From: Myxococcota bacterium
Lineage (GTDB): Bacteria > Myxococcota_A > UBA9160 > UBA6930
DNA length: 64,000 nt
Assembly (NCBI GenBank): GCA_965223415.1
Contig: OZ245002.1
Coordinates: 1,472,001-1,536,000 of the forward strand
Direction of reading: 5' to 3'
Shown here: positions 1-64,000 of the stretch, piece after piece
How the letters are laid out: the number at the start of each line of letters is the position of its first letter
How positions within the stretch are numbered: the first letter of the stretch is position 1
Made by a program: the position numbers and the translations under genes
The notes under the pieces: generated by a model
The model's database searches: none
What the model saw: only the letters and a program-made list of their open reading frames with translations
What the model was told of the DNA's origin: nothing

Positions 1-106
1 CACCGAGGCCGTAGTGCAGCGTGTGGGTCAGGATGTGGACGCGGGCGTCGTCCCAGTCCACCATCTGGCCGTCGAGCCAGATCTTCTCGCCGCGGATGCC
101 GGTCAT
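1..106 (-). CDS. ilvE: Branched-chain amino acid aminotransferase, 5' part only (runs off window start)
   Basis: Not in ORF track; reverse strand from ATG at 106 reads [35 protein letters not shown], the typical IlvE N-terminus; GGAGG-type SD just upstream. Confidence 0.9.
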
Positions 107-136
107 GCTCCCTCCGCTGAACCGAAGGAGGGGATG

Positions 137-2038
137 CTAGCCCCGCTTGAGGATCCTTCCCAGCACCCCCCTGGAGCGCTGCTTCCGGAGCGCGATCAGG
201 CGCAGCTCCTGGAGGGCCTCGCTGCACTCCGGGTCGAGCTCGACGGCGCGAGTGAACATCCGCTCGGCGGTATCCACCTTGTCTTCCACCTTACACAGGC
301 GTCCGAGGATGAGGAAGGGCGCGGCGCGCTGGGGCGCGAGCTTCTTGGAGAGGAGCGCGCGCTTCTTGGCACGCCGCCGGGCCGCATCGTCCTCGGGCGC
401 GGACAGGTACTCGGCCCATCCATAGTAGGCGTGGTACTCGCCCTCTTCAGGATAGGACTCGACTGCCTCCGCGAAGTGCTTCATGGCATCGCCGAAGCGG
501 CGCCCCTTCAGGGCGCGCTGCCCCTGCTGGAAGGCGCGCTCGGCGCGCAGGGCCTTGTGCCCTTCGTCCAGCTCGCGCTCTTCCTCGCGGCGCCGGGCGG
601 TGCGCGCGCGGGCCTCGGCGGTGGCGATGGCCTGGTAGGCGCGGCTCACCTTGTCGAAGACCTCTTCCGCGAGTCCGCGCACCGCGTCTCCCTCAGCGGA
701 GAAGCGGTCCGGGTGCGTGCGCCGGGCGAGGTCGGCGAACACGCTGCGGATCTCGGCGTCGCCAGCATTGCGGGCGAGGCCGAACATCTTGAACTCGTCA
801 CGCCCCTCGAAGCGGGCTGCCAGCTCCGAGAGCTCCTTGCGGACGCGCTGGGCCTGGCGGCCCTCGGCCCGATCGTCCACGACGCGCACCCGTTCCTTCG
901 CGACGCGTCCAGCGCGGGGAATCGAGCGCAGCGAGCGGGCCCGGGGCGACGCCGGCTCGAGCTCGACGAGCCCGACGGTGATCAGACCGAAGAGGATTCG
1001 CCGCTGGGCTTGGTCGGCCTCGCACAGCTCAGCGAGGCTCTGGCTGCCGTCGAGGTCCTCGAGGACCCGCTGCGCCTCGGGCGCGTCGATGTCCTGATAG
1101 GCGTGGAAGGGGACCGAGCTCGGTACCACGTGGAGCTGGCTGCGCTCGCGCAGGAACGCGTCGATCAGCTCGAGGTTGGCGTGCTCCCGAACGCCTTGGA
1201 GGATGAGCGAGGCCGGTGAGCGCTTCAGGCCGACGGCTTCGCCCTTCAAGGAGGCTCCCTGCTGGAAGCGGAAGCTCCCCTCGCTCCACGAGAACACTTC
1301 GAGCAGACGCCCTTCGGCCTGCCGGTTCAGCGCATGGGCCAGGTCCGCGTCGTCCAGCATGTACATGGCCTTCAGGATCTGTCCCTGCAGCCCCTCACCA
1401 CGCTTCACGCGCCGAACCGATTCGTGCAGCGTGTCCCAGGTGATGGTGCCGCTGGCGACCAGGAGGTGGCCGAGGGTCTCCTTTACCATGTTGGAGCGCA
1501 CGGAGACCGGCTGTCCCCCCTCCAGCTGCACGAGCTTCTTCTTCGATCCCTGCTGCAGCCGCAACACGCCGCTGGCCCGCATGCCGTGGAGGTGGTGCAG
1601 GAGCGACGGGAACGGCAGCTCGGAGAAGGTGCCCGAGAGATCCATCGGCCGGGCCTCGCCCGCCGAGGCTTCGCCCGGCATCAGCCTCCCGACGACGCCG
1701 AGAAGGGTCTTGAGCGGGACCGGCTTGGTCAGCACCACGTCGGCGTCGAGGGCTCGTGCCCGCGCCTCGTAGTCCGGCGTGAAGCGGCAGCCGGAGAGCA
1801 TCACCACCGGGAGGCGCTGGGTGCTGTCCCGGCGGATCTCCTCCAGGACGGCGAAGCCGTCCTTGCGCGGCAGCATCACGTCGAGAGTCACGAGGGACGG
1901 GCGCAGGCTGCGAAGACGCTCGAGCGCGGTCTCACCGTCGCCTGCGGTCTCCACGCGATAGCCCTGCTCTCGAAACGCTCGAGCGAGGATGCGCTGGAAG
2001 TTGGCGTCGTCGTCGACACAGAGAATGGTCGCGGTCAC
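137..2038 (-). CDS. Response regulator receiver + DUF4388-like + DnaJ + TPR multidomain protein
   Basis: N-terminal REC (ILCVDDD, TLDVMLP, KP), LSGTFSELPFPSLL patch domain, J-domain HPD (RRTHPDRF), C-terminal TPR-like helices. Confidence 0.85.
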   Translation of the reverse strand: MTATILCVDDDANFQRILARAFREQGYRVETAGDGETALERLRSLRPSLVTLDVMLPRKDGFAVLEEIRRDSTQRLPVVMLSGCRFTPDYEARARALDADVVLTKPVPLKTLLGVVGRLMPGEASAGEARPMDLSGTFSELPFPSLLHHLHGMRASGVLRLQQGSKKKLVQLEGGQPVSVRSNMVKETLGHLLVASGTITWDTLHESVRRVKRGEGLQGQILKAMYMLDDADLAHALNRQAEGRLLEVFSWSEGSFRFQQGASLKGEAVGLKRSPASLILQGVREHANLELIDAFLRERSQLHVVPSSVPFHAYQDIDAPEAQRVLEDLDGSQSLAELCEADQAQRRILFGLITVGLVELEPASPRARSLRSIPRAGRVAKERVRVVDDRAEGRQAQRVRKELSELAARFEGRDEFKMFGLARNAGDAEIRSVFADLARRTHPDRFSAEGDAVRGLAEEVFDKVSRAYQAIATAEARARTARRREEERELDEGHKALRAERAFQQGQRALKGRRFGDAMKHFAEAVESYPEEGEYHAYYGWAEYLSAPEDDAARRRAKKRALLSKKLAPQRAAPFLILGRLCKVEDKVDTAERMFTRAVELDPECSEALQELRLIALRKQRSRGVLGRILKRG

Positions 2039-2107
2039 CGGGGGAGCCTCCGGTCCTGCCTATCGTCCGATGGCCGCGTGGAGCTGAGGGGAGATCGCCC
2101 CGGCGCT

Positions 2108-3181
2108 TCAAGAATCGGCAGGCGATGCGCAGGCCTCGCGCAGCAGGCCGGCAAGAGACGCCATGTAGGGCGCCCGGGCGATCCCGTGCTCGGTGACGAT
2201 CGCGCTGACCAGGCTCGCCGGGGTCACGTCGAAGGCGGGATGGCGCACGGCCACGCCCTCCGGCACGACCGGCCGGGCGCCGAAATCGGCCACCTCCTCC
2301 CGCCCGCGCTCCTCGATCGGGATGCCGTCGCCATCCGGTGTGTCGAGGTCCACGGTCGAGCAGGGCGCGGCCACGTAGAAGGGCAGGTCGTGGGCACGGG
2401 CCAGGAGCGCCAGGCCGTAGGTACCGATCTTGTTGGCGACGTCGCCGTTGGCCGCGACCCGGTCGGCCCCCACGACCACCAGGTCCACCTCGCCTCGCGC
2501 CATGAAGTGGGCCGCCATGTTGTCGGTGATGACGGAGACATCGATGCCGTCGCGGTGGAGCTCCCAGGCCGTGAGCCTGGCGCCCTGGAGGAAGGGCCGG
2601 GTCTCGTCGGCGAGCACGCTGACCCGCCGCCCCGCCTCCGCGGCGGCCCGCACCACGCCGAGCGCCGTGCCGTAGCCCCCGGTCGCCAGGGCGCCGGCGT
2701 TGCAGTGGGTGAGGATTCGCGCCCCGTCCGGAACCAGGGGCGCACCAGCGGCGCCGAGGCGGCGACACACCGCCACGTCCTCGCACAGCAGGGCCCTCGC
2801 CTCGGCGAGGAACCCATCGCGCAGGGCGGCGACCTCGGCTCCGCCCGCCGCCTCCTCCGCGAGCCACGCCTGCATCCGACCGACCGCCCAGGCGAGGTTC
2901 ACGGCTGTGGGCCGCGTTCGCAGCAGCCGATCCGCCGCGCCGCCGACATCGGCGACCAGCTCTTCGGGCGTCTTGGCCGTACTCGTGCGCGCGGCCAGGG
3001 CGAGGCCGAGGGCCGCCGTGCAGCCGATGGCCGGAGCCCCGCGCACCGCCAGCCCCTCGATGGCGTGAGCCACGGCTTCGACGTCGCGAAGGTGCAGGTA
3101 GACCTCCCGCTCGGGAAGCACGCGCTGGTCGATCAGCGCGACCGCGTCGTCTTCCCAGCCGACCGTGAACCAGTCGCTCAC
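2108..3181 (-). CDS. mtnA: S-methyl-5-thioribose-1-phosphate isomerase
   Basis: [50 protein letters not shown] motifs; GTG start overlaps the upstream stop (GTGA). Confidence 0.95.
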
Positions 3182-5340
3182 GGTGCCCCCTGCCCCTCCG
3201 GCTCGGCAGGCGGCGGCTCGCCGGTCAGGATCGAGTCGAGGATGTCGAGCACGTCCTTGCCGGATCCCTCGCCGAGCCGCTCGTCGATCTTGCGCTCCCA
3301 CTTCTCGCGGCGCCGGTCGTCGGCCACGTAGGCCGCGCCGAACGCCAGGGCGGCTTCCTGGGTGATCGTCACGTTCGGGTCGTCCACGGTTCCCTTCACG
3401 GCGGCGAGGGGGATGACCCGGCGGCGGGGCTCCCGCGGCGCCTCGCCTTCGCCCGCGAGCTCCTGGTCGAGCTCCTCGAAGAGGGTGAGCGTCCCCCGCA
3501 GATCGAGCTCGCGCCCGACGAGCCCGACGCTCCCTCGCAGGTCGACCCGGTAGTCGCGGTATTGGAGCCGCAGGTCGCGGGTGCCGGCGACGCCGTCCTT
3601 CACGGCAAGGGTTCCGCCGAGCCGCTCGAAGCGATCGGCGTAGTACTTCTCGGCCTTCTCGCCGGCCGCCAGCCGTGCGGCGGCGACCACGGCGCCGCCT
3701 TCCTTGCGCAGGCCGTCGACGGTCTGCTCGAGGAGCGAGACGCCGCGCAGCCGGCCCGGGGCCACGTCGAAGCGCAGCTTGCCGGTGACGCGCTGGAGCA
3801 GATCGCCCTCCCCGGTGAGCGGGCCGGCCCACTCGCTGCGCAGACGCAGGGGGCCGGACAGGGCGTCCTCCTTGCCGGACAGGGCGGTCAGCAGCACCTG
3901 GCTGTCGGCCTCGTCGGCGTCGAGGCGCACCGCCATGCGCGGCGTCCCGGCCAGCTCCTGAATCTGGAGATCGAGCTGGAACGGCTGCTCGGCGACCCGC
4001 AGGTCGAGATCCTCGCCCACGATCGCGTCTCCGGTCCCCCTCAGGCGCCCGTTCAGGGTGAGGAGCTGGCCCTCTTCCAGGGGATACTCGAAGCCCGCTA
4101 CGAGGAAGCTGCCCCGCACGGAGAGCGGGCCCATCCCGAGAGCCAGGTCCTCGAGCTGCACGGTGCCGGGAAGCGGCTCGTCGCCCAGGGCCGGGATCAT
4201 CGTCTCCCAGCCGGCGATGCCGAAGGCCGGTGCGGTGAGCCGGATCTCGGTGCGGCTGCCGAGGCTCACCTCGCCGGTGGCACGGAGGTTGTGGAGCTGC
4301 ACCTCGAGGCCTTCGAGGGTTCGCGCGTCGCCTTCCTGGATCAGGCGGCCCGCGAGCCGACCCTGCACGCCGGCGGGCTTGACGAAGACGTCTTCCACGG
4401 CGAGCTGGGCCGCATCGAGATCGAGGACGACCGGCCCGGCGAGCCGATCCACCGGACCAGCCAGCTCCGCCGTGAGCGGCACCTGGCCGCTCACGACCAC
4501 GTCGCCGAACTCCAGCTCGGCGTCGTGGAGCTTCAGCTTGGCCTCGAGGGTCTCGAACACCTCGCGCTGCATGGCCGCCGTGAGGTCCAGCTCGAGGCGA
4601 CCGGCGAAGTCGTCGTCGCCGATCCACGGCTCGAGGGTGGCGAGGGAGAGGTCCGCGAGCTGAAGACTCAGGTCGAGGTCGCCGCCGGCAGCCCGTCGGC
4701 CGCGCGCCGTGAGACGGCCCGTATCCGCCAGCCGGGCCGCCACGTCGAAGTCCGCCGACTCGGTGAGCGCGGCCCCCTGCACGGTGGCGTCCACCTGCTC
4801 GAAGCGCAGCGTCGCGGGCGGGTCCAGGGTGCGATCTTCGAGGGTGATCGCTGCGCCGTCGATGCGGATGCCGCGGAGCTGGACGGTGAAGCCGTCGTCC
4901 CGGGAGCCCTCCTCGGGCAGCGCGTCCTCCGGGCGCGGCTCCTCCGGCTCCTCTTCCGGGGGCGAGAATGGCAGCGCGAAGCCGTCCTCGGTTCGCAGCA
5001 CCGTGAGCGCGGGCCCGACCACGTCCACGCGCTCGACCACGAGGGTTCGCGCGAGGAGCGGCAGCCACGCGATGCGCAGGCCGATGCGCTCAGCGGAGAG
5101 CGGAGCCTCGCCTTCGGCGCCGGCGAGCACCGGCGCGCGCATCTCGAGGCGCGGCGGGAGCAGCGCGACGCCGATGCCCTCGTAGGAGAGCTCCCGACCC
5201 GTCGCGGCGCGGGCCTCCTCGACGATGCGGGCCCGGACCTCCGGGCGCTCCGCAATGCGCGGGAGCAGGAACGCGAACGCTCCGACCGCAGCCAACGCCA
5301 ACACGACCGCCAGCCCCAGGAGGATTCGAAGCAGCCGCAC
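3178..5340 (-). CDS. AsmA family protein
   Basis: N-terminal TM anchor, [21 protein letters not shown], beta-rich body, C-terminal [15 protein letters not shown]. Confidence 0.8.
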
Positions 5341-6785
5341 TACAGCGCCTCGAGCTTGGCGATCAGGATGTTGCGCACCTGGGCCGCGTCGGCCTTGCCT
5401 TGACTCTGCTTCATCACCTGCCCCATCAGGAAGTTCACGGCCTTCTTGTCGCCTTCCTTGTAGGAGGCGACCGCCTTCGGCTGGGCGGCGAGCACCTCAT
5501 CAGCCATGGCCTCGAGGGCGCCGCTGTCGGAGACCGCCTCGAGACCGCGCTCCTGCATCAGCGCCTCGGGCTCACCGCCGCTCTCGAGCAGCTCGGGAAG
5601 CAGGTCCCGGGCGCTCTTCGCGGTGAGGCGTCCCTCGTCCACGAGGCGGAGCAGGGCTGCGAAGCCGGTGGCCTCGAGCGCGGCGTCCGAGAGCTCCCGT
5701 TCGTGCTCGTTCAGCCAGGCCAACACGTCCCGGGTGAGCCAGTTCGCGGCCCCTTTGGGCTCCGCGCCGGCGGCGACGGCAGCCTCGAAGAAGTCCGCGA
5801 GGGCCCCGGCGACGACGAGCTTGGCCGCGTCGTCGGCGGCCAGGCCGAGCTCCTCGTGGAAGCGCCGGCGACGGGCGTCCGGCAGCTCGGGGAGCGCGGC
5901 GCGGATCGCCTCGATGCGCTCTACCGCCACGACCAGGGGGATCAGGTCGGGATCCGGGAAGTAGCGGTAGTCGTCCGCGTTCTCCTTCACCCGCATCACG
6001 AACAGCCGGTCCGCCTCGGCGTCGTAGCCGACGGTGGCTTGCTCCACCTCCCCTCCGGCGTCGAGCAGCTCCGCCTGGTAGTCGACCTCGCGCTCGATGG
6101 CGGCCTCGACGAAGCGGAACGAGTTCACGTTCTTGATCTCGCGGCGAGTGCCCAGCTCGGCGGCGCCAGGCCTGCGGAGGGACACGTTCACGTCGCACTT
6201 GAACTGCCCCTTCTCCATGTCCGCGTCGGAGGCGCCGACGGCGCGCAGGATCGCGTGGAGCTTCCTCAGGTAGGCGGCGGCTTCCGGGCCCGAGCGCATG
6301 TCCGGCTCGGACACCACCTCGACGAGCGGAACGCCCGCCCGGTTGAGGTCGACATGGGTCTCGGTGGGGCTGTCGTCGTGGATCGACTTGCCCGCATCCT
6401 CCTCCATGTGGATACGCGTGATGCCGACGCGCTTCGCTCCGTCTTCGGGCTCGATCTCGAGCCAGCCTTCGGTGCACAGCGGATGCTCGAACTGGGAGAT
6501 CTGGTAGCCCTTCGGCAGGTCCGGGTAGAAGTAGTTCTTGCGCGCGAAGACCGAGCTGGCCTGGATCGTGCAGTGGGTGGCGAGGCCGGCACGGATCGCC
6601 AGCTCGACCGCCTCACCGTTCAGCACCGGCAGCGCCCCCGGCAGCGCCAGACACACCGGCGTGGTGTGGTGGTTGGGCTCGTCCCCATAGGATACGGCGG
6701 CGGTGGAGAAGAGCTTGCTGCGGGTGCGGAGCTGGACGTGCACCTCGATGCCGATCACGACCTCGTAGTCGGGATGGGTGCTCAC
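5340..6785 (-). CDS. gatB: Asp/Glu-tRNA amidotransferase subunit B
   Basis: [50 protein letters not shown] start coupled to gatA stop. Confidence 0.97.
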
Positions 6786-8248
6786 GGGAAGCCCTCCGGG
6801 CGCGCCAGATGGTAGTCGGTGAGGCGCTGGTAGGCGTCGGCCACCCGGAGCACGGTGGCATCCTCCAGGGGCCGCCCGAGCACCTGGAGCCCCACCGGGA
6901 GCCCACCGGCCTGGCCGCACGGGAGAGAGACGCCGGGCAGCCCCGCCAGGTTCGCGGAGACCGTGTCCACGTCGGAGAGGTACATGGTGAGGGGGTCTGC
7001 GGTCTTCTCACCGAGCCGGAAGGCGGTCTCGGGGGTGGTCGGGGTGAGCAGCACGTCGCAGCGGGCGAAGGCGGCGTCGAAGTCGCGGCGCAGCAGGGTG
7101 CGGACCTTCTGGGCCTTGCGGTAGTAGGCGTCGTAGTAGCCTGCCGAGAGCACGTAGGTGCCGAGCAGGATGCGCCGCTTCACCTCGGCGCCGAAGCCCT
7201 CGGAGCGGCTGCGCTCGTAGAGCTCCGTCAGCCCGGAGACGCCGGCCGCCCGCCGTCCGTAGCGCACCCCGTCGAAGCGGGAGAGGTTGCTCGACGCCTC
7301 CGCCGTCGCGATCAGGTAGTAGGCGGCGATGGCGTAGCGGGTGTGGGGAAGATCGACCTCGACGAGCTTCGCCCCCTCCGCCTCCAGCACCGACGCTGCC
7401 GCGCGGACCTGCTCGAGAACTGCCGGGTCAGCGCCTTCGCCGGCGAAGTACTCGCGCGGGAGACCGATCACCAGCCCCGAGATCTCGCCGGTCAGCGCGT
7501 CCGCGCAGGAGAGGGGCGGCTCCGGCAGGGACGTGGAGTCGTTCTCGTCGTGGCCGCTGATCGCGTCGAGGAGCAGCGCGCAATCCGCCGCGCTGCGGCC
7601 GAAGGGACCGATCTGGTCGAGGGAAGAGGCGAAGGCCACGAGCCCGTAGCGAGAGACGCGACCGTAGGTGGGCTTCATCCCCACCACGCCGCAGAACGCC
7701 GCCGGCTGGCGGATCGAGCCGCCGGTATCGCTCCCCAGGGCGAGGGGCACGATGCCGGCGGCGACGGCGGCCGCGGAGCCGCCGGAGGAGCCGCCGGGGG
7801 AGCGCTCCGGGTCCCACGGGTTGCGAGCCGGTCCGTGTGCCGAGTTCTCGGTGGACGAGCCCATCGCGAACTCGTCCATGTTGGTGCGACCGACGATCAC
7901 GACGCCAGCCTCGCGCAGCCTCGCCGTGACCGTGGCGTCGAAGGGCGACACGTAGCCCTCGAGGATGCGCGAGGCGCAGCCGGCCGGCTCGGCCCGCTGC
8001 ACGATGTTGTCCTTCAGCACCAGGGGGATTCCGTCGAGAGGCGAACGGGTGGCGCCGGATGCCCTTCGGGCGTCCGCGGCGTCCGCCTCCTGGAGCGCGG
8101 CTTCGGCGCGCAAGCCGACGAAGGCGCCGAGCTGTTCTCCCGCCTCCCCCGCGCGCGCCAGCGCGCGCTCGGTCTGTTCGCGACACGTGGTTTCGCCCGC
8201 GTCGAGCGCAGCGCGAAGCGCGGCGACGGAGCCGGGCGACGCCTCCAT
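6782..8248 (-). CDS. gatA: Asp/Glu-tRNA amidotransferase subunit A
   Basis: Amidase signature [43 protein letters not shown]. Confidence 0.97.
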
Positions 8249-8250
8249 GC

Positions 8251-8556
8251 TCAGCCCTCCGCCTCGCCGTCGAGCACCTTGGGAACGGAGAAGGCCGTGC
8301 CTTCGGCCGCCGGCGCATTGGCGACGGCCTCTTCGGGCGCGAGCTCGCCGCCGGGAACGTCTTCCCGTACCGGCGTCGCGAGGGGAATGACGTGGGCGGT
8401 CGGCTCCACGGCCTCCGTGTCCACCTCCGACAAGAGGTCGACGTAGTCGAGGATCCGCTCGAGCTCGGCGGTCACGGCGACGAGCTCGGCGCCGTCGAGG
8501 CGAAGCCTGGCCAGGGCCGCCATCCGGCGGGCGTCTTCCGGGGCGATCCGGGACAT
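8251..8556 (-). CDS. gatC: Asp/Glu-tRNA amidotransferase subunit C
   Basis: ALARL...[19 protein letters not shown]...NAP...FSVPKV; first gene of gatCAB. Confidence 0.93.
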
Positions 8557-8650
8557 GAGGCGGATTCTAACGATCTGCGGGTGGCCCGCAGATGAAGGAT
8601 GGGAGCGGCTCGCAGCGTCCTTCCGGCGAATCCTGTACCGTGCTGCGATC

Positions 8651-10147
<1,497 letters not shown>

Positions 10148-10180
10148 CCCCCGCTGGTCGGGCGCAGAAGCCGTCCGGAG

Positions 10181-11089
10181 CTAGAGGTCGATCCAGGCGG
10201 GTGCCCGCCCGCTGCCGCAGATCGCCAGGGACGGTCGTCCCGCCTGCGAGAGCACCCGAAGGCCACCGGCCACGCCCCCGAGGTCGAGGATCCGTCCCAA
10301 CGCGGCGCCATCGCGCCGGGGCTCCGTGGCCGCAGCCTTCGCCAGGCGCAGGGCGCGCTCCCCGTTCTGGGGAGCGATCAGGAGACCGCCGTCCGGCAGG
10401 ACGACGCGCCGCTCGGCGCCGACCACGTGGATGGCCGCGAGCTCGCCGCCGGCGTCGGCCAGCACGATCGTCGTCGGGCCGCCGGCCGGCCGCCGCTCGC
10501 ACCACTCGAGGGCCGGGGCCACCGAGTCGAAGCGCTGGAGGCAATCCTGGGCCAGCAGCGGGGCAGGAGCCGAGCAGGCGCGCGGCCCCTCGAGGCCGGG
10601 CACCGCGGCGGTCCAGCTCGCGGAGACGACCAGGCCGTGCTCGTTCACGCCGATCAGCGCGGGCACGATGCCGGGCAACGCGATCTCGATGGAGCGGAAG
10701 TCGCCTTCACCGGGTGCGCTGCGCCGCAGGAGAAGGTCGGCAGGCGGACGATCGATCGCGCGCAGCACGCTCCCGGGGGCGCCTGCAGCAGCGACCGTGG
10801 CGCCGCTCTCGGCCTCGGCGTGACGTCCCAGCAGAGCCCACAGTGCGCGTTGGCTCACGTGGGCGCCGCGGGCCAGGCCGATCGTGCGCTCGAAGAGGTG
10901 CGGGTAGTAGCGACGCAGGTCGCGGCCGAGGCGCACCTCGAGCTCGTGGGGATCGGGCACGAGGCGATCCAGCCAGCCGGGCCGGGGCAGGCCGCGGAGG
11001 GCTGTCGCCACTCCGTGGCGCGCGAACGCACCCTGGTCGTACCCGAGGTCGCGGGGTGCGCCCTCGCAGGAGACCGCCGGCGGTCGCAC
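10181..11089 (-). CDS. Peptidase C45 / Ntn-hydrolase-like protein, divergent
   Basis: CEGAPRDLGYDQG N-terminus and GVNEHGLVV, LQRFDSV, IVLADAGG resemble C45; GTG start overlaps larE stop. Confidence 0.6.
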   Translation of the reverse strand: MRPPAVSCEGAPRDLGYDQGAFARHGVATALRGLPRPGWLDRLVPDPHELEVRLGRDLRRYYPHLFERTIGLARGAHVSQRALWALLGRHAEAESGATVAAAGAPGSVLRAIDRPPADLLLRRSAPGEGDFRSIEIALPGIVPALIGVNEHGLVVSASWTAAVPGLEGPRACSAPAPLLAQDCLQRFDSVAPALEWCERRPAGGPTTIVLADAGGELAAIHVVGAERRVVLPDGGLLIAPQNGERALRLAKAAATEPRRDGAALGRILDLGGVAGGLRVLSQAGRPSLAICGSGRAPAWIDL

Positions 11090-11931
11090 TAGGATGCCTC
11101 GCGCTTGGCGCCTTCCGGGAGCACTTCGTTCAGCGCGCCCGTGCGGTAGCCCTCGAGGTCGAGGGACACGAAGCGGAAGCCCAGGGGCTTGAGCTGCTCG
11201 ACGATCGCGCGGGCCATCTTCAGGTCGAGGGCACGCGGCAGCTCCGCTGGGGCGATCTCGACCCGCGCCACCAGCCCGTGGTGCCGCAGCCGGAGCTGGC
11301 GGAAGCCGAGACCACGCAGGCGCTCCTCGCCCTCTTCCACCTGCCGGAGGCGCTCGGGCGTGACCTTGGTTCCGTAGGGCAGCCGGGAGGCCAGGCACGC
11401 CGAGGCCGGCAGATCGGCGGTGGGCAGTCCCGCCTCCCGGGAGAGCTCCCGGATCTCCTGCTTCGAGAGCCCGACGTCGAGGAAGGGCGAGAGCACGCCG
11501 TGCTCGTCCGCCGCCCGGTGGCCCGGCCTGAAGTCGCCCTGGTCGTCGGTGTTCACGCCGTAGGCGACGGCCGCATAGCCTTCGCTGTCGCGCAGGCGAC
11601 CGAGCACGTCGAAGAGCTCGGTCTTGCAGAAATAGCAACGATCCGGTCGGTTGGCGCGGTAGTCCTCGCTCTCCATCTCGTGGGTGTCGACGTAGCGGTG
11701 GGGGATCTCGAAGTGCCCCACCACCTCTTCGGCCACCTTCCGATGGCTGTCCGGGTAGGAGGGCGAGACGGCGGTGACCGCCAGGGCGTCGTCCCCGAGG
11801 GCGCGCTTCGCCGCGAGGGCCAGGTAGCTCGAGTCCACGCCGCCGGAGAAGGCGACGAGCAGGCGTCCTGCGGCACGCAGGCGGTCCTCGAGGGCTGCCT
11901 CTTTCCGCTTCAGTTCCGGGGGGATCGGCAC
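11089..11931 (-). CDS. larE: ATP-dependent sulfur transferase LarE family
   Basis: PP-loop AFSGGVDSS, DRCYFCK, RPG, ACLASRLPYG, LRLRHHG. Confidence 0.92.
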   Translation of the reverse strand: MPIPPELKRKEAALEDRLRAAGRLLVAFSGGVDSSYLALAAKRALGDDALAVTAVSPSYPDSHRKVAEEVVGHFEIPHRYVDTHEMESEDYRANRPDRCYFCKTELFDVLGRLRDSEGYAAVAYGVNTDDQGDFRPGHRAADEHGVLSPFLDVGLSKQEIRELSREAGLPTADLPASACLASRLPYGTKVTPERLRQVEEGEERLRGLGFRQLRLRHHGLVARVEIAPAELPRALDLKMARAIVEQLKPLGFRFVSLDLEGYRTGALNEVLPEGAKREAS

Positions 11932-11938
11932 CCTGGGG

Positions 11939-11968
11939 AGGGTAGGAGGGGCCGGCGGGGGGGGTCAA
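11939..11968 (-). promoter_or_regulatory. sigma70-type promoter of larE, probably leaderless
   Basis: TTGACC (11968-11963), 18 nt, TACCCT (11944-11939), 7 nt, then GTG start. Confidence 0.6.
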
Positions 11969-11994
11969 GCTATGCTCGGCTGTCGGGGGTGCGC

Positions 11995-13080
11995 ATGGCC
12001 AAGATCCGCGTCGGCATCGTCTACGGCGGGCGCTCCGTCGAGCACGAGGTGTCCATCGCCTCGGCCACCTCGATCCTCCAGGCCCTGGACCCGTCCCGCT
12101 ACGAGGTGCAGCTGATCGCCATCTCGAAGGAGGGGCGCTGGCACCTGGGCGGACCGGACCTGCTCCCGGAGGCGGTCCTGGAAGCGGAGGAGGTGACCCT
12201 GCCCGCCGTACCCGGCGAGCGGCAGCTCGTTTCCGTGGAGCACGGCACGCCGGCCGCCCAGCTCGACGTGATCGTGCCGATCATCCACGGGACCGGTGGC
12301 GAGGACGGCACCCTCCAGGGCTTCCTCGAGCTGGCCGGCGTTCCCTACGTGGGCGCCGGCGTGCTGGGATCGGCGATCCAGATGGACAAGGAGGTGACGA
12401 AGCGCCTGCTCCAGGCGGCGGGCCTCCCGGTCGTGCCGGGCGCCTGCCTGCGCAAGCACGAAATCGAGGCCCGCCCGGAGGCCGCCGGCCAGGCCGCGCT
12501 TCGGGAGCTCGGCCTGCCGCTCTTCGTCAAGCCGGTCGGGCTCGGGTCCTCGGTGGGAATCTCCAAGGTCGAGCGCGCCGAGCAGCTCGGCCCGGCCCTC
12601 GAGGAGGCGGCGCGGTACGACGAGAAGGTCCTGATCGAGATGGGCGTCGACGCCCGGGAGATCGAGGTCGCGGTGCTGGGCAACGACGAGCCGGAGGCAT
12701 CCCTTCCGGGTGAGATCGTGCCCCACGCCGATTTCTACGACTACGAATCGAAGTATGTGGACGAGGCCACGGAGCTGCTGGTCCCGGCGCCGATCTCCGA
12801 GGCACTGACCGGCCGCCTGCAACAGCTGGCCGTCGAGGCCTTCCGCCTGCTGGAGGGCCGCGGCATGGCCCGCGTCGACTTCTTCGTCGACAAGGAGAGC
12901 GACGAGGTGTGGCTGAACGAGGTGAACAGCCTGCCGGGCTTCACGGAGGTCTCGATGTACCCCCGCCTGTGGCAGGCGTCGGGCCTGCCCTACCCCGCCC
13001 TGCTCGACCGCCTGATCGAGCTGGCCCTCGAGCGCTCCCGTCGCAGCCAGGCCCTGGAACGCAACTACCAGCGAGGTTAG
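11995..13080 (+). CDS. ddl: D-alanine--D-alanine ligase
   Basis: GGRSVEHEVS, HGTGGEDG, GSSVGI, FYDYESKY, NEVNSLPGFT. Confidence 0.96.
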   Translation: MAKIRVGIVYGGRSVEHEVSIASATSILQALDPSRYEVQLIAISKEGRWHLGGPDLLPEAVLEAEEVTLPAVPGERQLVSVEHGTPAAQLDVIVPIIHGTGGEDGTLQGFLELAGVPYVGAGVLGSAIQMDKEVTKRLLQAAGLPVVPGACLRKHEIEARPEAAGQAALRELGLPLFVKPVGLGSSVGISKVERAEQLGPALEEAARYDEKVLIEMGVDAREIEVAVLGNDEPEASLPGEIVPHADFYDYESKYVDEATELLVPAPISEALTGRLQQLAVEAFRLLEGRGMARVDFFVDKESDEVWLNEVNSLPGFTEVSMYPRLWQASGLPYPALLDRLIELALERSRRSQALERNYQRG

Positions 13081-13084
13081 GCCG

Positions 13085-13489
13085 GTGAAGATCCTCGGCC
13101 TCGACCACGTCGTGCTGCGGGTCCGCGACCTCGAAGCCTCCCTCGCCTTCTACTGCGGGGCGCTCGGCTGCACGGAAGAGCGCCGCATCGACCAGCTGGG
13201 CCTGATCCAGCTGCGCGCCGGCGCCGCCCTGATCGACCTCGTCCCCGTCGACTCCCCCCTCGGCAAGGCCGGCGGCGCGCCCCCCGGCGAAGACGCCCGC
13301 AACCTCGACCACTTCGCCCTGCGCATCGAACCCTTCGAGCCCGACGAGCTGGCCGCCCACCTCGAGCGCCACGGCATCTCCCCCGGCGACGTCGCCGAAC
13401 GCTACGGCGCCGAAGGCGCCGGCCCCTCCATGTACATCCGCGACCCCGACGGCAACACCGTCGAGCTCAAAGGCTCCCCGTTGCGCTAG
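13085..13489 (+). CDS. VOC/glyoxalase family protein
   Basis: LDHVVLRVRD, NLDHFALRI, YIRDPDGNTVELK. Confidence 0.9.
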   Translation: MKILGLDHVVLRVRDLEASLAFYCGALGCTEERRIDQLGLIQLRAGAALIDLVPVDSPLGKAGGAPPGEDARNLDHFALRIEPFEPDELAAHLERHGISPGDVAERYGAEGAGPSMYIRDPDGNTVELKGSPLR

Positions 13490-13822
13490 GGAAGCTGTGC
13501 GCAAGCCACCCGGAGAGGGCGGAACAGCCATGAGGGGGGTGATCGGGATGAAGAAGCAGTAGACGTTTGCGTCGGAGGCGTGGGGCCGGAAGGGCAAGGT
13601 GGCGCGACGGGAGCATCTTCTGGCCGGGGGGAAGCCCTGGTGCCGTTCTCCTCTCTCCTTCGTCCGAGGGTCGGCGGGACGGCGACGACGCGATGTGGCG
13701 AGGTGCCCCTCCCCTCCGGGGTGCGGCAGAAAGGTGGATCCGTGCAGAAAACGGTTGGCACGACGCGACGACGAGCGCAGGATGGCCGGGTCGGGATCTC
13801 TGCACCGAGGGGGAGCGCCGAG

Positions 13823-14293
13823 ATGGAACACCCGGGCCGATGGCTCATGGGGATCGCCGTGGGGTTGGCGCTGACGGGCACACCGAGCGCCCTCGCGGCG
13901 GCCGATCTCTCCGGGGATCTCTCGACGGACTCGCGCATCGAGATGGTCGAGCAGGCGGGCGAGGGGCCCGATCGGGTCATCTCGATCAGCATGTCCACGC
14001 GGAACGGCGTGTCGACCATCGTCGTCGACAAGGACGGCACCTCGTCCAAGACGTCGATGCCTTCGCAGGAATGCATCGATCTCTGGACCTACCTCCTCGA
14101 GCGTGACGTCGGAAACATGGTCGACGCCCCCGTCGTGGACCCCATTCCCGATCAGTCGGTCTTCATCTTCACCTTCACGAACGGCTCGCAGAGCAACACC
14201 TTCTCTGCGTACGGCGTCGACTTCCTCGGGGACACCCGCTACCGCGAGATCGCACGGGCGATCATCGCGGCCGCCCGCAAGTACGGCCGGTAG
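13823..14293 (+). CDS. Secreted hypothetical protein (possible protease partner or inhibitor)
   Basis: GAGGGGGAG SD, signal peptide ending ALAA, coherent codon usage; 35 nt upstream of the metalloprotease. Confidence 0.7.
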   Translation: MEHPGRWLMGIAVGLALTGTPSALAAADLSGDLSTDSRIEMVEQAGEGPDRVISISMSTRNGVSTIVVDKDGTSSKTSMPSQECIDLWTYLLERDVGNMVDAPVVDPIPDQSVFIFTFTNGSQSNTFSAYGVDFLGDTRYREIARAIIAAARKYGR

Positions 14294-14328
14294 CGGGCCC
14301 GCCGAGGCCCTCCCGGGAGGATCGAGTC

Positions 14329-15987
14329 ATGTCGCATCACCGCACCCTTGCGTTCGTCTGCGCGGCCTGCCTGCTCACGGCCCCTGCGTCCGCGCTCAAC
14401 ACCACGGTGGTGGGCGCGCTCGGGGATCTCGACGGAAACGGCGACGGCGGCACCGGCGAGGCCGCGGTGCTCCAGACCGCCGTGAACTGCTGGGATGCCC
14501 GCATCACGACGAACCGGAACTTCACCCTGAACGTGAGCGGCGCGAGCCTGACGGGGCGTGGGGTCGGCTCGACCACGGCAGTCGTAGGCGGCGTTCCGAC
14601 GACCGGCATGATCATGATGGACAACGACGGCAGCGTGAACTGGTTCACGGATCCCACGCCCCTGGACAGCCTCGAGTTCACGCCCGACCCGAACGCGCAG
14701 TGGCGCTTCATCAACGGGACGGCTGCCTCGGGCGCCAACAACGCCGACCTGCTCCGCTCCGTGGCCCACGAGATCGGGCACGCCAACGGGTGGATCTGCG
14801 GGAACGCCGCCTGCAACCGGACGACGGACACGGCCAACTACGACGCCCTCATGGTGCCGCAGCCGGCCAACTTCGTGCTCAACACCACGGTCAATCTCGT
14901 GGCGAATCCCGGCTTCAACGTCCCCCTTCGCGGAGACGGACTGGTGGGCGGGATCGGTGCGGGCGGCGTCGTCAACGAGCTCAGCCACACGGGCCCGACC
15001 GGGCCCTTCAATGCCGTCGCGGATCTCATGTTCGGACGCACCGGCATCGCCATTCGCGAGACACCTTCGATGGTGAACGTGGACCTCTTCGCGAGGGCCT
15101 ACGGGGACACGGTGAACTTCCCGCTGACGGTGAATGCCGGAGCCGACATCGTCGCAGAGTGCTCGGAGCCCGGCGGTTCCACCGTCTCCCTGGACGGCAG
15201 CGGCTCCACGGACCCGGAGGGGGACACCCTCATCTACTCGTGGACCTGCAACACGGTGGTCCTCTCGGATACCGACACGGTCACCCCCGATGGCTTCTTC
15301 GCGAATGGCCAGACCGAGCAGTGCCGCCTCGACGCCACCGATCTGGCCGCCTGCTCGCCCGACGCGGACCTGGTGCAGGTGACCGTCGTCGACACGATGG
15401 ACCCGGACCTCACCGTGCCGCCCGACGTCACGGCCGAGTGCGCGTCACCCGGTGGGACCGCGGTCTCCATCGGCGGTGCCTTCGCCACCGACGCATGCGA
15501 CGACTTCGTGCAGATCTCGAACGACGCACCGGCCCTCTTCCCGCTGGGCGTGACCCCGGTAACCTGGACGGCGACGGACGACGACGGGAACACGATCACG
15601 AAGATCCAGCTCGTCACGATCGAGGACACCACGCCGCCCGTGGTCAGCGCCACCCTCGCCCCTGACTCGCTGTGGCCCCCCAACCATCGCCTCCACGCCG
15701 TCGCGGCGACCATCCAGGTCACCGACGTGTGCGACCCCGCTCCGACGGTGGTGCTCGCCTCCGCCGTGAGCAGCGAACCAGACAACGGGATCGGCGACGG
15801 CAACACCAACGACGACATCCAGGGGGCCGACATCGGCACCGACGATCGGGATCTCGAGCTGCGCGCCGAGCGCGACGGTCGCGGCCCGGGCCGGACCTAC
15901 ACCGTGGCCTACACGGCCTCCGACGCGAGCGGCAACCAGGCCAGCGCGGAGGACGACGTCCGCGTCGCCCACGACCGCGGGAAGTAG
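14329..15987 (+). CDS. Secreted zinc metalloprotease with PKD/HYR-like Ig domains
   Basis: Signal peptide; HEIGHANG; distal ELSH and DLMFG; LDGSGSTDPEGD (PKD-like), FPLGVTPVTWTATD (HYR-like), LWPPNH domain. Confidence 0.8.
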   Translation: MSHHRTLAFVCAACLLTAPASALNTTVVGALGDLDGNGDGGTGEAAVLQTAVNCWDARITTNRNFTLNVSGASLTGRGVGSTTAVVGGVPTTGMIMMDNDGSVNWFTDPTPLDSLEFTPDPNAQWRFINGTAASGANNADLLRSVAHEIGHANGWICGNAACNRTTDTANYDALMVPQPANFVLNTTVNLVANPGFNVPLRGDGLVGGIGAGGVVNELSHTGPTGPFNAVADLMFGRTGIAIRETPSMVNVDLFARAYGDTVNFPLTVNAGADIVAECSEPGGSTVSLDGSGSTDPEGDTLIYSWTCNTVVLSDTDTVTPDGFFANGQTEQCRLDATDLAACSPDADLVQVTVVDTMDPDLTVPPDVTAECASPGGTAVSIGGAFATDACDDFVQISNDAPALFPLGVTPVTWTATDDDGNTITKIQLVTIEDTTPPVVSATLAPDSLWPPNHRLHAVAATIQVTDVCDPAPTVVLASAVSSEPDNGIGDGNTNDDIQGADIGTDDRDLELRAERDGRGPGRTYTVAYTASDASGNQASAEDDVRVAHDRGK

Positions 15988-16102
15988 CCCCACGACGGGC
16001 CGAACACCCCCGGAACCGGGGTTTGACTCCAGGCCCGCCCGGGTTGCCGAGACCTCGCCTGCTCACGCGCCGGTAGCTCACTCGGTTCCGTTTATTGCGT
16101 TG

Positions 16103-16921
16103 TCAGGCTCCGGGCTTGCGGGCGCGGACGGAGTACATGAACGGGAGGCGCGGGCGGCCTTCGGGCATGCGGTAGATGCGGCGAAGGCCGGAGACTTCCT
16201 TCTCCAGGAAGGGGAAGCGGCCGAAGACGGAGAACTCGTGCTCCCGGAAGAGCTCGATGTGGAGCCCCATGTCGAGGAGCGCCGTGATCACGTGGCTCGT
16301 CGGGTGGATCCACTCGTAGGACTCGGTGTGCTCCGTGGTCTCGCCGGTCTCCGTGTAGGTGAGGCCTTCGTCGTCGAAGCGGTAGCCCTCGGGGCGGCCG
16401 AAGTAGTCGTACGCGATGTCGAAGGACTCGTCGGCCATCATGTCCGTGGCCGGGTGGAACTCGTTCAGGTAGAGGAAGCCGCCGGGACGCAGCAGCGCCT
16501 CGACGACCCGGGCCCAGCGCTCCACGTCCGGCAGCCAGTTGAGGGCGCCGCGGCCCGTGTAGACCACGTCGTAGGTCTCGCCGAGCGCTTCGACCGCGTC
16601 GTAGACGTTGGCGGCCACGAAGCGCGCGTCGATGCCGCACTCCTCCGCGAGCCGGCGCGCGGCCTCGATGCCGGCCTCGCTCAGATCCAGGCCGGTGACC
16701 CGCGCGCCGCGCCGGGCGCAGGCCAGGGCGTCCATCCCGAAGTGGCACTGGAGATGCACGAGATCGAGGCCGGCGATCTCTCCGGTCTCCTCCAGCTCGT
16801 AGTCGTGGAGGGTCGGCTCGCCCGCCTTGAACGCCTCGACGCCGTAGAAGTCGCTCCCCACGTGGATCGGAACCCGGTCGTTCCAGATCCTCCGGTTGGC
16901 CTCGAACCAGTCCTTGCGCAC
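16103..16921 (-). CDS. Class I SAM-dependent methyltransferase
   Basis: VHLQCHFGMD, GLDLS, GALNWLPD, EFHP; GAGGAG SD before GTG 16921. Confidence 0.88.
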   Translation of the reverse strand: MRKDWFEANRRIWNDRVPIHVGSDFYGVEAFKAGEPTLHDYELEETGEIAGLDLVHLQCHFGMDALACARRGARVTGLDLSEAGIEAARRLAEECGIDARFVAANVYDAVEALGETYDVVYTGRGALNWLPDVERWARVVEALLRPGGFLYLNEFHPATDMMADESFDIAYDYFGRPEGYRFDDEGLTYTETGETTEHTESYEWIHPTSHVITALLDMGLHIELFREHEFSVFGRFPFLEKEVSGLRRIYRMPEGRPRLPFMYSVRARKPGA

Positions 16922-16932
16922 CTCGCGTCTCC

Positions 16933-17961
16933 TCAGTCGGCCCCGGCCTTGCGCGCCCACACGTAGCGGGCCAGCCCCCCGGGCGCGATGGAGCGCGTGC
17001 CGACCTGGAGGAAGCCGAGCTCCTGCAGCTGGGCCTCGAGCTCGGCGGCGGCCGGAAGCCCGTGCAGGTTCGCGTGGGCGCGCAGGAAGAGATCGAAGGA
17101 AGCCATGGTCGCGCGGGCTCCCAGGGCGCGGGCCGCCGCCGTGCTGCTCACGACCGGCGTCTGGATGGCGAGGGTGCCGCCTTCCGCGAGGCACTCGTGA
17201 ACGCGCCCGATCAGGGCCATGCGCCCCGGAGCGTCGAAGTAGTGCAGGTTGTTGTTCAGGAGCGCCAGGTCGAAGGCGCCGCGGGGCAGATCGAGCTCGA
17301 GGAAGTCGCCCTCCAGGATCTCGCAGCGGCGGAACACCTCCGCAGCGCGCAGGCGCGTGCGCGCCTCCTCGGCGACCGCTCCGTCCAGCTCGACGCCGGT
17401 CGCGAGCGCATCCCGGTAGTGCACGAGCAGGTCCGCCAGGTAGCTCCCGGTGCCGCAGCCCACGTCGAGGATGCGTCGCGCTTCCCGTACGCCCGGAACC
17501 CGTCGCAGGGCGGCCAGCGCAGCCCGTTCGGTCATGCGCGAGCCCACGGCGACCCGCAGCGCCTCCTCCGGATTCTCCCCGAACACCGGCCGCTCCTCAC
17601 CGCGCAGCAGCTCGGGCAGACGATCCAACAGGGGCACGTAGGTGAGGGCCGCCTGGTCCAGCATGGCCCGCGCGGGCTCTGCATCCGGGCCATCCACCAG
17701 CCAGCGCAGGTAGGCGCCGAGAGCGTACTTGCCCTCCCGTTGCTCGAGGAAGCCATGAGCGTGAGAGGCGCGCAGCCACGCGGCGACGAGATCGAGGGGG
17801 GCGCCTCGCACTTCAGCGAGCTCCGCCGCGGTCATCGGCTCCCGCAGAGCCTCGAACAGGCCCGCGTGGAGACCGGCCCGCAGCACGCCGGCCTCGACCT
17901 GGGCCTGGAGGCTCGAAGCCAGCCGCCGCAGGTGGCGCATTCGCCCGAGCGGCCCGCTCAT
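16933..17961 (-). CDS. SAM-dependent methyltransferase with N-terminal winged-helix/dimerisation region
   Basis: ILDVGCGTG, GVELD, FDLALLNNNLHYF. Confidence 0.85.
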   Translation of the reverse strand: MSGPLGRMRHLRRLASSLQAQVEAGVLRAGLHAGLFEALREPMTAAELAEVRGAPLDLVAAWLRASHAHGFLEQREGKYALGAYLRWLVDGPDAEPARAMLDQAALTYVPLLDRLPELLRGEERPVFGENPEEALRVAVGSRMTERAALAALRRVPGVREARRILDVGCGTGSYLADLLVHYRDALATGVELDGAVAEEARTRLRAAEVFRRCEILEGDFLELDLPRGAFDLALLNNNLHYFDAPGRMALIGRVHECLAEGGTLAIQTPVVSSTAAARALGARATMASFDLFLRAHANLHGLPAAAELEAQLQELGFLQVGTRSIAPGGLARYVWARKAGAD

Positions 17962-17962
17962 G

Positions 17963-20161
17963 TCAAGCGGGCTCGAGGTTCGCGTAGCGCACGACCACGG
18001 TCTTCATCCCCGCGTGGTCGAAGCGGATCCTCAGCTTCTGACCCGGGCCGCGACCCATCACCGCCTGGATCGTTCCGGCCCCGAAGACCGGATGGCGGAC
18101 CCGCTCGCCCACGGCGACGCCGGCCGCCGCCGTGCCGCCCTCCTCGGGCGCGGACTGGTCGTAGGAGTAGTCGTAGCGCCGGCCTTCGCTCTCCCAGGAG
18201 CGGGTGACGATCGACGTGCCCTTCTCCTCGACGAGCGCCTGGGGCACCTCGCGCAGGAAGCGCGATGCCGTACCGAAGGTGCGCGAGCCGAAGCGCCGGC
18301 GTTCGAGGGCGTGGGCGAGGGTCAGCTCCTCCATGGCGCGGGTCATCGCCACATAGCAGAGGCGCCGCTCCTCCTCGATCGCGCGCTCGTCGCGCATCGA
18401 GCCCTGGTGCGGGAACACACCCTCCTCCATGCCGATCACGAACACGACCGGGAACTCGAGGCCCTTGGCTGAGTGGGCGGTCATCAACGAGACGCGGTCG
18501 TCGCGCATCTCCGCCGAGTCGAGGTCGGAGACCAGGGCCACCTGGTCGAGGAAGAGCTCGACCAGGCTGCGCCCCTCGTCTTCGGGGCCGCGATTCGCCA
18601 CTTCGAAGTCTTCGGCGGAGGCCACCAGCTCGCGCAGGTTCTCGACCCGGTTCTCGGCCTCGGGGGTGGCCTCCTTCTCGAGGGCGCGCACGTAGCCGCT
18701 CTGGTCGAGCACCGCCGAGATCGCGTCGGCGGGCTCCCAGTGGGGGAGCCCCGCGGCCAGCTCGTTCACGAGGGTCAGGAAGGTCCCCACGCTCGAGCGC
18801 ACCCGTCCGCCGGCCTCCTCCGCGTAGGCGCGGAGGCCTTCGAGGAGTGAGGTCCCGCGCTGCTCCGCCCACGTCGCGGCGCGCTCGAGGGTCGTCTTGC
18901 CGACCCCCCGCGCCGGCCGGTTGACGATGCGGCGCAGCGCCATGTCGTCCTTCGGGTTCACCGCGAGGCGCAGGTAGGAGAGCGCGTCCTTCACCTCCGC
19001 CCGGTCGTAGAAGCGCACACCGCCGACCACCACGTAGGGCACGTCGTACTTGAGGAGCTCTTCCTCCACGGGTCGCGACTGGGCGTTCGTGCGATAGAAG
19101 ACCGCGTGCTGCCCGTAGGCGCGCTCGCCCTCCTTCACGCCCTCGAGGATGCAGCGCACCACGTAGGCGGCCTCGTCGCGCTCGTCCCGGGCCTGGTAGA
19201 GGACGATCGGATCGCCCTCCCCGCCCTCGGCGACCATCTTCTTGTCGGGGCGATCCGGGTTGTTCTCGACCACCGCGTCGGCGCCGGCCAGGATCCTCTG
19301 GGTCGAGCGGTAGTTGCGCTCGAGCTTCACGACCCGCGCGTCGGAGAAATCGCGCTCGAAGTCCAGGATGTTGCGGATGTCCGCCCCGCGCCAGCCGTAG
19401 ACCGACTGGTCCGGGTCGCCCACCACGCAGAGGTTCCGGTGGGGGCCGACCAGCTGGTGCACCAGCCGGTACTGGACGCGGTTCGTGTCCTGGTACTCGT
19501 CGACGAGCACGTACTGCCAGCGCTCCTGGTAATACCGCAGCACCTCGGGGAAGCGCTCGAAGAGCTGCACGGTCAGGAGCAGCAGGTCGCCGAAGTCCAG
19601 CGCGTTGGCCTCGGCCAGGAGCTTCTGGTAGGTGCCGTAGATCTCGGCACTCTGCTCCGCATCGAGATCGTTCGCCTTGGCCGCCGCCTCCGCCGGCAGC
19701 CAGCCCGCGTTCTTCCACTGGTCGATGCTCCAGGCGAGGCGCCGCGCCTCCTGGGTCTTCGGGTCGAAGGAGTGACGGCGCAGCGACTCCTTCACTACGC
19801 CGAGGGCATCCGCCTGGTCGTAGATGACGAAGCTGCGCTCGCGCCCGAGATGGCCGATCTCCCGGCGCAGGACCCGCACACAGGTAGAGTGGAAGGTCGA
19901 GAGCCAGACACCCTGGGAGTCGGGCCCGAGGAGCTTCTCGACCCGGTCGCGCATCTCGCCCGCCGCCTTGTTGGTGAAGGTGACCGCGAGGATGCCTTCC
20001 GGCGGGATGCCGCAGGCCCCGATCAGATAGGCGATGCGGTGGGTGAGGACGCGGGTCTTGCCGCTGCCGGCGCCGGCGAGCACGAGCAGCGGGCCCTCGG
20101 TGCACTCGACGGCGGCGCGCTGCTCCGGGTTCAGACCCTCGACGAGGGATTCGGCGAGCAC
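17963..20161 (-). CDS. pcrA: UvrD/PcrA ATP-dependent DNA helicase
   Basis: LNPEQ, AGAGSGKT, VDEYQD, NYRST, HSAKGLEF, EEERRLCYVAMTRA, C-terminal Tudor (RVRHPVFG); start approximate. Confidence 0.95.
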   Translation of the reverse strand: MLAESLVEGLNPEQRAAVECTEGPLLVLAGAGSGKTRVLTHRIAYLIGACGIPPEGILAVTFTNKAAGEMRDRVEKLLGPDSQGVWLSTFHSTCVRVLRREIGHLGRERSFVIYDQADALGVVKESLRRHSFDPKTQEARRLAWSIDQWKNAGWLPAEAAAKANDLDAEQSAEIYGTYQKLLAEANALDFGDLLLLTVQLFERFPEVLRYYQERWQYVLVDEYQDTNRVQYRLVHQLVGPHRNLCVVGDPDQSVYGWRGADIRNILDFERDFSDARVVKLERNYRSTQRILAGADAVVENNPDRPDKKMVAEGGEGDPIVLYQARDERDEAAYVVRCILEGVKEGERAYGQHAVFYRTNAQSRPVEEELLKYDVPYVVVGGVRFYDRAEVKDALSYLRLAVNPKDDMALRRIVNRPARGVGKTTLERAATWAEQRGTSLLEGLRAYAEEAGGRVRSSVGTFLTLVNELAAGLPHWEPADAISAVLDQSGYVRALEKEATPEAENRVENLRELVASAEDFEVANRGPEDEGRSLVELFLDQVALVSDLDSAEMRDDRVSLMTAHSAKGLEFPVVFVIGMEEGVFPHQGSMRDERAIEEERRLCYVAMTRAMEELTLAHALERRRFGSRTFGTASRFLREVPQALVEEKGTSIVTRSWESEGRRYDYSYDQSAPEEGGTAAAGVAVGERVRHPVFGAGTIQAVMGRGPGQKLRIRFDHAGMKTVVVRYANLEPA

Positions 20162-20216
20162 GAGCGTGGGACTCTCCGAGGAGGAGGGGAGCGGGCAGTC
20201 GGCGCAACGTAGCGGA

Positions 20217-22217
20217 TCAGTCGGCGACTGTGTCGGGCGGACCTTCTGCGACTCCCGCCCCGAAGAAGAAGGGGCTGCTCCACGCCGCCCCGCCGTCCTC
20301 CTGGAGGATCCGCACGTAGAGGCTGCCGCCGGGCGTAGGGTCGCGGAGCGTCGTCTCCAGCTCGAGCGCCATCTCCCCCCGGCCGGGGATGGACGCCAGC
20401 ACCTCCCCGTCGAGCACCAGCTCGACCGCGCCGATGACGTTCGTACCGGCCGCCGCAATTTCGAGACGGTGTTCGGGGCCGGGCTCGAGCTCGCTCCCCA
20501 TCGGCCGCCCATCAATGTGGACGCGCAGCAGGATGCGCGGGCCGTTGGTGGCGTAGCAGCGCCGCGCCCGGAGCGCGGCCAACACCCCGGCGCGCGTGCG
20601 GTCCTCGGCCAGGATCGCGGCGAGGCCGCCGCTCGCCGACGCCAGGTGGGCCAGGCCCGGATGGCCGTCGTGGCTGTCGCCGCTGCCGACGAAGCCGAGG
20701 CGGTAGCCGCGGGCCAGGGCGTCGACCACGAAGGAGCCCTCGCGGCCGCCGCGCACCGGATAGGGCGTCCGGGCCATCTCGCTGCTGCCGTGGACCGACA
20801 CGATCTCGGTCACCGGTTCGAGCTCCGGATCCGGCGCGATGTCCCAGGCCACCGCCACGGGCTCCCCTGCCGGGTGGTGGGCGAAGGTGAGCGCCTCCCG
20901 TCCCCGTAGCGCCGCCCACAGCTCGCGAGGATGATCACTCGCTGCGTCGATCGAGCTGATGATCTCGCCCTCTCCGTCGAAGTAGAGGACGTGCCGGTGG
21001 CCGTAGAGCCAACTCGTCCACTCGAAGCCCAGCAAGGTGACGAAGCGGCCCGGCGCGTGATGCAGGTCGGCGGCAGCGCGCACTTGCTGCCAGGCCCGCG
21101 GGCTCCGGTCGAGGAACGGAAGGCCCCAGTGGTCGTGGTCGGTGAGCGCCGCCACGTCGAGGGCCGCCACGTCCCGCGCATAGCGGTAGTAGTCGTCGGG
21201 CGTGCCCGTGCCGTCCGAGAGATGGGAATGGCCGTGCAGGTCGGCCCAGAGGGGTCGATCCGCCGTGGCGTGCACCTGGACGGGATTCGACACGTCGGCC
21301 AGGGCCTCGTCCCCGGCGGCGCGCACCTGGAAGCGGCCGCCTCCATCGGCCGGAGCGCGGAAGGCGACCGTCGCGACGCCTTCCGCGCCGACCTCGATGG
21401 GCCCGATCTCCGGAAAGCCCTTCGGCGGCGCGACCAGCACGCGAAGCGGCTCCGCCAGGGGCACGCCGGCATTCCCCGCCGCGTCGAGCACCGCCACCCG
21501 CAGCTCCAGTTCGGCACCGGGCCGCACGACGCTGGGCACGAGAGCGACGAGCTGGGCCGGCGGCCCGGCTCCGATGTCGACGCGCAGAGGCTCCTCGAGG
21601 AGCCGTCGGACGCCGTCCCCGTCACCGTCCACCGCCAGCAGGATGGGCGCGTCGCGCTCGGCGAAGCGGTCGACCCGGGAGCCGACCTCACCGGCCCCGT
21701 AGGCCAGCCGCACCTCTTCCCCCTCGCGCAGCGCGCGCCCCCCGATGGTCACTGCGAGCAGCTCGCTGCCGATCGCCTCCGCCTCGAGGGTCACTCCCGG
21801 CGCGTCGCTGGCGACGCTCGCGAAGCCCGGCCGTGCCGGATCCTGGAGCTGGACGCCGCTCCATCCCCAGAAGGGCGGGACCATCAAGAAGAGCTGGCCG
21901 CCCACCGCGACGCCGTGGGGCCCCGCCGTGTAGACGATCGGGAAGTGCGCGGTCTGGCCGACCCGGAGGTCCGGCGCCGCGCCGCCCTCCCAGCTCCAGC
22001 GGGCGCGGCCGCCACCGTCCGAGGGGTGCCGCGGCGCCTCGAGATCGTCGCGCAGGTCCGCCACGATGCCCGGGCTCGCGTTGAAGGACGCGTCCGCCGG
22101 CGCCTCGGGGACGGTGGGCAGCGGCGCGGGCGCGGCCGGCGCGGGCGCCTCGGCTTCGGCGCAGGCCAGCAGGCCCGCCAGCAGGGCGGCCACCCCTCCG
22201 GTGCGCAGCCGCCGCAC
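20217..22217 (-). CDS. DUF3604/PHP-like metallohydrolase lipoprotein
   Basis: Lipobox LLAC; WADLHGHSHLSDG, LTDHD, GFEWT, SGDSHDGHPG, AWSSP. Confidence 0.8.
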   Translation of the reverse strand: MRRLRTGGVAALLAGLLACAEAEAPAPAAPAPLPTVPEAPADASFNASPGIVADLRDDLEAPRHPSDGGGRARWSWEGGAAPDLRVGQTAHFPIVYTAGPHGVAVGGQLFLMVPPFWGWSGVQLQDPARPGFASVASDAPGVTLEAEAIGSELLAVTIGGRALREGEEVRLAYGAGEVGSRVDRFAERDAPILLAVDGDGDGVRRLLEEPLRVDIGAGPPAQLVALVPSVVRPGAELELRVAVLDAAGNAGVPLAEPLRVLVAPPKGFPEIGPIEVGAEGVATVAFRAPADGGGRFQVRAAGDEALADVSNPVQVHATADRPLWADLHGHSHLSDGTGTPDDYYRYARDVAALDVAALTDHDHWGLPFLDRSPRAWQQVRAAADLHHAPGRFVTLLGFEWTSWLYGHRHVLYFDGEGEIISSIDAASDHPRELWAALRGREALTFAHHPAGEPVAVAWDIAPDPELEPVTEIVSVHGSSEMARTPYPVRGGREGSFVVDALARGYRLGFVGSGDSHDGHPGLAHLASASGGLAAILAEDRTRAGVLAALRARRCYATNGPRILLRVHIDGRPMGSELEPGPEHRLEIAAAGTNVIGAVELVLDGEVLASIPGRGEMALELETTLRDPTPGGSLYVRILQEDGGAAWSSPFFFGAGVAEGPPDTVAD

Positions 22218-22220
22218 CGG

Positions 22221-24053
<1,833 letters not shown>

Positions 24054-24097
24054 GCCGTTCCCTCGATGATGGCTGCGGCCCGCGGCCCGGCCCCGGG

Positions 24098-25462
24098 CTA
24101 ACTGCGCTCGGACCCCGGCTCGCTCTCTCCGGTTCCCAGCTTGGCGCGCCGCCTGGCGCCCCAGCCCTCGATGTTCCTCTGCCGCCCGGTGGAGACAGCG
24201 ATGGCGTCGGTGGCGACGCCCTTCGTCACCGTGGTGCCGGCGGCCACGAAGGCGTCGTCCTCGAGCGTCACCGGGGCCACCAGATTGACGTTGCAGCCGA
24301 TGCGCACGCGTTCACCCAGCGTCGTGCGGTGCTTCTCGCTCCAGTCGTAGTTGACGGTGATGGAGCCACAGCCGAAGGACGAGTCGCGGCCCACGACCGC
24401 ATCGCCCACGTAGGAGAGGTGGTCGGCCTTCACCCCTTCGCCGAGATCGCTGTTCTTCACCTCGACGTAGTTGCCGAGCCGAACGCCGCGGGCGAGGGTG
24501 GAACCGGGACGCACGTGGGCCGAAGGCCCGAGCACGCACTCGTCGCCGACCCGGCTCGACTCGATCACGCAATGGGGCTTGATGTGGCAGCCCTCGCCGA
24601 TCGTCGTCGGCCCGGTGATCACCACGCCGGGCTCGATGACCGTATCGGCGCCGATCTCCACTCCGGTGTCGACGTAGCTGGCGCCCGGATCGATGAAGGT
24701 GACGCCCGCCGCCATCAAGCGATCGGCGTTGCGACGGCGCTGCACGGCCGAGGCCCGGGCCAGCTCGGCGCGATCGTTCACCCCCATCGCCTCGTCCGCA
24801 TCCTCCAGCCGCAGCGCCTCCACCGTGTGGCCCTCGGCGCGGGCGACGGCGACGATGTCGGTCAGGTAGAACTCGCCCTGCTCGTTGCGATCGTCGAGCT
24901 GGGAGAGGGCCTTGTGGAGGAACCCGGCGTCCACCAGGTAGACGCCGGTGTTGCCCTCCTGGATGGCCCGCTCCTCGCCCACGGCGTCGGTCAGCTCGAC
25001 GATGCGCTCGACCTTCCCCTCGGCGTCGCGAACGATCAGGCCGGGCAGGGGCTCCGGTGAGGTGAGCATGGCCAGCGGCGTTCCGGTCTCGGTCTTGAGC
25101 TCGATCATGCGCGCGACGCTCTCCGCCCGCAACAGCGGCGTATCGCCGTAGAGGATCAGCACGTTGCCGCGGAAGTCGCCCAGGGTGGGCAGCGCGGTCT
25201 GCACGGCGTGGGCGGTGCCGCGCTGCTCCGCCTGGAGGACGAAGCTGGCGCGCCCGTCGAAGGCCTCGCGCACCTTGTCCGCGTCGCGGCCGATCACGAC
25301 CACCAGGTGCTCGGGCGCCAGGGCCTCGGCGACGCCGAGCGGGTAGTCGAGCATGGGGCGCCCGGCCACCTCGTGGAGCACCTTGCTGCGCGAGGACTTC
25401 ATGCGCGTGCCCTGACCGGCGGCCAGGACGAGCACGGCGAGGTTTCCGTCCGATTCGGGCAT
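24098..25462 (-). CDS. glmU: Bifunctional UDP-GlcNAc pyrophosphorylase / glucosamine-1-P acetyltransferase
   Basis: LAAGQGTRMKS, GEFYLTD, GVNDR, hexapeptide repeats, HLSYVGD; directly upstream of glmS. Confidence 0.95.
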   Translation of the reverse strand: MPESDGNLAVLVLAAGQGTRMKSSRSKVLHEVAGRPMLDYPLGVAEALAPEHLVVVIGRDADKVREAFDGRASFVLQAEQRGTAHAVQTALPTLGDFRGNVLILYGDTPLLRAESVARMIELKTETGTPLAMLTSPEPLPGLIVRDAEGKVERIVELTDAVGEERAIQEGNTGVYLVDAGFLHKALSQLDDRNEQGEFYLTDIVAVARAEGHTVEALRLEDADEAMGVNDRAELARASAVQRRRNADRLMAAGVTFIDPGASYVDTGVEIGADTVIEPGVVITGPTTIGEGCHIKPHCVIESSRVGDECVLGPSAHVRPGSTLARGVRLGNYVEVKNSDLGEGVKADHLSYVGDAVVGRDSSFGCGSITVNYDWSEKHRTTLGERVRIGCNVNLVAPVTLEDDAFVAAGTTVTKGVATDAIAVSTGRQRNIEGWGARRRAKLGTGESEPGSERS

Positions 25463-25682
25463 GGGCCCCCTCTGGTGTCGCGGCGCGAGCGGAGGCTCGC
25501 GGCCGGAACGCCCTGCCTTGTTTCGGCGGACGGACACGGAAGGGTAAGCCTCCAGCTTCCGATCGCACCCCGGCGGCCGCAGACCTTTCCCCGCGGGGAC
25601 GGTGTCGCTCGAATGGCGGGCGGGAAACCCCTCTCGTACCTTCCGCGCGACTGCCCCCGCGTACGCCTCCCGAGGAACATCC

Positions 25683-27353
25683 ATCCGCGTCTTCGGCAAC
25701 ACCCACGGCCTGAAGGCCAGCCAGGTGAAGCGGCTCGAGCGTCTGGGACGGCGACGGGTACCCGCCGACCGCCTGGTGAACCACGAGCTGGCCCGCGAGC
25801 TCACCGAAATCTCCCGCGAGATCCGGCGCCAAACCGGTGTGCTCGTCGACCGCCGGGGCGACGTGACTCACGTGATGGTGGGGACGCCGTCCGGCATCGA
25901 GATGCCCGAGTGGGGCCGCATGCGGGCCGGCTCCGGCCGGCTGCGCGGCCTCCGCTGCATCCACACCCACCTCGGAGGCGAGGGGCTCACCCGCGACGAC
26001 CTGACCGACCTGGCGGTGCTGCGCTTCGACGCCATGGTGTCGATCCACGCGGAGGAGGACGGGCTGCCCGGACTCGCCTACACGGCGGCGCTGATGCCGG
26101 CCAACGACGAGGGCGCCGGCATCCAGGAGCTCGACCCGGCGGCACCCGCCCAGCTGGACCTCGACTTCCAGGACTGGATCCGGGCCCTCGAAGAGGAGCT
26201 CGCGCGCACCACGCGCACCCGCGAGGTGGGCGACGGCGAGCGGGCGATCCTGGTGGTGGTGACGGCCGGCCGCTCCCGCGACGATACGGCCTACTCCACC
26301 GACGAGCTCTGCGAGCTCGCGCGCTCGGCCGGCGTCGAGGTCGCCTTCGTGCTCGTGCAGAACCGGCGACGCCCCGATCCGAAGACGGTGATCGGTGCCG
26401 GCAAGCTGCAGGACCTGCTGATCCGCTGCTTCCAGTCCGACGTCGACCTCGTGATCTTCGACGACGACCTCTCGGCGGCCCAGGCCCGCAACCTGGCCGA
26501 GCGGCTCGAGCTGCGCGTCATCGATCGCACCCAGCTGATCCTCGACATCTTCGCCCAGCACGCCACGACGCGGGACGGCAAGCTCCAGGTCGAGCTGGCT
26601 CAGCTCAAGTACGTGCTGCCGCGATTGGCCCAACGGGACACGTCCCTCTCGCGCCTCGGCGGCGGCATCGGCGGGCGCGGGCCCGGCGAGCAGAAGCTCG
26701 AGATCGACCGGCGCCGCGTCCGCGACCGCATCGCGCGCCTGGAGCGCGATCTGAAGGGCCTGCAGCGCCAGCGCGAGCACCGTCGCGCGCGGCGCACCCG
26801 CCGCGGCCTGCCCGTGCTCTCGATCGTCGGCTACACGAACGCGGGCAAGAGCACGCTGCTCCAGGCGCTCACCAAGAAGGAGGTCCACGTCGAGGACAAG
26901 ATGTTCGCGACGCTGGATCCGGCCTCCCGGCGGCTGCGCTTCCCGCGCGACCAGGAGGTGATCATCACCGATACGGTCGGGTTCATCCGCGACCTGCCGC
27001 CGGACCTGGTCGCAGCCTTCAAGGCCACGCTGGAGGAGCTGCGCGAGGCCGACCTCTTCCTGCACGTGGTGGACGCCGCCGACTCGGACGTGGAGCGGCG
27101 CATGACGGCGGTGCACGACGTGCTGGCGGAGATCGGCCTGGACCGGACCCGCGAGCTCCTGGTCTTCAACAAGATCGACCGGCTGCCGCCCGGCGAAGGC
27201 GCGCAGCTCGCCGCCCGCTACGGCGCCGTACCCATCTCCGCCCTGCACCGCACGGGCCTGGCCGAGCTGTTGGAGCGGGCGGAGGAGCGGCTGAGCTGGC
27301 CGGAAGACATGGAACGCGAAGAGCCCGCCGTGGCTCGAGGGGGGGAACGATGA
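25683..27353 (+). CDS. hflX: GTPase HflX, long form; probable ATC start
   Basis: DRTQLILDIFAQHA, GRGPGE, GYTNAGKS, DTVGF, NKID; N-terminal extension VFGNTHGLK; start uncertain (ORF track uses GTG 25602). Confidence 0.93.
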   Translation: MRVFGNTHGLKASQVKRLERLGRRRVPADRLVNHELARELTEISREIRRQTGVLVDRRGDVTHVMVGTPSGIEMPEWGRMRAGSGRLRGLRCIHTHLGGEGLTRDDLTDLAVLRFDAMVSIHAEEDGLPGLAYTAALMPANDEGAGIQELDPAAPAQLDLDFQDWIRALEEELARTTRTREVGDGERAILVVVTAGRSRDDTAYSTDELCELARSAGVEVAFVLVQNRRRPDPKTVIGAGKLQDLLIRCFQSDVDLVIFDDDLSAAQARNLAERLELRVIDRTQLILDIFAQHATTRDGKLQVELAQLKYVLPRLAQRDTSLSRLGGGIGGRGPGEQKLEIDRRRVRDRIARLERDLKGLQRQREHRRARRTRRGLPVLSIVGYTNAGKSTLLQALTKKEVHVEDKMFATLDPASRRLRFPRDQEVIITDTVGFIRDLPPDLVAAFKATLEELREADLFLHVVDAADSDVERRMTAVHDVLAEIGLDRTRELLVFNKIDRLPPGEGAQLAARYGAVPISALHRTGLAELLERAEERLSWPEDMEREEPAVARGGER

Positions 27354-28357
27354 CGGGGATCCGCACGAAGATCACGGGGACGGGGATGTACGTCCCGGAT
27401 CGCGTAGTGACGAACAAGGATCTCGAAGGGCTCATGGACACGACCGACGAGTGGATCCGCCAGCGCTCGGGCATCGTCGAGCGGCGCTACATCGGCGAAG
27501 GCCAGCAGCCTTCGGATCTGGGCGAGGCGGCGGCGCGCCAGGCACTCGAGGCGGCTGGGCTGGAGGCCGACCAGATCGACTGCATCGTGCTGGCGACCCT
27601 GTCCGCCGAGGCGGAGTTCCCGGGCACGTCGTTCTTCCTGCAGGAGAAGCTCGGCGGGACGACCCCGTGCTTCGACCTTCGGGCCCAGTGCAGCGGCTTC
27701 CTCTACAGCCTCTCGGTCGCGCGCAGCTTCGTCGCGTCGGGCCAGTACCGCCGGGTGCTGGTGGTCGGCTGCGAGATCCACTCGACGGGCCTCGATTTCT
27801 CGACCGAGGGCCGCGACACCGCCGTCCTGTTCGGCGACGGCGCCGGCGCGGTGATCGTCGAGGCCAACACGGACGAGGACGACCGATCCGACATCCTGGA
27901 AGTGCGTCTCCAGGCCGAGGGCAAGTACGCGAAGAAGCTCTGGGTCGAATCGCCGGGCTCCGGCACCTACCCGGAGCGCTGGACCCAGGAGGTCTTCGAC
28001 CGCCGCCGCTACTTCCCGCACATGGAAGGCAAGTTCGTCTTCAAGCACGCGGTCACGCGGATGCCCCAGGTGCTGCGCGAGACCCTCGATGCGGCGAGCG
28101 TGAAGATCGAGGACGTCTCGCTCTTCCTGTTTCACCAGGCCAACCTGCGGATCAACGAGTACGTGGCGAACAGCCTCGAGATCCCGGAAGCGAAGCTCCG
28201 CAACAACATCCAGCGCTACGGCAACTGCTCCGCGGCCTCGATCCCGATCCTGCTGGCGGAGGCCGAGCGGGAGGGCGTCCTGAAGCGGGGCGACCTGGTC
28301 TCGATGACCGGCTTCGGCTCCGGCTTCAGCTGGGCCAGCGCCGCCGTCCGGTGGTGA
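27350..28357 (+). CDS. fabH: 3-oxoacyl-ACP synthase III
   Basis: AQCSGF (Cys), LFGDGAGA, HQANLRI, YGNCSAAS, FGSG; ATGA overlap with hflX. Confidence 0.93.
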   Translation: MTGIRTKITGTGMYVPDRVVTNKDLEGLMDTTDEWIRQRSGIVERRYIGEGQQPSDLGEAAARQALEAAGLEADQIDCIVLATLSAEAEFPGTSFFLQEKLGGTTPCFDLRAQCSGFLYSLSVARSFVASGQYRRVLVVGCEIHSTGLDFSTEGRDTAVLFGDGAGAVIVEANTDEDDRSDILEVRLQAEGKYAKKLWVESPGSGTYPERWTQEVFDRRRYFPHMEGKFVFKHAVTRMPQVLRETLDAASVKIEDVSLFLFHQANLRINEYVANSLEIPEAKLRNNIQRYGNCSAASIPILLAEAEREGVLKRGDLVSMTGFGSGFSWASAAVRW

Positions 28358-28435
28358 TGCACTGCGTCGGGGTGCTGCGACGCGTCAATCGTAACTAGTT
28401 GAATTTCAATAGATTTACCGATTTCATCGAATCGC

Positions 28436-28464
28436 TTGACGCATTGACGCGCCGTGTCTAGATT
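28436..28464 (+). promoter_or_regulatory. sigma70 promoter of the phasin-like gene
   Basis: TTGACG, 17 nt, TAGATT, preceded by an AT-rich UP-like tract. Confidence 0.75.
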
Positions 28465-28520
28465 CCTCCTCATCCAAGGCATCCATCGCCCGGAACGAGA
28501 CCGGGCCCGGAGGAGACGAC

Positions 28521-28970
28521 ATGGCCACCAAGCGAGCACGATCCAAGAGCAGCAACCTGTTCGAAGAGGGCGTGGAGCGCGTCGAGGACGCCTTCCAGCA
28601 GATCGGGGACGACTTCGAGGACCTCCAGAAGCGCGCCGAGAAGCGCCGCAAGACGTTCGAGCGCGACACCCAGCGCCGGATCAAGAAGTTCCGCACCGAG
28701 CTGAGGAAGAACGAGTGGGTGAAGGCGGCGGAGAAGCGGCGCAAGGCGCTCGAGAAGCGGGCGGAGCGCTTCCGCAAGGACGTCGAGAATAGCCGCCCCT
28801 TCAAGAAGGCCGAGGAGATCCGCAAGGACGCCGAGCAGGTGACTCGTGAGCGGGTCGACGCGGTGCTCGAGAGCATGCGCATCGCCAGCCAGGGCGAGAT
28901 CAGCAAGCTCGAGCGCAAGGTGAACGCCCTGCAGCGCAAGGTGCGGGAGCTGGAGCGCGGCGCCGCCTAG
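28521..28970 (+). CDS. Phasin-like granule-associated protein
   Basis: GGAGGAG SD; charged helical protein ending RIASQGEISKLERKVNALQRKVREL, as in PhaI/PhaF-type phasins. Confidence 0.7.
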   Translation: MATKRARSKSSNLFEEGVERVEDAFQQIGDDFEDLQKRAEKRRKTFERDTQRRIKKFRTELRKNEWVKAAEKRRKALEKRAERFRKDVENSRPFKKAEEIRKDAEQVTRERVDAVLESMRIASQGEISKLERKVNALQRKVRELERGAA

Positions 28971-28996
28971 GCGCCCTGCAAAGATCGGATTCGGTG

Positions 28997-29027
28997 AGAG
29001 GCCCGGCGGCGCGTCCGTCGGGCCTCT
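28997..29027. terminator. Hairpin terminator between convergent genes
   Basis: AGAGGCCCGGCGG / CCGTCGGGCCTCT stem. Confidence 0.7.
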
Positions 29028-29028
29028 T

Positions 29029-29096
29029 CGCGTGGAGCATCAGGCGAAGAACCGCTCGACCGCGTGGAGCATCAACCGAAGAACCGCTCGACCGCG
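29029..29096. repeat. 32-bp tandem duplication covering the 3' end of the DegT-family gene
   Basis: CGCGTGGAGCATCA(GG/AC)CGAAGAACCGCTCGAC at 29029-29060 and 29061-29092. Confidence 0.9.
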
Positions 29097-30268
29097 GCGG
29101 CGATGAACGCGATCCCCTCGTCGTCGATCGCGTGGTTCATCGGCAGGATGAGGCCCTGCTCCATCACGCGATCCGCGTTCCCGAGGCCTCCCGGCGCGAT
29201 GCGGCGCGGCCTGTCCCGAAAGGCCGGCTGTCTCGCGACGTTGCCGGTCCACACCATGCGGGTGTCGACGCCGCCCCTCTCCATGTGCTGCTGGAACGCG
29301 GCGCGGGAAACGCCGGAGGCCGGGTCGATCAGCAGCGGGAACATGTGCCAGGCGGTGTCGACCGCGGGGTGGAGCCGCGGCAGCACGAAGACCTCCGGGC
29401 GGCGGGCGAGCGCCTCGTGCAGCAGGTCGAAGTTGCGACGCCTCCGCGCGAGGTTCCCGGGCAGCTTCTTCATCTGCACGCAGCCGAAGGCCGCTCCGAG
29501 CTCGCTCGGCTCGAAGTTCCAGCCGATCTCGTCGAAGATGAAGAGATCGTCGTAGACGAGCCCGTCGACCTCGCTGAAGAAGCTCCGCTCTCCTCTGCGA
29601 GAGCCGAAGAAGGCCGTCTCCGAGCGCCGGCCCCAGCGACGCAGCACGAGGGCCCGGTCGATCAGCTCCGGATCGTCCAGGCACACCATCCCGCCGGTGC
29701 CGGCGGCCGTGATGATGTGGGCCAAGGCGAAGCTCGTCACCGAGATGTCCGAGCGCGTGCCGGTCGGCGTGCCGCGCAGGGTGGCGCCGAGGCAATCGCA
29801 GGAGTCCTCGACGACGTGCAGGCCGTGGCGATCGGCGACGGCGCGGATCGCATCCCAGTCCGGGCAGCCGCCGATCAGGTTGGGCGTGAGGATCGCCCTC
29901 GTGCGCGGGCCGATGGCGGACTCGATCTGGTCCACGTCGATCTGGAAGCTGTCCGGGGTGCAGTCGACGAGAACGGGAACCAGACCGGCGCGGACCATCG
30001 GCGCGACATCGGTGGAGAAGGTGAGCGCGCAGGTGACGATCTCGTCGCCGGGCTCGAGGCCGAGCAGCTCCACCGCCAGGTAGAGGGCGGAGGAGCCGGA
30101 GTTGACCATCACGCCGCGGCGCTTGCCGAAGGTCTCGGCGACGAGGCGCTCCATCTCCTTCACGTGCCGGCCGATGCGGAGCGCCCGCGGGCCGCCCCGC
30201 AGCACCTCGACCACGGCGGCGATCTCCTCTTCGCCGTGGACGCTTCCCGCGTACTCGATCCGATCCAT
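29072..30268 (-). CDS. DegT/DnrJ family PLP enzyme, RfbH/ColD-like (His at the Schiff-base position)
   Basis: VNSGSSA, VEDSCDCLG, SFALAHIITAAGTGG, GWNFEPSE. Confidence 0.88.
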   Translation of the reverse strand: MDRIEYAGSVHGEEEIAAVVEVLRGGPRALRIGRHVKEMERLVAETFGKRRGVMVNSGSSALYLAVELLGLEPGDEIVTCALTFSTDVAPMVRAGLVPVLVDCTPDSFQIDVDQIESAIGPRTRAILTPNLIGGCPDWDAIRAVADRHGLHVVEDSCDCLGATLRGTPTGTRSDISVTSFALAHIITAAGTGGMVCLDDPELIDRALVLRRWGRRSETAFFGSRRGERSFFSEVDGLVYDDLFIFDEIGWNFEPSELGAAFGCVQMKKLPGNLARRRRNFDLLHEALARRPEVFVLPRLHPAVDTAWHMFPLLIDPASGVSRAAFQQHMERGGVDTRMVWTGNVARQPAFRDRPRRIAPGGLGNADRVMEQGLILPMNHAIDDEGIAFIAAAVERFFG

Positions 30269-30340
30269 GGCCGGCGAGGATCGGCCAACGACGGCCGCCG
30301 GCGCTACCCTCGGCGCCCCCTCCCTCCCCGGAGACCATCC

Positions 30341-31501
30341 ATGTTCGAAGGCGTCGACTTCCTCCTTCTCGACGAAGAGCTCTCCGAAGAGGAGCGACTC
30401 GCGCGGGACACCGTCCGCGGCTGGGTCACCCAGGAGTTCCTCCCGGTGATCCAGGAGCACGTGCGCCGGGACGGCTCCTTCCCGATGGAGCTGGTGCCAG
30501 CGATCGCCGAGCTGGGGCTCTTCGGCGCGAACCTCCAGGGCCACGGCTGCGCCGGCATGAACAACGTGGCCTACGGGCTGGTCATGCAGGAGCTCGAGCG
30601 CGGCGATTCGGGGCTGCGCTCCTTCGCTTCCGTGCAGGGCTCGCTCTGCATGTACCCGATCCACGCCTACGGCTCCGACGAGCAGAAGGAGCGCTACCTG
30701 CCGGCGATGGCGGCCGGCGAGAAGATCGGCTGCTTCGGCCTGACCGAGCCGGACTTCGGCAGCTTCGCCCAGGGCATGCGCACCAAGGCCGAGTGCAAGG
30801 GCGACACCTGGATCCTGAACGGGACCAAGCGCTGGATCACGAACGGCAGCGTCTCCCACGTCGCCATCGTCTGGGCTCAGACCGAAGACGGGGTGCGGGG
30901 CTTCCTGATCGATCGCGACACCCCTGGCTTCGAGGCCCGGGACATCAAGGGCAAGTTCTCCCTGCGCGGCTCCGTCACCTCAGAGCTCTTCCTGCAGGAC
31001 GTGGAGCTGCCGGAGGACCAGCGCCTCCCGAAGGCCGAGGGCATGAAGGGGCCGCTCTCGTGCCTCACCCAGGCGCGCTACGGCATCGCCTGGGGCGCGC
31101 TCGGCGCGGCGATGGCGTGCTTCGACGAGGTCGTCGAGTACAGCAGGGAGCGCATCGTGCAGGGCGGTCCGCTCGCCGCCAAGCAGCTCACCCAGGCGAA
31201 GCTCGCCGACATGTTCACCGAGATCACCAAGGCCCAGCTCCTCGCGTTTCGCCTCGGCCGCCTGAAGGACCGGGGCAAGCTCCACCACGCGATGGTCTCG
31301 ATGGCCAAGCGCAACAACGTCGACATCGCGCTCCAGGTGGCGCGTGTGGCCCGCGACCTGCTCGGCGCCAACGGCATCGTCGACGACTACCAGGCGATGC
31401 GCCACATGGTGAACCTCGAGACCGTCCGCACCTACGAGGGCACCCACGACATTCACACCCTCATCCTCGGCGAGCACATCACCGGCCTGCGGGCGCTGTA
31501 G
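30341..31501 (+). CDS. gcdH: Acyl-CoA dehydrogenase, glutaryl-CoA dehydrogenase-like
   Basis: ELERGDSGLRS, GCFGLTEPDFGS, TYEGTHDIHTLILG. Confidence 0.88.
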   Translation: MFEGVDFLLLDEELSEEERLARDTVRGWVTQEFLPVIQEHVRRDGSFPMELVPAIAELGLFGANLQGHGCAGMNNVAYGLVMQELERGDSGLRSFASVQGSLCMYPIHAYGSDEQKERYLPAMAAGEKIGCFGLTEPDFGSFAQGMRTKAECKGDTWILNGTKRWITNGSVSHVAIVWAQTEDGVRGFLIDRDTPGFEARDIKGKFSLRGSVTSELFLQDVELPEDQRLPKAEGMKGPLSCLTQARYGIAWGALGAAMACFDEVVEYSRERIVQGGPLAAKQLTQAKLADMFTEITKAQLLAFRLGRLKDRGKLHHAMVSMAKRNNVDIALQVARVARDLLGANGIVDDYQAMRHMVNLETVRTYEGTHDIHTLILGEHITGLRAL

Positions 31502-31513
31502 GGGCCACGCCTC

Positions 31514-32347
31514 CTAGAGAGGCGGTCGCGCTCCGGCTTCCCGGAGCTCGGATGGCCCGCACGACCCGCGGGCGAGCGGGCCGGCGTCGCGCCGGTCGCG
31601 CTCGGCCCACGCCGCGTCGAAGCGCCCCTGCCACTCGCGCTGGTTGTGCAGGGCGTCACGGATGAAGGGGCTGAGCTTGATCGCCCGCAGGAAGCTCCGC
31701 CCCACGAACGAGCCCAGGAGCCGCGTCGGGCGCCGGAAGTGGACGAGCAGGACGACCCGGGCCTCTTCGGTCCGGTTGAAGGCGGAGTGGTGGCGGGTGT
31801 CGTCGAAGATCAGCGTGCGGCCGGCTTCCCACTGCGCCTCGCGTCCCTCCACGGTGAGACCGCACTCGCCCTCGGGAACGTGCAGGCCGAGGTGACAGGT
31901 GAGCAGCGCCTTCGTCGGACCGCGATGGGGCGAGAGCCGGCTGCCGGGGAGGAGGATGGAGAAGAAGGCGCTCTCCAAGGCCGGGATCGCGTCGACCAGA
32001 CGCGCCGTCTCGGGGCAACGGGCGCAGCTCGCGTCGAACCGGTGGCCGTAGCCCCAGAGAAAGAAGGTGCGCCAGAGGCGATCGCCCCGGGCGAGCCGTG
32101 CGTGGTCCGGCGAGATCTCCTGGATCGCCGGCAGCAGGTCGCCGCGCGCGAGCAGCGCGTCGGCTTCGCCGCGAACGGTCTCCCAGTGCTTCTCCAGCTC
32201 GCTCGTGAACGGAAAGGTCCGTGGGTCGAAGAGCGGCGGGTCGCCCACGGCCGACCACCGACCGATCCATCGGTTCGTCACGGAGCGCAGGTCCTTGCCC
32301 ATGCGCAGGATCAGCCGGCGACGTCGTGCACGGTCCCATCCCGACAT
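31514..32347 (-). CDS. Aspartyl/asparaginyl beta-hydroxylase family (LpxO-like) Fe/2OG dioxygenase
   Basis: CPET, AFFSILLPG, PHRGP, CHLGL, IFDDTRHH, RVVL. Confidence 0.87.
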   Translation of the reverse strand: MSGWDRARRRRLILRMGKDLRSVTNRWIGRWSAVGDPPLFDPRTFPFTSELEKHWETVRGEADALLARGDLLPAIQEISPDHARLARGDRLWRTFFLWGYGHRFDASCARCPETARLVDAIPALESAFFSILLPGSRLSPHRGPTKALLTCHLGLHVPEGECGLTVEGREAQWEAGRTLIFDDTRHHSAFNRTEEARVVLLVHFRRPTRLLGSFVGRSFLRAIKLSPFIRDALHNQREWQGRFDAAWAERDRRDAGPLARGSCGPSELREAGARPPL

Positions 32348-32467
32348 GGTGCTAGGTTGGGTCCGATCCGTACTCGGTGCAACCTCCACCTGCAGCCGGT
32401 TTGAATCCCCAGGTGGCCCTGGGTATAACTCGGGGTTCCCGATCCCTCGCGGAGGTGCCCTCGGGCC

Positions 32468-35400
32468 ATGCTGTGCGCGTCGTGCCGTCACGACAACCCG
32501 GCCGGCAACCGGTTCTGTGGACGTTGCGGCAGCCAGATCCAGCCTTCGGACGCGGGGGACGGAGAACGCCGCCAGCTCACCATCATGTTCTGCGATCTGG
32601 TGGGCTCGACGCCACTCTCGCGCCGGATCGATCCCGAGGACTTCTCCGCGGTGGTCGGCGGCTTCCACGAGGTCTGCGGTCGCGTGATCCACGCATCGGA
32701 AGGCCACGTGGCCCAGCTCCTCGGCGACGGCGTCGTCGCCTACTTCGGCTACCCCCGCGCCCACGACGATGACGCCGTCCGGGCCACCGCCGCCGCCCTG
32801 CGAATCACGGAGGAGCTGCCCCGGCTGAATGCGAGGCTGGCCGCCGAGCTGCCCGTGCTTCGGGACGAGCCGCTCGAGATGCGCATCGGGATCCATTCGG
32901 GGCCGGTCGTGCTCAGCGACACCGGGGGTGGCGGCCATCGCCAGCGCCTGGCGCTCGGCGACACCGCGAACCTCACGGCGCGGCTCCAATCCCGGGCGAG
33001 CCCCGGCACGGTCGTCATCAGCGAGGCCACCCGCCGCCTCCTCGGCCCCCTCTTCGAGACCGAAGACCTCGGCGCCGCCGAGCTCAAGGGCGTCTCCGAG
33101 CCGCAGCACCTCCATCGGGTGATCGCGGCCCGCGGCACCGCCACCCGGCTGGAGCTGGCCGCCGCCGAGGGGCTGACGCCGATCGCGGGTCGGGAGCAGG
33201 AGCTGTCGCTCCTGCTCGACCGCTGGGAGCTGGTCCAGGCGCCGGACGAAACGGTCGGAGGGCGGGGCCAGTCGGCCCTGTTGGTGGGCGAGGCGGGCAT
33301 CGGGAAATCGCGCCTGCTCTTCGAGCTGCGAGCCCGCCTCGGCGAGAAGGTGCCGGTGTGGCTCGAGGGCCGCTGCTCCCCGTACGACCAGAACAGCGCC
33401 TTCCAGCCCATCCTCCGGATCCTGGAGAGCGTGCTGCGCTTCGAGCCGGACGAGCCGCCCGAGGCGCGGCTCGCGAGGCTCGAGGAGGCAGTGGCGCAGG
33501 CGCCCCTGCGCGGGCAGCCGGCCGACGACGCCCTGGCGTTGCTGGCCTCGCGCCTCGCGCTCCCCCTGGAGGAGGGCCGGACGATCCCGCTGGCACCGGA
33601 GGCCCAGCGACAGCGAACGCTGGAGGTGCTGCTCGACTGGATGCTCGGTCTGGCGGACCGGGCGCCGCTCGTAGTCGTCGTGGAAGACGTTCACTGGGCC
33701 GATCCTTCCACGATCGAGCTGCTGACGGGCCTGCTCGACGCCGCGCCCAACGAGCGGGTGCTGCTCCTTCTGACCGCCCGGCCCGACTTCTCCTCGCCGT
33801 GGGGCGGACGCTCCGACCTCACGCGCCTTCCCCTCCATCCGCTGAACCGGCGACAGGTGGGCGAAATGGTCGTCAGCATCGCCCGGGGCGAGGTGCCTGC
33901 CGAGGTGCTCCAGCACGTCGCCGCCAAGACCGACGGCGTGCCGCTCTTCGTGGAGGAGCTGACCAAGGCCCTCATCGAGTCGGACCTCCTCATCCGCGTG
34001 CCCGGCAAGGCCGGCTACGAGCTGCGGGGGCGTCTGCGCGATCTGGCCATCCCCGGAACGCTTCAGGATTCGCTGATGGCGCGGCTCGATCGGCTCGGCC
34101 CGGGGCGCCGCGTCGCCCAGGTGGCTTCCGTGATCGGCCGCGAGTTCTCCCAGGAGCTGCTCGGGGCGGTCATGCCGCGGACCAGCGTCGGGGACCTCCA
34201 GGGCGCACTCGAGCAGCTCACCCGTGCGGGCCTCGTCCGCCGAAGGGGGGCGCCACCGCGGGCGGTCTACACCTTTCGCCACGCGATGACCCAGGAGACC
34301 GCACACCAGTCCCTGCTCCGCGCGCGCCGCCGGGAGATCCACCGGCGCGTGGCACGAGCGCTCGAGGAGCGCTTCCAGGAGCGGGTGGAAGCGCAGCCCG
34401 AGGAGCTCGCGCGTCACTGGCGAGAGGCGGGCGACGCGGAGCGCGCCGCCGGCCAGTACCTGCGAGCCGGCGATCGCGCGACGGCCCGGGGCGAGAACGC
34501 GGAGGCGATCGGCCACCTTCGGCAGGGAATCGAGCTGCTCGACGAGCTGGAGACGGGGCCGGTGCGGGACGAGCTCGAGCTGGAGCTCCAGGTGGCGCTG
34601 GGCGGGCCCCTGCTCGGCGCGAAGGGCCAGAGCCATCCCGAGGTGGAGGCCGCCTACGGCCGCGCCCTCGAGCTGTGCGATCAGGTGGGGGGCAGCCACC
34701 GCCCGCCGAGGTTCCGCGCGCTCTGGGGTCTGGCGCGCTTCTACCAGAGCCAGGGCCGCCTGGACGTCGCGACGGAGCTGGGCGAGCAGCTCCTCGTGCG
34801 GGCCGAGCAGGCCGGCGATCTCCTGGTGCTGCCCTGGGCGCACCTCGGGCTCGGGCTGACCTCGTTCTGGCAGGGCGCTCCGGCTCGGGCCGCCGCCCAG
34901 CTCGAGCGCGCCATCTCGCACCACGACGCCTCGGTGCACCGCCCCACGGCTGCCTCCTACGGACAGGACCTGGACGTGACGACCCACGCCTTCCTGGGCC
35001 TGGCGTGGTGGGTGGCCGGGCACCCCGATCGCGCGCGGGCCGCGGCCGAGCGCGCGGTGGCCCTCGGCCCCGAGGGCGCGATCCCCCTCAGCCATGCCTA
35101 CGCCCTGGACTACGCCTCGGCGGTGTTCGGCCTGCTGGGCGATACCGATCGCCATCGGGCCTATGGCGAGGAGGCCGTGGCGATCGCCAGCGAGCGCGGG
35201 CTCCCGCTCTGGCTGGCCTTCGGTCGGGTGATGGTCGCGTGGGCCGAGAGCGTCGCCAGGCCCGGCCGAGCCGCGGTCGACGGGTTCCGCGGCGCGCTGG
35301 GCGGAATGTCCGGGACCGGCACCGTGCTCGGCGCGCCCTTCCTCCTGGGCATGTTCGCCCAGGCCCAGGCCGCGGCAGGCGATCCCGGCGCCGCCATGGC

Positions 35401-35770
35401 GACGCTGGAGGCGGCGCTCGACGCCGGCCGTCGCCAGCAGAGCCCGTTCTGGGACGCCGAGCTGCTGCGCCTCCAGGGCAAGTTCCGTGTGGCCCGTGCG
35501 GAGATGCTAGGCGAGGCCGCCGGGGAAGAAGCCGAGCGCTGCTTTCACGACGCCCTCGACATCGCCCGCAAGCAGGCCGCCGGAGGGCTCGAGCTGCGCG
35601 CCGCCACGAGCCTGGCGCGCCGGCTCGCGGCCGACGGGCGCCGCGCGGAGGCGAAGGCGCTCCTCGATCCGCTCTGCCCTCGGCCCGAACCCGGCCGCCC
35701 CGCCCCGTCGCAGGACCTGCAGGAGGCCCAGGCGTTGTTGGAGCAGCTCGGCGATGAGGCGGGCGGCTAG
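32468..35770 (+). CDS. Zn-ribbon + class III adenylate/guanylate cyclase + AAA (STAND) ATPase + TPR protein
   Basis: CxxC..FCGRCG, ERRQLTIMFCDLVGST, GDG, GEAGIGKS, EDVHWAD, GVPLFVEEL, ELRAATSLAR. Confidence 0.92.
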   Translation: MLCASCRHDNPAGNRFCGRCGSQIQPSDAGDGERRQLTIMFCDLVGSTPLSRRIDPEDFSAVVGGFHEVCGRVIHASEGHVAQLLGDGVVAYFGYPRAHDDDAVRATAAALRITEELPRLNARLAAELPVLRDEPLEMRIGIHSGPVVLSDTGGGGHRQRLALGDTANLTARLQSRASPGTVVISEATRRLLGPLFETEDLGAAELKGVSEPQHLHRVIAARGTATRLELAAAEGLTPIAGREQELSLLLDRWELVQAPDETVGGRGQSALLVGEAGIGKSRLLFELRARLGEKVPVWLEGRCSPYDQNSAFQPILRILESVLRFEPDEPPEARLARLEEAVAQAPLRGQPADDALALLASRLALPLEEGRTIPLAPEAQRQRTLEVLLDWMLGLADRAPLVVVVEDVHWADPSTIELLTGLLDAAPNERVLLLLTARPDFSSPWGGRSDLTRLPLHPLNRRQVGEMVVSIARGEVPAEVLQHVAAKTDGVPLFVEELTKALIESDLLIRVPGKAGYELRGRLRDLAIPGTLQDSLMARLDRLGPGRRVAQVASVIGREFSQELLGAVMPRTSVGDLQGALEQLTRAGLVRRRGAPPRAVYTFRHAMTQETAHQSLLRARRREIHRRVARALEERFQERVEAQPEELARHWREAGDAERAAGQYLRAGDRATARGENAEAIGHLRQGIELLDELETGPVRDELELELQVALGGPLLGAKGQSHPEVEAAYGRALELCDQVGGSHRPPRFRALWGLARFYQSQGRLDVATELGEQLLVRAEQAGDLLVLPWAHLGLGLTSFWQGAPARAAAQLERAISHHDASVHRPTAASYGQDLDVTTHAFLGLAWWVAGHPDRARAAAERAVALGPEGAIPLSHAYALDYASAVFGLLGDTDRHRAYGEEAVAIASERGLPLWLAFGRVMVAWAESVARPGRAAVDGFRGALGGMSGTGTVLGAPFLLGMFAQAQAAAGDPGAAMATLEAALDAGRRQQSPFWDAELLRLQGKFRVARAEMLGEAAGEEAERCFHDALDIARKQAAGGLELRAATSLARRLAADGRRAEAKALLDPLCPRPEPGRPAPSQDLQEAQALLEQLGDEAGG

Positions 35771-36723
35771 GCGCTGGGGGCGCCTTCGCCCGGGCGCGTT
35801 CCGTCGAGAGCGCCGGCGCCGGACGGCGGGCCGGGCGGACGACAACCTCCGCGGCCGTCGGAGATCTCCTCGCAGAGCATCGTCGCGAGCTGCGCCAGGG
35901 CCGGCGGGAGCATGTGCTGATCCTGCTTCGGGTGGTCGTCGACCGCCGCGTGGACGTTCAGGGTCCAATAGGCGTCAGCCCGGTCTCCCAGGGCGCGGCG
36001 ACTGCCCCATTTCAGGAAGGCGAGCAGGAGCGGCGCGCCGTGGTCGGCGCTGAGCTTCGTCATGCCATCGACTTCGCGGGCGAACACGGCCGCCCGCTCC
36101 GCCGAGTGCCGACGCCGGAGGCGCTCCTCCTTGCCCGTCGTGAAGTGGCCCAGAAGCCGCAGGCGGGCGAGCAGGTGGGAGCCCGCGACCACCGGAGAGA
36201 TCCGGACCGGGTCGTCGAAGTCGTTCTTGTGGACCAGGTAGACGACGAGGTCCGGTGCCAGCTCGGGCAGGGTGCGGCGCATGTGGTTCGCGATGTCGAC
36301 GACGTTGTAGCCGGGCACGCCGAGGTTGATCACCTCGACCGCCGGATCGAGGCGTTCCATCTGGTGCTGGAAGGTGTCCGCCAGGTCGACGGACCAGCCG
36401 AAGGTCTCGCTGTCGCCGTAGGTGGCCACCCGAAAGCGGTCGCCACGCGCACCGACCGGGCGCGTCCCCCGGAATCCCTGCTCGTTCACCTGCCAGGTCA
36501 CCGGCCGAGTGAGGCGGGAGTAGAGGCCGGCGAAGCGCACGGTCGCGCCGGGGCGAAGGCGGTAGCCCGTCACCGGATCGGTCAGCAGGAGATCGCGCAA
36601 CGCATCGAAGTCCGGGGGAACGTGGCGCACGACGGCCTCGGCCACGCCGAGGGCCAGGACCAGGGAGATCAGCATCGTGGCGAGCCGGCCCGCCCAGCGG
36701 CGCCATCCGGAGGGAACGGTCAT
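35767..36723 (-). CDS. SGNH/GDSL hydrolase, membrane anchored
   Basis: N-terminal TM; GDSETFG, NLGVPGY, ND, DQH. Confidence 0.85.
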   Translation of the reverse strand: MTVPSGWRRWAGRLATMLISLVLALGVAEAVVRHVPPDFDALRDLLLTDPVTGYRLRPGATVRFAGLYSRLTRPVTWQVNEQGFRGTRPVGARGDRFRVATYGDSETFGWSVDLADTFQHQMERLDPAVEVINLGVPGYNVVDIANHMRRTLPELAPDLVVYLVHKNDFDDPVRISPVVAGSHLLARLRLLGHFTTGKEERLRRRHSAERAAVFAREVDGMTKLSADHGAPLLLAFLKWGSRRALGDRADAYWTLNVHAAVDDHPKQDQHMLPPALAQLATMLCEEISDGRGGCRPPGPPSGAGALDGTRPGEGAPSA

Positions 36724-36819
36724 CCAGGGCCTTATACCTCACGTTTCCCGGATCGCCCGATCCGTTTGCGGGTGGTGGGCGGACCGCCATCCGAGCCAAC
36801 ATACACCCGGAGGAACCGC

Positions 36820-38034
36820 ATGCTTGCCAGACGTCGCCGTCGTGGAGGGGCGCTCGTCGTCGCTCTCCTGCTGGTCCTCGCCTGCGGGCGGTCCGATCCC
36901 GCGCCGGCTCCGGGGAAGGGCGAGGTCGGTCTCACGCCGAAGCCGACGCCGGGCCCGACCCCGGGCGCCTGCGAGTCCGTCGTCCGCTGCGAGGGGCTGC
37001 TCTGCGACGACCGGAACTACCGACGGCTGGTCGAGCTGCTGGAGCGCGCCTTCTCGGCCGCGGGACAGGCGGACGTCCTGATCCTCTCCGGAGGCGGCTC
37101 GAAGGGCGCCTGGGGTGCCGGGGTGCTCAACGGATGGTCGACCCTCACGAGCGGTATGACCCGGCCCACCTTCGAAGTCGTGACCGGCGTGAGCACGGGG
37201 GCGGTACAGGCCACCTTCGCCTTCCTGGGCAAGAGCAAGGACCAGGACCTCGAGATCGGCTACACGACCACGACCAACAGCGACGTGTACGGCCCTCCCT
37301 ACCCCCTGCCGGTCTTCCCGCGCAACCTCGAGGGTCTGCGCCAGACCCTCAAGTCTTACATCCCGGACAGCATGATCGACGAGGTCGGCCAGGTGGCATC
37401 CTCGACCCAGCGGAAGCTCTTCGTCGGCACGGTCAACCTGGAATCCGCGGAGTTCGTCTCCTGGGACATGACCTGCCTCGCCAAGGCGAAGCAATACGAT
37501 CTCTACCGGAACGTGATCCTGGCTTCGTCGGCGAACCCGGCGGGGTTGTGGCCCATCGACGTGATGGGCCAGATGCACGTCGACGGCGGGGTCCGCTACC
37601 GGATCTACGTGGAGACGGTGATGCAGGCCTCCGGTGAGGCCGCGGACATGGTCCCGGCGGCCGCAGGGAAGAAGCGACTCTTCTACATCATCAACGGCAA
37701 GCTGAAGCAGAAGGGGCCGGCGAAGGTGTCGAGCTGGAATCCGCTCAGCATCGTCGAGCGCAGCCTCGACATCGCCTTGCGCGAGTCGATCTTCGGCAGC
37801 CTCTACGCGTCGTGGCACCTGCTGAACAGCGGCTCGGACAAGTGGAAGTTCTACGGCTCCGCGATCCCGAACGACCAATCCGACGTCCCGGACGCCGACG
37901 ACTACGACACGGTGAAGATGACCAAACTTCTCGAAGCGGGTGAAAACTGGGCCAAGACCCAACCCTGGGCCGAGGGAATCCCGAAGTTGACTCCAATGCA
38001 ATGGGGCTGCGACCTGACGGAGGCCAAGCCATGA
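36820..38034 (+). CDS. Patatin-like phospholipase, lipoprotein (paralog 1)
   Basis: GGAGG SD, lipobox VLAC, SGGGSKGAWGAG, GVSTG, HVDGG. Confidence 0.88.
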   Translation: MLARRRRRGGALVVALLLVLACGRSDPAPAPGKGEVGLTPKPTPGPTPGACESVVRCEGLLCDDRNYRRLVELLERAFSAAGQADVLILSGGGSKGAWGAGVLNGWSTLTSGMTRPTFEVVTGVSTGAVQATFAFLGKSKDQDLEIGYTTTTNSDVYGPPYPLPVFPRNLEGLRQTLKSYIPDSMIDEVGQVASSTQRKLFVGTVNLESAEFVSWDMTCLAKAKQYDLYRNVILASSANPAGLWPIDVMGQMHVDGGVRYRIYVETVMQASGEAADMVPAAAGKKRLFYIINGKLKQKGPAKVSSWNPLSIVERSLDIALRESIFGSLYASWHLLNSGSDKWKFYGSAIPNDQSDVPDADDYDTVKMTKLLEAGENWAKTQPWAEGIPKLTPMQWGCDLTEAKP

Positions 38035-39179
38035 CACGCTTTCTGACCCTGCTCGTCCTGGGGCTCGCCGTGGCGGCGCCCGCCGCGGCCCATCCCTGCC
38101 AACACGAATTCCGATGCCTGGGGCCCTCGTGCCGGGACGACGAGTACAAGGCGCTCGTCCGCCTGCTGATGAACAACTTCGTCTCGCAGGGCACCGCGAA
38201 CCTGCTCTTCCTCTCCGGCGGCGGCGCCAAGGGGGCCTGGGGAGCCGGCGTGCTGGACGGGTGGCGGGATCCCGCGCAGGGCGCCGCGATGCCGACCTTC
38301 GACGTCGTGACCGGCGTCAGCACCGGGGCCGTCCAATCGACCTATGCGTTCCTCGGGACCGACGAAGCCTACGAGCTGATGAAGGAGGGCTACACGACCA
38401 TCGAACGCGGCGACGTGTTCGGCTTTCCCTATCCCCTGCCCTGGATCCCGCACAACCTGAACGGGCTTCGCAAGACCCTCGAGAAGAAGTTCCTGAAGGA
38501 CGAGCTGATCCGTCAGGTGGGAGATCTCGACGGGGAGCGGGCGCTCTTCGTCGGGACCGTGAACCTCGATACGACGCAGTTCGTCTCGTGGAACATGACC
38601 TGCATCGCCGCGGCGGGGGACTTCGACCTCTACCGCAAGGTGATCCTCGCCTCCTCGGCGAACCCGATCGGCCTCAAGCCGATCAAGATCGGCGGAGATC
38701 CCCACGTGGATGGCGGCGTGCGCTACCGCATCTACGCCGAGACGGTCTACCAGGCCGCCGGCGAGGCGGCGGAACGTGCCAGCCGCGAGACGCAGGTCGA
38801 CAAGCGCGTCGTCTACGTCGTGAACGGCAAGCTCCGGCAGAAGGGAGCGAAGGAGACCTCCACCTGGTTCCATCCTATCGTCTGGAAGCGCAGCCTCGAC
38901 ATCAGCTTCCGGGAGGGCCTGTTCGGGAGTCTGTACGCGATCTTCCGGGTGCTCCATGCCACCGGCGAGGAGTGGACCTACCAGGGCACGTCGGTTCCGG
39001 ACGATCTGAAGCACCCGGACGATCAGGACGTCGAGCTCGACGTGCCGAAGGCCGACGAGTACGAGCCCGACAAGATGGAGCCCCTCTACCGTGCCGGCGT
39101 CCTCTGGGGCCAGCAGAACGATCTCTGGCACGACTCGATCCCCGACGTCGACGTCGACCGATGGGCGTGTGAGGAATGA
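38031..39179 (+). CDS. Patatin-like phospholipase, secreted (paralog 2)
   Basis: Signal peptide, SGGGAKGAWGAG, GVSTG, HVDGG; ATGA overlap with paralog 1. Confidence 0.88.
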   Translation: MTRFLTLLVLGLAVAAPAAAHPCQHEFRCLGPSCRDDEYKALVRLLMNNFVSQGTANLLFLSGGGAKGAWGAGVLDGWRDPAQGAAMPTFDVVTGVSTGAVQSTYAFLGTDEAYELMKEGYTTIERGDVFGFPYPLPWIPHNLNGLRKTLEKKFLKDELIRQVGDLDGERALFVGTVNLDTTQFVSWNMTCIAAAGDFDLYRKVILASSANPIGLKPIKIGGDPHVDGGVRYRIYAETVYQAAGEAAERASRETQVDKRVVYVVNGKLRQKGAKETSTWFHPIVWKRSLDISFREGLFGSLYAIFRVLHATGEEWTYQGTSVPDDLKHPDDQDVELDVPKADEYEPDKMEPLYRAGVLWGQQNDLWHDSIPDVDVDRWACEE

Positions 39180-39220
39180 AGAAGCGGGGCCAGAGCTCAG
39201 CTCTGGCCCCGCTTCTTCAT
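39176..39220. repeat. Perfect palindrome with 22-bp arms (REP/MITE-like family, copy 1)
   Basis: ATGAAGAAGCGGGGCCAGAGCT-C-AGCTCTGGCCCCGCTTCTTCAT. Confidence 0.9.
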
Positions 39221-40039
39221 CTGGACGGCTTGCTGGACGTCGCCCGCGGCCGCAGCGAGGAGCTTCCGGGCGGTGGCTTCGTCGACCTCGGCGAGGGTCG
39301 CGACGATGCGGACCGCGCGCTGCTGGAGCTTGCGCGAGGCCGGGTTCAGGTTCGTCATCAGGTTGCCCTCGACGCGGCCGAGCCGGACCATGACCGTGGT
39401 CGAGAGCAGGTGCAGCACCATCTTCTGGGCGAGGCCACCCTTCATGCGGGTGGAGCCGGCGATCACTTCCGGACCGACCACGGGAGCGATCGCCACCTCC
39501 GCGGCCTGGGCCAGGGGCGAGCCTGGATCGCAGGTGATGGCGATGCGCCGGGCCCCGGCAGCTCTCGCGGCCTCGAGCCCGCCCAGGGCGAAGGGCGTGC
39601 GACCGCTCGCCGAGAGCGCGACCACCGCGTCGCCGGGCATGAGCCCGCGCTCGGCGAGCGTGCGTCGCGCGTCGTCGGCCACGTCCTCCGCGCCTTCGAC
39701 CGCGCGCTCGAGGGCCGAGGCCCCCCCCGCCATCACTCCCTGCACCCGGTCGGCCGGGTAGCCGAAGGTGGGCGGGATCTCCGACGCGTCGAGGACGCCG
39801 ATCCGCCCGCTGGTTCCGGCGCCGACGTTGAACCAACGCCCGCCACCCGTGAGGGAAAGCGCGAGGGCGTCGACCGCCCGCTCGATCTCGTCCAGCACCC
39901 GGCCCACCGCGCGAACCGCATGCAGGTCCTGGCGATGGATCGCCTCCAGCACCTCCCGGGTGCTTCGCCGGTCGAGGTCGCGGGTCTCCTCGAGGACCTT
40001 CTCGGTGAGGAGCTCGTCCGAAGGCGAAGGGCGGGCCAT
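39197..40039 (-). CDS. murQ: N-acetylmuramic acid 6-phosphate etherase
   Basis: GAGTSGRIGVLDASE, EGAED, GPEVIAGSTRMK, GNLM. Confidence 0.93.
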   Translation of the reverse strand: MARPSPSDELLTEKVLEETRDLDRRSTREVLEAIHRQDLHAVRAVGRVLDEIERAVDALALSLTGGGRWFNVGAGTSGRIGVLDASEIPPTFGYPADRVQGVMAGGASALERAVEGAEDVADDARRTLAERGLMPGDAVVALSASGRTPFALGGLEAARAAGARRIAITCDPGSPLAQAAEVAIAPVVGPEVIAGSTRMKGGLAQKMVLHLLSTTVMVRLGRVEGNLMTNLNPASRKLQQRAVRIVATLAEVDEATARKLLAAAAGDVQQAVQMKKRGQS

Positions 40040-40088
40040 GGTGGGGCGTTTCGGCAGGACCACCGGGCGGACTGAGTAGACTCCCACC

Positions 40089-42464
40089 GTGAGCTTCCAC
40101 GTCGCGGCCAGGACCCTGGAGCGCCTCGAGTGGGCGGAGCTGCTGGCGCGCCTGGCCCACCACCTGCGCACACCCCAGGCCCGGCGCCGGCTCGAGGAGG
40201 AGCCGGACTCGATCTTCGAGCCCAGCGCCGCCAGCGCCGTGGCGCGCCTGGCCGAGACCGCCGAGGCCCTGGCCCTCCTCGAGGAGGGCGACGTCCCTCC
40301 CCTCGGCGGCGCCGCGCCGCTCGGGCCCCTCCTCGGGCGCCTCGCCCGCGGCGGCGTGCTCCAGGGCGAGGAGCTCCTGGCCCTGGGCGCGACCCTGGAC
40401 ACGACCCACCAGACCGCGCGCTTCCTGGCCCAGCGCGCCGAGCCCGCCCCTGGACTGGCGGCCCTCGCGGAGCTCCTCGTCCCCTGGGAGGCCCTCGCCG
40501 AGGAGATCGACGACGCCCTGGAGGCCGACGGCCAGGTGCGCGACGCCGCCTCGGCGGAGCTGGCCGCCGCGCGCCGGGAGGTGCGCGAGATCTCCGGCAG
40601 CGCCCAGGAGAAGATCGAGCGCATGCTGCGCCGGCCGGAGCTCCGCGCCGAACTCCAGGACACCTACTTCACCGTGCGAGGCGACCGCTTCGTCCTGCCC
40701 GTGAAGGCGGAGGCGCGCTCCCGGGTGCCGGGCATCGTCCACGACGCCTCGTCGAGCGGCACGACGATCTTCATCGAGCCCCAGGCGCTGGTGGACCTGA
40801 ACAGCCGGCTCAAGCAGGCGGAGCTCACGGTCGCCCGGGAGACGCGCCGCGTGCTCCAGCAGCTCTCGCTCTCCGCGGCCGCCGCCTGCGACGACGTGGC
40901 CGCGAACCTCGAGGTACTGGCGCAGATCGATCTGGCCTTCGCCCGCGCGCGGCTCGCCCAGGAGCAGCGGGCGGTGGCGCCGACCCTCGACCGGGAGGGC
41001 CGTTTCGACCTCCCCCAGCTTCGCCACCCGCTCCTGGCCGACGACGAGGCGGTGCCCAACGACGTGCGGGTGGGCGGCTCCTACCGGGTGCTCGTGATCT
41101 CCGGCCCGAACGCCGGCGGCAAGACGGTGACGATGAAGGCGGTGGCCCTGGCCGCCCTGCTCGCCCGGGCGGGAATGTTCGTGCCCGCCGATCCAGGCGC
41201 GCGGGTCGCCGCCGTGGACCAGGTGCTGGCCGACATCGGCGACGAGCAGGACATCCGCCAGAGCCTCTCCACCTTCTCGGCCCACGTGGCGAACCTGGCG
41301 ACGATCGTGGCGGAGGCGGGCCCGGACAGCCTGGTCGTGCTCGACGAGATCGGCGTTGGAACGGATCCGGGGGAAGGAGCGGCCCTCGCCCAGGCGGTCC
41401 TCGAGCGGCTCGCCGACGCGGGCGCCCGCGTCGTCACCACCACCCACTACAACCTGCTGAAGGAGATGGCGGACGTCGACGACCGCTTCGAGAACGCCTG
41501 CGTCGAGTTCGACGAGGAGACCCTCGCCCCCACCTATCGCCTCAAGCTCGGCACGCCGGGCAGCTCGTCGGCCACCGCCGTGGCCTCGCGCATGGGCATG
41601 CCGAACGAGGTGCTCGAACGGGCCAACCGGCTCCTCGACCGGGAGGACCGGCAGCTCGACAAGATGCTCGCCGAGCTCTCGAACCACCGGGCCGCCCTCG
41701 AGCGCGAGCGCGCCGAGGCAGAGCGGCTGCGCGCCGAGGGAGAGAGCGCGCGCGCGAGCTATCGCGAGAAGCTCGAGAGGCTCCAGGAGCGCCGCGACCG
41801 GCTCTTCGACTCCATGCGCGGCGAGCTCGACGACGCCTTCCGTCACGCCCACGCGGAAGTGGCGGGCGTGATCCGCGACCTGCAACGCAAGGGCTCCGCC
41901 CAAGAGGCGGCCCGCGCGCGGCAGCGACTGCTCGACCTCGAGGAGAAGGCGCGGGAGAAGGAGGGAAGGCAACGCGACCGCACCCCGGCGGCGCCGCGCC
42001 CCCGCATGGATTGGAGCCGCGCCCGCCCCGGCGACGCGGTGCAGCTTCCGGGCGGCCGGGCCGGCACGCTCCAGAGCCTGCCGGACCGGCGCGGGCGCGT
42101 GGCGGTGCAGGCCGGCAGCGCACGGCTCACCCTGCGCGCCGACCAGGTGGAGCCGGCGGCCGCCGGCGCCGTCCCGAAGGCCCGGGGGCCGCGGGTCCAG
42201 GCCGACCCGCCGGCGCCCGGCGCCGCCGCGCGGCTCGACGTGCGGGGCCTGCGAGTGGACGACGCGCTCAGCCGCGTCGAGAAGGCCCTCGACGATGCGG
42301 CGCGCCGGGGCGCGCCGGCCCTCGAGATCGTCCACGGGATCGGCACCGGAGCCCTGCGCGGCGCGATCCGCGAGCTCCTCGCGCGGCTCCCCCACGTCGC
42401 CGGTTTCCAGGCCGCCGACCCGGAGGAAGGCGGAGAAGGCGTGACCCGGACGAGCCTCGCCTAG
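40089..42464 (+). CDS. mutS2: Endonuclease / ribosome-splitting ATPase MutS2
   Basis: SGPNAGGKT, QSLSTFSAH, LDEIGVGTDP, TTHY, Smr domain (LDVRG, HGIGTG). Confidence 0.95.
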   Translation: MSFHVAARTLERLEWAELLARLAHHLRTPQARRRLEEEPDSIFEPSAASAVARLAETAEALALLEEGDVPPLGGAAPLGPLLGRLARGGVLQGEELLALGATLDTTHQTARFLAQRAEPAPGLAALAELLVPWEALAEEIDDALEADGQVRDAASAELAAARREVREISGSAQEKIERMLRRPELRAELQDTYFTVRGDRFVLPVKAEARSRVPGIVHDASSSGTTIFIEPQALVDLNSRLKQAELTVARETRRVLQQLSLSAAAACDDVAANLEVLAQIDLAFARARLAQEQRAVAPTLDREGRFDLPQLRHPLLADDEAVPNDVRVGGSYRVLVISGPNAGGKTVTMKAVALAALLARAGMFVPADPGARVAAVDQVLADIGDEQDIRQSLSTFSAHVANLATIVAEAGPDSLVVLDEIGVGTDPGEGAALAQAVLERLADAGARVVTTTHYNLLKEMADVDDRFENACVEFDEETLAPTYRLKLGTPGSSSATAVASRMGMPNEVLERANRLLDREDRQLDKMLAELSNHRAALERERAEAERLRAEGESARASYREKLERLQERRDRLFDSMRGELDDAFRHAHAEVAGVIRDLQRKGSAQEAARARQRLLDLEEKAREKEGRQRDRTPAAPRPRMDWSRARPGDAVQLPGGRAGTLQSLPDRRGRVAVQAGSARLTLRADQVEPAAAGAVPKARGPRVQADPPAPGAAARLDVRGLRVDDALSRVEKALDDAARRGAPALEIVHGIGTGALRGAIRELLARLPHVAGFQAADPEEGGEGVTRTSLA

Positions 42465-42590
42465 GTCATCTACCGACCGGTAGGTAAACGTTTTCCACGG
42501 CAATAGAACGGACGTTCCTCCGGAGCCGGAATTGGATGCCAGGATCCAATTTTTCTTTTTGGAATCCAGCAGTTTCGCGTTTTCTCCCGT

Positions 42591-42607
42591 TCGGCACGAG
42601 GCTTGCT
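42591..42607 (+). promoter_or_regulatory. sigma54 (-24/-12) promoter of the PEP-CTERM gene
   Basis: TCGGCACGAGGCTTGCT (GG-N10-GC), with an AT-rich region upstream. Confidence 0.75.
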
Positions 42608-42647
42608 GAACACCGGGTCGAATCACTTTCCTGGGGAGGAAATCCAG

Positions 42648-43298
42648 TTGGCTCTTCTACGGCATGTGGGACTCGCCGGCGCCGCGCTGCTCCTGTTGAG
42701 CGCGTCGGCCGGTGCCGCGACCATCGACTTCCGCTCGGGCGGTCCGTCGATCTTCCTCGACGGAACCGGCATCCAGGTCACCGTCAGCGGCTGGGGGGGC
42801 TCGAACGACCCCCAGAACCTGATCGACCCCAACAACCCGGTGGCCTCCGGGCTCACCAATCTGGGAACGAACGTCGGCGGCTCCGGCGTATTCGGAACCC
42901 TCGGCGTCGGATGCGGCATCGCCCAGTGCGACCTCATCCTGCCCGCCGGTGAGGACGCGCTGCTGCTCTCGTTCAACACCACGGTCACGATCGACGCGGT
43001 GATCGGCGCCGCCATCGAGGATCCGGACGACATCAGCGTCTGGTCGTGGAACGGCTCGTCCTGGACGCAGGTGGGCTCGGACAGCTGCAGCACCTTCAGC
43101 TTCTGCGGCGGCGAGGAGCCGCTCTCGGGCTTCATCGGACCGACCCAGCACCTGCTGGTCGTGGCGGAGAGCTCCGGCGCCAGCGCCTTCCGGCTTGCCG
43201 AGCTGACCAACGTCGTGGACGTCCCGGAGCCTGGCGCGCTCGGCCTGCTCGGCCTCGGCGGGTTCGGTCTGTACCGCGCAGGACGGCGGCGGGACTAG
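42648..43298 (+). CDS. PEP-CTERM sorting domain protein
   Basis: GGGGAGGA SD + TTG; signal peptide; C-terminal VPEPGALGLLGLGGFGLYRAGRRRD. Confidence 0.9.
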   Translation: MALLRHVGLAGAALLLLSASAGAATIDFRSGGPSIFLDGTGIQVTVSGWGGSNDPQNLIDPNNPVASGLTNLGTNVGGSGVFGTLGVGCGIAQCDLILPAGEDALLLSFNTTVTIDAVIGAAIEDPDDISVWSWNGSSWTQVGSDSCSTFSFCGGEEPLSGFIGPTQHLLVVAESSGASAFRLAELTNVVDVPEPGALGLLGLGGFGLYRAGRRRD

Positions 43299-43321
43299 GC
43301 GCCCAACACCGGACCGGGTTC

Positions 43322-43358
43322 GAGCGGCCTCCGGGGGGGGTGCACCCGGGGGCCGCTC
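43322..43358. terminator. Hairpin terminator between convergent genes
   Basis: GAGCGGCCTCCGGG / CCCGGGGGCCGCTC stem. Confidence 0.65.
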
Positions 43359-43363
43359 TGCGT

Positions 43364-44695
43364 TCAGAGAGACTCCGCCAACGCGTCCGCAGCCCGCTGA
43401 CCGCTCGCCACCGCGCCCTCCACCGTCGGAGCGACCAGGTGATCGCCGGCGTAGACGAGGCGGCGCCCCTGGGCGAGCCGATCGGCGACGACGTCGCGCA
43501 GACGGGCGAGCTCCCGGTAGCGGCCGACGTCGAAGCGCGGGAGCGCGTGCGGATGGCGCAGGACCCGGGTGAAGCGCAGGGCCGCTCCCGCGCGGGGCAG
43601 GACCCGCGCCAGGGAGCCCACCAGCGTCTTCTCCACTGCGTCGTCGGGCGCGTCGAAGTGGGCCCGGCTCCAGGCGGCCGTCGCCACGAGCACGGCCCGC
43701 TCACAGCCCTCGGGAGCCGCCTCGCTCCCGGCTCCGCCGGGCTCGACCGCGAGGCTGGCCACCGGCCGCCGCTCGTCGGGGCGGAAGCGGTAGCGCGAGG
43801 CCTTGCCGGCGAAGCTTCCTTCGAGGCCGGCCACGAGCACCAGCGCAGGCTCCGAGCCGCCGGCTTCGAAGCACTCGCGCTCGGCGTGGACGAGCAGCGA
43901 GTCAGCCAGCGGCACCACGCTCTCTGCTGGCGTCGCGATCACGACGCCGTCCGCCTCGAGCGTGCACTCGGTCCCGTCCTGCTCGAAGACGATCCGGAAG
44001 CCGCCGGCGATCGCCTCGACCGCCCGGGCTCGCGCGCCGAAGCGATCCGCCGGATCCACCAGGGCGCCCGCCAGCCGTGCGAAGCTCCCGCGCAGCGTGC
44101 CCACGGGCGCCTCGTTGCGCGCGAGATGGTGGAGGACGAACAGCAGCCGGCTCGCCTCGTCGGGATCCGCCAGCAGGTCGCCGCCGACCAGCGGCGCGGC
44201 CCAGTGTTCGAGCGCGCTGGGGCCGAAGTAGAGGCGGACGAAGTCGGCGACGCTGCGATCGTCGAGCCGCACCGCCGGGAGCGGATCCGCCGGGTCGAGC
44301 AGATGGGCGAACTTCGCCAGGAGCCGGGGAAGGCGCCGGAGCCGGAGCGCGTCTCGCCAGCGCACCCCGGGCATGCGCGCGATCCCGAGCGTCCGCGAAG
44401 GCTCGATCGGGACGGCGGCGCCGCCGCTCACCTGGAACAGCCGCTCGGGTCGCAGGGGCAGGAGCTCCGCGCCGAGGCCCGCTTCGGCCACGAGCCCGGC
44501 GAGGGCGGCGTCGCGGGCGGAGACCGCGTGGGCACCGCCGTCCCAGGCGAAGCCGTCCTGCTCGCCTCCAACGGCCCGCCCGCCGGGGCCGGGCGCCGCC
44601 TCGAGGAGGGTCACCTCGCACCCGCCCGCCCCCAGGCGCCGGGCGGCCGCGAGGCCCGCCAGGCCTCCTCCCACGACGACGACCCGAGAACGCAC
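43364..44695 (-). CDS. FAD-dependent oxidoreductase (amine oxidase / HemY-like)
   Basis: VVVGGGLAGL, EAAPGPGGR, AGDH...VEGAVASG. Confidence 0.85.
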   Translation of the reverse strand: MRSRVVVVGGGLAGLAAARRLGAGGCEVTLLEAAPGPGGRAVGGEQDGFAWDGGAHAVSARDAALAGLVAEAGLGAELLPLRPERLFQVSGGAAVPIEPSRTLGIARMPGVRWRDALRLRRLPRLLAKFAHLLDPADPLPAVRLDDRSVADFVRLYFGPSALEHWAAPLVGGDLLADPDEASRLLFVLHHLARNEAPVGTLRGSFARLAGALVDPADRFGARARAVEAIAGGFRIVFEQDGTECTLEADGVVIATPAESVVPLADSLLVHAERECFEAGGSEPALVLVAGLEGSFAGKASRYRFRPDERRPVASLAVEPGGAGSEAAPEGCERAVLVATAAWSRAHFDAPDDAVEKTLVGSLARVLPRAGAALRFTRVLRHPHALPRFDVGRYRELARLRDVVADRLAQGRRLVYAGDHLVAPTVEGAVASGQRAADALAESL

Positions 44696-44932
44696 CCGAC
44701 CTCCCTGCCTCCCACCCGTCCGGAGGCTCCCTGCGGGGGCCGGAAGCGGCCCGGCGCCGTTATAGCAGCCCGGGCGAACCAGGTCCGCGGGGGCCGCGTA
44801 CTACGCCCAGAGATGATGGAGCTGGCTCTCTCGACCCCGGCAGCCGCCACCCTTCCGGCGCTGCGCCTCCCGGCGGCGGCCGCGCGGCCGGCGCGGCGGT
44901 GGCACAGGGCGGCTTTGATACCGTCGGCCGCA

Positions 44933-45472
44933 GTGACGTCGGACGAAGACCTGATGGTCCAGGTCCAGGCGGGCGACGAGGCGGCCCTCGAGACCCTGAT
45001 GGGCCGCTACAAAGGCCCGCTGTTCGGCTTCCTCAACCGTCGGGTCGGCTCCTCCGCCGCCGACGACCTGTTCCAGGAATCCTGGATCCGGGTGGTGAAG
45101 GCCCGCGACCGCTTCGACCCGCGGCGGCGCTTCTCCACGTGGCTGTTCCAGATCGCGAACAACCTGTGCCGGGATCGCGGCCGCCACCTGCTGGTCGAGG
45201 CGCGCTACCGGGATCGGGTGAAGGGCGAGGCCCGGGCCGAGCCGGCTCCCCGCAGCGCGACGCCGCCGGGTGCCGAGCGGATCGACATGCAACGGCACCT
45301 GGCCGCCCTGCCGGATCCCCTGCGCGAGATCCTGGTGCTTCGCTACTACCAGGACCTCTCGGAGCGGGAGATCGCCGAGGTGCTGGGCATTCCGCGGGGA
45401 ACCGTGAAGAGCAGGGCGCACGCCGCGGTGAAGGCCCTGCGGAAGCAGGTGGAGGATGGGACCGATGCGTGA
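44933..45472 (+). CDS. ECF RNA polymerase sigma factor
   Basis: SDEDLM, DDLFQE, FSTWLFQIANN, EIAEVLGIPRGTVKSR; start may instead be ATG 44812 or 44815. Confidence 0.9.
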   Translation: MTSDEDLMVQVQAGDEAALETLMGRYKGPLFGFLNRRVGSSAADDLFQESWIRVVKARDRFDPRRRFSTWLFQIANNLCRDRGRHLLVEARYRDRVKGEARAEPAPRSATPPGAERIDMQRHLAALPDPLREILVLRYYQDLSEREIAEVLGIPRGTVKSRAHAAVKALRKQVEDGTDA

Positions 45473-45887
45473 GCCCCGGGACGAGCTCGAGCGGGCGCTG
45501 GCCGAGCTGGCAGCGGAGCTCGACCGCTACGAGGTGGCGGAGCCCAGCGACGCGCTGGTCTCCGCCACCCTGGAGCGGTCGAGCGCTCTGCTCCGCGGGC
45601 CCGTGCCGACACCGCGGCATGCCGCGATTCCCACCGGCTTCAAGCGCGAGCTCACCCGGCTGCTGGCCGCCGCGGCGGTGCCGCTCGTGCTCGTCGTCGC
45701 CTGGAATGCGTTCGTGCTGCTGAACGCCCCCGAGTGGCTCGCCACCTGGCTCCCCGCCTCCCTGGCCTGGGCCCTGCCCGCCGCCTACGTGCTGGGGGCT
45801 GCCGGCTGGCTCGCCCTCGTCTTCGGCAGTCTTCCCCTCGTCGCCCACCGGCGCGCCTGGCAGCGCCACCGAGAGGCCCTTTCATGA
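45465..45887 (+). CDS. Two-TM membrane protein, putative anti-sigma factor
   Basis: Overlaps the ECF stop; soluble N-terminus plus two hydrophobic segments. Confidence 0.65.
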   Translation: MREPRDELERALAELAAELDRYEVAEPSDALVSATLERSSALLRGPVPTPRHAAIPTGFKRELTRLLAAAAVPLVLVVAWNAFVLLNAPEWLATWLPASLAWALPAAYVLGAAGWLALVFGSLPLVAHRRAWQRHREALS

Positions 45888-46231
45888 TCGAGAGCAAGCT
45901 GTGTCCCTACTGCGCCGAGGAGGTGCGGTCCGAGGCCATCAAGTGCAAGCACTGCGGCTCCTTCCTGCGCACGCGGAGCTCCACCTCCGATTGGTTCCGC
46001 ACCGCGGACGATCGCATGGTGGCCGGTGTGTGCGGTGGCCTGGCCGTGCAGTTCGGCGTGCCCACCGCCATCGTGCGATTGGCCTTCGTGCTGATGACGC
46101 TCTTCATGGGCGGAGTGGGCATCGTGATCTACGCGGTGCTGTGGGTGGTGATGCCCCTCGACGACTGGGCCGACGAGGTGGACACGGCCCGCCGCGAGCG
46201 CTTCGGCGAGCCACCCGAGTACCGGGGCTAG
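45884..46231 (+). CDS. Zinc-ribbon + PspC domain protein
   Basis: CPYCAEE..KCKHCG, then DRMVAGVCGGLA...RLAFV...YAVLWVVMP. Confidence 0.88.
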   Translation: MIESKLCPYCAEEVRSEAIKCKHCGSFLRTRSSTSDWFRTADDRMVAGVCGGLAVQFGVPTAIVRLAFVLMTLFMGGVGIVIYAVLWVVMPLDDWADEVDTARRERFGEPPEYRG

Positions 46232-46291
46232 GAAACGAAGTGTTGCCACCCTCCTGGCAGTAGCGGGCCAGAGCCGCGATAGGCTCTCCCC

Positions 46292-47007
46292 ATGAGCGAC
46301 ACCTTCCCTCCCGCCCAGCCCCACGAGCCCCCGCGCGAGATCCTCCCGGACGTGCTCTTCGTGCACGGGACCATGCGCATGGGACCGGGCATGACCATCA
46401 ACCGCAACATGGTCGCGCTGCGCCACGAGGGCGAGCTGACGCTCCTGAATCCGGTGCGCCTCTCGGCGGAAGGCGAGGCGGCCCTCGAGGCGTTCGGCAC
46501 GGTGCAGCATGCGGTTCGGCTCGGCTGCATGCACAGCCTGGACGATCCCTACACGGTGAAGCGCTTCGGCGCGCGCTTCTGGTGCGCGCCGGGAGCCGAC
46601 GCCGGCCTCGAGCCGAAGCCGGACGCGCTGCTCGAGGCGAGCGCGGAGCTGCCGATCCCCGGGGCCGAGCTGTTCACCTTCCGCGGCGTCCAGAAGCCGG
46701 AGTGCGCCGTGCTCTTCCGGCGCGCCGATCTCCTCGTCACCTGCGACGCGGTCCAGCACTGGGAGAGCACCTCGGGCTGCTCGCTGCTCGGCAAGCTCGC
46801 CTGTCACGCCATGGGCTTCCTGCACCCGGCCAACATCGGACCGCCCTGGCGGCGGATCCAGACGCCGAAGGGAGGCTCGCTCGAGAGCGAGTTCGAGCGG
46901 CTCTCCTCCCTGGGGTTCGAGAACTGGTCGGCGCACACGGCCAGCCGCTCCTGGGCGGCGCGAGCCGGGCGCTGGCGGAGACGGTGACCCGCGTCTACGG
47001 CGCCTGA
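46292..47007 (+). pseudogene. DUF4336/MBL-fold-like protein with an apparent 1-nt frameshift near 46924
   Basis: Main frame degrades after GFEN; the shifted frame continues LVGAHGQPLLGGASRALAETVTRVYGA*, the expected C-terminus. May be a sequencing error. Confidence 0.6.
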
Positions 47008-47042
47008 ACCACAGACGCCGACCCGCGTCTACGGCGCCTGAA
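46986..47042. repeat. 23-bp direct repeat at convergent gene ends
   Basis: GACCCGCGTCTACGGCGCCTGAA at 46986-47008 and 47020-47042. Confidence 0.9.
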
Positions 47043-49653
47043 GCCGGGCCGAGAGGCACTCCAGCCCTTCGATCACGTCGTGGAGATCGTCGAAGGGCTC
47101 GAAGGCGATGCCGCGGGTGCCGAGCTCCTCGGCCAGGGTGTCCTTGGCGAAGACGACATCGGCGGCCTCGCTGGCGCACAGGTCGGAGACGCGGCCGTTG
47201 CCCACGTGCACGACGGTGGCCTTCGGGTGGTGGCGGCGGAAGAGCTCGATGCGGCCGCGCTTGCACACGCCGGTACCGCAGCGGCAGCTGGCGTCCGGCG
47301 CACCCGGAGCCAGGCGCCAGCGCCCGTCCTCGTACCAGAGGTGGTTGGCGTCGTAGGCGAAGCGCACGCCGTGGAGCTCCTGGAGCCGGTCGAGGTTGCG
47401 GTCGAAGCCGTCCGAGAGCACCCGGAAGGGCACGCCCCGCTCCTCGCACCAGGCCACCAGGGCGTGGGCGCCGGGCATGGGCTCGATCGTCTTCAGAAAC
47501 GCGTCGAGCCGCTCCTCGGGGAGGTCGAGGCCGTCGAGCAGCTCCATGTTGTACTGCCAGGCGCTGAGCTCGCCGCGGGTGAGCCGCTCCCAGAGCGCGG
47601 CGCGCCCGTCGCTCGCCCAGGTCTTGGCGATGGTCGAGCCGACGTCCTGGACGGCGAAGGTGCCGTCGTAGTCGCAGAAGACGGCGAGGGGAACGTCCCG
47701 TGAGAAGCGAAGCAGGGACGACTCGTGGGGTGCAAGCCGGAGTGCTCCTTCCTTGGGCTGGGCACCGGCGAGGGGCTCGGGCTGCGCGAGCCCGGCGCGC
47801 TCGTGCAGCTCCTCCGCAGCGCGCTCGCGGCTCTCGTCGCCGGCGTTCAGGGCGTAGAGCCAGATCGTGTCCGCGCCCCGTGCCACCGCACCCGTGGCGA
47901 TCTCGCCCTCGGTGAGGCCGGTGGCCCGCACGGCGCCCTGGGCGCCGGCGGCGTCGATCTCCCGGGCCAGGGCGAGGGTGCTCCGAACGCGCACGAGGTC
48001 GTCGTCGGCGAGGGAAGGAAGGTCGTCCGAGACGACGGTCAGGCCGCCGGTCACCGCGATCGCGCCGGCCAGGGCCTCCACCTCGGCCGGGCTCAGCTCG
48101 GTGTCGCGGCTGCGAGCCATCAGGCAATCCGGGTCGTTGATCCACAGCCGGCGGTGCATCCAGGCCCGGGCCAGGATGCTGCGCAGGGCGCCGCGGGTGC
48201 TGGGCAGCGCCTCCTCGATCCCCGGCGGCGCACCGGGCGGCGGCTCCCAGTGGGGCGCCACGTCGGGGCCGATGCGCATGGCGTCGACCACGCCCACGGC
48301 CGCGCCGAGGGGACATCCGCAGCCGAGCAGGAACGCCTCGTCGCCGGCGCCGCGCCGGATCGCCTCGAGGCCGCGGCGCAAGCGGGCGGCGCGGGTAAGC
48401 GTGGGATCGGCGGCCACGGCCTGCATGGCGGCGACGTAGAGGAAATCGAGCTTCAGGTAGCGGAAGCCCATGCCGGCCAGGGCCGCGAAGGTGCGCAGCA
48501 GGTGCTCCGTCACCTCGTCCCGGCTCGGGTCGAGGGCATGCACCCAGCCGTGCTTCGTCCAGGCCGGGTGGAGCAGGCCGCGATGGGGACCGCCCTCTTC
48601 GCCGTGGCTCCCGAGCAGCCACTCCGGATGGGCCCGGAACAGGTGGCTCTCTCCGACGACGCAGAAGGGCGCGGTCCAGATGCCGGGCCGGAAGCCGGCG
48701 GCGCGGATCTCCGCGGCCAGGGGCGCGATGCCGCGCGGGAACTTCTCGTTCGTCTCGAGCCAATCACCGATCGCGTGCTGGTAGCCGTCGTCGAGCTGCA
48801 CCACGTCGACGGAGAAGCGGGAGCGCAGGCCGGAGAGCGCCTCCAGGTTGCGCAGCAGGTCCCGCTCGGTGACGTCGTGGAAGAACTGGTACCAGCTGCA
48901 CCAGCCCGTCGGCAGCGGCGCGCCGGTGCGGGCCCCTCCGCGCCGCCCGAGCTCCTCCGCATAGCGCTCGAGGAGCACGTTCTCGTCGTCGCCGAGCAGG
49001 ACGAGTGCGGGCTCGATCTCGAGGGCGGCGCCCGGATCGAGCGGGACCTCGAGCTGGATCTCGAGCTCCACCCGCACGCCCTGCGCGTCACGCTTCCAGT
49101 AGACGAGACCGCTCCCGAGCCCGGCCTCGAGCAGGCCGACGAGACACGCCCGACCCTGGCCGTCGCAGGCGACGGAGACGAGGGACGACTCGTGCCAACC
49201 GCTGCGGTCCGGCGGCGCCTCGCCGAGCGGGTGATGGAGACCGCGCAGCCAGGGCCCGGACGGAAAGGGAGGCTCGCCCGCCTCGTCGAGGGCGCGGCCG
49301 CCGGTGAACGACCAGGACTGCCATCCGTTCTTCAGGAAGCGCAGGGCATGGGTGTCCGCGCCACTCCAGCGGAAGCCCAACACCACGGACTCGAGATGGA
49401 GCGGCACGTCGGCGAGGTTGCGCACCGAGAGCTGGAGCTCCGCCCGCTCGCCGGCCAGATCCGCCGCGAGGCCCAGCTCGAAGGCGCCGAAGTGCTGGGC
49501 CCCGGCGGCCAGGCGACCCTCGGCCCACTCCAAGGGACCCGCGACCCCGTGCTCGCTACGGTCCGGGAGCCCCTGGGCGTAGCGCACGCCGAGCCGCACC
49601 GGCTCCAGGCGCCCGGCACGCTCGTCCCGGGCGATGGAGACGGCACGGCTCAT
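47029..49653 (-). CDS. GH36 alpha-galactosidase fused to an MtnX-like HAD phosphatase
   Basis: GWCSWY, QLDDGY, LKLDF, MRIGPD, NDPD; C-terminal FCDYDGT, LSDG, CxCGxxxCK, GNGRVSD, FAKD. Confidence 0.88.
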   Translation of the reverse strand: MSRAVSIARDERAGRLEPVRLGVRYAQGLPDRSEHGVAGPLEWAEGRLAAGAQHFGAFELGLAADLAGERAELQLSVRNLADVPLHLESVVLGFRWSGADTHALRFLKNGWQSWSFTGGRALDEAGEPPFPSGPWLRGLHHPLGEAPPDRSGWHESSLVSVACDGQGRACLVGLLEAGLGSGLVYWKRDAQGVRVELEIQLEVPLDPGAALEIEPALVLLGDDENVLLERYAEELGRRGGARTGAPLPTGWCSWYQFFHDVTERDLLRNLEALSGLRSRFSVDVVQLDDGYQHAIGDWLETNEKFPRGIAPLAAEIRAAGFRPGIWTAPFCVVGESHLFRAHPEWLLGSHGEEGGPHRGLLHPAWTKHGWVHALDPSRDEVTEHLLRTFAALAGMGFRYLKLDFLYVAAMQAVAADPTLTRAARLRRGLEAIRRGAGDEAFLLGCGCPLGAAVGVVDAMRIGPDVAPHWEPPPGAPPGIEEALPSTRGALRSILARAWMHRRLWINDPDCLMARSRDTELSPAEVEALAGAIAVTGGLTVVSDDLPSLADDDLVRVRSTLALAREIDAAGAQGAVRATGLTEGEIATGAVARGADTIWLYALNAGDESRERAAEELHERAGLAQPEPLAGAQPKEGALRLAPHESSLLRFSRDVPLAVFCDYDGTFAVQDVGSTIAKTWASDGRAALWERLTRGELSAWQYNMELLDGLDLPEERLDAFLKTIEPMPGAHALVAWCEERGVPFRVLSDGFDRNLDRLQELHGVRFAYDANHLWYEDGRWRLAPGAPDASCRCGTGVCKRGRIELFRRHHPKATVVHVGNGRVSDLCASEAADVVFAKDTLAEELGTRGIAFEPFDDLHDVIEGLECLSARLQAP

Positions 49654-50596
49654 GGCGGCCGAGGATAACAAGAGCCTCCGGGCGCGATTCGCGCGCCGCG
49701 AACGCGCACTGGTGCTGGACGGCGCGACGGGCACCGAGCTGGAGCGGCGCGGTGCGCCCTGCGCGTTGCCGCTCTGGTCGACGGGCGGCCTGCTGAGTTC
49801 GCCGGATCTCGTCCGCGAGATCCACGCCGACTACGCGCGGGCCGGCTGCGACCTGCTCACCGCGGCGACCTTTCGCACCCAGGGGCGGGTGCTCGCGCAG
49901 GTCGGTCTCGGCGGGAGGGCGGCCTCCTTGACCACACTGGCAGTGCGGCTCGCACGGGAGGCGGGCCCGGACCGGACGGTGCTCGGCTCCGCGCCACCCC
50001 TGGAGGATTGCTACCACCCGGAGCGCGTCCCGGCGGACGACGCCCTCGCCCGCGAGCACGAAGAGCACGCGGGGCACCTGGCGACCGCGGGCGCCGACGG
50101 AATCCTGGCCGAGACCCACAACACCGCCCGGGAGGCCAGGGCGGCGGCGCGGGCGGCGGGCGCGGTGGGCCTGCCGGTGTGGGTGAGCTTCGTGTGCGAC
50201 GGATCGGGTCGCCTGCTCTCGGGTGAGCCTCTCGAAGCCGGGCTCGAGGCGGTGGCCGGGGAGGCGCCTCTCGGTGTGGGCGTGAACTGCCTGCCCGCCG
50301 ATGCGGTGGACGCGTGCCTGCCCGTGCTGGAGGCGAGCGGCCTCCCCTTCCTGGTCTCTGCCAACCTGGGTGCGCCGGTCGAGGGCGCACCAAGCGGCCG
50401 CAGCGACCCGCTCGGCCCCGACGAGCTCGCGGCGCGCGCACGGGGCTGGATCGAAGCCGGCGCCGAGATCGTCGGCGGATGCTGCGGAACGAGACCGGAG
50501 CACCTCGCCGCCCTCGCCCGTCTCGTGGCCGCGCACGGGCCGCGCATCGGGACGGCAGCGGATGCGCAGCTCAATTCGGGGCACGGTCGCCGGTGA
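49652..50596 (+). CDS. Homocysteine S-methyltransferase family protein
   Basis: LDGATGTEL, LWS, GVNC, VGGCCG; start uncertain (overlaps the divergent ATG). Confidence 0.88.
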   Translation: MAAEDNKSLRARFARRERALVLDGATGTELERRGAPCALPLWSTGGLLSSPDLVREIHADYARAGCDLLTAATFRTQGRVLAQVGLGGRAASLTTLAVRLAREAGPDRTVLGSAPPLEDCYHPERVPADDALAREHEEHAGHLATAGADGILAETHNTAREARAAARAAGAVGLPVWVSFVCDGSGRLLSGEPLEAGLEAVAGEAPLGVGVNCLPADAVDACLPVLEASGLPFLVSANLGAPVEGAPSGRSDPLGPDELAARARGWIEAGAEIVGGCCGTRPEHLAALARLVAAHGPRIGTAADAQLNSGHGRR

Positions 50597-50720
50597 CCCA
50601 AATTGTGTCACCCGGCTCCTCTCGGCCGGCGTGAGACGCGCGCCGCGGATGCGCAGCTCCGCCCGCAACCGACCAGCCCGCGGGCCCGCACGAGGGAGCG
50701 TGGGCCGGCCCCCCCGCCGA

Positions 50721-50736
50721 TGGCACGTGCCTTGCT
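50721..50736 (+). promoter_or_regulatory. Consensus sigma54 promoter with no downstream CDS
   Basis: TGGCACGTGCCTTGCT. Confidence 0.8.
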
Positions 50737-50746
50737 TTCTCATGGT

Positions 50747-50828
50747 TTCCAGCACGTTCTTGGCGCCCGGGCCGGCTACCCCTCCCCTCGTGCTTGCACG
50801 AGGAGTCGACCCGGGCGCTTTTCTCTTT
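50747..50828 (+). ncRNA. Candidate sigma54-dependent small RNA
   Basis: Follows the sigma54 promoter; long bulged hairpin 50762-50819 with ACCCCTCC bulge; ends in TTTTCTCTTT. Confidence 0.55.
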
Positions 50829-50834
50829 CCGCGC

Positions 50835-52076
50835 TCAGGACCGGTAGCGGGGCTCGGGCACCGCGTGCAGCACCCATGCGACGGCCGCGAGCTGGAAGGC
50901 GATCGCCGTCCAGAAGACCGCCTCGTAGGAGACGGTGGCCGCCAGCACGCCGCCGACCAGCGGTCCGAGGGCGCCGACGAGCTCGCTGGCGGAGTTGGCG
51001 ACGGCGATGCGCATGGGGAGGTTCTCGCGGCTGCCGAACTCGAGCACCAGGTTCTGGGACGCCATCTGGAAGCCGCCAAAGCCGGCGCCCAGGCCGAGCA
51101 TGATCAGCACGAGCACCGCGGGCTCGTCGCCGGCGGTCATCAGGGCCAGAGCCGCCCCGACCCACAGCAGCAGGGACGCGATGAAGATCGCGCGGAAGCC
51201 GGTGCGGTCGGCGATCTCCCCCCAGGCCAGGTTTCCCATGCTCCAGGAGAGCAGGAACGCCATCGTGAGCGGGCCGAGCATGGCGGGGCCGGCGTCCGCG
51301 TAGAGCACGTAGAACGGCACGGACATCCGGCCCATCGTCGCGAGAGCGCGCGCCAGGAAGTAGCGGGTGAAGGCGGGGTCGCTTCGAAGGAGCGCGGGCA
51401 GCTCCGTGAGCCGACTGCCCACGCGGCTGGCACTGCGAACGCTCGGCGACTCCGGCTCGCGGATGAACGCGAGCATGGAGAGGCCGAGGGCGGTGAGCGC
51501 GAACGAGAGCAGGAAGGTCGCGGCGTAGCCGTTGCCGAGGGCGCCGATCTCGACCAGGTGGCCACCGACGCCGCCCACCGCCACCGCGGTGATTCCCGCC
51601 AGCGCGTTGCGCAGCCCCATCAGGCGTCCGCGGCGCTCGATGGGGATCACCTTCGACACCAGGGTGCTGAAGATCACCCCCTGCATGCCCATGAAGAAGC
51701 CGAACAGCGCCAGGATGGCGCAGATCGCCACCAGCGCGGGGGTGCCCGAGAGGAAGAACCCGACCAGCGCCAGGCCCAACACCTGGACGCGCATCAGACC
51801 GCCGATCCAGAAGCCCATCGGCAGGACGCGGCGACGATGCTCGATGGCGGTGGCGCCGAGCACTGGCGAGAGGAACATGCCCAGGGATTGGAAGGCGCGC
51901 GCTGCGCCGACGGCGATCGGCGTGCCGGCAATCAGCTCCACGTACATCGGGATGAAGGTCGGCGCCTGGATCAGGCGGAAGCCGGTCTGGCCCAGGAGAC
52001 CGTGGGCCAGGTGCGCGAGGTAGTTGCGACGCAGGTGGCGCTGGGCCTCGGCCTGGAAGCGCTCCTCGTCGTTCAC
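50835..52076 (-). CDS. MFS transporter
   Basis: About 12 hydrophobic segments, ERRGRL, WGEIADRTG; GTGA overlap with folC. Confidence 0.88.
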   Translation of the reverse strand: MNDEERFQAEAQRHLRRNYLAHLAHGLLGQTGFRLIQAPTFIPMYVELIAGTPIAVGAARAFQSLGMFLSPVLGATAIEHRRRVLPMGFWIGGLMRVQVLGLALVGFFLSGTPALVAICAILALFGFFMGMQGVIFSTLVSKVIPIERRGRLMGLRNALAGITAVAVGGVGGHLVEIGALGNGYAATFLLSFALTALGLSMLAFIREPESPSVRSASRVGSRLTELPALLRSDPAFTRYFLARALATMGRMSVPFYVLYADAGPAMLGPLTMAFLLSWSMGNLAWGEIADRTGFRAIFIASLLLWVGAALALMTAGDEPAVLVLIMLGLGAGFGGFQMASQNLVLEFGSRENLPMRIAVANSASELVGALGPLVGGVLAATVSYEAVFWTAIAFQLAAVAWVLHAVPEPRYRS

Positions 52077-53380
52077 GGCGCGAGCACGGCGCGGGCGATG
52101 CCGGCCAGGTACATCGAGCCCGTGGCGCACAGGAGATCGTCGGGCCCGGTCTCGGCCGACGCGCGGGCGAGCGCTTCGCGGGGATCCTCGACGCTGCGTA
52201 CGTCCGCCTGGGGAAGAGCCCGGCGCAGCTCGGCGCCCAGGGTCTCGGGCGCGAGCGAGCGCACCGGCTCGGCGCGGGTGGCGTAGAAGACGTCACCTTG
52301 GTCGCCGAGGGCACGGGCGATCGCGTCCAGGTCCTTGCCGGCGGAGACGGACACGACGAAGCGTCCCCGCCGATGGGGCATGTGCGCCAGGGCGTCGGCG
52401 AGGGCCCGGGCAGAAGCCGCGGTGTGGGCGCCGTCGACCACGATCCACGGCCGCTCCGAGAGGATCTCGATCCGCGCGGGCAGGCGGGCCGCCGCGAAGG
52501 CGCGCGGGGCGGCTTCGGCCAGACGCTCCAGCGGCAGCGCCTCCAAGCGCTTGACGCACGCCAGGGCGAGGGCAGCGTTCACGGCCTGATGGGCACCGGG
52601 CGTCGCGAGCTCGGCGCGAAGCTCGAGCTCCCCGTCGCGCACGTGCAGGCGCACGCGCGGCCCCTTCGTCTCGCCGACCTCGAGGAAGAAGTCCCGGCCC
52701 AACGCGACGAGGGGAGCGCCGACCTCGCTACAGCGCGCGCGCACCACCCGCGCCGCCTCCTCCGGCAGCCGGCCCATGACGAGCGGCACCCCGGGCTTCG
52801 CGATGCCCGCCTTCTCGGCGGCGATCGCAACCAGCGTGCTCCCGAGCTTTTCCGTGTGCTCGAGCTCGATGCTCGTGACGCAGGTGACCGCCGGCGCCAC
52901 CGCGTTGGTCGAGTCGAGGCGTCCGCCGAGACCCACCTCGAGGATCGCCACGTCCACCCCTGCCTCCGCGAAGAGCAGGAGTGCCGCCGCGGTCGTGACG
53001 TCGAAGAAGCTGGGCGCGTCCGGTTGTCCGCGCAGCGCCATGACCGGCTCGCGCAGCGTCGCCACCGCCGCTCCGAGGCGCGCGCCGGAGACCGGCGTGC
53101 CACCCAGCCGGAAACGCTCCGTCCAGCTCTCGAGATGGGGCGAGGTGAAGGTCCCCACCTCCAACCCGGTCTCCCGCAACAGGGCCTCGGCGAAGAGCGC
53201 CGTCGAGCCCTTGCCCTTGGAGCCGGCCACGTGGAGAATGCACAGGCCGTCCTGGGGATTGCCGAGCGCCTCGAGCAGCTGCGTCACCGGGGCGAGGGAG
53301 AGGCGTGCGCGGCGCAGGTCGGGCATGCGCTCGACGTTGATCAGCCCGGCCAGCCAGGCCTCCGCCTCCTCCCCGGTCAT
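52073..53380 (-). CDS. folC: Folylpolyglutamate synthase / dihydrofolate synthase
   Basis: HVAGSKGKGST, FTSPHL, EVGLGGRLDSTN, DGAH, TGSMYLAG. Confidence 0.95.
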   Translation of the reverse strand: MTGEEAEAWLAGLINVERMPDLRRARLSLAPVTQLLEALGNPQDGLCILHVAGSKGKGSTALFAEALLRETGLEVGTFTSPHLESWTERFRLGGTPVSGARLGAAVATLREPVMALRGQPDAPSFFDVTTAAALLLFAEAGVDVAILEVGLGGRLDSTNAVAPAVTCVTSIELEHTEKLGSTLVAIAAEKAGIAKPGVPLVMGRLPEEAARVVRARCSEVGAPLVALGRDFFLEVGETKGPRVRLHVRDGELELRAELATPGAHQAVNAALALACVKRLEALPLERLAEAAPRAFAAARLPARIEILSERPWIVVDGAHTAASARALADALAHMPHRRGRFVVSVSAGKDLDAIARALGDQGDVFYATRAEPVRSLAPETLGAELRRALPQADVRSVEDPREALARASAETGPDDLLCATGSMYLAGIARAVLAP

Positions 53381-53433
53381 GGGGCCCTCCACCCTCTTCG
53401 ACGTCCTACGACGTCTCCCGTGGCTCCAACGCA

Positions 53434-53463
53434 ACGAGGCGGCCCGTGCTCGGACCGCCTCGT
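53434..53463 (-). terminator. Hairpin downstream of the small Cys-rich ORF
   Basis: ACGAGGCGGCCCG-TGCT-CGGACCGCCTCGT. Confidence 0.55.
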
Positions 53464-53486
53464 GGAACTCCGATCGATCGGCGCGT

Positions 53487-53813
53487 CTACTGCACCATGT
53501 ACTTCTTCCACGAGCGATAGTTCTTGACCGCCGTGCTGGTGCTCTCGACCGCCGGGTAGTAGTAGCGCACCGCGTGGCCGCAGGTATCGCAGATCCTGTA
53601 ACAGAACTTGAACCCGTCGACTTCGCGGACCTGCCCGACCGAGGTGCGGTTCTCGTCGGTGCAGCAGCGCGAGGGCTGCGTGGGCGACACGATCTTCTTC
53701 GGGTAGTCGTTCTTCGGCTTCTCGTCGTCCGAGTAGCGGATGATGTTCTTGACGATGCGGTTCTTCTTGTCATCCGCGTTCTGCTTCCGAATGTTGCTGC
53801 CGATCCGTCTCAA
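53487..53813 (-). CDS. Small basic Cys-containing hypothetical protein (108 aa)
   Basis: GAGGA SD + TTG overlapping the NRDE stop; strong GC3 bias; SRCC...ICDTCGH. Confidence 0.75.
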   Translation of the reverse strand: MRRIGSNIRKQNADDKKNRIVKNIIRYSDDEKPKNDYPKKIVSPTQPSRCCTDENRTSVGQVREVDGFKFCYRICDTCGHAVRYYYPAVESTSTAVKNYRSWKKYMVQ

Positions 53814-54601
53814 GACAGGTTCCTCGTCATGGCCCCGGGAAGCGTGCCGGCCGTCCGGTCCAGCTCGCCCAGGAGCGGGGTCAAGTCTTCGTAGCTCGCC
53901 GTGCACGGCGCACCGTTCGCGTAGAGGAGGCGGTCCCCTTCGCGCCGGCGACCGCGCACGAACAAGGTGGAGCTGCGGGTGCCGTAACCTCCCGCATGGA
54001 TGCAAGTGGCCTCGAAGGGCGTCCGGGTGTCGCCTTCGGGCACGTGCATGCGCAGGATGTGTGCAAGTGCGTCGAGCACGCCCTCGGAGCTGCCGGCGGC
54101 GACCGGCTCGAGCTCCCCCATCAGGCGGCCGACCTTGGGGTGGGCGGCATCGTTCGGGTCGGCGTTGCCGATCACGTGGGGGCCCGGGGCCAGCTTCTCG
54201 GCGCGGGCGCCGCTCTCGAGCACGACCGCGTAGGCGGTCAGGCCGTCGGCCACGAACAGGTTGCACGGGTTGTGGGCGTCCCGAGGCAGCCCGACGAGCT
54301 GCTCCATGGCCTCCTTCGCGCTGGGCGCCGCCAGGACGTCGGTGACGAGATGGCCCCGGGAGCGGCGGGAGGAATCGGGGCTCGGACAGGGCCGATTCGT
54401 GAGCGCGGCGAACACGCCGGCGTCGTTCATGCCGAGCCAGGTGCCGCCCTCCCGCAAGTCCCGCGGCGCAAGCACGACGCGCTCGCCCTCCCGGCGCAGG
54501 CCGGGGCCTGCCGCGGGGCGGTCGTGGTACTCGTCCCGGTTGGCAGCGATCACGAGCGGCGCATCCGGGAAGCAGCGGTGGAGTGCCAGAAGGGTGCACA
54601 T
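53810..54601 (-). CDS. NRDE/TANGO2 family protein
   Basis: MCTL, ANRDEY, GGTWLG, SRG, YGTRSST. Confidence 0.92.
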   Translation of the reverse strand: MCTLLALHRCFPDAPLVIAANRDEYHDRPAAGPGLRREGERVVLAPRDLREGGTWLGMNDAGVFAALTNRPCPSPDSSRRSRGHLVTDVLAAPSAKEAMEQLVGLPRDAHNPCNLFVADGLTAYAVVLESGARAEKLAPGPHVIGNADPNDAAHPKVGRLMGELEPVAAGSSEGVLDALAHILRMHVPEGDTRTPFEATCIHAGGYGTRSSTLFVRGRRREGDRLLYANGAPCTASYEDLTPLLGELDRTAGTLPGAMTRNLS

Positions 54602-54673
54602 GCGGGGAGGGTCTCGGCGCCGCCTCGCCGGGCCCCCGGGAGGGCTGAGCGGGCAGCTGACACGAGAGCCGAC

Positions 54674-54701
54674 AAGCTAGCGAAATTCCCCCGGGGGTCA
54701 A
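54674..54701 (-). promoter_or_regulatory. Possible sigma70 promoter of the NRDE operon
   Basis: TTGACC, 16 nt, TAGCTT on the minus strand. Confidence 0.45.
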
Positions 54702-54712
54702 GCCGCCCGCCA

Positions 54713-54790
54713 GAATGAAGAAACGGGGCCGGAGTTAAGAATTCAGTTCTTGAGAACTGAATTCTTAACTCCGGCCCCGTTTCTTCATTC
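54713..54790. repeat. Perfect palindrome with 38-bp arms (REP/MITE-like family, copy 2)
   Basis: GAATGAAGAAACGGGGCCGGAGTTAAGAATTCAGTTCT-TG-exact reverse complement. Confidence 0.93.
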
Positions 54791-54793
54791 CGG

Positions 54794-56137
54794 CTAGGCA
54801 CCGACGACCTTGAGATGGGCTCCCTTGGCGGCTCCGCCGGGGGATTCCTTCTTGCTCACGCGCCAGCCGCGGGCGGCGCGGAGGCGGCTGGCGCGGCGGC
54901 GGGCCGTGGTGCGGTTCATCTCGAGGCCGTAGCGGCCGAGCACCTCGGAGAGCTCGTCGAAGTTGTTCTCGATCGAGACGCGCACGCTCTCGAAGCCCTC
55001 GCGGATCGCGTCGGCGCGCTTCCAGAAGGCGAGCGGGTTCATGCCGAAGAACTCCGCGTCGTGCTCGCGCGGCTCGAGCAGCACGATATCGCCCTTGAAG
55101 CGGGTGTCGCTCAGGTAGCGCTGCAGGGCGGCGCGCAGACGCGAGTGGAGCAAGGTGCGGAACACCTGGTTGATCACGCTGAGCATGCCGTGATCCGCCA
55201 GCGGCGCGCCCGCCGCGAAGTGTTCCTCGTCGTCCAGTCGGTTCAGGAACGGCCGGAACGGGTTGTAACAGATGATCAGGTCGGCGCCCTTCTCGATCGC
55301 CACGTCGATGTTCGCCGTGTTTCGGATGCCGCCGTCGATGTAGTCGACGCCGCCGATGCGAGCGGGGCGGAAGAAGAGCGGAAGCGCCGTGGAGGCCTGT
55401 ACCGCCTTGGAGATGGACACGTCCGCCTTCTCGTCGGGGCCGAAGACGACGCGTTCGGCGGTGTCGAGGTCGCAGGCGGCCACGTAGAGCTTCTTGCCGA
55501 ACTCGCTCTCGAAGGCGCGGAAGTCGTTGGGCGCGCCCATCCGTTCCAGGCTCCGGCGCAGCCAGCCCTCGAGCCGGCTGTTGTCGAAGAGGCCGGTCGG
55601 AACGTGGCTGAACAGCGACGGCACCTCACGCCGCGGCGAGACGTGCTCGATGAGCCGCATCGCCACCTCCTCGGCGCGGGTGTAGCTGGGCTTCTCGGCC
55701 AGCTTCCTCAGAGAGGGTCCGATCACCGAAGGGAGATCGGGAATCTGGCGCGTCAGCTCGAGGGCCACGCTCGGCGCGTAGGTGAGCACGTCGACCAGGA
55801 ACCGCGTCGGCCGGGACAGGAACTCACCGATGTTCGGGTTGTAGAAGTGGTGGGGCGCAAGCTGCTCGAGCTTGGTGCTCGTCCCCTCGAGCACCTTGAT
55901 CATCTCGTCGGGCTTCAGCCCGCCGGCGAGGGAGACCGCCAGGATCGAGCCGGCTGAGAGGCCGATGTAGGTGTCCAGGTCGGAGATGCGGCGATCGACG
56001 AGGTAGTCGTCGAGGGCCTTGAGGCCCCCCACCTTGAAGGCACCGCCAGAGACCGCACCGCCCGCGAGGACCAGGGCGACCTTCGGGTTCGCCTTGCGGC
56101 GGGTGCCGGTGCTCTTGCGAATCAGCGTCAGACCCAC
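54794..56137 (-). CDS. Patatin-like phospholipase/esterase, cytoplasmic
   Basis: LAGGAVSGG, GLSAG, YIDGG. Confidence 0.9.
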   Translation of the reverse strand: MGLTLIRKSTGTRRKANPKVALVLAGGAVSGGAFKVGGLKALDDYLVDRRISDLDTYIGLSAGSILAVSLAGGLKPDEMIKVLEGTSTKLEQLAPHHFYNPNIGEFLSRPTRFLVDVLTYAPSVALELTRQIPDLPSVIGPSLRKLAEKPSYTRAEEVAMRLIEHVSPRREVPSLFSHVPTGLFDNSRLEGWLRRSLERMGAPNDFRAFESEFGKKLYVAACDLDTAERVVFGPDEKADVSISKAVQASTALPLFFRPARIGGVDYIDGGIRNTANIDVAIEKGADLIICYNPFRPFLNRLDDEEHFAAGAPLADHGMLSVINQVFRTLLHSRLRAALQRYLSDTRFKGDIVLLEPREHDAEFFGMNPLAFWKRADAIREGFESVRVSIENNFDELSEVLGRYGLEMNRTTARRRASRLRAARGWRVSKKESPGGAAKGAHLKVVGA

Positions 56138-56467
56138 GATTCGGGTTCCTCCGCGGTGACCTGTTCACGATCGGCACGACCGGGCTGCTGGCAACGGATG
56201 ACACCGACCGAGCCGATTTGTTGCGCCGCGTCAGAATAGCCCGGCAGCGATCCGCTGCCCAGCGGCGATCGGGGGCGCCGGCACCTTCTCCCTCCGGCAG
56301 GTGCCGCTGCAACTGATTGAAATCATTCGCGTCTGATTCGGAGTCGGCTCGCCCCAAGGGAATGCTCGAAGGCCCCCGACCTGCCGCAACGCGTCGTGAG
56401 ACGGCCGACTGGGAGGGCGCGGGAAGTGCTTTGCGATCGCCCGGGCCGCGAGTACGATGAAGGTTCG

Positions 56468-57766
56468 ATGCTCCTCCCCAAGGCCGCCCTCCCCCCGCTT
56501 CGGGTGCTCTTCACCTGTGTCCTGGTGCTCGGGGTCGGCTGCGCCACCACCGGATCCGACGATCCGCCCCCGGGCCCGACGCCCACCGCAGGCTCTCCGA
56601 GCGCCGATCCCCAGGCCGACGACGCAGCTCCCGGCGCGGGCAAGCGAGCCCAGAGCGCCGTGGAGGGCATGCTGATCGGCGCGATCGTCGGCGGCCAGGC
56701 CGGGCCCATCGGCGCAGCGGTCGGCGGCGTGAGCATGCTGCTCTACGGCGCCATCACCGGTGAAGTCCCGCTCCAGGGCGCGCCGTCCGGCGGGCGCGGA
56801 GGCGGGCGCTACCCGCGCACCTCCGATGCCGCCGACGAGGCGGAGCTCGAAGAGGAGATCGAGCAGGAGATTGCCCGCCAGGGCTCCCTGGAAGACGAAA
56901 TCCAGGCCGAGCTCAAACGCCAGGAGGACATCCTGCGGCGCATCGAGCGCGACGAGGCGGTGCGTGCGGCTCGTGAGAAGGAGTCGGAGACGACCGCCCT
57001 GGACCTCGAGCGCAAGGCCAGCGAGACCCGCCGCGCGCCGAAGGCCGAGCCCCTGCGCGACCTGCCCGCCTCGATCTTCGACGAGTCCCGCCGCCAGGAG
57101 GGCGAGCGCGCCTTCAAGGTGCGCTCCCTCGACGCCGATCGGGACGGCGCGCCGGAAGAGCTCCGCATCTTCGACGACGCCACCGGGCAGCTCGTGCGCC
57201 TCGAGATGGATCGCGACTACGACGGCAACGTCGACGCCTGGAGCACCTTCGAGGGCGGAAAGGTCCGCGAGACACGCCGGGACAACGACGGCGACGGCAA
57301 GGCCGACGAGTGGCTCCAGTTCGGCGCCGACGGCCTCGCGACGTCCCGCGAGGTCGACCGGAACAGCGACGGCACCCGCGACGCGTTCTACGTCTTCCGC
57401 GGCGGCGCGCTCGTGGAAGAGCGCCACGACGCGAGCGGCGACGGAACCCCCGACCGCATCCTCCGCTACGAAGGCGCCCAGCTGAAGGTGGCCGAAGAGG
57501 ACACCAGCGGCGACGGCCGCATGGACACTTGGACCCACTACAAGGTCTTCGCCCGCCAGGAGATCGTCGACCGCATCGAGAAGGACACCGACGGCGACGA
57601 CAAGCCCGACGTCTTCGAGACCTACGAGCAGATCGCCGGCCGCCTGCTCCTCAAGGAGCGCGGCGAAGACAAGAACGGCGACGGCGAGATCGACATCCGC
57701 TCGATCTACGAGGACGGCAAGCTGAAGCAGCGCCAGATCAACGACCCGGCGCTGCTCCCGCTCTAG
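56468..57766 (+). CDS. Lipoprotein with glycine zipper, coiled coil and Asp-rich DxDxDG repeats
   Basis: Lipobox GVGC; GMLIGAIVGG; about 8 repeats of DxxxDGxxD. Confidence 0.8.
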   Translation: MLLPKAALPPLRVLFTCVLVLGVGCATTGSDDPPPGPTPTAGSPSADPQADDAAPGAGKRAQSAVEGMLIGAIVGGQAGPIGAAVGGVSMLLYGAITGEVPLQGAPSGGRGGGRYPRTSDAADEAELEEEIEQEIARQGSLEDEIQAELKRQEDILRRIERDEAVRAAREKESETTALDLERKASETRRAPKAEPLRDLPASIFDESRRQEGERAFKVRSLDADRDGAPEELRIFDDATGQLVRLEMDRDYDGNVDAWSTFEGGKVRETRRDNDGDGKADEWLQFGADGLATSREVDRNSDGTRDAFYVFRGGALVEERHDASGDGTPDRILRYEGAQLKVAEEDTSGDGRMDTWTHYKVFARQEIVDRIEKDTDGDDKPDVFETYEQIAGRLLLKERGEDKNGDGEIDIRSIYEDGKLKQRQINDPALLPL

Positions 57767-57825
57767 ACCGAGGAAGGCCGGTACGCGTTTCACATTTGCG
57801 AGACCGGCTCTAGGCTCCCGCAGGC

Positions 57826-58872
57826 CTAGACGGGCTCCCCTTCGATCACCGCGACCGCCCCGAGGGTCGGGACGATCCGGGTGAGCCGGAACCCGGACGC
57901 CTCGTAGAGCCCGCGGAACTCCGCCTCGGAGCGCTGCCGCCCGCCCGTCGACACGAGCATGTTGACGTCGTTCTGGGCCGCCCCCATCGAAGGCAGGCTG
58001 CCGTCGATGCGAGCCGGGTAGACGCCTTCGACGAGGAGCAGCTTCCCGTCGTCGTGCATCGCGGCCCGGCAGCGCGCGAGGATACGCGTGGCGTCCTCGT
58101 CGTCCCAATCGTGGATGACGTGCTTCAGGAGGTACGCGTCGGCTCCGGCCACGACGTCTTCGAAGAAGCTCCCCTCGGAGACGTCGATCCGCTCGGCCAT
58201 GCCGGCCCGGGCGATCTCGGCCCGGGCGCGCGCCGCCACCTTCGGCCGCTCGAACACGACGCCGCGCGGTCCCTCCTGGGCTTTCAGGATCCCGATCAGC
58301 AGCGCACCGTTGCCTCCGCCGACGTCGGCGACCGTCGAGAAGGCCGAGAAGTCGTAGGCAGCTGCGACCAGGCCCGCCGTCTGCGAGGTGAAGGCGGCCA
58401 TGGCTTCGTCGAAGACCGCGGCCTGCTCCGGATCCCAGCTCTCGTCGTCGAACGCGCCGCGGTCGGGCGCGTCCTTCCGGAAGGCCGGATTCCCGGTGCG
58501 CACGCAGTACTCCAGCTCCCTCCAGCCGTCCTGGATCCCGACTCCCGCGAAGAGCATCACGGCCGCACGCATGGACCCGGGGACGTCGGAGCGCAGGGGC
58601 TCGGAGAGCGGCGTCCCGGCGAAGCGCCCGTCGTCCTGCTCCTCGAAGATACCCGAGGCCGCCAGCAGGCGGAGCACGCGTCGCAGCGAGGGCGCGTGGC
58701 CGTCGAAGCCGGCCGCAAGCTCCTCGGCGCTGCGGGGGCCCTCGGCGAGCGCTTCGGCGAGCTCGAGTTTCGCCGCGAGGAAGAGCGCCCGGGAGAGATA
58801 GTGCCCCACCGCCATCTGGTGGAGCGCCAGCATCGGCGGAAGCTGGGCGACGGTCTGCGGGTTCGTCGCCAT
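57826..58872 (-). CDS. O-methyltransferase (dimerisation + Methyltransf_2)
   Basis: ADVGGGNG, GSFF, LKHVIHDWDD, GGRQRS. Confidence 0.92.
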   Translation of the reverse strand: MATNPQTVAQLPPMLALHQMAVGHYLSRALFLAAKLELAEALAEGPRSAEELAAGFDGHAPSLRRVLRLLAASGIFEEQDDGRFAGTPLSEPLRSDVPGSMRAAVMLFAGVGIQDGWRELEYCVRTGNPAFRKDAPDRGAFDDESWDPEQAAVFDEAMAAFTSQTAGLVAAAYDFSAFSTVADVGGGNGALLIGILKAQEGPRGVVFERPKVAARARAEIARAGMAERIDVSEGSFFEDVVAGADAYLLKHVIHDWDDEDATRILARCRAAMHDDGKLLLVEGVYPARIDGSLPSMGAAQNDVNMLVSTGGRQRSEAEFRGLYEASGFRLTRIVPTLGAVAVIEGEPV

Positions 58873-58874
58873 GG

Positions 58875-59285
58875 CTAGGCGTCGGCGAAGGGATCGTAGG
58901 AGCCGAAGCTCCAGACGTTGCCCTCCAGATCGAGGGCGCCGTAGCCGGAGCCGCCGTAGTCCTTGTCCTCGAGCTCCATGACGATCCGGGCGCCGGCCGC
59001 CTTCGCGCGCTCGTAGTGGGCCTTGCAGTCCGCGACGATCACGTACGGGCTCTGGGAGTTGCCTCCGACCTGCTGGGCCGGCTTCACGAACTGGCCCCAC
59101 TCGTCGTCGCTGGCGCTGCCCAGCATGATCATGCTCGAGCCGAAGCGGAGCTGGGCGTGGGCGATGCGGCCGTCGTCCTCGGCGACGACCATCTGCTTCT
59201 CGAAGCCGAAGGCCTCGCACAGCCAGTCGATGGCCTTGGGCGCATCCTGATAGCGAAGGGTGGGAACGATCGTGGGCGTGCTCAT
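58875..59285 (-). CDS. VOC/glyoxalase family protein
   Basis: PTLRYQD, HAQLRFG, DYGG, DLEGNVWSFGSY; AGGAGG SD. Confidence 0.9.
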   Translation of the reverse strand: MSTPTIVPTLRYQDAPKAIDWLCEAFGFEKQMVVAEDDGRIAHAQLRFGSSMIMLGSASDDEWGQFVKPAQQVGGNSQSPYVIVADCKAHYERAKAAGARIVMELEDKDYGGSGYGALDLEGNVWSFGSYDPFADA

Positions 59286-59357
59286 GGCGTTCCTCCTGGG
59301 TTGGAAAGGGAAGCCTAGGCCGAGGAGGCCGCGCGGCTCTTGTAGAAAACCGCCGCC

Positions 59358-59723
59358 TCAATCGGCCTCGGGAAGGCTCCGTGCGGGCAGCATCCTCCCG
59401 AGGAGCTCGGTCGGCGAGCTTCCCGAGAAGGCGCGGAACTCCTTCACCAGGTGCGCCTGGTCGTGGTAGCCGCAACGGAGCGCGATCTGCCGCTTCTCGC
59501 TCCAGCCCAGCTCGCCGGCCAGGTCGCGGATGCGGAGCGTGCCCGCCGTCGCCTCCAGCCGTCGCCAGGCGAACTCGAAGAACCGACATCGCTCCCGGTC
59601 GGCCAGCTCGCCCAGCAGGAAGCCGGCGAGCCGGAGGCGCGGGTCCGGCTCCCGCGGCGCGACCATCCACCCGCCGATCACCGGCGGGGCGTCTCGCTCG
59701 GGGGTCTGGGCGGCGGTCGCCAT
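59358..59723 (-). pseudogene. Internally deleted AraC-family regulator remnant
   Basis: RIRDLAGELGWSEKR is joined directly to QIALRCGYHDQAHLVKEFRAFSGSSP; the linker between the two HTHs and most of the N-terminal domain are absent. Confidence 0.7.
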
Positions 59724-59766
59724 CGCGCGATTTCACCCGAGGTCGACACGGGATGCAAGCCGGGGG

Positions 59767-60267
59767 TCACCCGGGGCGAGCGACGGCGAGCTGGTACCTC
59801 GCGACGTGGACGCCTCGGACCGTGCGGTCGCTGTGGTACCGGAAGCCCTGCCGCTCGTACGTCGCCCGAAGCCTCTGGCGCGTCGACTCGCAATCGAGGC
59901 GGACGTACCGGGCCCCGCGCGCGACCGCCGTCTCCCCGGCGTGGGCGAGCAGGGCCGCCGAGACTTCGCCCCCGGCGGCGACGCGCCGGACGGCGAGGCG
60001 ATGCACGTAGATGGCCTCCCCCGGCGAGGCCTCGGGCCAGAAGAGCTCGTCCGCGTCGGTCAGGCGCATCGTGCCGAGCGCTCTCCCGGCGTCCCAGGCC
60101 AGGACGAAGAGCCCCTCCCGGCAGTCCGGGGCGACACGATCGACGAAGACCTGCTCCGGGGTCCAGAGCGGCTCGCCCAGGTCGCGGAGCCAGACCGCCG
60201 CCTCGGAGAGGATTCCGGACACGATGGCTGCCTCGTCGGGCGCGGCGAGCTGGATGGCGAGCTCCAT
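59767..60267 (-). CDS. GNAT family acetyltransferase
   Basis: YVHRLAVRR, VRLDC, LRATYERQGF. Confidence 0.88.
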   Translation of the reverse strand: MELAIQLAAPDEAAIVSGILSEAAVWLRDLGEPLWTPEQVFVDRVAPDCREGLFVLAWDAGRALGTMRLTDADELFWPEASPGEAIYVHRLAVRRVAAGGEVSAALLAHAGETAVARGARYVRLDCESTRQRLRATYERQGFRYHSDRTVRGVHVARYQLAVARPG

Positions 60268-60328
60268 GCCGGCCGGAGCCTACGTCATCGGCAGCGGGAC
60301 CCGCAGAACGGCGCTGGAGGATCGGCCC

Positions 60329-61249
60329 CTACGCGTGCTGCGCGTAGATGTCCATGATCTCGTGGAGCAGATCGATCGCCTCGGTCTTCTCGCGCTGGAA
60401 CGAGTTCCGGCCGATGATCGAGCCGAAGCCTCCGCCCTCGGCGATGCCGCGGATCTCCTCGAGCACGCCCTCGCGGCCCTTGGCGGCGCCGCCGGAGAAG
60501 ATCACGATGCGGCGGCCGTTGAAGGCGCTCTGCACGACGTGACGCACGCGATCGGCGAGGGTCGCGATCGGGACGTTCTCCGCCTCGTAGACCTTGCGGG
60601 CCGCGTCCTGCTCGATCAGCTCCGTCGGCGGCTTCACCTTGATGATGTGGGCGCCGAGCTGGCTGGCGATCTGTGCGGCGTAGGCGGCCACGTCGACCGA
60701 CGTCTCGCCGTCCTTGGAGATGCCGGAGCCGCGCGGGTAGCTCCACACCACCGAGGCCAGGCCCTTGGCCTTCGCCTCCTGGGTGAGCTCGCGAATCTGC
60801 TGGTACATCTCGTTGCGGTTGGCAGACGCGGGATAGATCGTGAAGCCGATCGCGGCGCAGCCCAGTCGCAGGGCCTCGTCGACGCTGCCGGTCACCGCCG
60901 GGCAGGGATCGGAGCCGCCGTAGAGCGAATCCGAGTTGTTGAGCTTCAGGATCAGCGGGATCTGGCCGGCGAACTCCGCGGCTCCCGCCTCGAGGAAGCC
61001 GAGGGGCGCGGCGTAGGCGTTGCAGCCGGCGTCGATGCCGAGCTCGAAGTGGTAGCGCGGGTCGTAGCCCAGCGGGTTCTTGGCAAAGCTTCGCGCCGGC
61101 CCGTGCTCGAAGCCCTGGTCCACCGGCAGGATCACGACCTTGCCGGTTCCGCCGAGACGCCCGTGATCGAGGATCCGAGCCAGGTTGGTGAGCGTTCCCG
61201 GGTTGTCACTGCCGTACCAGGAGAGGATTTCCTTGACGCGCTTGCTCAT
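60329..61249 (-). CDS. fbaB: Class I fructose-bisphosphate aldolase (DhnA type)
   Basis: ILPVDQGFEHGP, WSYPRG, HIIKVK, FSGG, GRNSFQR. Confidence 0.93.
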   Translation of the reverse strand: MSKRVKEILSWYGSDNPGTLTNLARILDHGRLGGTGKVVILPVDQGFEHGPARSFAKNPLGYDPRYHFELGIDAGCNAYAAPLGFLEAGAAEFAGQIPLILKLNNSDSLYGGSDPCPAVTGSVDEALRLGCAAIGFTIYPASANRNEMYQQIRELTQEAKAKGLASVVWSYPRGSGISKDGETSVDVAAYAAQIASQLGAHIIKVKPPTELIEQDAARKVYEAENVPIATLADRVRHVVQSAFNGRRIVIFSGGAAKGREGVLEEIRGIAEGGGFGSIIGRNSFQREKTEAIDLLHEIMDIYAQHA

Positions 61250-61438
61250 GGCCCCGTAGACCTCCGAGAGAGAATGGGGGCGCCACTCCCCCCGCGGGGG
61301 GTGCGACGCTGAAGGCGTGATGGATAGCAGACCCGCTCGGGCCGGGTCGAGCGCTCGTGGGTGACCGGCCGCCGCCGCAAGGTGACGACCGCCCAAGGGC
61401 CCCCTAGCCTCGGTGCCCACTCGAGGAGGCGGAACGAC

Positions 61439-62041
61439 ATGACGACCGGATCCCACCGGTGGCTCGCGATGTTCGGGGTGCTGCTGCTCTGCGCATCCGG
61501 TGCGCAGGCCGAAGGCGAACCCGCCACCCCCACCGCGAAGGAGAAGCCCGTGGTCATCCTGACGACGTCCAAGGGGACGATCGAGATCGAGCTCGACAAC
61601 GAGAAGGCGCCGATCAGCGCCGAGAACTTCCTGGCCTACGTGGATTCGGGCCACTACGACGGGACGATCTTCCACCGCGTGATCCCGGGCTTCATGGTCC
61701 AGGGCGGCGGCTTCACCGCGGACATGGACCAGAAGGACACGAAGGCGCCAATCAAGAACGAGGCGACGAACGGCCTCAAGAACGACCGTGGCACTCTGGC
61801 CATGGCGCGCACCAACGTGGTCGACAGCGCCACGTCCCAGTTCTTCGTCAACGTCGTCGACAACGAGTTCTTGAACCACTCGAGCCCCGACCCCCGCGGC
61901 TACGGCTACGCCGTGTTCGGCCGCGTCGCCTCGGGGATGGACGTGGTGGACGCCATCGTCGGCGTGCCCACGGGCAACCGCGGCGGTCACGGCGACGTGC
62001 CCAACGAGCCGATCGTCATCGAATCAGCGAAGCGGAAGTAG
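61439..62041 (+). CDS. ppiA: Periplasmic cyclophilin-type peptidyl-prolyl isomerase
   Basis: Signal peptide; [32 protein letters not shown]. Confidence 0.93.
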
Positions 62042-62118
62042 CGCGCAGAGGAACGTCCCCCGGCTAGCGCGAGAGCAACGGGGCGCGGCGCCAGGCAGCG
62101 GCTGGGGGCTCACCGACG

Positions 62119-63285
62119 TCAGGCGGGCCGGCCGAGCCTCCGCGCCAGGTGCCGCACGGCGATCGCCGCCTCGTCCGGCGGGACGGCCGTGTAGCAGAGC
62201 CGCACCCAGTCGGCATAGTCGCTGCCGGACGAGGCCCCGGGCGAGAGCACGACGCCGTCGTCGAGGCAGTCCTCCAGGAAGCCCAGCAAGCCACGCTCGT
62301 CCAGGGCGGCGGCGACATCGACGAACAGGAAGCAGGAGCCCCCGGGCGCCGGCAGGCCCAGGGCCGCGGCCGCGTCCTCGCCGGCCTTGCGATAGAGCTC
62401 GCGGGCGTTCGCCACCCAGGCGCCGCCGCTCTCCAGGGCCCGCAGCGCGGCGAGCTGGCCGGCGTGGGGCGCATGATAGGCGGAGTGCACGCTCACCTTG
62501 TGGGCCTCGGCGATCACCGGTACCGGACCGGCCAGGTAGCCCACGCGGTTCCCGGCGGTTCCGTAGGCCTTCGAGAAGGAGTGGGCGACGACCGTCCGCT
62601 CCGGCGCGAAACGCGCCAGCGAGACGTGGGCCGCGTCGTAGACGTAGTCTTCGTACACCTCGTCCGAGAGCAGCCACAGATCGTGGCGGCGGACGAGGCC
62701 GGCCACGGCCTCGAGCCACTCCGGCGGCAGCACGCGGCCCGTCGGGTTCGACGGCGTGCACAGGTAGAGGGCGACGCTGCGGCTGCCGATGCGGCGCTCG
62801 ATGGCGCGAAGCGCATCGTCCACCGAGTGCACCCGATCGTAGAAGGGCACCTCGACGGGCACGCCCCGCTGGGATTGCACAATGCCGCGGATCAGCGGCC
62901 AGAACGGTGCGAGGATCAGCACCTCTTCGCCGGGATCGACGAGGGCGCTGACGGCGCAGGCCAGCCCGCTGGTGGCGCCCGCGGTGACGAGCACTTCGTC
63001 CGGCCCGCGGACGGGCGTTCCCTTCGCGCGGAGCGTCTCGACGAGGGCGTCGACCAGGGCGGGGAGGCCGCCGGTCTCGCAGTAGCGGTGCAGGCCCGGC
63101 TGGTCGCGGGTCGCGAGGTCCTCCATTCGGCCGCCCTCGAAGGGCTCCATCCAGGTGTCGCCCACGTTCAGCGGGTAGATCGGGCCCGGATGCCGGCGGA
63201 CCCGATCCGCCAGGGGCGAGTAGACCGAGGCGGGCATCGCGGCCACCGCGCGCGCGGCGGGGAGGGCGGAGCCGGGGCGAGGCAT
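62119..63285 (-). CDS. Class I/II PLP-dependent aminotransferase
   Basis: PSNPTG, SDEVYE, SFSKAYG..GNRVG. Confidence 0.9.
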   Translation of the reverse strand: MPRPGSALPAARAVAAMPASVYSPLADRVRRHPGPIYPLNVGDTWMEPFEGGRMEDLATRDQPGLHRYCETGGLPALVDALVETLRAKGTPVRGPDEVLVTAGATSGLACAVSALVDPGEEVLILAPFWPLIRGIVQSQRGVPVEVPFYDRVHSVDDALRAIERRIGSRSVALYLCTPSNPTGRVLPPEWLEAVAGLVRRHDLWLLSDEVYEDYVYDAAHVSLARFAPERTVVAHSFSKAYGTAGNRVGYLAGPVPVIAEAHKVSVHSAYHAPHAGQLAALRALESGGAWVANARELYRKAGEDAAAALGLPAPGGSCFLFVDVAAALDERGLLGFLEDCLDDGVVLSPGASSGSDYADWVRLCYTAVPPDEAAIAVRHLARRLGRPA

Positions 63286-63368
63286 GGCAGGGAACGCTAC
63301 CGCAGGGGCGGGAGGTCCATGTCCGTTTTCCGCGAGCCCTCCCAGGCCGGGCGGGGTATCACGGGGGT

Positions 63369-64000
63369 ATGCGGCTCGACCCGGCCACCTGCGAGCGGGC
63401 CCGGCGCGCCCGGGACCCGCGCTTCGACGGGCGTTTCTTCATCGGCGTGCGCACGACCGGCGTCTACTGCCGGCCGGTCTGCCCCGCGATGCCGAAGGCC
63501 GAGAACGTGCGCTTCTACCCGACCGCCGCCGCCTGCGAGGCCGAGGGCTTCCGCGCCTGCCGCCGCTGCCGACCGGAGACGGCGCCGGGCACCCCGGCCT
63601 GGGCTGGCGCCTCGGCCACCGTCGCCCGGGCGCTGCGATTGATCCAGGAAGGCGCCCTGGACCGGGGCTCCGTCGAGGCGCTGGCGGCGCGGGTCGGTGT
63701 GGGTGCGCGCCAGCTGCGGCGGCTCTTCACGGAGCACCTCGGCGCCTCTCCCCTCGCCCTGGCCCGGACCCGGCGAGCCCACTTCGCCAGGCGCCTCCTC
63801 GACGAGACCGCCTGGCCGATGCACGACGTCGCCCTGGCCGCGGGCTTCGGCAGCCTGCGCCAGTTCAACGACACCGTGCGCGAGACCTTCGGGCGCACGC
63901 CGAGCGAGCTGCGCGGCCGGGCACCCCGCGCCGGCGGGGACCCTGGGGAGGCGAGCCTGCGGCTCCCCTATCGGGCCCCGTTCGACTTCCAGGGCCTGCT
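63369..64000 (+). CDS. ada: Ada/AlkA-type DNA repair regulator, partial (runs off window end)
   Basis: Not in ORF track; MRLDPATCERARRARDPRFDGRFFIGVRTTGVYCRPVC, GFRACRRC, AraC HTH, start of AlkA N-domain (LRLPYRAPFD). Confidence 0.92.
   Translation, partial: MRLDPATCERARRARDPRFDGRFFIGVRTTGVYCRPVCPAMPKAENVRFYPTAAACEAEGFRACRRCRPETAPGTPAWAGASATVARALRLIQEGALDRGSVEALAARVGVGARQLRRLFTEHLGASPLALARTRRAHFARRLLDETAWPMHDVALAAGFGSLRQFNDTVRETFGRTPSELRGRAPRAGGDPGEASLRLPYRAPFDFQGL

Follow-up and report, generated by a model that had tools for sequence, protein, structure and literature searches.

In the GlmY/GlmZ-GlrR and Qrr-LuxO systems of enterobacteria and vibrios, a small-RNA gene is driven by a dedicated sigma-54 activator that binds upstream sites. 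The GlrR site reads TGTC-N10-GACA, and the GlmY/GlmZ and Qrr RNAs depend on Hfq or RapZ. Pxr, from Myxococcus xanthus and other Cystobacterineae, is described as a 108 nt RNA with three stem-loops; its predicted promoter is of the sigma-54 type and has an enhancer region upstream, its functionally critical C-rich element lies in a hairpin loop, and the published Northern probe for stem-loop 1 is G-rich (PMC5684412, PMC5568312). In the same accounts, M. xanthus has no hfq gene, tandem paralogs of Pxr occur in some genera, and Pxr always adjoins the activator gene nla19/pxrR, with an NADH dehydrogenase gene on its other side (PMC5684412, PMC5568312). For Desulfovibrio vulgaris, the sigma-54-type response regulator DVU0679 is reported to have a mapped target, Dv_sRNA2, whose function is given as unknown (PMC3333781). 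Lastly, 6C RNA of Actinobacteria and RsaE/RoxS, IsrR and LhrC of Firmicutes are described as pairing with G-rich ribosome-binding regions through unpaired C-rich motifs, free of a chaperone, and RNAs of the 6C/RsaE kind are described from organisms that include high-GC ones (PMC6486639).

The locus studied here lies in a stretch of 64,000 nt, hereafter the window, from a 5.83 Mb genome (G000; 97% complete) of a lineage known only from metagenome-assembled genomes. We propose that it is probably a stand-alone gene for a regulatory RNA of ~80 nt that is switched by sigma-54 and an activator, and that acts in trans by Hfq-free pairing of a C-rich patch with mRNAs. Like Pxr, it combines a sigma-54 promoter and an upstream enhancer-type site with a C-rich element and an Hfq-less host; a search for an Hfq gene (PF17209) gave no match in the host genome, while control genomes were positive. 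Unlike Pxr as published, the RNA is one compound hairpin after a leader that is 10-28 nt long across homologs, its C-rich part sits in a bulge, the window has no activator gene, and the constant neighbour is a homocysteine methyltransferase gene. With GlmY/GlmZ-GlrR and Qrr-LuxO it shares a sigma-54 promoter and an upstream site, which is here unique in the genome; it differs from GlmY/GlmZ and Qrr in that no Rfam sequence or structure match, and no host Hfq gene, was found, and its palindrome, GTGAC-N9-GTCAC, is not the GlrR site. The motifs of 6C, RsaE/RoxS, IsrR and LhrC, in the descriptions available, lie in hairpin loops or single-stranded stretches, are usually repeated and belong to RNAs with promoters other than sigma-54; no Rfam match of the present RNA to any of these families was found. 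Dv_sRNA2, which we liken to it from the published description alone, lies directly downstream of its regulator gene, unlike the present RNA (PMC3333781).

We rate the RNA as falling among the sigma-54- and activator-dependent, C-rich, Hfq-independent small RNAs such as Pxr. It would add one more lineage to those where a sigma-54 activator seems to act through a single RNA of that kind, an arrangement that may be recurrent. Beyond cultured model bacteria, hardly any small RNAs are known; here, one is defined purely by comparative genomics, with its promoter, activator site, structure and proposed seed all resolved in a metagenome-only lineage. In practice, the analysis supplies a covariance model that can be used in annotation, a concrete target pair open to testing and, in the unique DNA site, a handle for finding the activator.

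Promoter, upstream palindrome and hairpin

The original prediction had placed an enhancer-controlled small RNA between two convergent genes. All of its elements were recovered where it had put them, except for the pairing of the inner stem, which it gave as 8 pairs with a 2-nt loop and which we correct to 7 pairs with the loop CUUG. The features are:

49634..50596, plus strand: homocysteine S-methyltransferase gene (Pfam PF02574, E 1.9e-60)
50558..50572, plus strand: direct repeat copy 1, GCGGATGCGCAGCTC, within the 3' end of the methyltransferase gene
50593..50611, no strand assigned: 19-bp palindrome GTGACCCAAATTGTGTCAC, predicted binding site (upstream activating sequence) of a sigma-54 activator dimer
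50645..50659, plus strand: direct repeat copy 2, GCGGATGCGCAGCTC, between palindrome and promoter
50721..50736, plus strand: sigma-54 promoter TGGCACGTGCCTTGCT, with -24 TGGCAC and -12 TTGCT
50747..50828, plus strand: predicted small RNA of ~80-82 nt, in which a single-stranded leader of 15 nt is followed by the compound hairpin and then by a U-rich tail; both ends predicted
50762..50819, plus strand: compound hairpin of outer, middle and inner stems, minimum free energy (MFE) -39.7 kcal/mol
50762-71/50810-19, plus strand: outer stem
50773-77/50804-08, plus strand: middle stem
50778..50785, plus strand: unpaired bulge ACCCCTCC (ACCCCUCC as RNA), the proposed seed
50779..50790, plus strand: nearly invariant CCCCUCCCCUCG, invariant in 25 of the 26 sequences of alignment A1 and nearly so in alignment A2
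50786-92/50797-803, plus strand: inner stem, 7 pairs, loop CUUG
50820..50828, plus strand: U-rich tail TTTTCTCTTT (UUUCUCUUU past the stem), presumed intrinsic terminator tail
50835..52130, minus strand: convergent MFS transporter gene (Pfam PF07690); this downstream neighbour varies among relatives

The promoter is the sole exact match to the consensus TGGCAC-N5-TTGCW in the 64-kb window; three matches were found with at most one mismatch, versus 0.63 expected. All 52 distinct homologs have a -24/-12 motif, placed 18-106 nt ahead of the stem, versus none of 30 chance pattern matches that the covariance model described below scores as negative. The host genome encodes rpoN (Sigma54_DBD match of 212.7 bits), such that both marks of a sigma-54-dependent unit, a -24/-12 element of the form GG-N10-GC and rpoN, are present. 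Comparison with relatives supports the proposal that this promoter drives no protein gene. Conservation of promoter and bulge in relatives had been named as one of the checks on which the prediction turned; the promoter is present in every homolog, as above, and the bulge is nearly invariant.

The palindrome is the core of a dyad, GGTGAC-N9-GTCACC, at 50592-50612, and its centre is 119 bp ahead of the -24 element. That this dyad is a conserved enhancer-type site agrees with its presence in all 33 homologs with enough upstream DNA (at least 190 nt), 31 of which have the consensus GTGACnCAAnTTGnGTCAC and the remaining two the same site with a 1-nt insertion. Across homologs, 92-136 bp (mostly 105-126) separate the centre of the palindrome from the promoter downstream, a conserved spacing that lies in the range for an activator site (~80-150 bp). 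When up to three mismatches were allowed, the 5.83 Mb of the host genome held two sites, the palindrome itself and one match with three mismatches. This uniqueness suggests a one-promoter regulon, like GlrR-glmY. The host genome has ~22 candidate sigma-54 activator genes; none of the Sigma54_activat genes falls within the 64-kb window, the nearest being at genome position 1,434,007, and no activator gene adjoins the RNA, within about 1.5 kb, in 35 loci. The 15-bp direct repeat that brackets the palindrome is real, since 0 of 200 shuffles reach it, but it is not conserved: among 33 other homologs, L005 alone shows something comparable at these offsets, a repeat of 9 nt. By eye, loosely similar CTGC-type tandem motifs occur in relatives at the region of copy 2.

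The spacing from a sigma-54 promoter to its transcription start is well established, and the predicted start near 50747 is taken from the usual value. Downstream of it, the hairpin is more stable than expected by chance (z = -4.1; 0 of 200 shuffles were equally stable), and the MFE structure equals the centroid and holds 39% of the ensemble. A hairpin alignment of 66 distinct rows has 97.7% of its cells paired and compensatory changes at 14 of 22 pairs; none of 500 shuffles reached this pairing and covariation, and slid controls were 27-49% paired. The hairpin that had been drawn from one sequence is by this measure a covarying RNA structure. In the outer stem (CGCCCGG/CCGGGCG), neither strand varies, nor does the base of the inner stem, and little covariation is seen in either. 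The bulge is exposed, as had been predicted, with an unpaired probability of ~1.0, and is nearly invariant (CCCCUCC) although unpaired. The placement of a seed within a bulge is unusual. In the sister family f13, we see by eye one additional 5' hairpin.

An open plus-strand frame, 50603-51103, crosses the region, as such frames commonly do at 71% G+C, and could be taken to encode a small protein. Against this, the homolog cores (69-77 nt) differ by indels, both within and outside the loop, whose lengths are not divisible by three; the leader varies in sequence as well as in length and has no conserved start codon; and substitutions preserve pairs. We give a coding function practically no chance.

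In the window, the strong hairpin is followed by UUUUCUCUUU; the tails of relatives are weaker (for example, CUUCGUCGUU), and many have a poor U-tract. A simple terminator scan called no terminator at the hairpin; the definition used by the scan excludes stems that are broken by a bulge of 8 nt. In the minus-strand direction, AAGAACG comes after the hairpin in place of a T-run, which argues against a mere bidirectional terminator accompanied by a chance sigma-54-like motif, the reading that the original prediction had set against itself. The hairpin does lie between two convergent stop codons in the window, but promoter, palindrome, bulge and structure are co-conserved across the order and its sister family, whatever the downstream orientation. 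These comparative data contradict the terminator reading, which we find hardly credible.

Neighbouring genes

Of 35 distinct 3-kb loci, 27 have a co-oriented homocysteine methyltransferase homolog as the gene directly upstream, and in the window the stop codon of this gene falls within the left arm of the palindrome. The downstream neighbour across the 35 loci is a GH20 hydrolase gene (n=18), a FolC-like gene (n=8) or an MFS gene (n=6). Where it is GH20, these homologous genes are co-oriented with the RNA and begin 10-150 nt past the hairpin, as would be expected if the RNA were, now or ancestrally, a cis-acting leader or attenuator of the hydrolase, with the hairpin as a conditional terminator. 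The RNA is equally conserved beside the convergent MFS and FolC-like genes, and no antiterminator fold is evident, the MFE structure being also the centroid. Moreover, a -10-like box of its own lies 7-10 nt ahead of the GH20 ATG, and the gene has no Shine-Dalgarno sequence to mask; it was rejected as a cis target on the same two grounds. A cis-acting leader is, in our view, very unlikely. We count the independence of the RNA from its neighbours, seen in the varying downstream gene and in the -10-like box of the co-oriented GH20, in favour of a stand-alone gene.

Distribution and family status

The core of the RNA was found by BLAST in 32 of 41 relatives. With a covariance model, R1, the RNA is detected in 139 of 151 genomes from the order, among them 84 of the 91 high-quality genomes, in 60 of 65 genera, and in all four sampled genomes of sister family f13; among 123 sampled genomes of the phylum from outside the class, there was no R1 match above 31 bits. 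Genomes without the RNA include the small ones G008, G010, G017, G019 and G024. The RNA is single-copy in the host genome, where it scores 87 bits, and some other genomes have tandem double copies under one promoter. A loose sequence pattern found 119 loci in public contigs, of which R1 accepts 26 (18/80 and 8/39). Public records that hold the RNA mostly carry Myxococcota or Deltaproteobacteria labels. The other pattern-matched loci, including one record labelled Anaeromyxobacter and one labelled Archangium, are R1-negative and were set aside as chance matches in other phyla.

The original prediction had asked for an Rfam search and suggested a possibly new family. No Rfam 15 family reached its gathering threshold anywhere in the window. 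When the search was relaxed to E <= 10 over 49500-52000, the sole overlap was with ncS54, which scored 17.5 bits (cut-off 43) and covered just the terminator stem. We take the RNA to be a new family given this absence of Rfam matches, and set it apart from Pxr by the probe sequence and the published description. The probe sequence for stem-loop 1 of Pxr, as given in the published account (PMC5568312), was found at up to three mismatches in none of 401 sampled genomes of the phylum, G000 included. A kinship with Pxr, which the original prediction had cited, is not supported, given that the probe sequence is absent, no activator gene adjoins the RNA, and the architecture differs. We found no description of the RNA in the open-access literature searched.

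Mode of action and candidate targets

From the conserved anatomy, we propose that a sigma-54 activator would bind the 19-bp palindrome ~135 bp upstream of the start and turn on the -24/-12 promoter at 50721-36, and that the large hairpin and U-rich tail would end transcription. The RNA would then act in trans, without Hfq, its C-rich patch (the bulge ACCCCUCC continuing into CCUCG) pairing with G-rich ribosome-binding regions such that translation or stability is altered. The tail of the host 16S RNA contains CCUCC, and Shine-Dalgarno motifs in the host peak at -13 to -9.

The host genome contains 188 sites with an exact complement of 10 nt or more, with no evident enrichment at start codons. 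The best single site, a 12-nt perfect complement, lies 10 nt before the GTG of a Methyltransf_24 gene; this gene is found in one of 40 relatives and absent from the other 39, and was therefore rejected as a conserved target. An ABC-F gene was rejected likewise, its complementarity being restricted to the genus (-18.4 kcal/mol or better in 2 of 25 orthologs), as was the homocysteine methyltransferase gene, whose start region has no complementarity. The cross-genome target test covered three candidates, two of which, the Methyltransf_24 and ABC-F genes, failed; the ABC-F gene serves as a control for the third.

The best candidate target is the mRNA of G000:C1:4829305-4830309, a class-specific relative of the sigma-54 activator genes that is without the GAFTGA motif. 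Its ribosome-binding region is a conserved G-run; the host version, GGGAGGGGU, is exactly complementary to the bulge and one further base, and the candidate ranks sixth among 2707 start regions of the host genome. Single-copy orthologs are present in 28 of 31 relatives, and their starts were anchored on a conserved TTGACA-N17-CAATAG promoter; a conserved CTCGCAA(A/T)TT motif sits just before the -35 box. Of the 22 promoter-anchored orthologs, 17 fall in the best 5% of the host-genome background and 8 in the best 1%, and five, such as L250, lie outside the best 5%; the target background is one genome with crude gene calls, and the relatives are not independent of one another. A G-run of at least five occurs in only 4.2% of crude start regions and, by eye, in 4/4 orthologs of family f13 and 7/9 of family f11. 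The G-run also pairs with the ribosome's own CCUCC, and so need not exist for the RNA. In a single sample of 151 genomes, gene and RNA are both restricted to the class. G008 and G017 keep the activator-like gene with no match to the RNA, and G033 and G041 hold the RNA with no activator-like ortholog at E <= 1e-45. When the RNA and the candidate leader were cofolded, no bulge pairing was predicted; nested folding cannot represent pairing of a bulge, and the whole-molecule duplex energy from cofolding is meaningless.

The pairing of a seed leaves the invariance of the outer stem unexplained, which could point to a protein partner. The RNA might be a genuine sigma-54-dependent transcript that binds or sequesters a protein through bulge and outer stem, in the manner of the CsrB/RsmZ or CrcZ decoys. 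In keeping with this, the outer-stem strands and inner-stem base are invariant beyond the needs of a pairing seed, a convincing multi-gene target set was not found, and the tandem double copies in some genomes resemble multi-site decoys. On the other hand, each RNA has a single binding motif where known decoys have many, the unpaired CCCCUCC complements the conserved G-run of one class-specific gene, and no candidate protein partner was identified. We judge a protein decoy unlikely, though with some real chance of being correct.

Within our preferred reading of a trans-acting, pairing RNA, there is a small chance of a class-specific switch in two parts, the RNA and the activator-like protein without GAFTGA, that works as a mixed feedback loop. 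The RNA would mask the G-run ribosome-binding site of the mRNA for this protein; the protein, which would retain its C-terminal DNA-binding part and be unable to activate sigma-54, might bind a CGCAAATTG-type core common to the palindrome of the RNA and the CTCGCAA(A/T)TT motif of its own gene, and compete there with the true activator. If true, a decayed sigma-54 activator would be joined with a sigma-54 small RNA in one feedback loop.

Locus and distribution of the predicted RNA

The predicted transcript, at about 50747-50828 (+), is very probably a genuine small RNA gene, transcribed independently and dependent on sigma-54. The sigma-54 element, dyad, repeat, hairpin, bulge and tail of the original prediction were all found where it had placed them, as follows.

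49634-50596, plus strand: homocysteine S-methyltransferase gene, flanking the RNA on one side
50558 and 50645: copies of a 15-bp direct repeat (sequence inspection)
50592-612: dyad (sequence inspection)
50721-36, plus strand: sigma-54 element TGGCACGTGCCTTGCT (sequence inspection)
50762-50819, plus strand: compound hairpin (sequence and fold)
50778-85, plus strand: unpaired ACCCCTCC within the compound hairpin
End of the predicted RNA: tail TTTTCTCTTT
50835-52130, minus strand: MFS transporter gene, flanking the RNA on the other side

A BLAST search with the intergenic region matched 32 of 41 related genomes, centred on 50757-50824 at 75-91% identity, with many matches reaching back exactly as far as the promoter. 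Twenty-six homologs were used to build a MAFFT alignment (A1) and a covariance model (R1). R1 finds a single copy in the own genome, and matches 139 of 151 genomes in the window's order (84 of 91 high-quality genomes; 60 of 65 genera) and all four sampled genomes of f13, a sister family in the same class; over the rest of the phylum sample, 123 genomes, no match exceeded 31 bits. Scanning public genomes with a sequence pattern yielded 119 loci, of which R1 accepts 26; all 26 are metagenome-assembled genomes, with no cultured organism among them, and their records are labelled Myxococcota (8), Deltaproteobacteria or delta proteobacterium (11), Proteobacteria (2), uncultured Myxococcaceae (2), and Spirochaetales, Gammaproteobacteria and "bacterium" (1 each).

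Two loci arrangements stand apart. On a 2872-bp contig (G001:C406; L003 and L161) the entire locus is present twice in inverted orientation, for which faulty assembly is a likelier explanation than biology. In family f4, some genomes (L234, G061:C4:2637900-2638700; L235, G075:C128; L146) carry two RNA copies head to tail, 7-71 nt apart; since only the first copy is preceded by a sigma-54 promoter, the arrangement suggests a dimeric transcript, or else transcription reading through the first hairpin.

Structure, promoter and palindrome

Folding of the predicted RNA gives -39.7 kcal/mol (z = -4.1), a stability matched by 0 of 200 shuffles; the inner stem has 7 pairs and a CUUG loop. Covariation supports this hairpin. 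In alignment A2 (78 matches, 66 distinct rows, one of them an antisense hit), which leans towards the structure because it was fitted to the model, 97.7% of cells pair and 14 of 22 pairs show compensatory changes; these values were reached by 0 of 500 shuffles, and pairing falls to 27-49% when the 3' partners are slid. A1, an independent alignment free of that bias, gives 94.8% pairing and 9 compensatory pairs, and RNAalifold predicts the same structure. A few genomes have paired changes in the conserved CCUCG/CGAGG stem, e.g. CCAUCG/CGAUG and CCCCCG/CGGGG. By contrast, the CCCCUCC bulge hardly changes across the alignments, and its computed unpaired probability is ~1.0, bearing out the claim that it is exposed. 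A coding reading is excluded, because length differences are not multiples of three and no start codon is conserved. The f13 version (L230-L233) has an additional GC-rich hairpin in its leader, and its outer stem directly follows a conserved GGGAG that might base-pair with the bulge.

Within the 64-kb window there is a single exact match to the sigma-54 consensus, and the own genome encodes rpoN. Among homologs, a (T/G)GGCA(C/T)-N5-TTGC element lies 18-106 nt before the stem in 52 of 52 distinct sequences, and in 0 of 30 model-negative chance matches. A looser pattern, TGGCA(C/T)-N5-TTGC(A/T/C), has 31 sites in the whole genome; another sigma-54-like site, CGGCACGAGGCTTGCT, one mismatch away from the consensus, is at 42592-42607 (+) in the window.

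In k-mer counts of the upstream regions, CAAATTG / GTGACACAA stands out, and this is the dyad that had been proposed as enhancer-like. It belongs to a 19-bp palindrome, GTGACnCAAnTTGnGTCAC, found with at most 4 mismatches in 31 of the 33 homologs with at least 190 nt upstream; the other two carry it with one nucleotide inserted. Its centre precedes the -24 element by 92-136 bp (mostly 105-126), and it is unique in the 5.83-Mb genome, where allowing up to 3 mismatches adds just one site, with 3. Judged from sequence, this is how a sigma-54 promoter served by its own upstream activating sequence is laid out. In the sister family the promoter is retained and the palindrome is looser. The original prediction is supported in part: promoter, dyad, covarying hairpin and bulge are conserved, but the direct repeat, although more than chance in the window (0 of 200 shuffles), is not kept in relatives. 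Among 33 other homologs L005 alone has a repeat at those offsets; it is 9 nt long, and 3 of 200 shuffles do as well. By eye, many families show short CTGC-type tandem motifs following the palindrome.

Neighbouring genes and known small RNAs

In 27 of 35 distinct loci, the RNA is immediately preceded by a co-oriented homocysteine methyltransferase gene. What follows it differs: a co-oriented GH20 hydrolase (18), a convergent FolC-like gene (8) or a convergent MFS gene (6). We rejected the RNA as a GH20 leader, because GH20, where downstream, carries a TAGACT/TAAGAT box of its own 7-10 nt ahead of the ATG and is without a Shine-Dalgarno sequence. More generally, genes adjoining the RNA in relatives (downstream, L009-L181; upstream of the methyltransferase gene, L011, L014, L016 and others) have -10-like boxes (TAGACT/TAAGAT; GAGTATAAC) just 6-10 nt before the ATG and lack a Shine-Dalgarno sequence, which suggests that this lineage commonly has leaderless mRNAs.

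In its predicted way of working the RNA resembles the sigma-54/activator-dependent small RNAs Pxr, GlmY, Qrr and Dv_sRNA2, as well as 6C and RoxS, small RNAs with C-rich seeds. It is a member of none of these families, since Rfam 15 holds no match, the Pxr SL1 probe sequence occurs in 0 of 401 sampled genomes, and architecture and neighbours differ. Whereas pxr adjoins the activator gene nla19, according to passages of PMC5684412 and PMC5568312, no locus here has an activator gene within about 1.5 kb of the RNA, and none of the ~22 activator genes of the own genome lies inside the window. The Rfam result agrees with the claim of novelty, and the predicted RNA represents a new family.

Candidate targets of the bulge

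The organism uses Shine-Dalgarno sequences (16S tail GGATCACCTCCTTTC; motifs peak at -13 to -9), and no Hfq gene was detected in the own genome. The invariant, exposed CCCCUCC would therefore most plausibly pair with G-rich ribosome-binding regions, a reading to which we give an even chance; C-rich small RNAs of other Hfq-less bacteria are reported to act through such regions (PMC6486639 and related papers). Start regions, taken from crude gene calls, were ranked by the energy of their duplex with the seed, and three of the top-ranked candidates were compared across genomes, with one genome (the own) as background. At G000:C1:4435553-4435564, 10 nt before the GTG of a Methyltransf_24 gene, 12 nt are perfectly complementary to the invariant CCCCUCCCCUCG. 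This site was rejected as a conserved target, because the accessory gene is present in 1 of 40 relatives; it could be a target particular to the strain, or a chance match. An ABC-F gene was also rejected, its complementarity being confined to the genus.

The third, an activator-like gene (G000:C1:4829305-4830309), ranks 6 of 2707 with conserved complementarity, and is a tentative candidate for a specific target. Its leader, GGGAGGGGU, is the exact complement of ACCCCUCCC. Its TTGACA-N17-CAATAG promoter is conserved in 22 of 28 orthologs; of the start regions anchored on it, 17 of 22 rank within the top 5% of the own-genome background (~1 expected, although the relatives are not independent) and 8 of 22 within the top 1%. 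Of the crude start regions, 4.2% contain a G-run of at least 5. By eye, separately fetched orthologs have the G-run in 4 of 4 cases in f13 and 7 of 9 in f11, and one f7 and one f9 ortholog lack it. The G-run also suits the ribosome itself. Two genomes (G008, G017) keep the gene without the RNA, and two (G033, G041) have the RNA with no ortholog detected.

The 334-aa product is a relative of sigma-54 activators, with a partial Sigma54_activat domain and AAA_lid_14 (Pfam); its best NCBIfam match, GlrR, is far under the cut-off. A GVYPAV-like sequence replaces GAFTGA in 28 of 28 orthologs; those of the window's family also have an altered Walker A. The gene is single-copy in 28 of 31 relatives and class-confined (25 genomes in the class, 0 outside, in the same 151-genome phylum sample). 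Its locus (G000:C1:4829150-4830309, L238), beside mutL-like and pgi genes, combines the very conserved promoter and G-run ribosome-binding site with a CTCGCAA(A/T)TT motif, similar to the palindrome core of the RNA gene, directly before the -35 box.

Elsewhere on G000:C1, an identical stretch occurs at least 7 times (e.g. 1069248, 1260675, 1858938, 2362471, 4410102, 5389606 and 5427050) and a 424-aa open frame that begins with a helix-turn-helix-like segment is present in 3 identical copies (1086703, 1213869 and 1852488); together they are probably a multi-copy insertion sequence.
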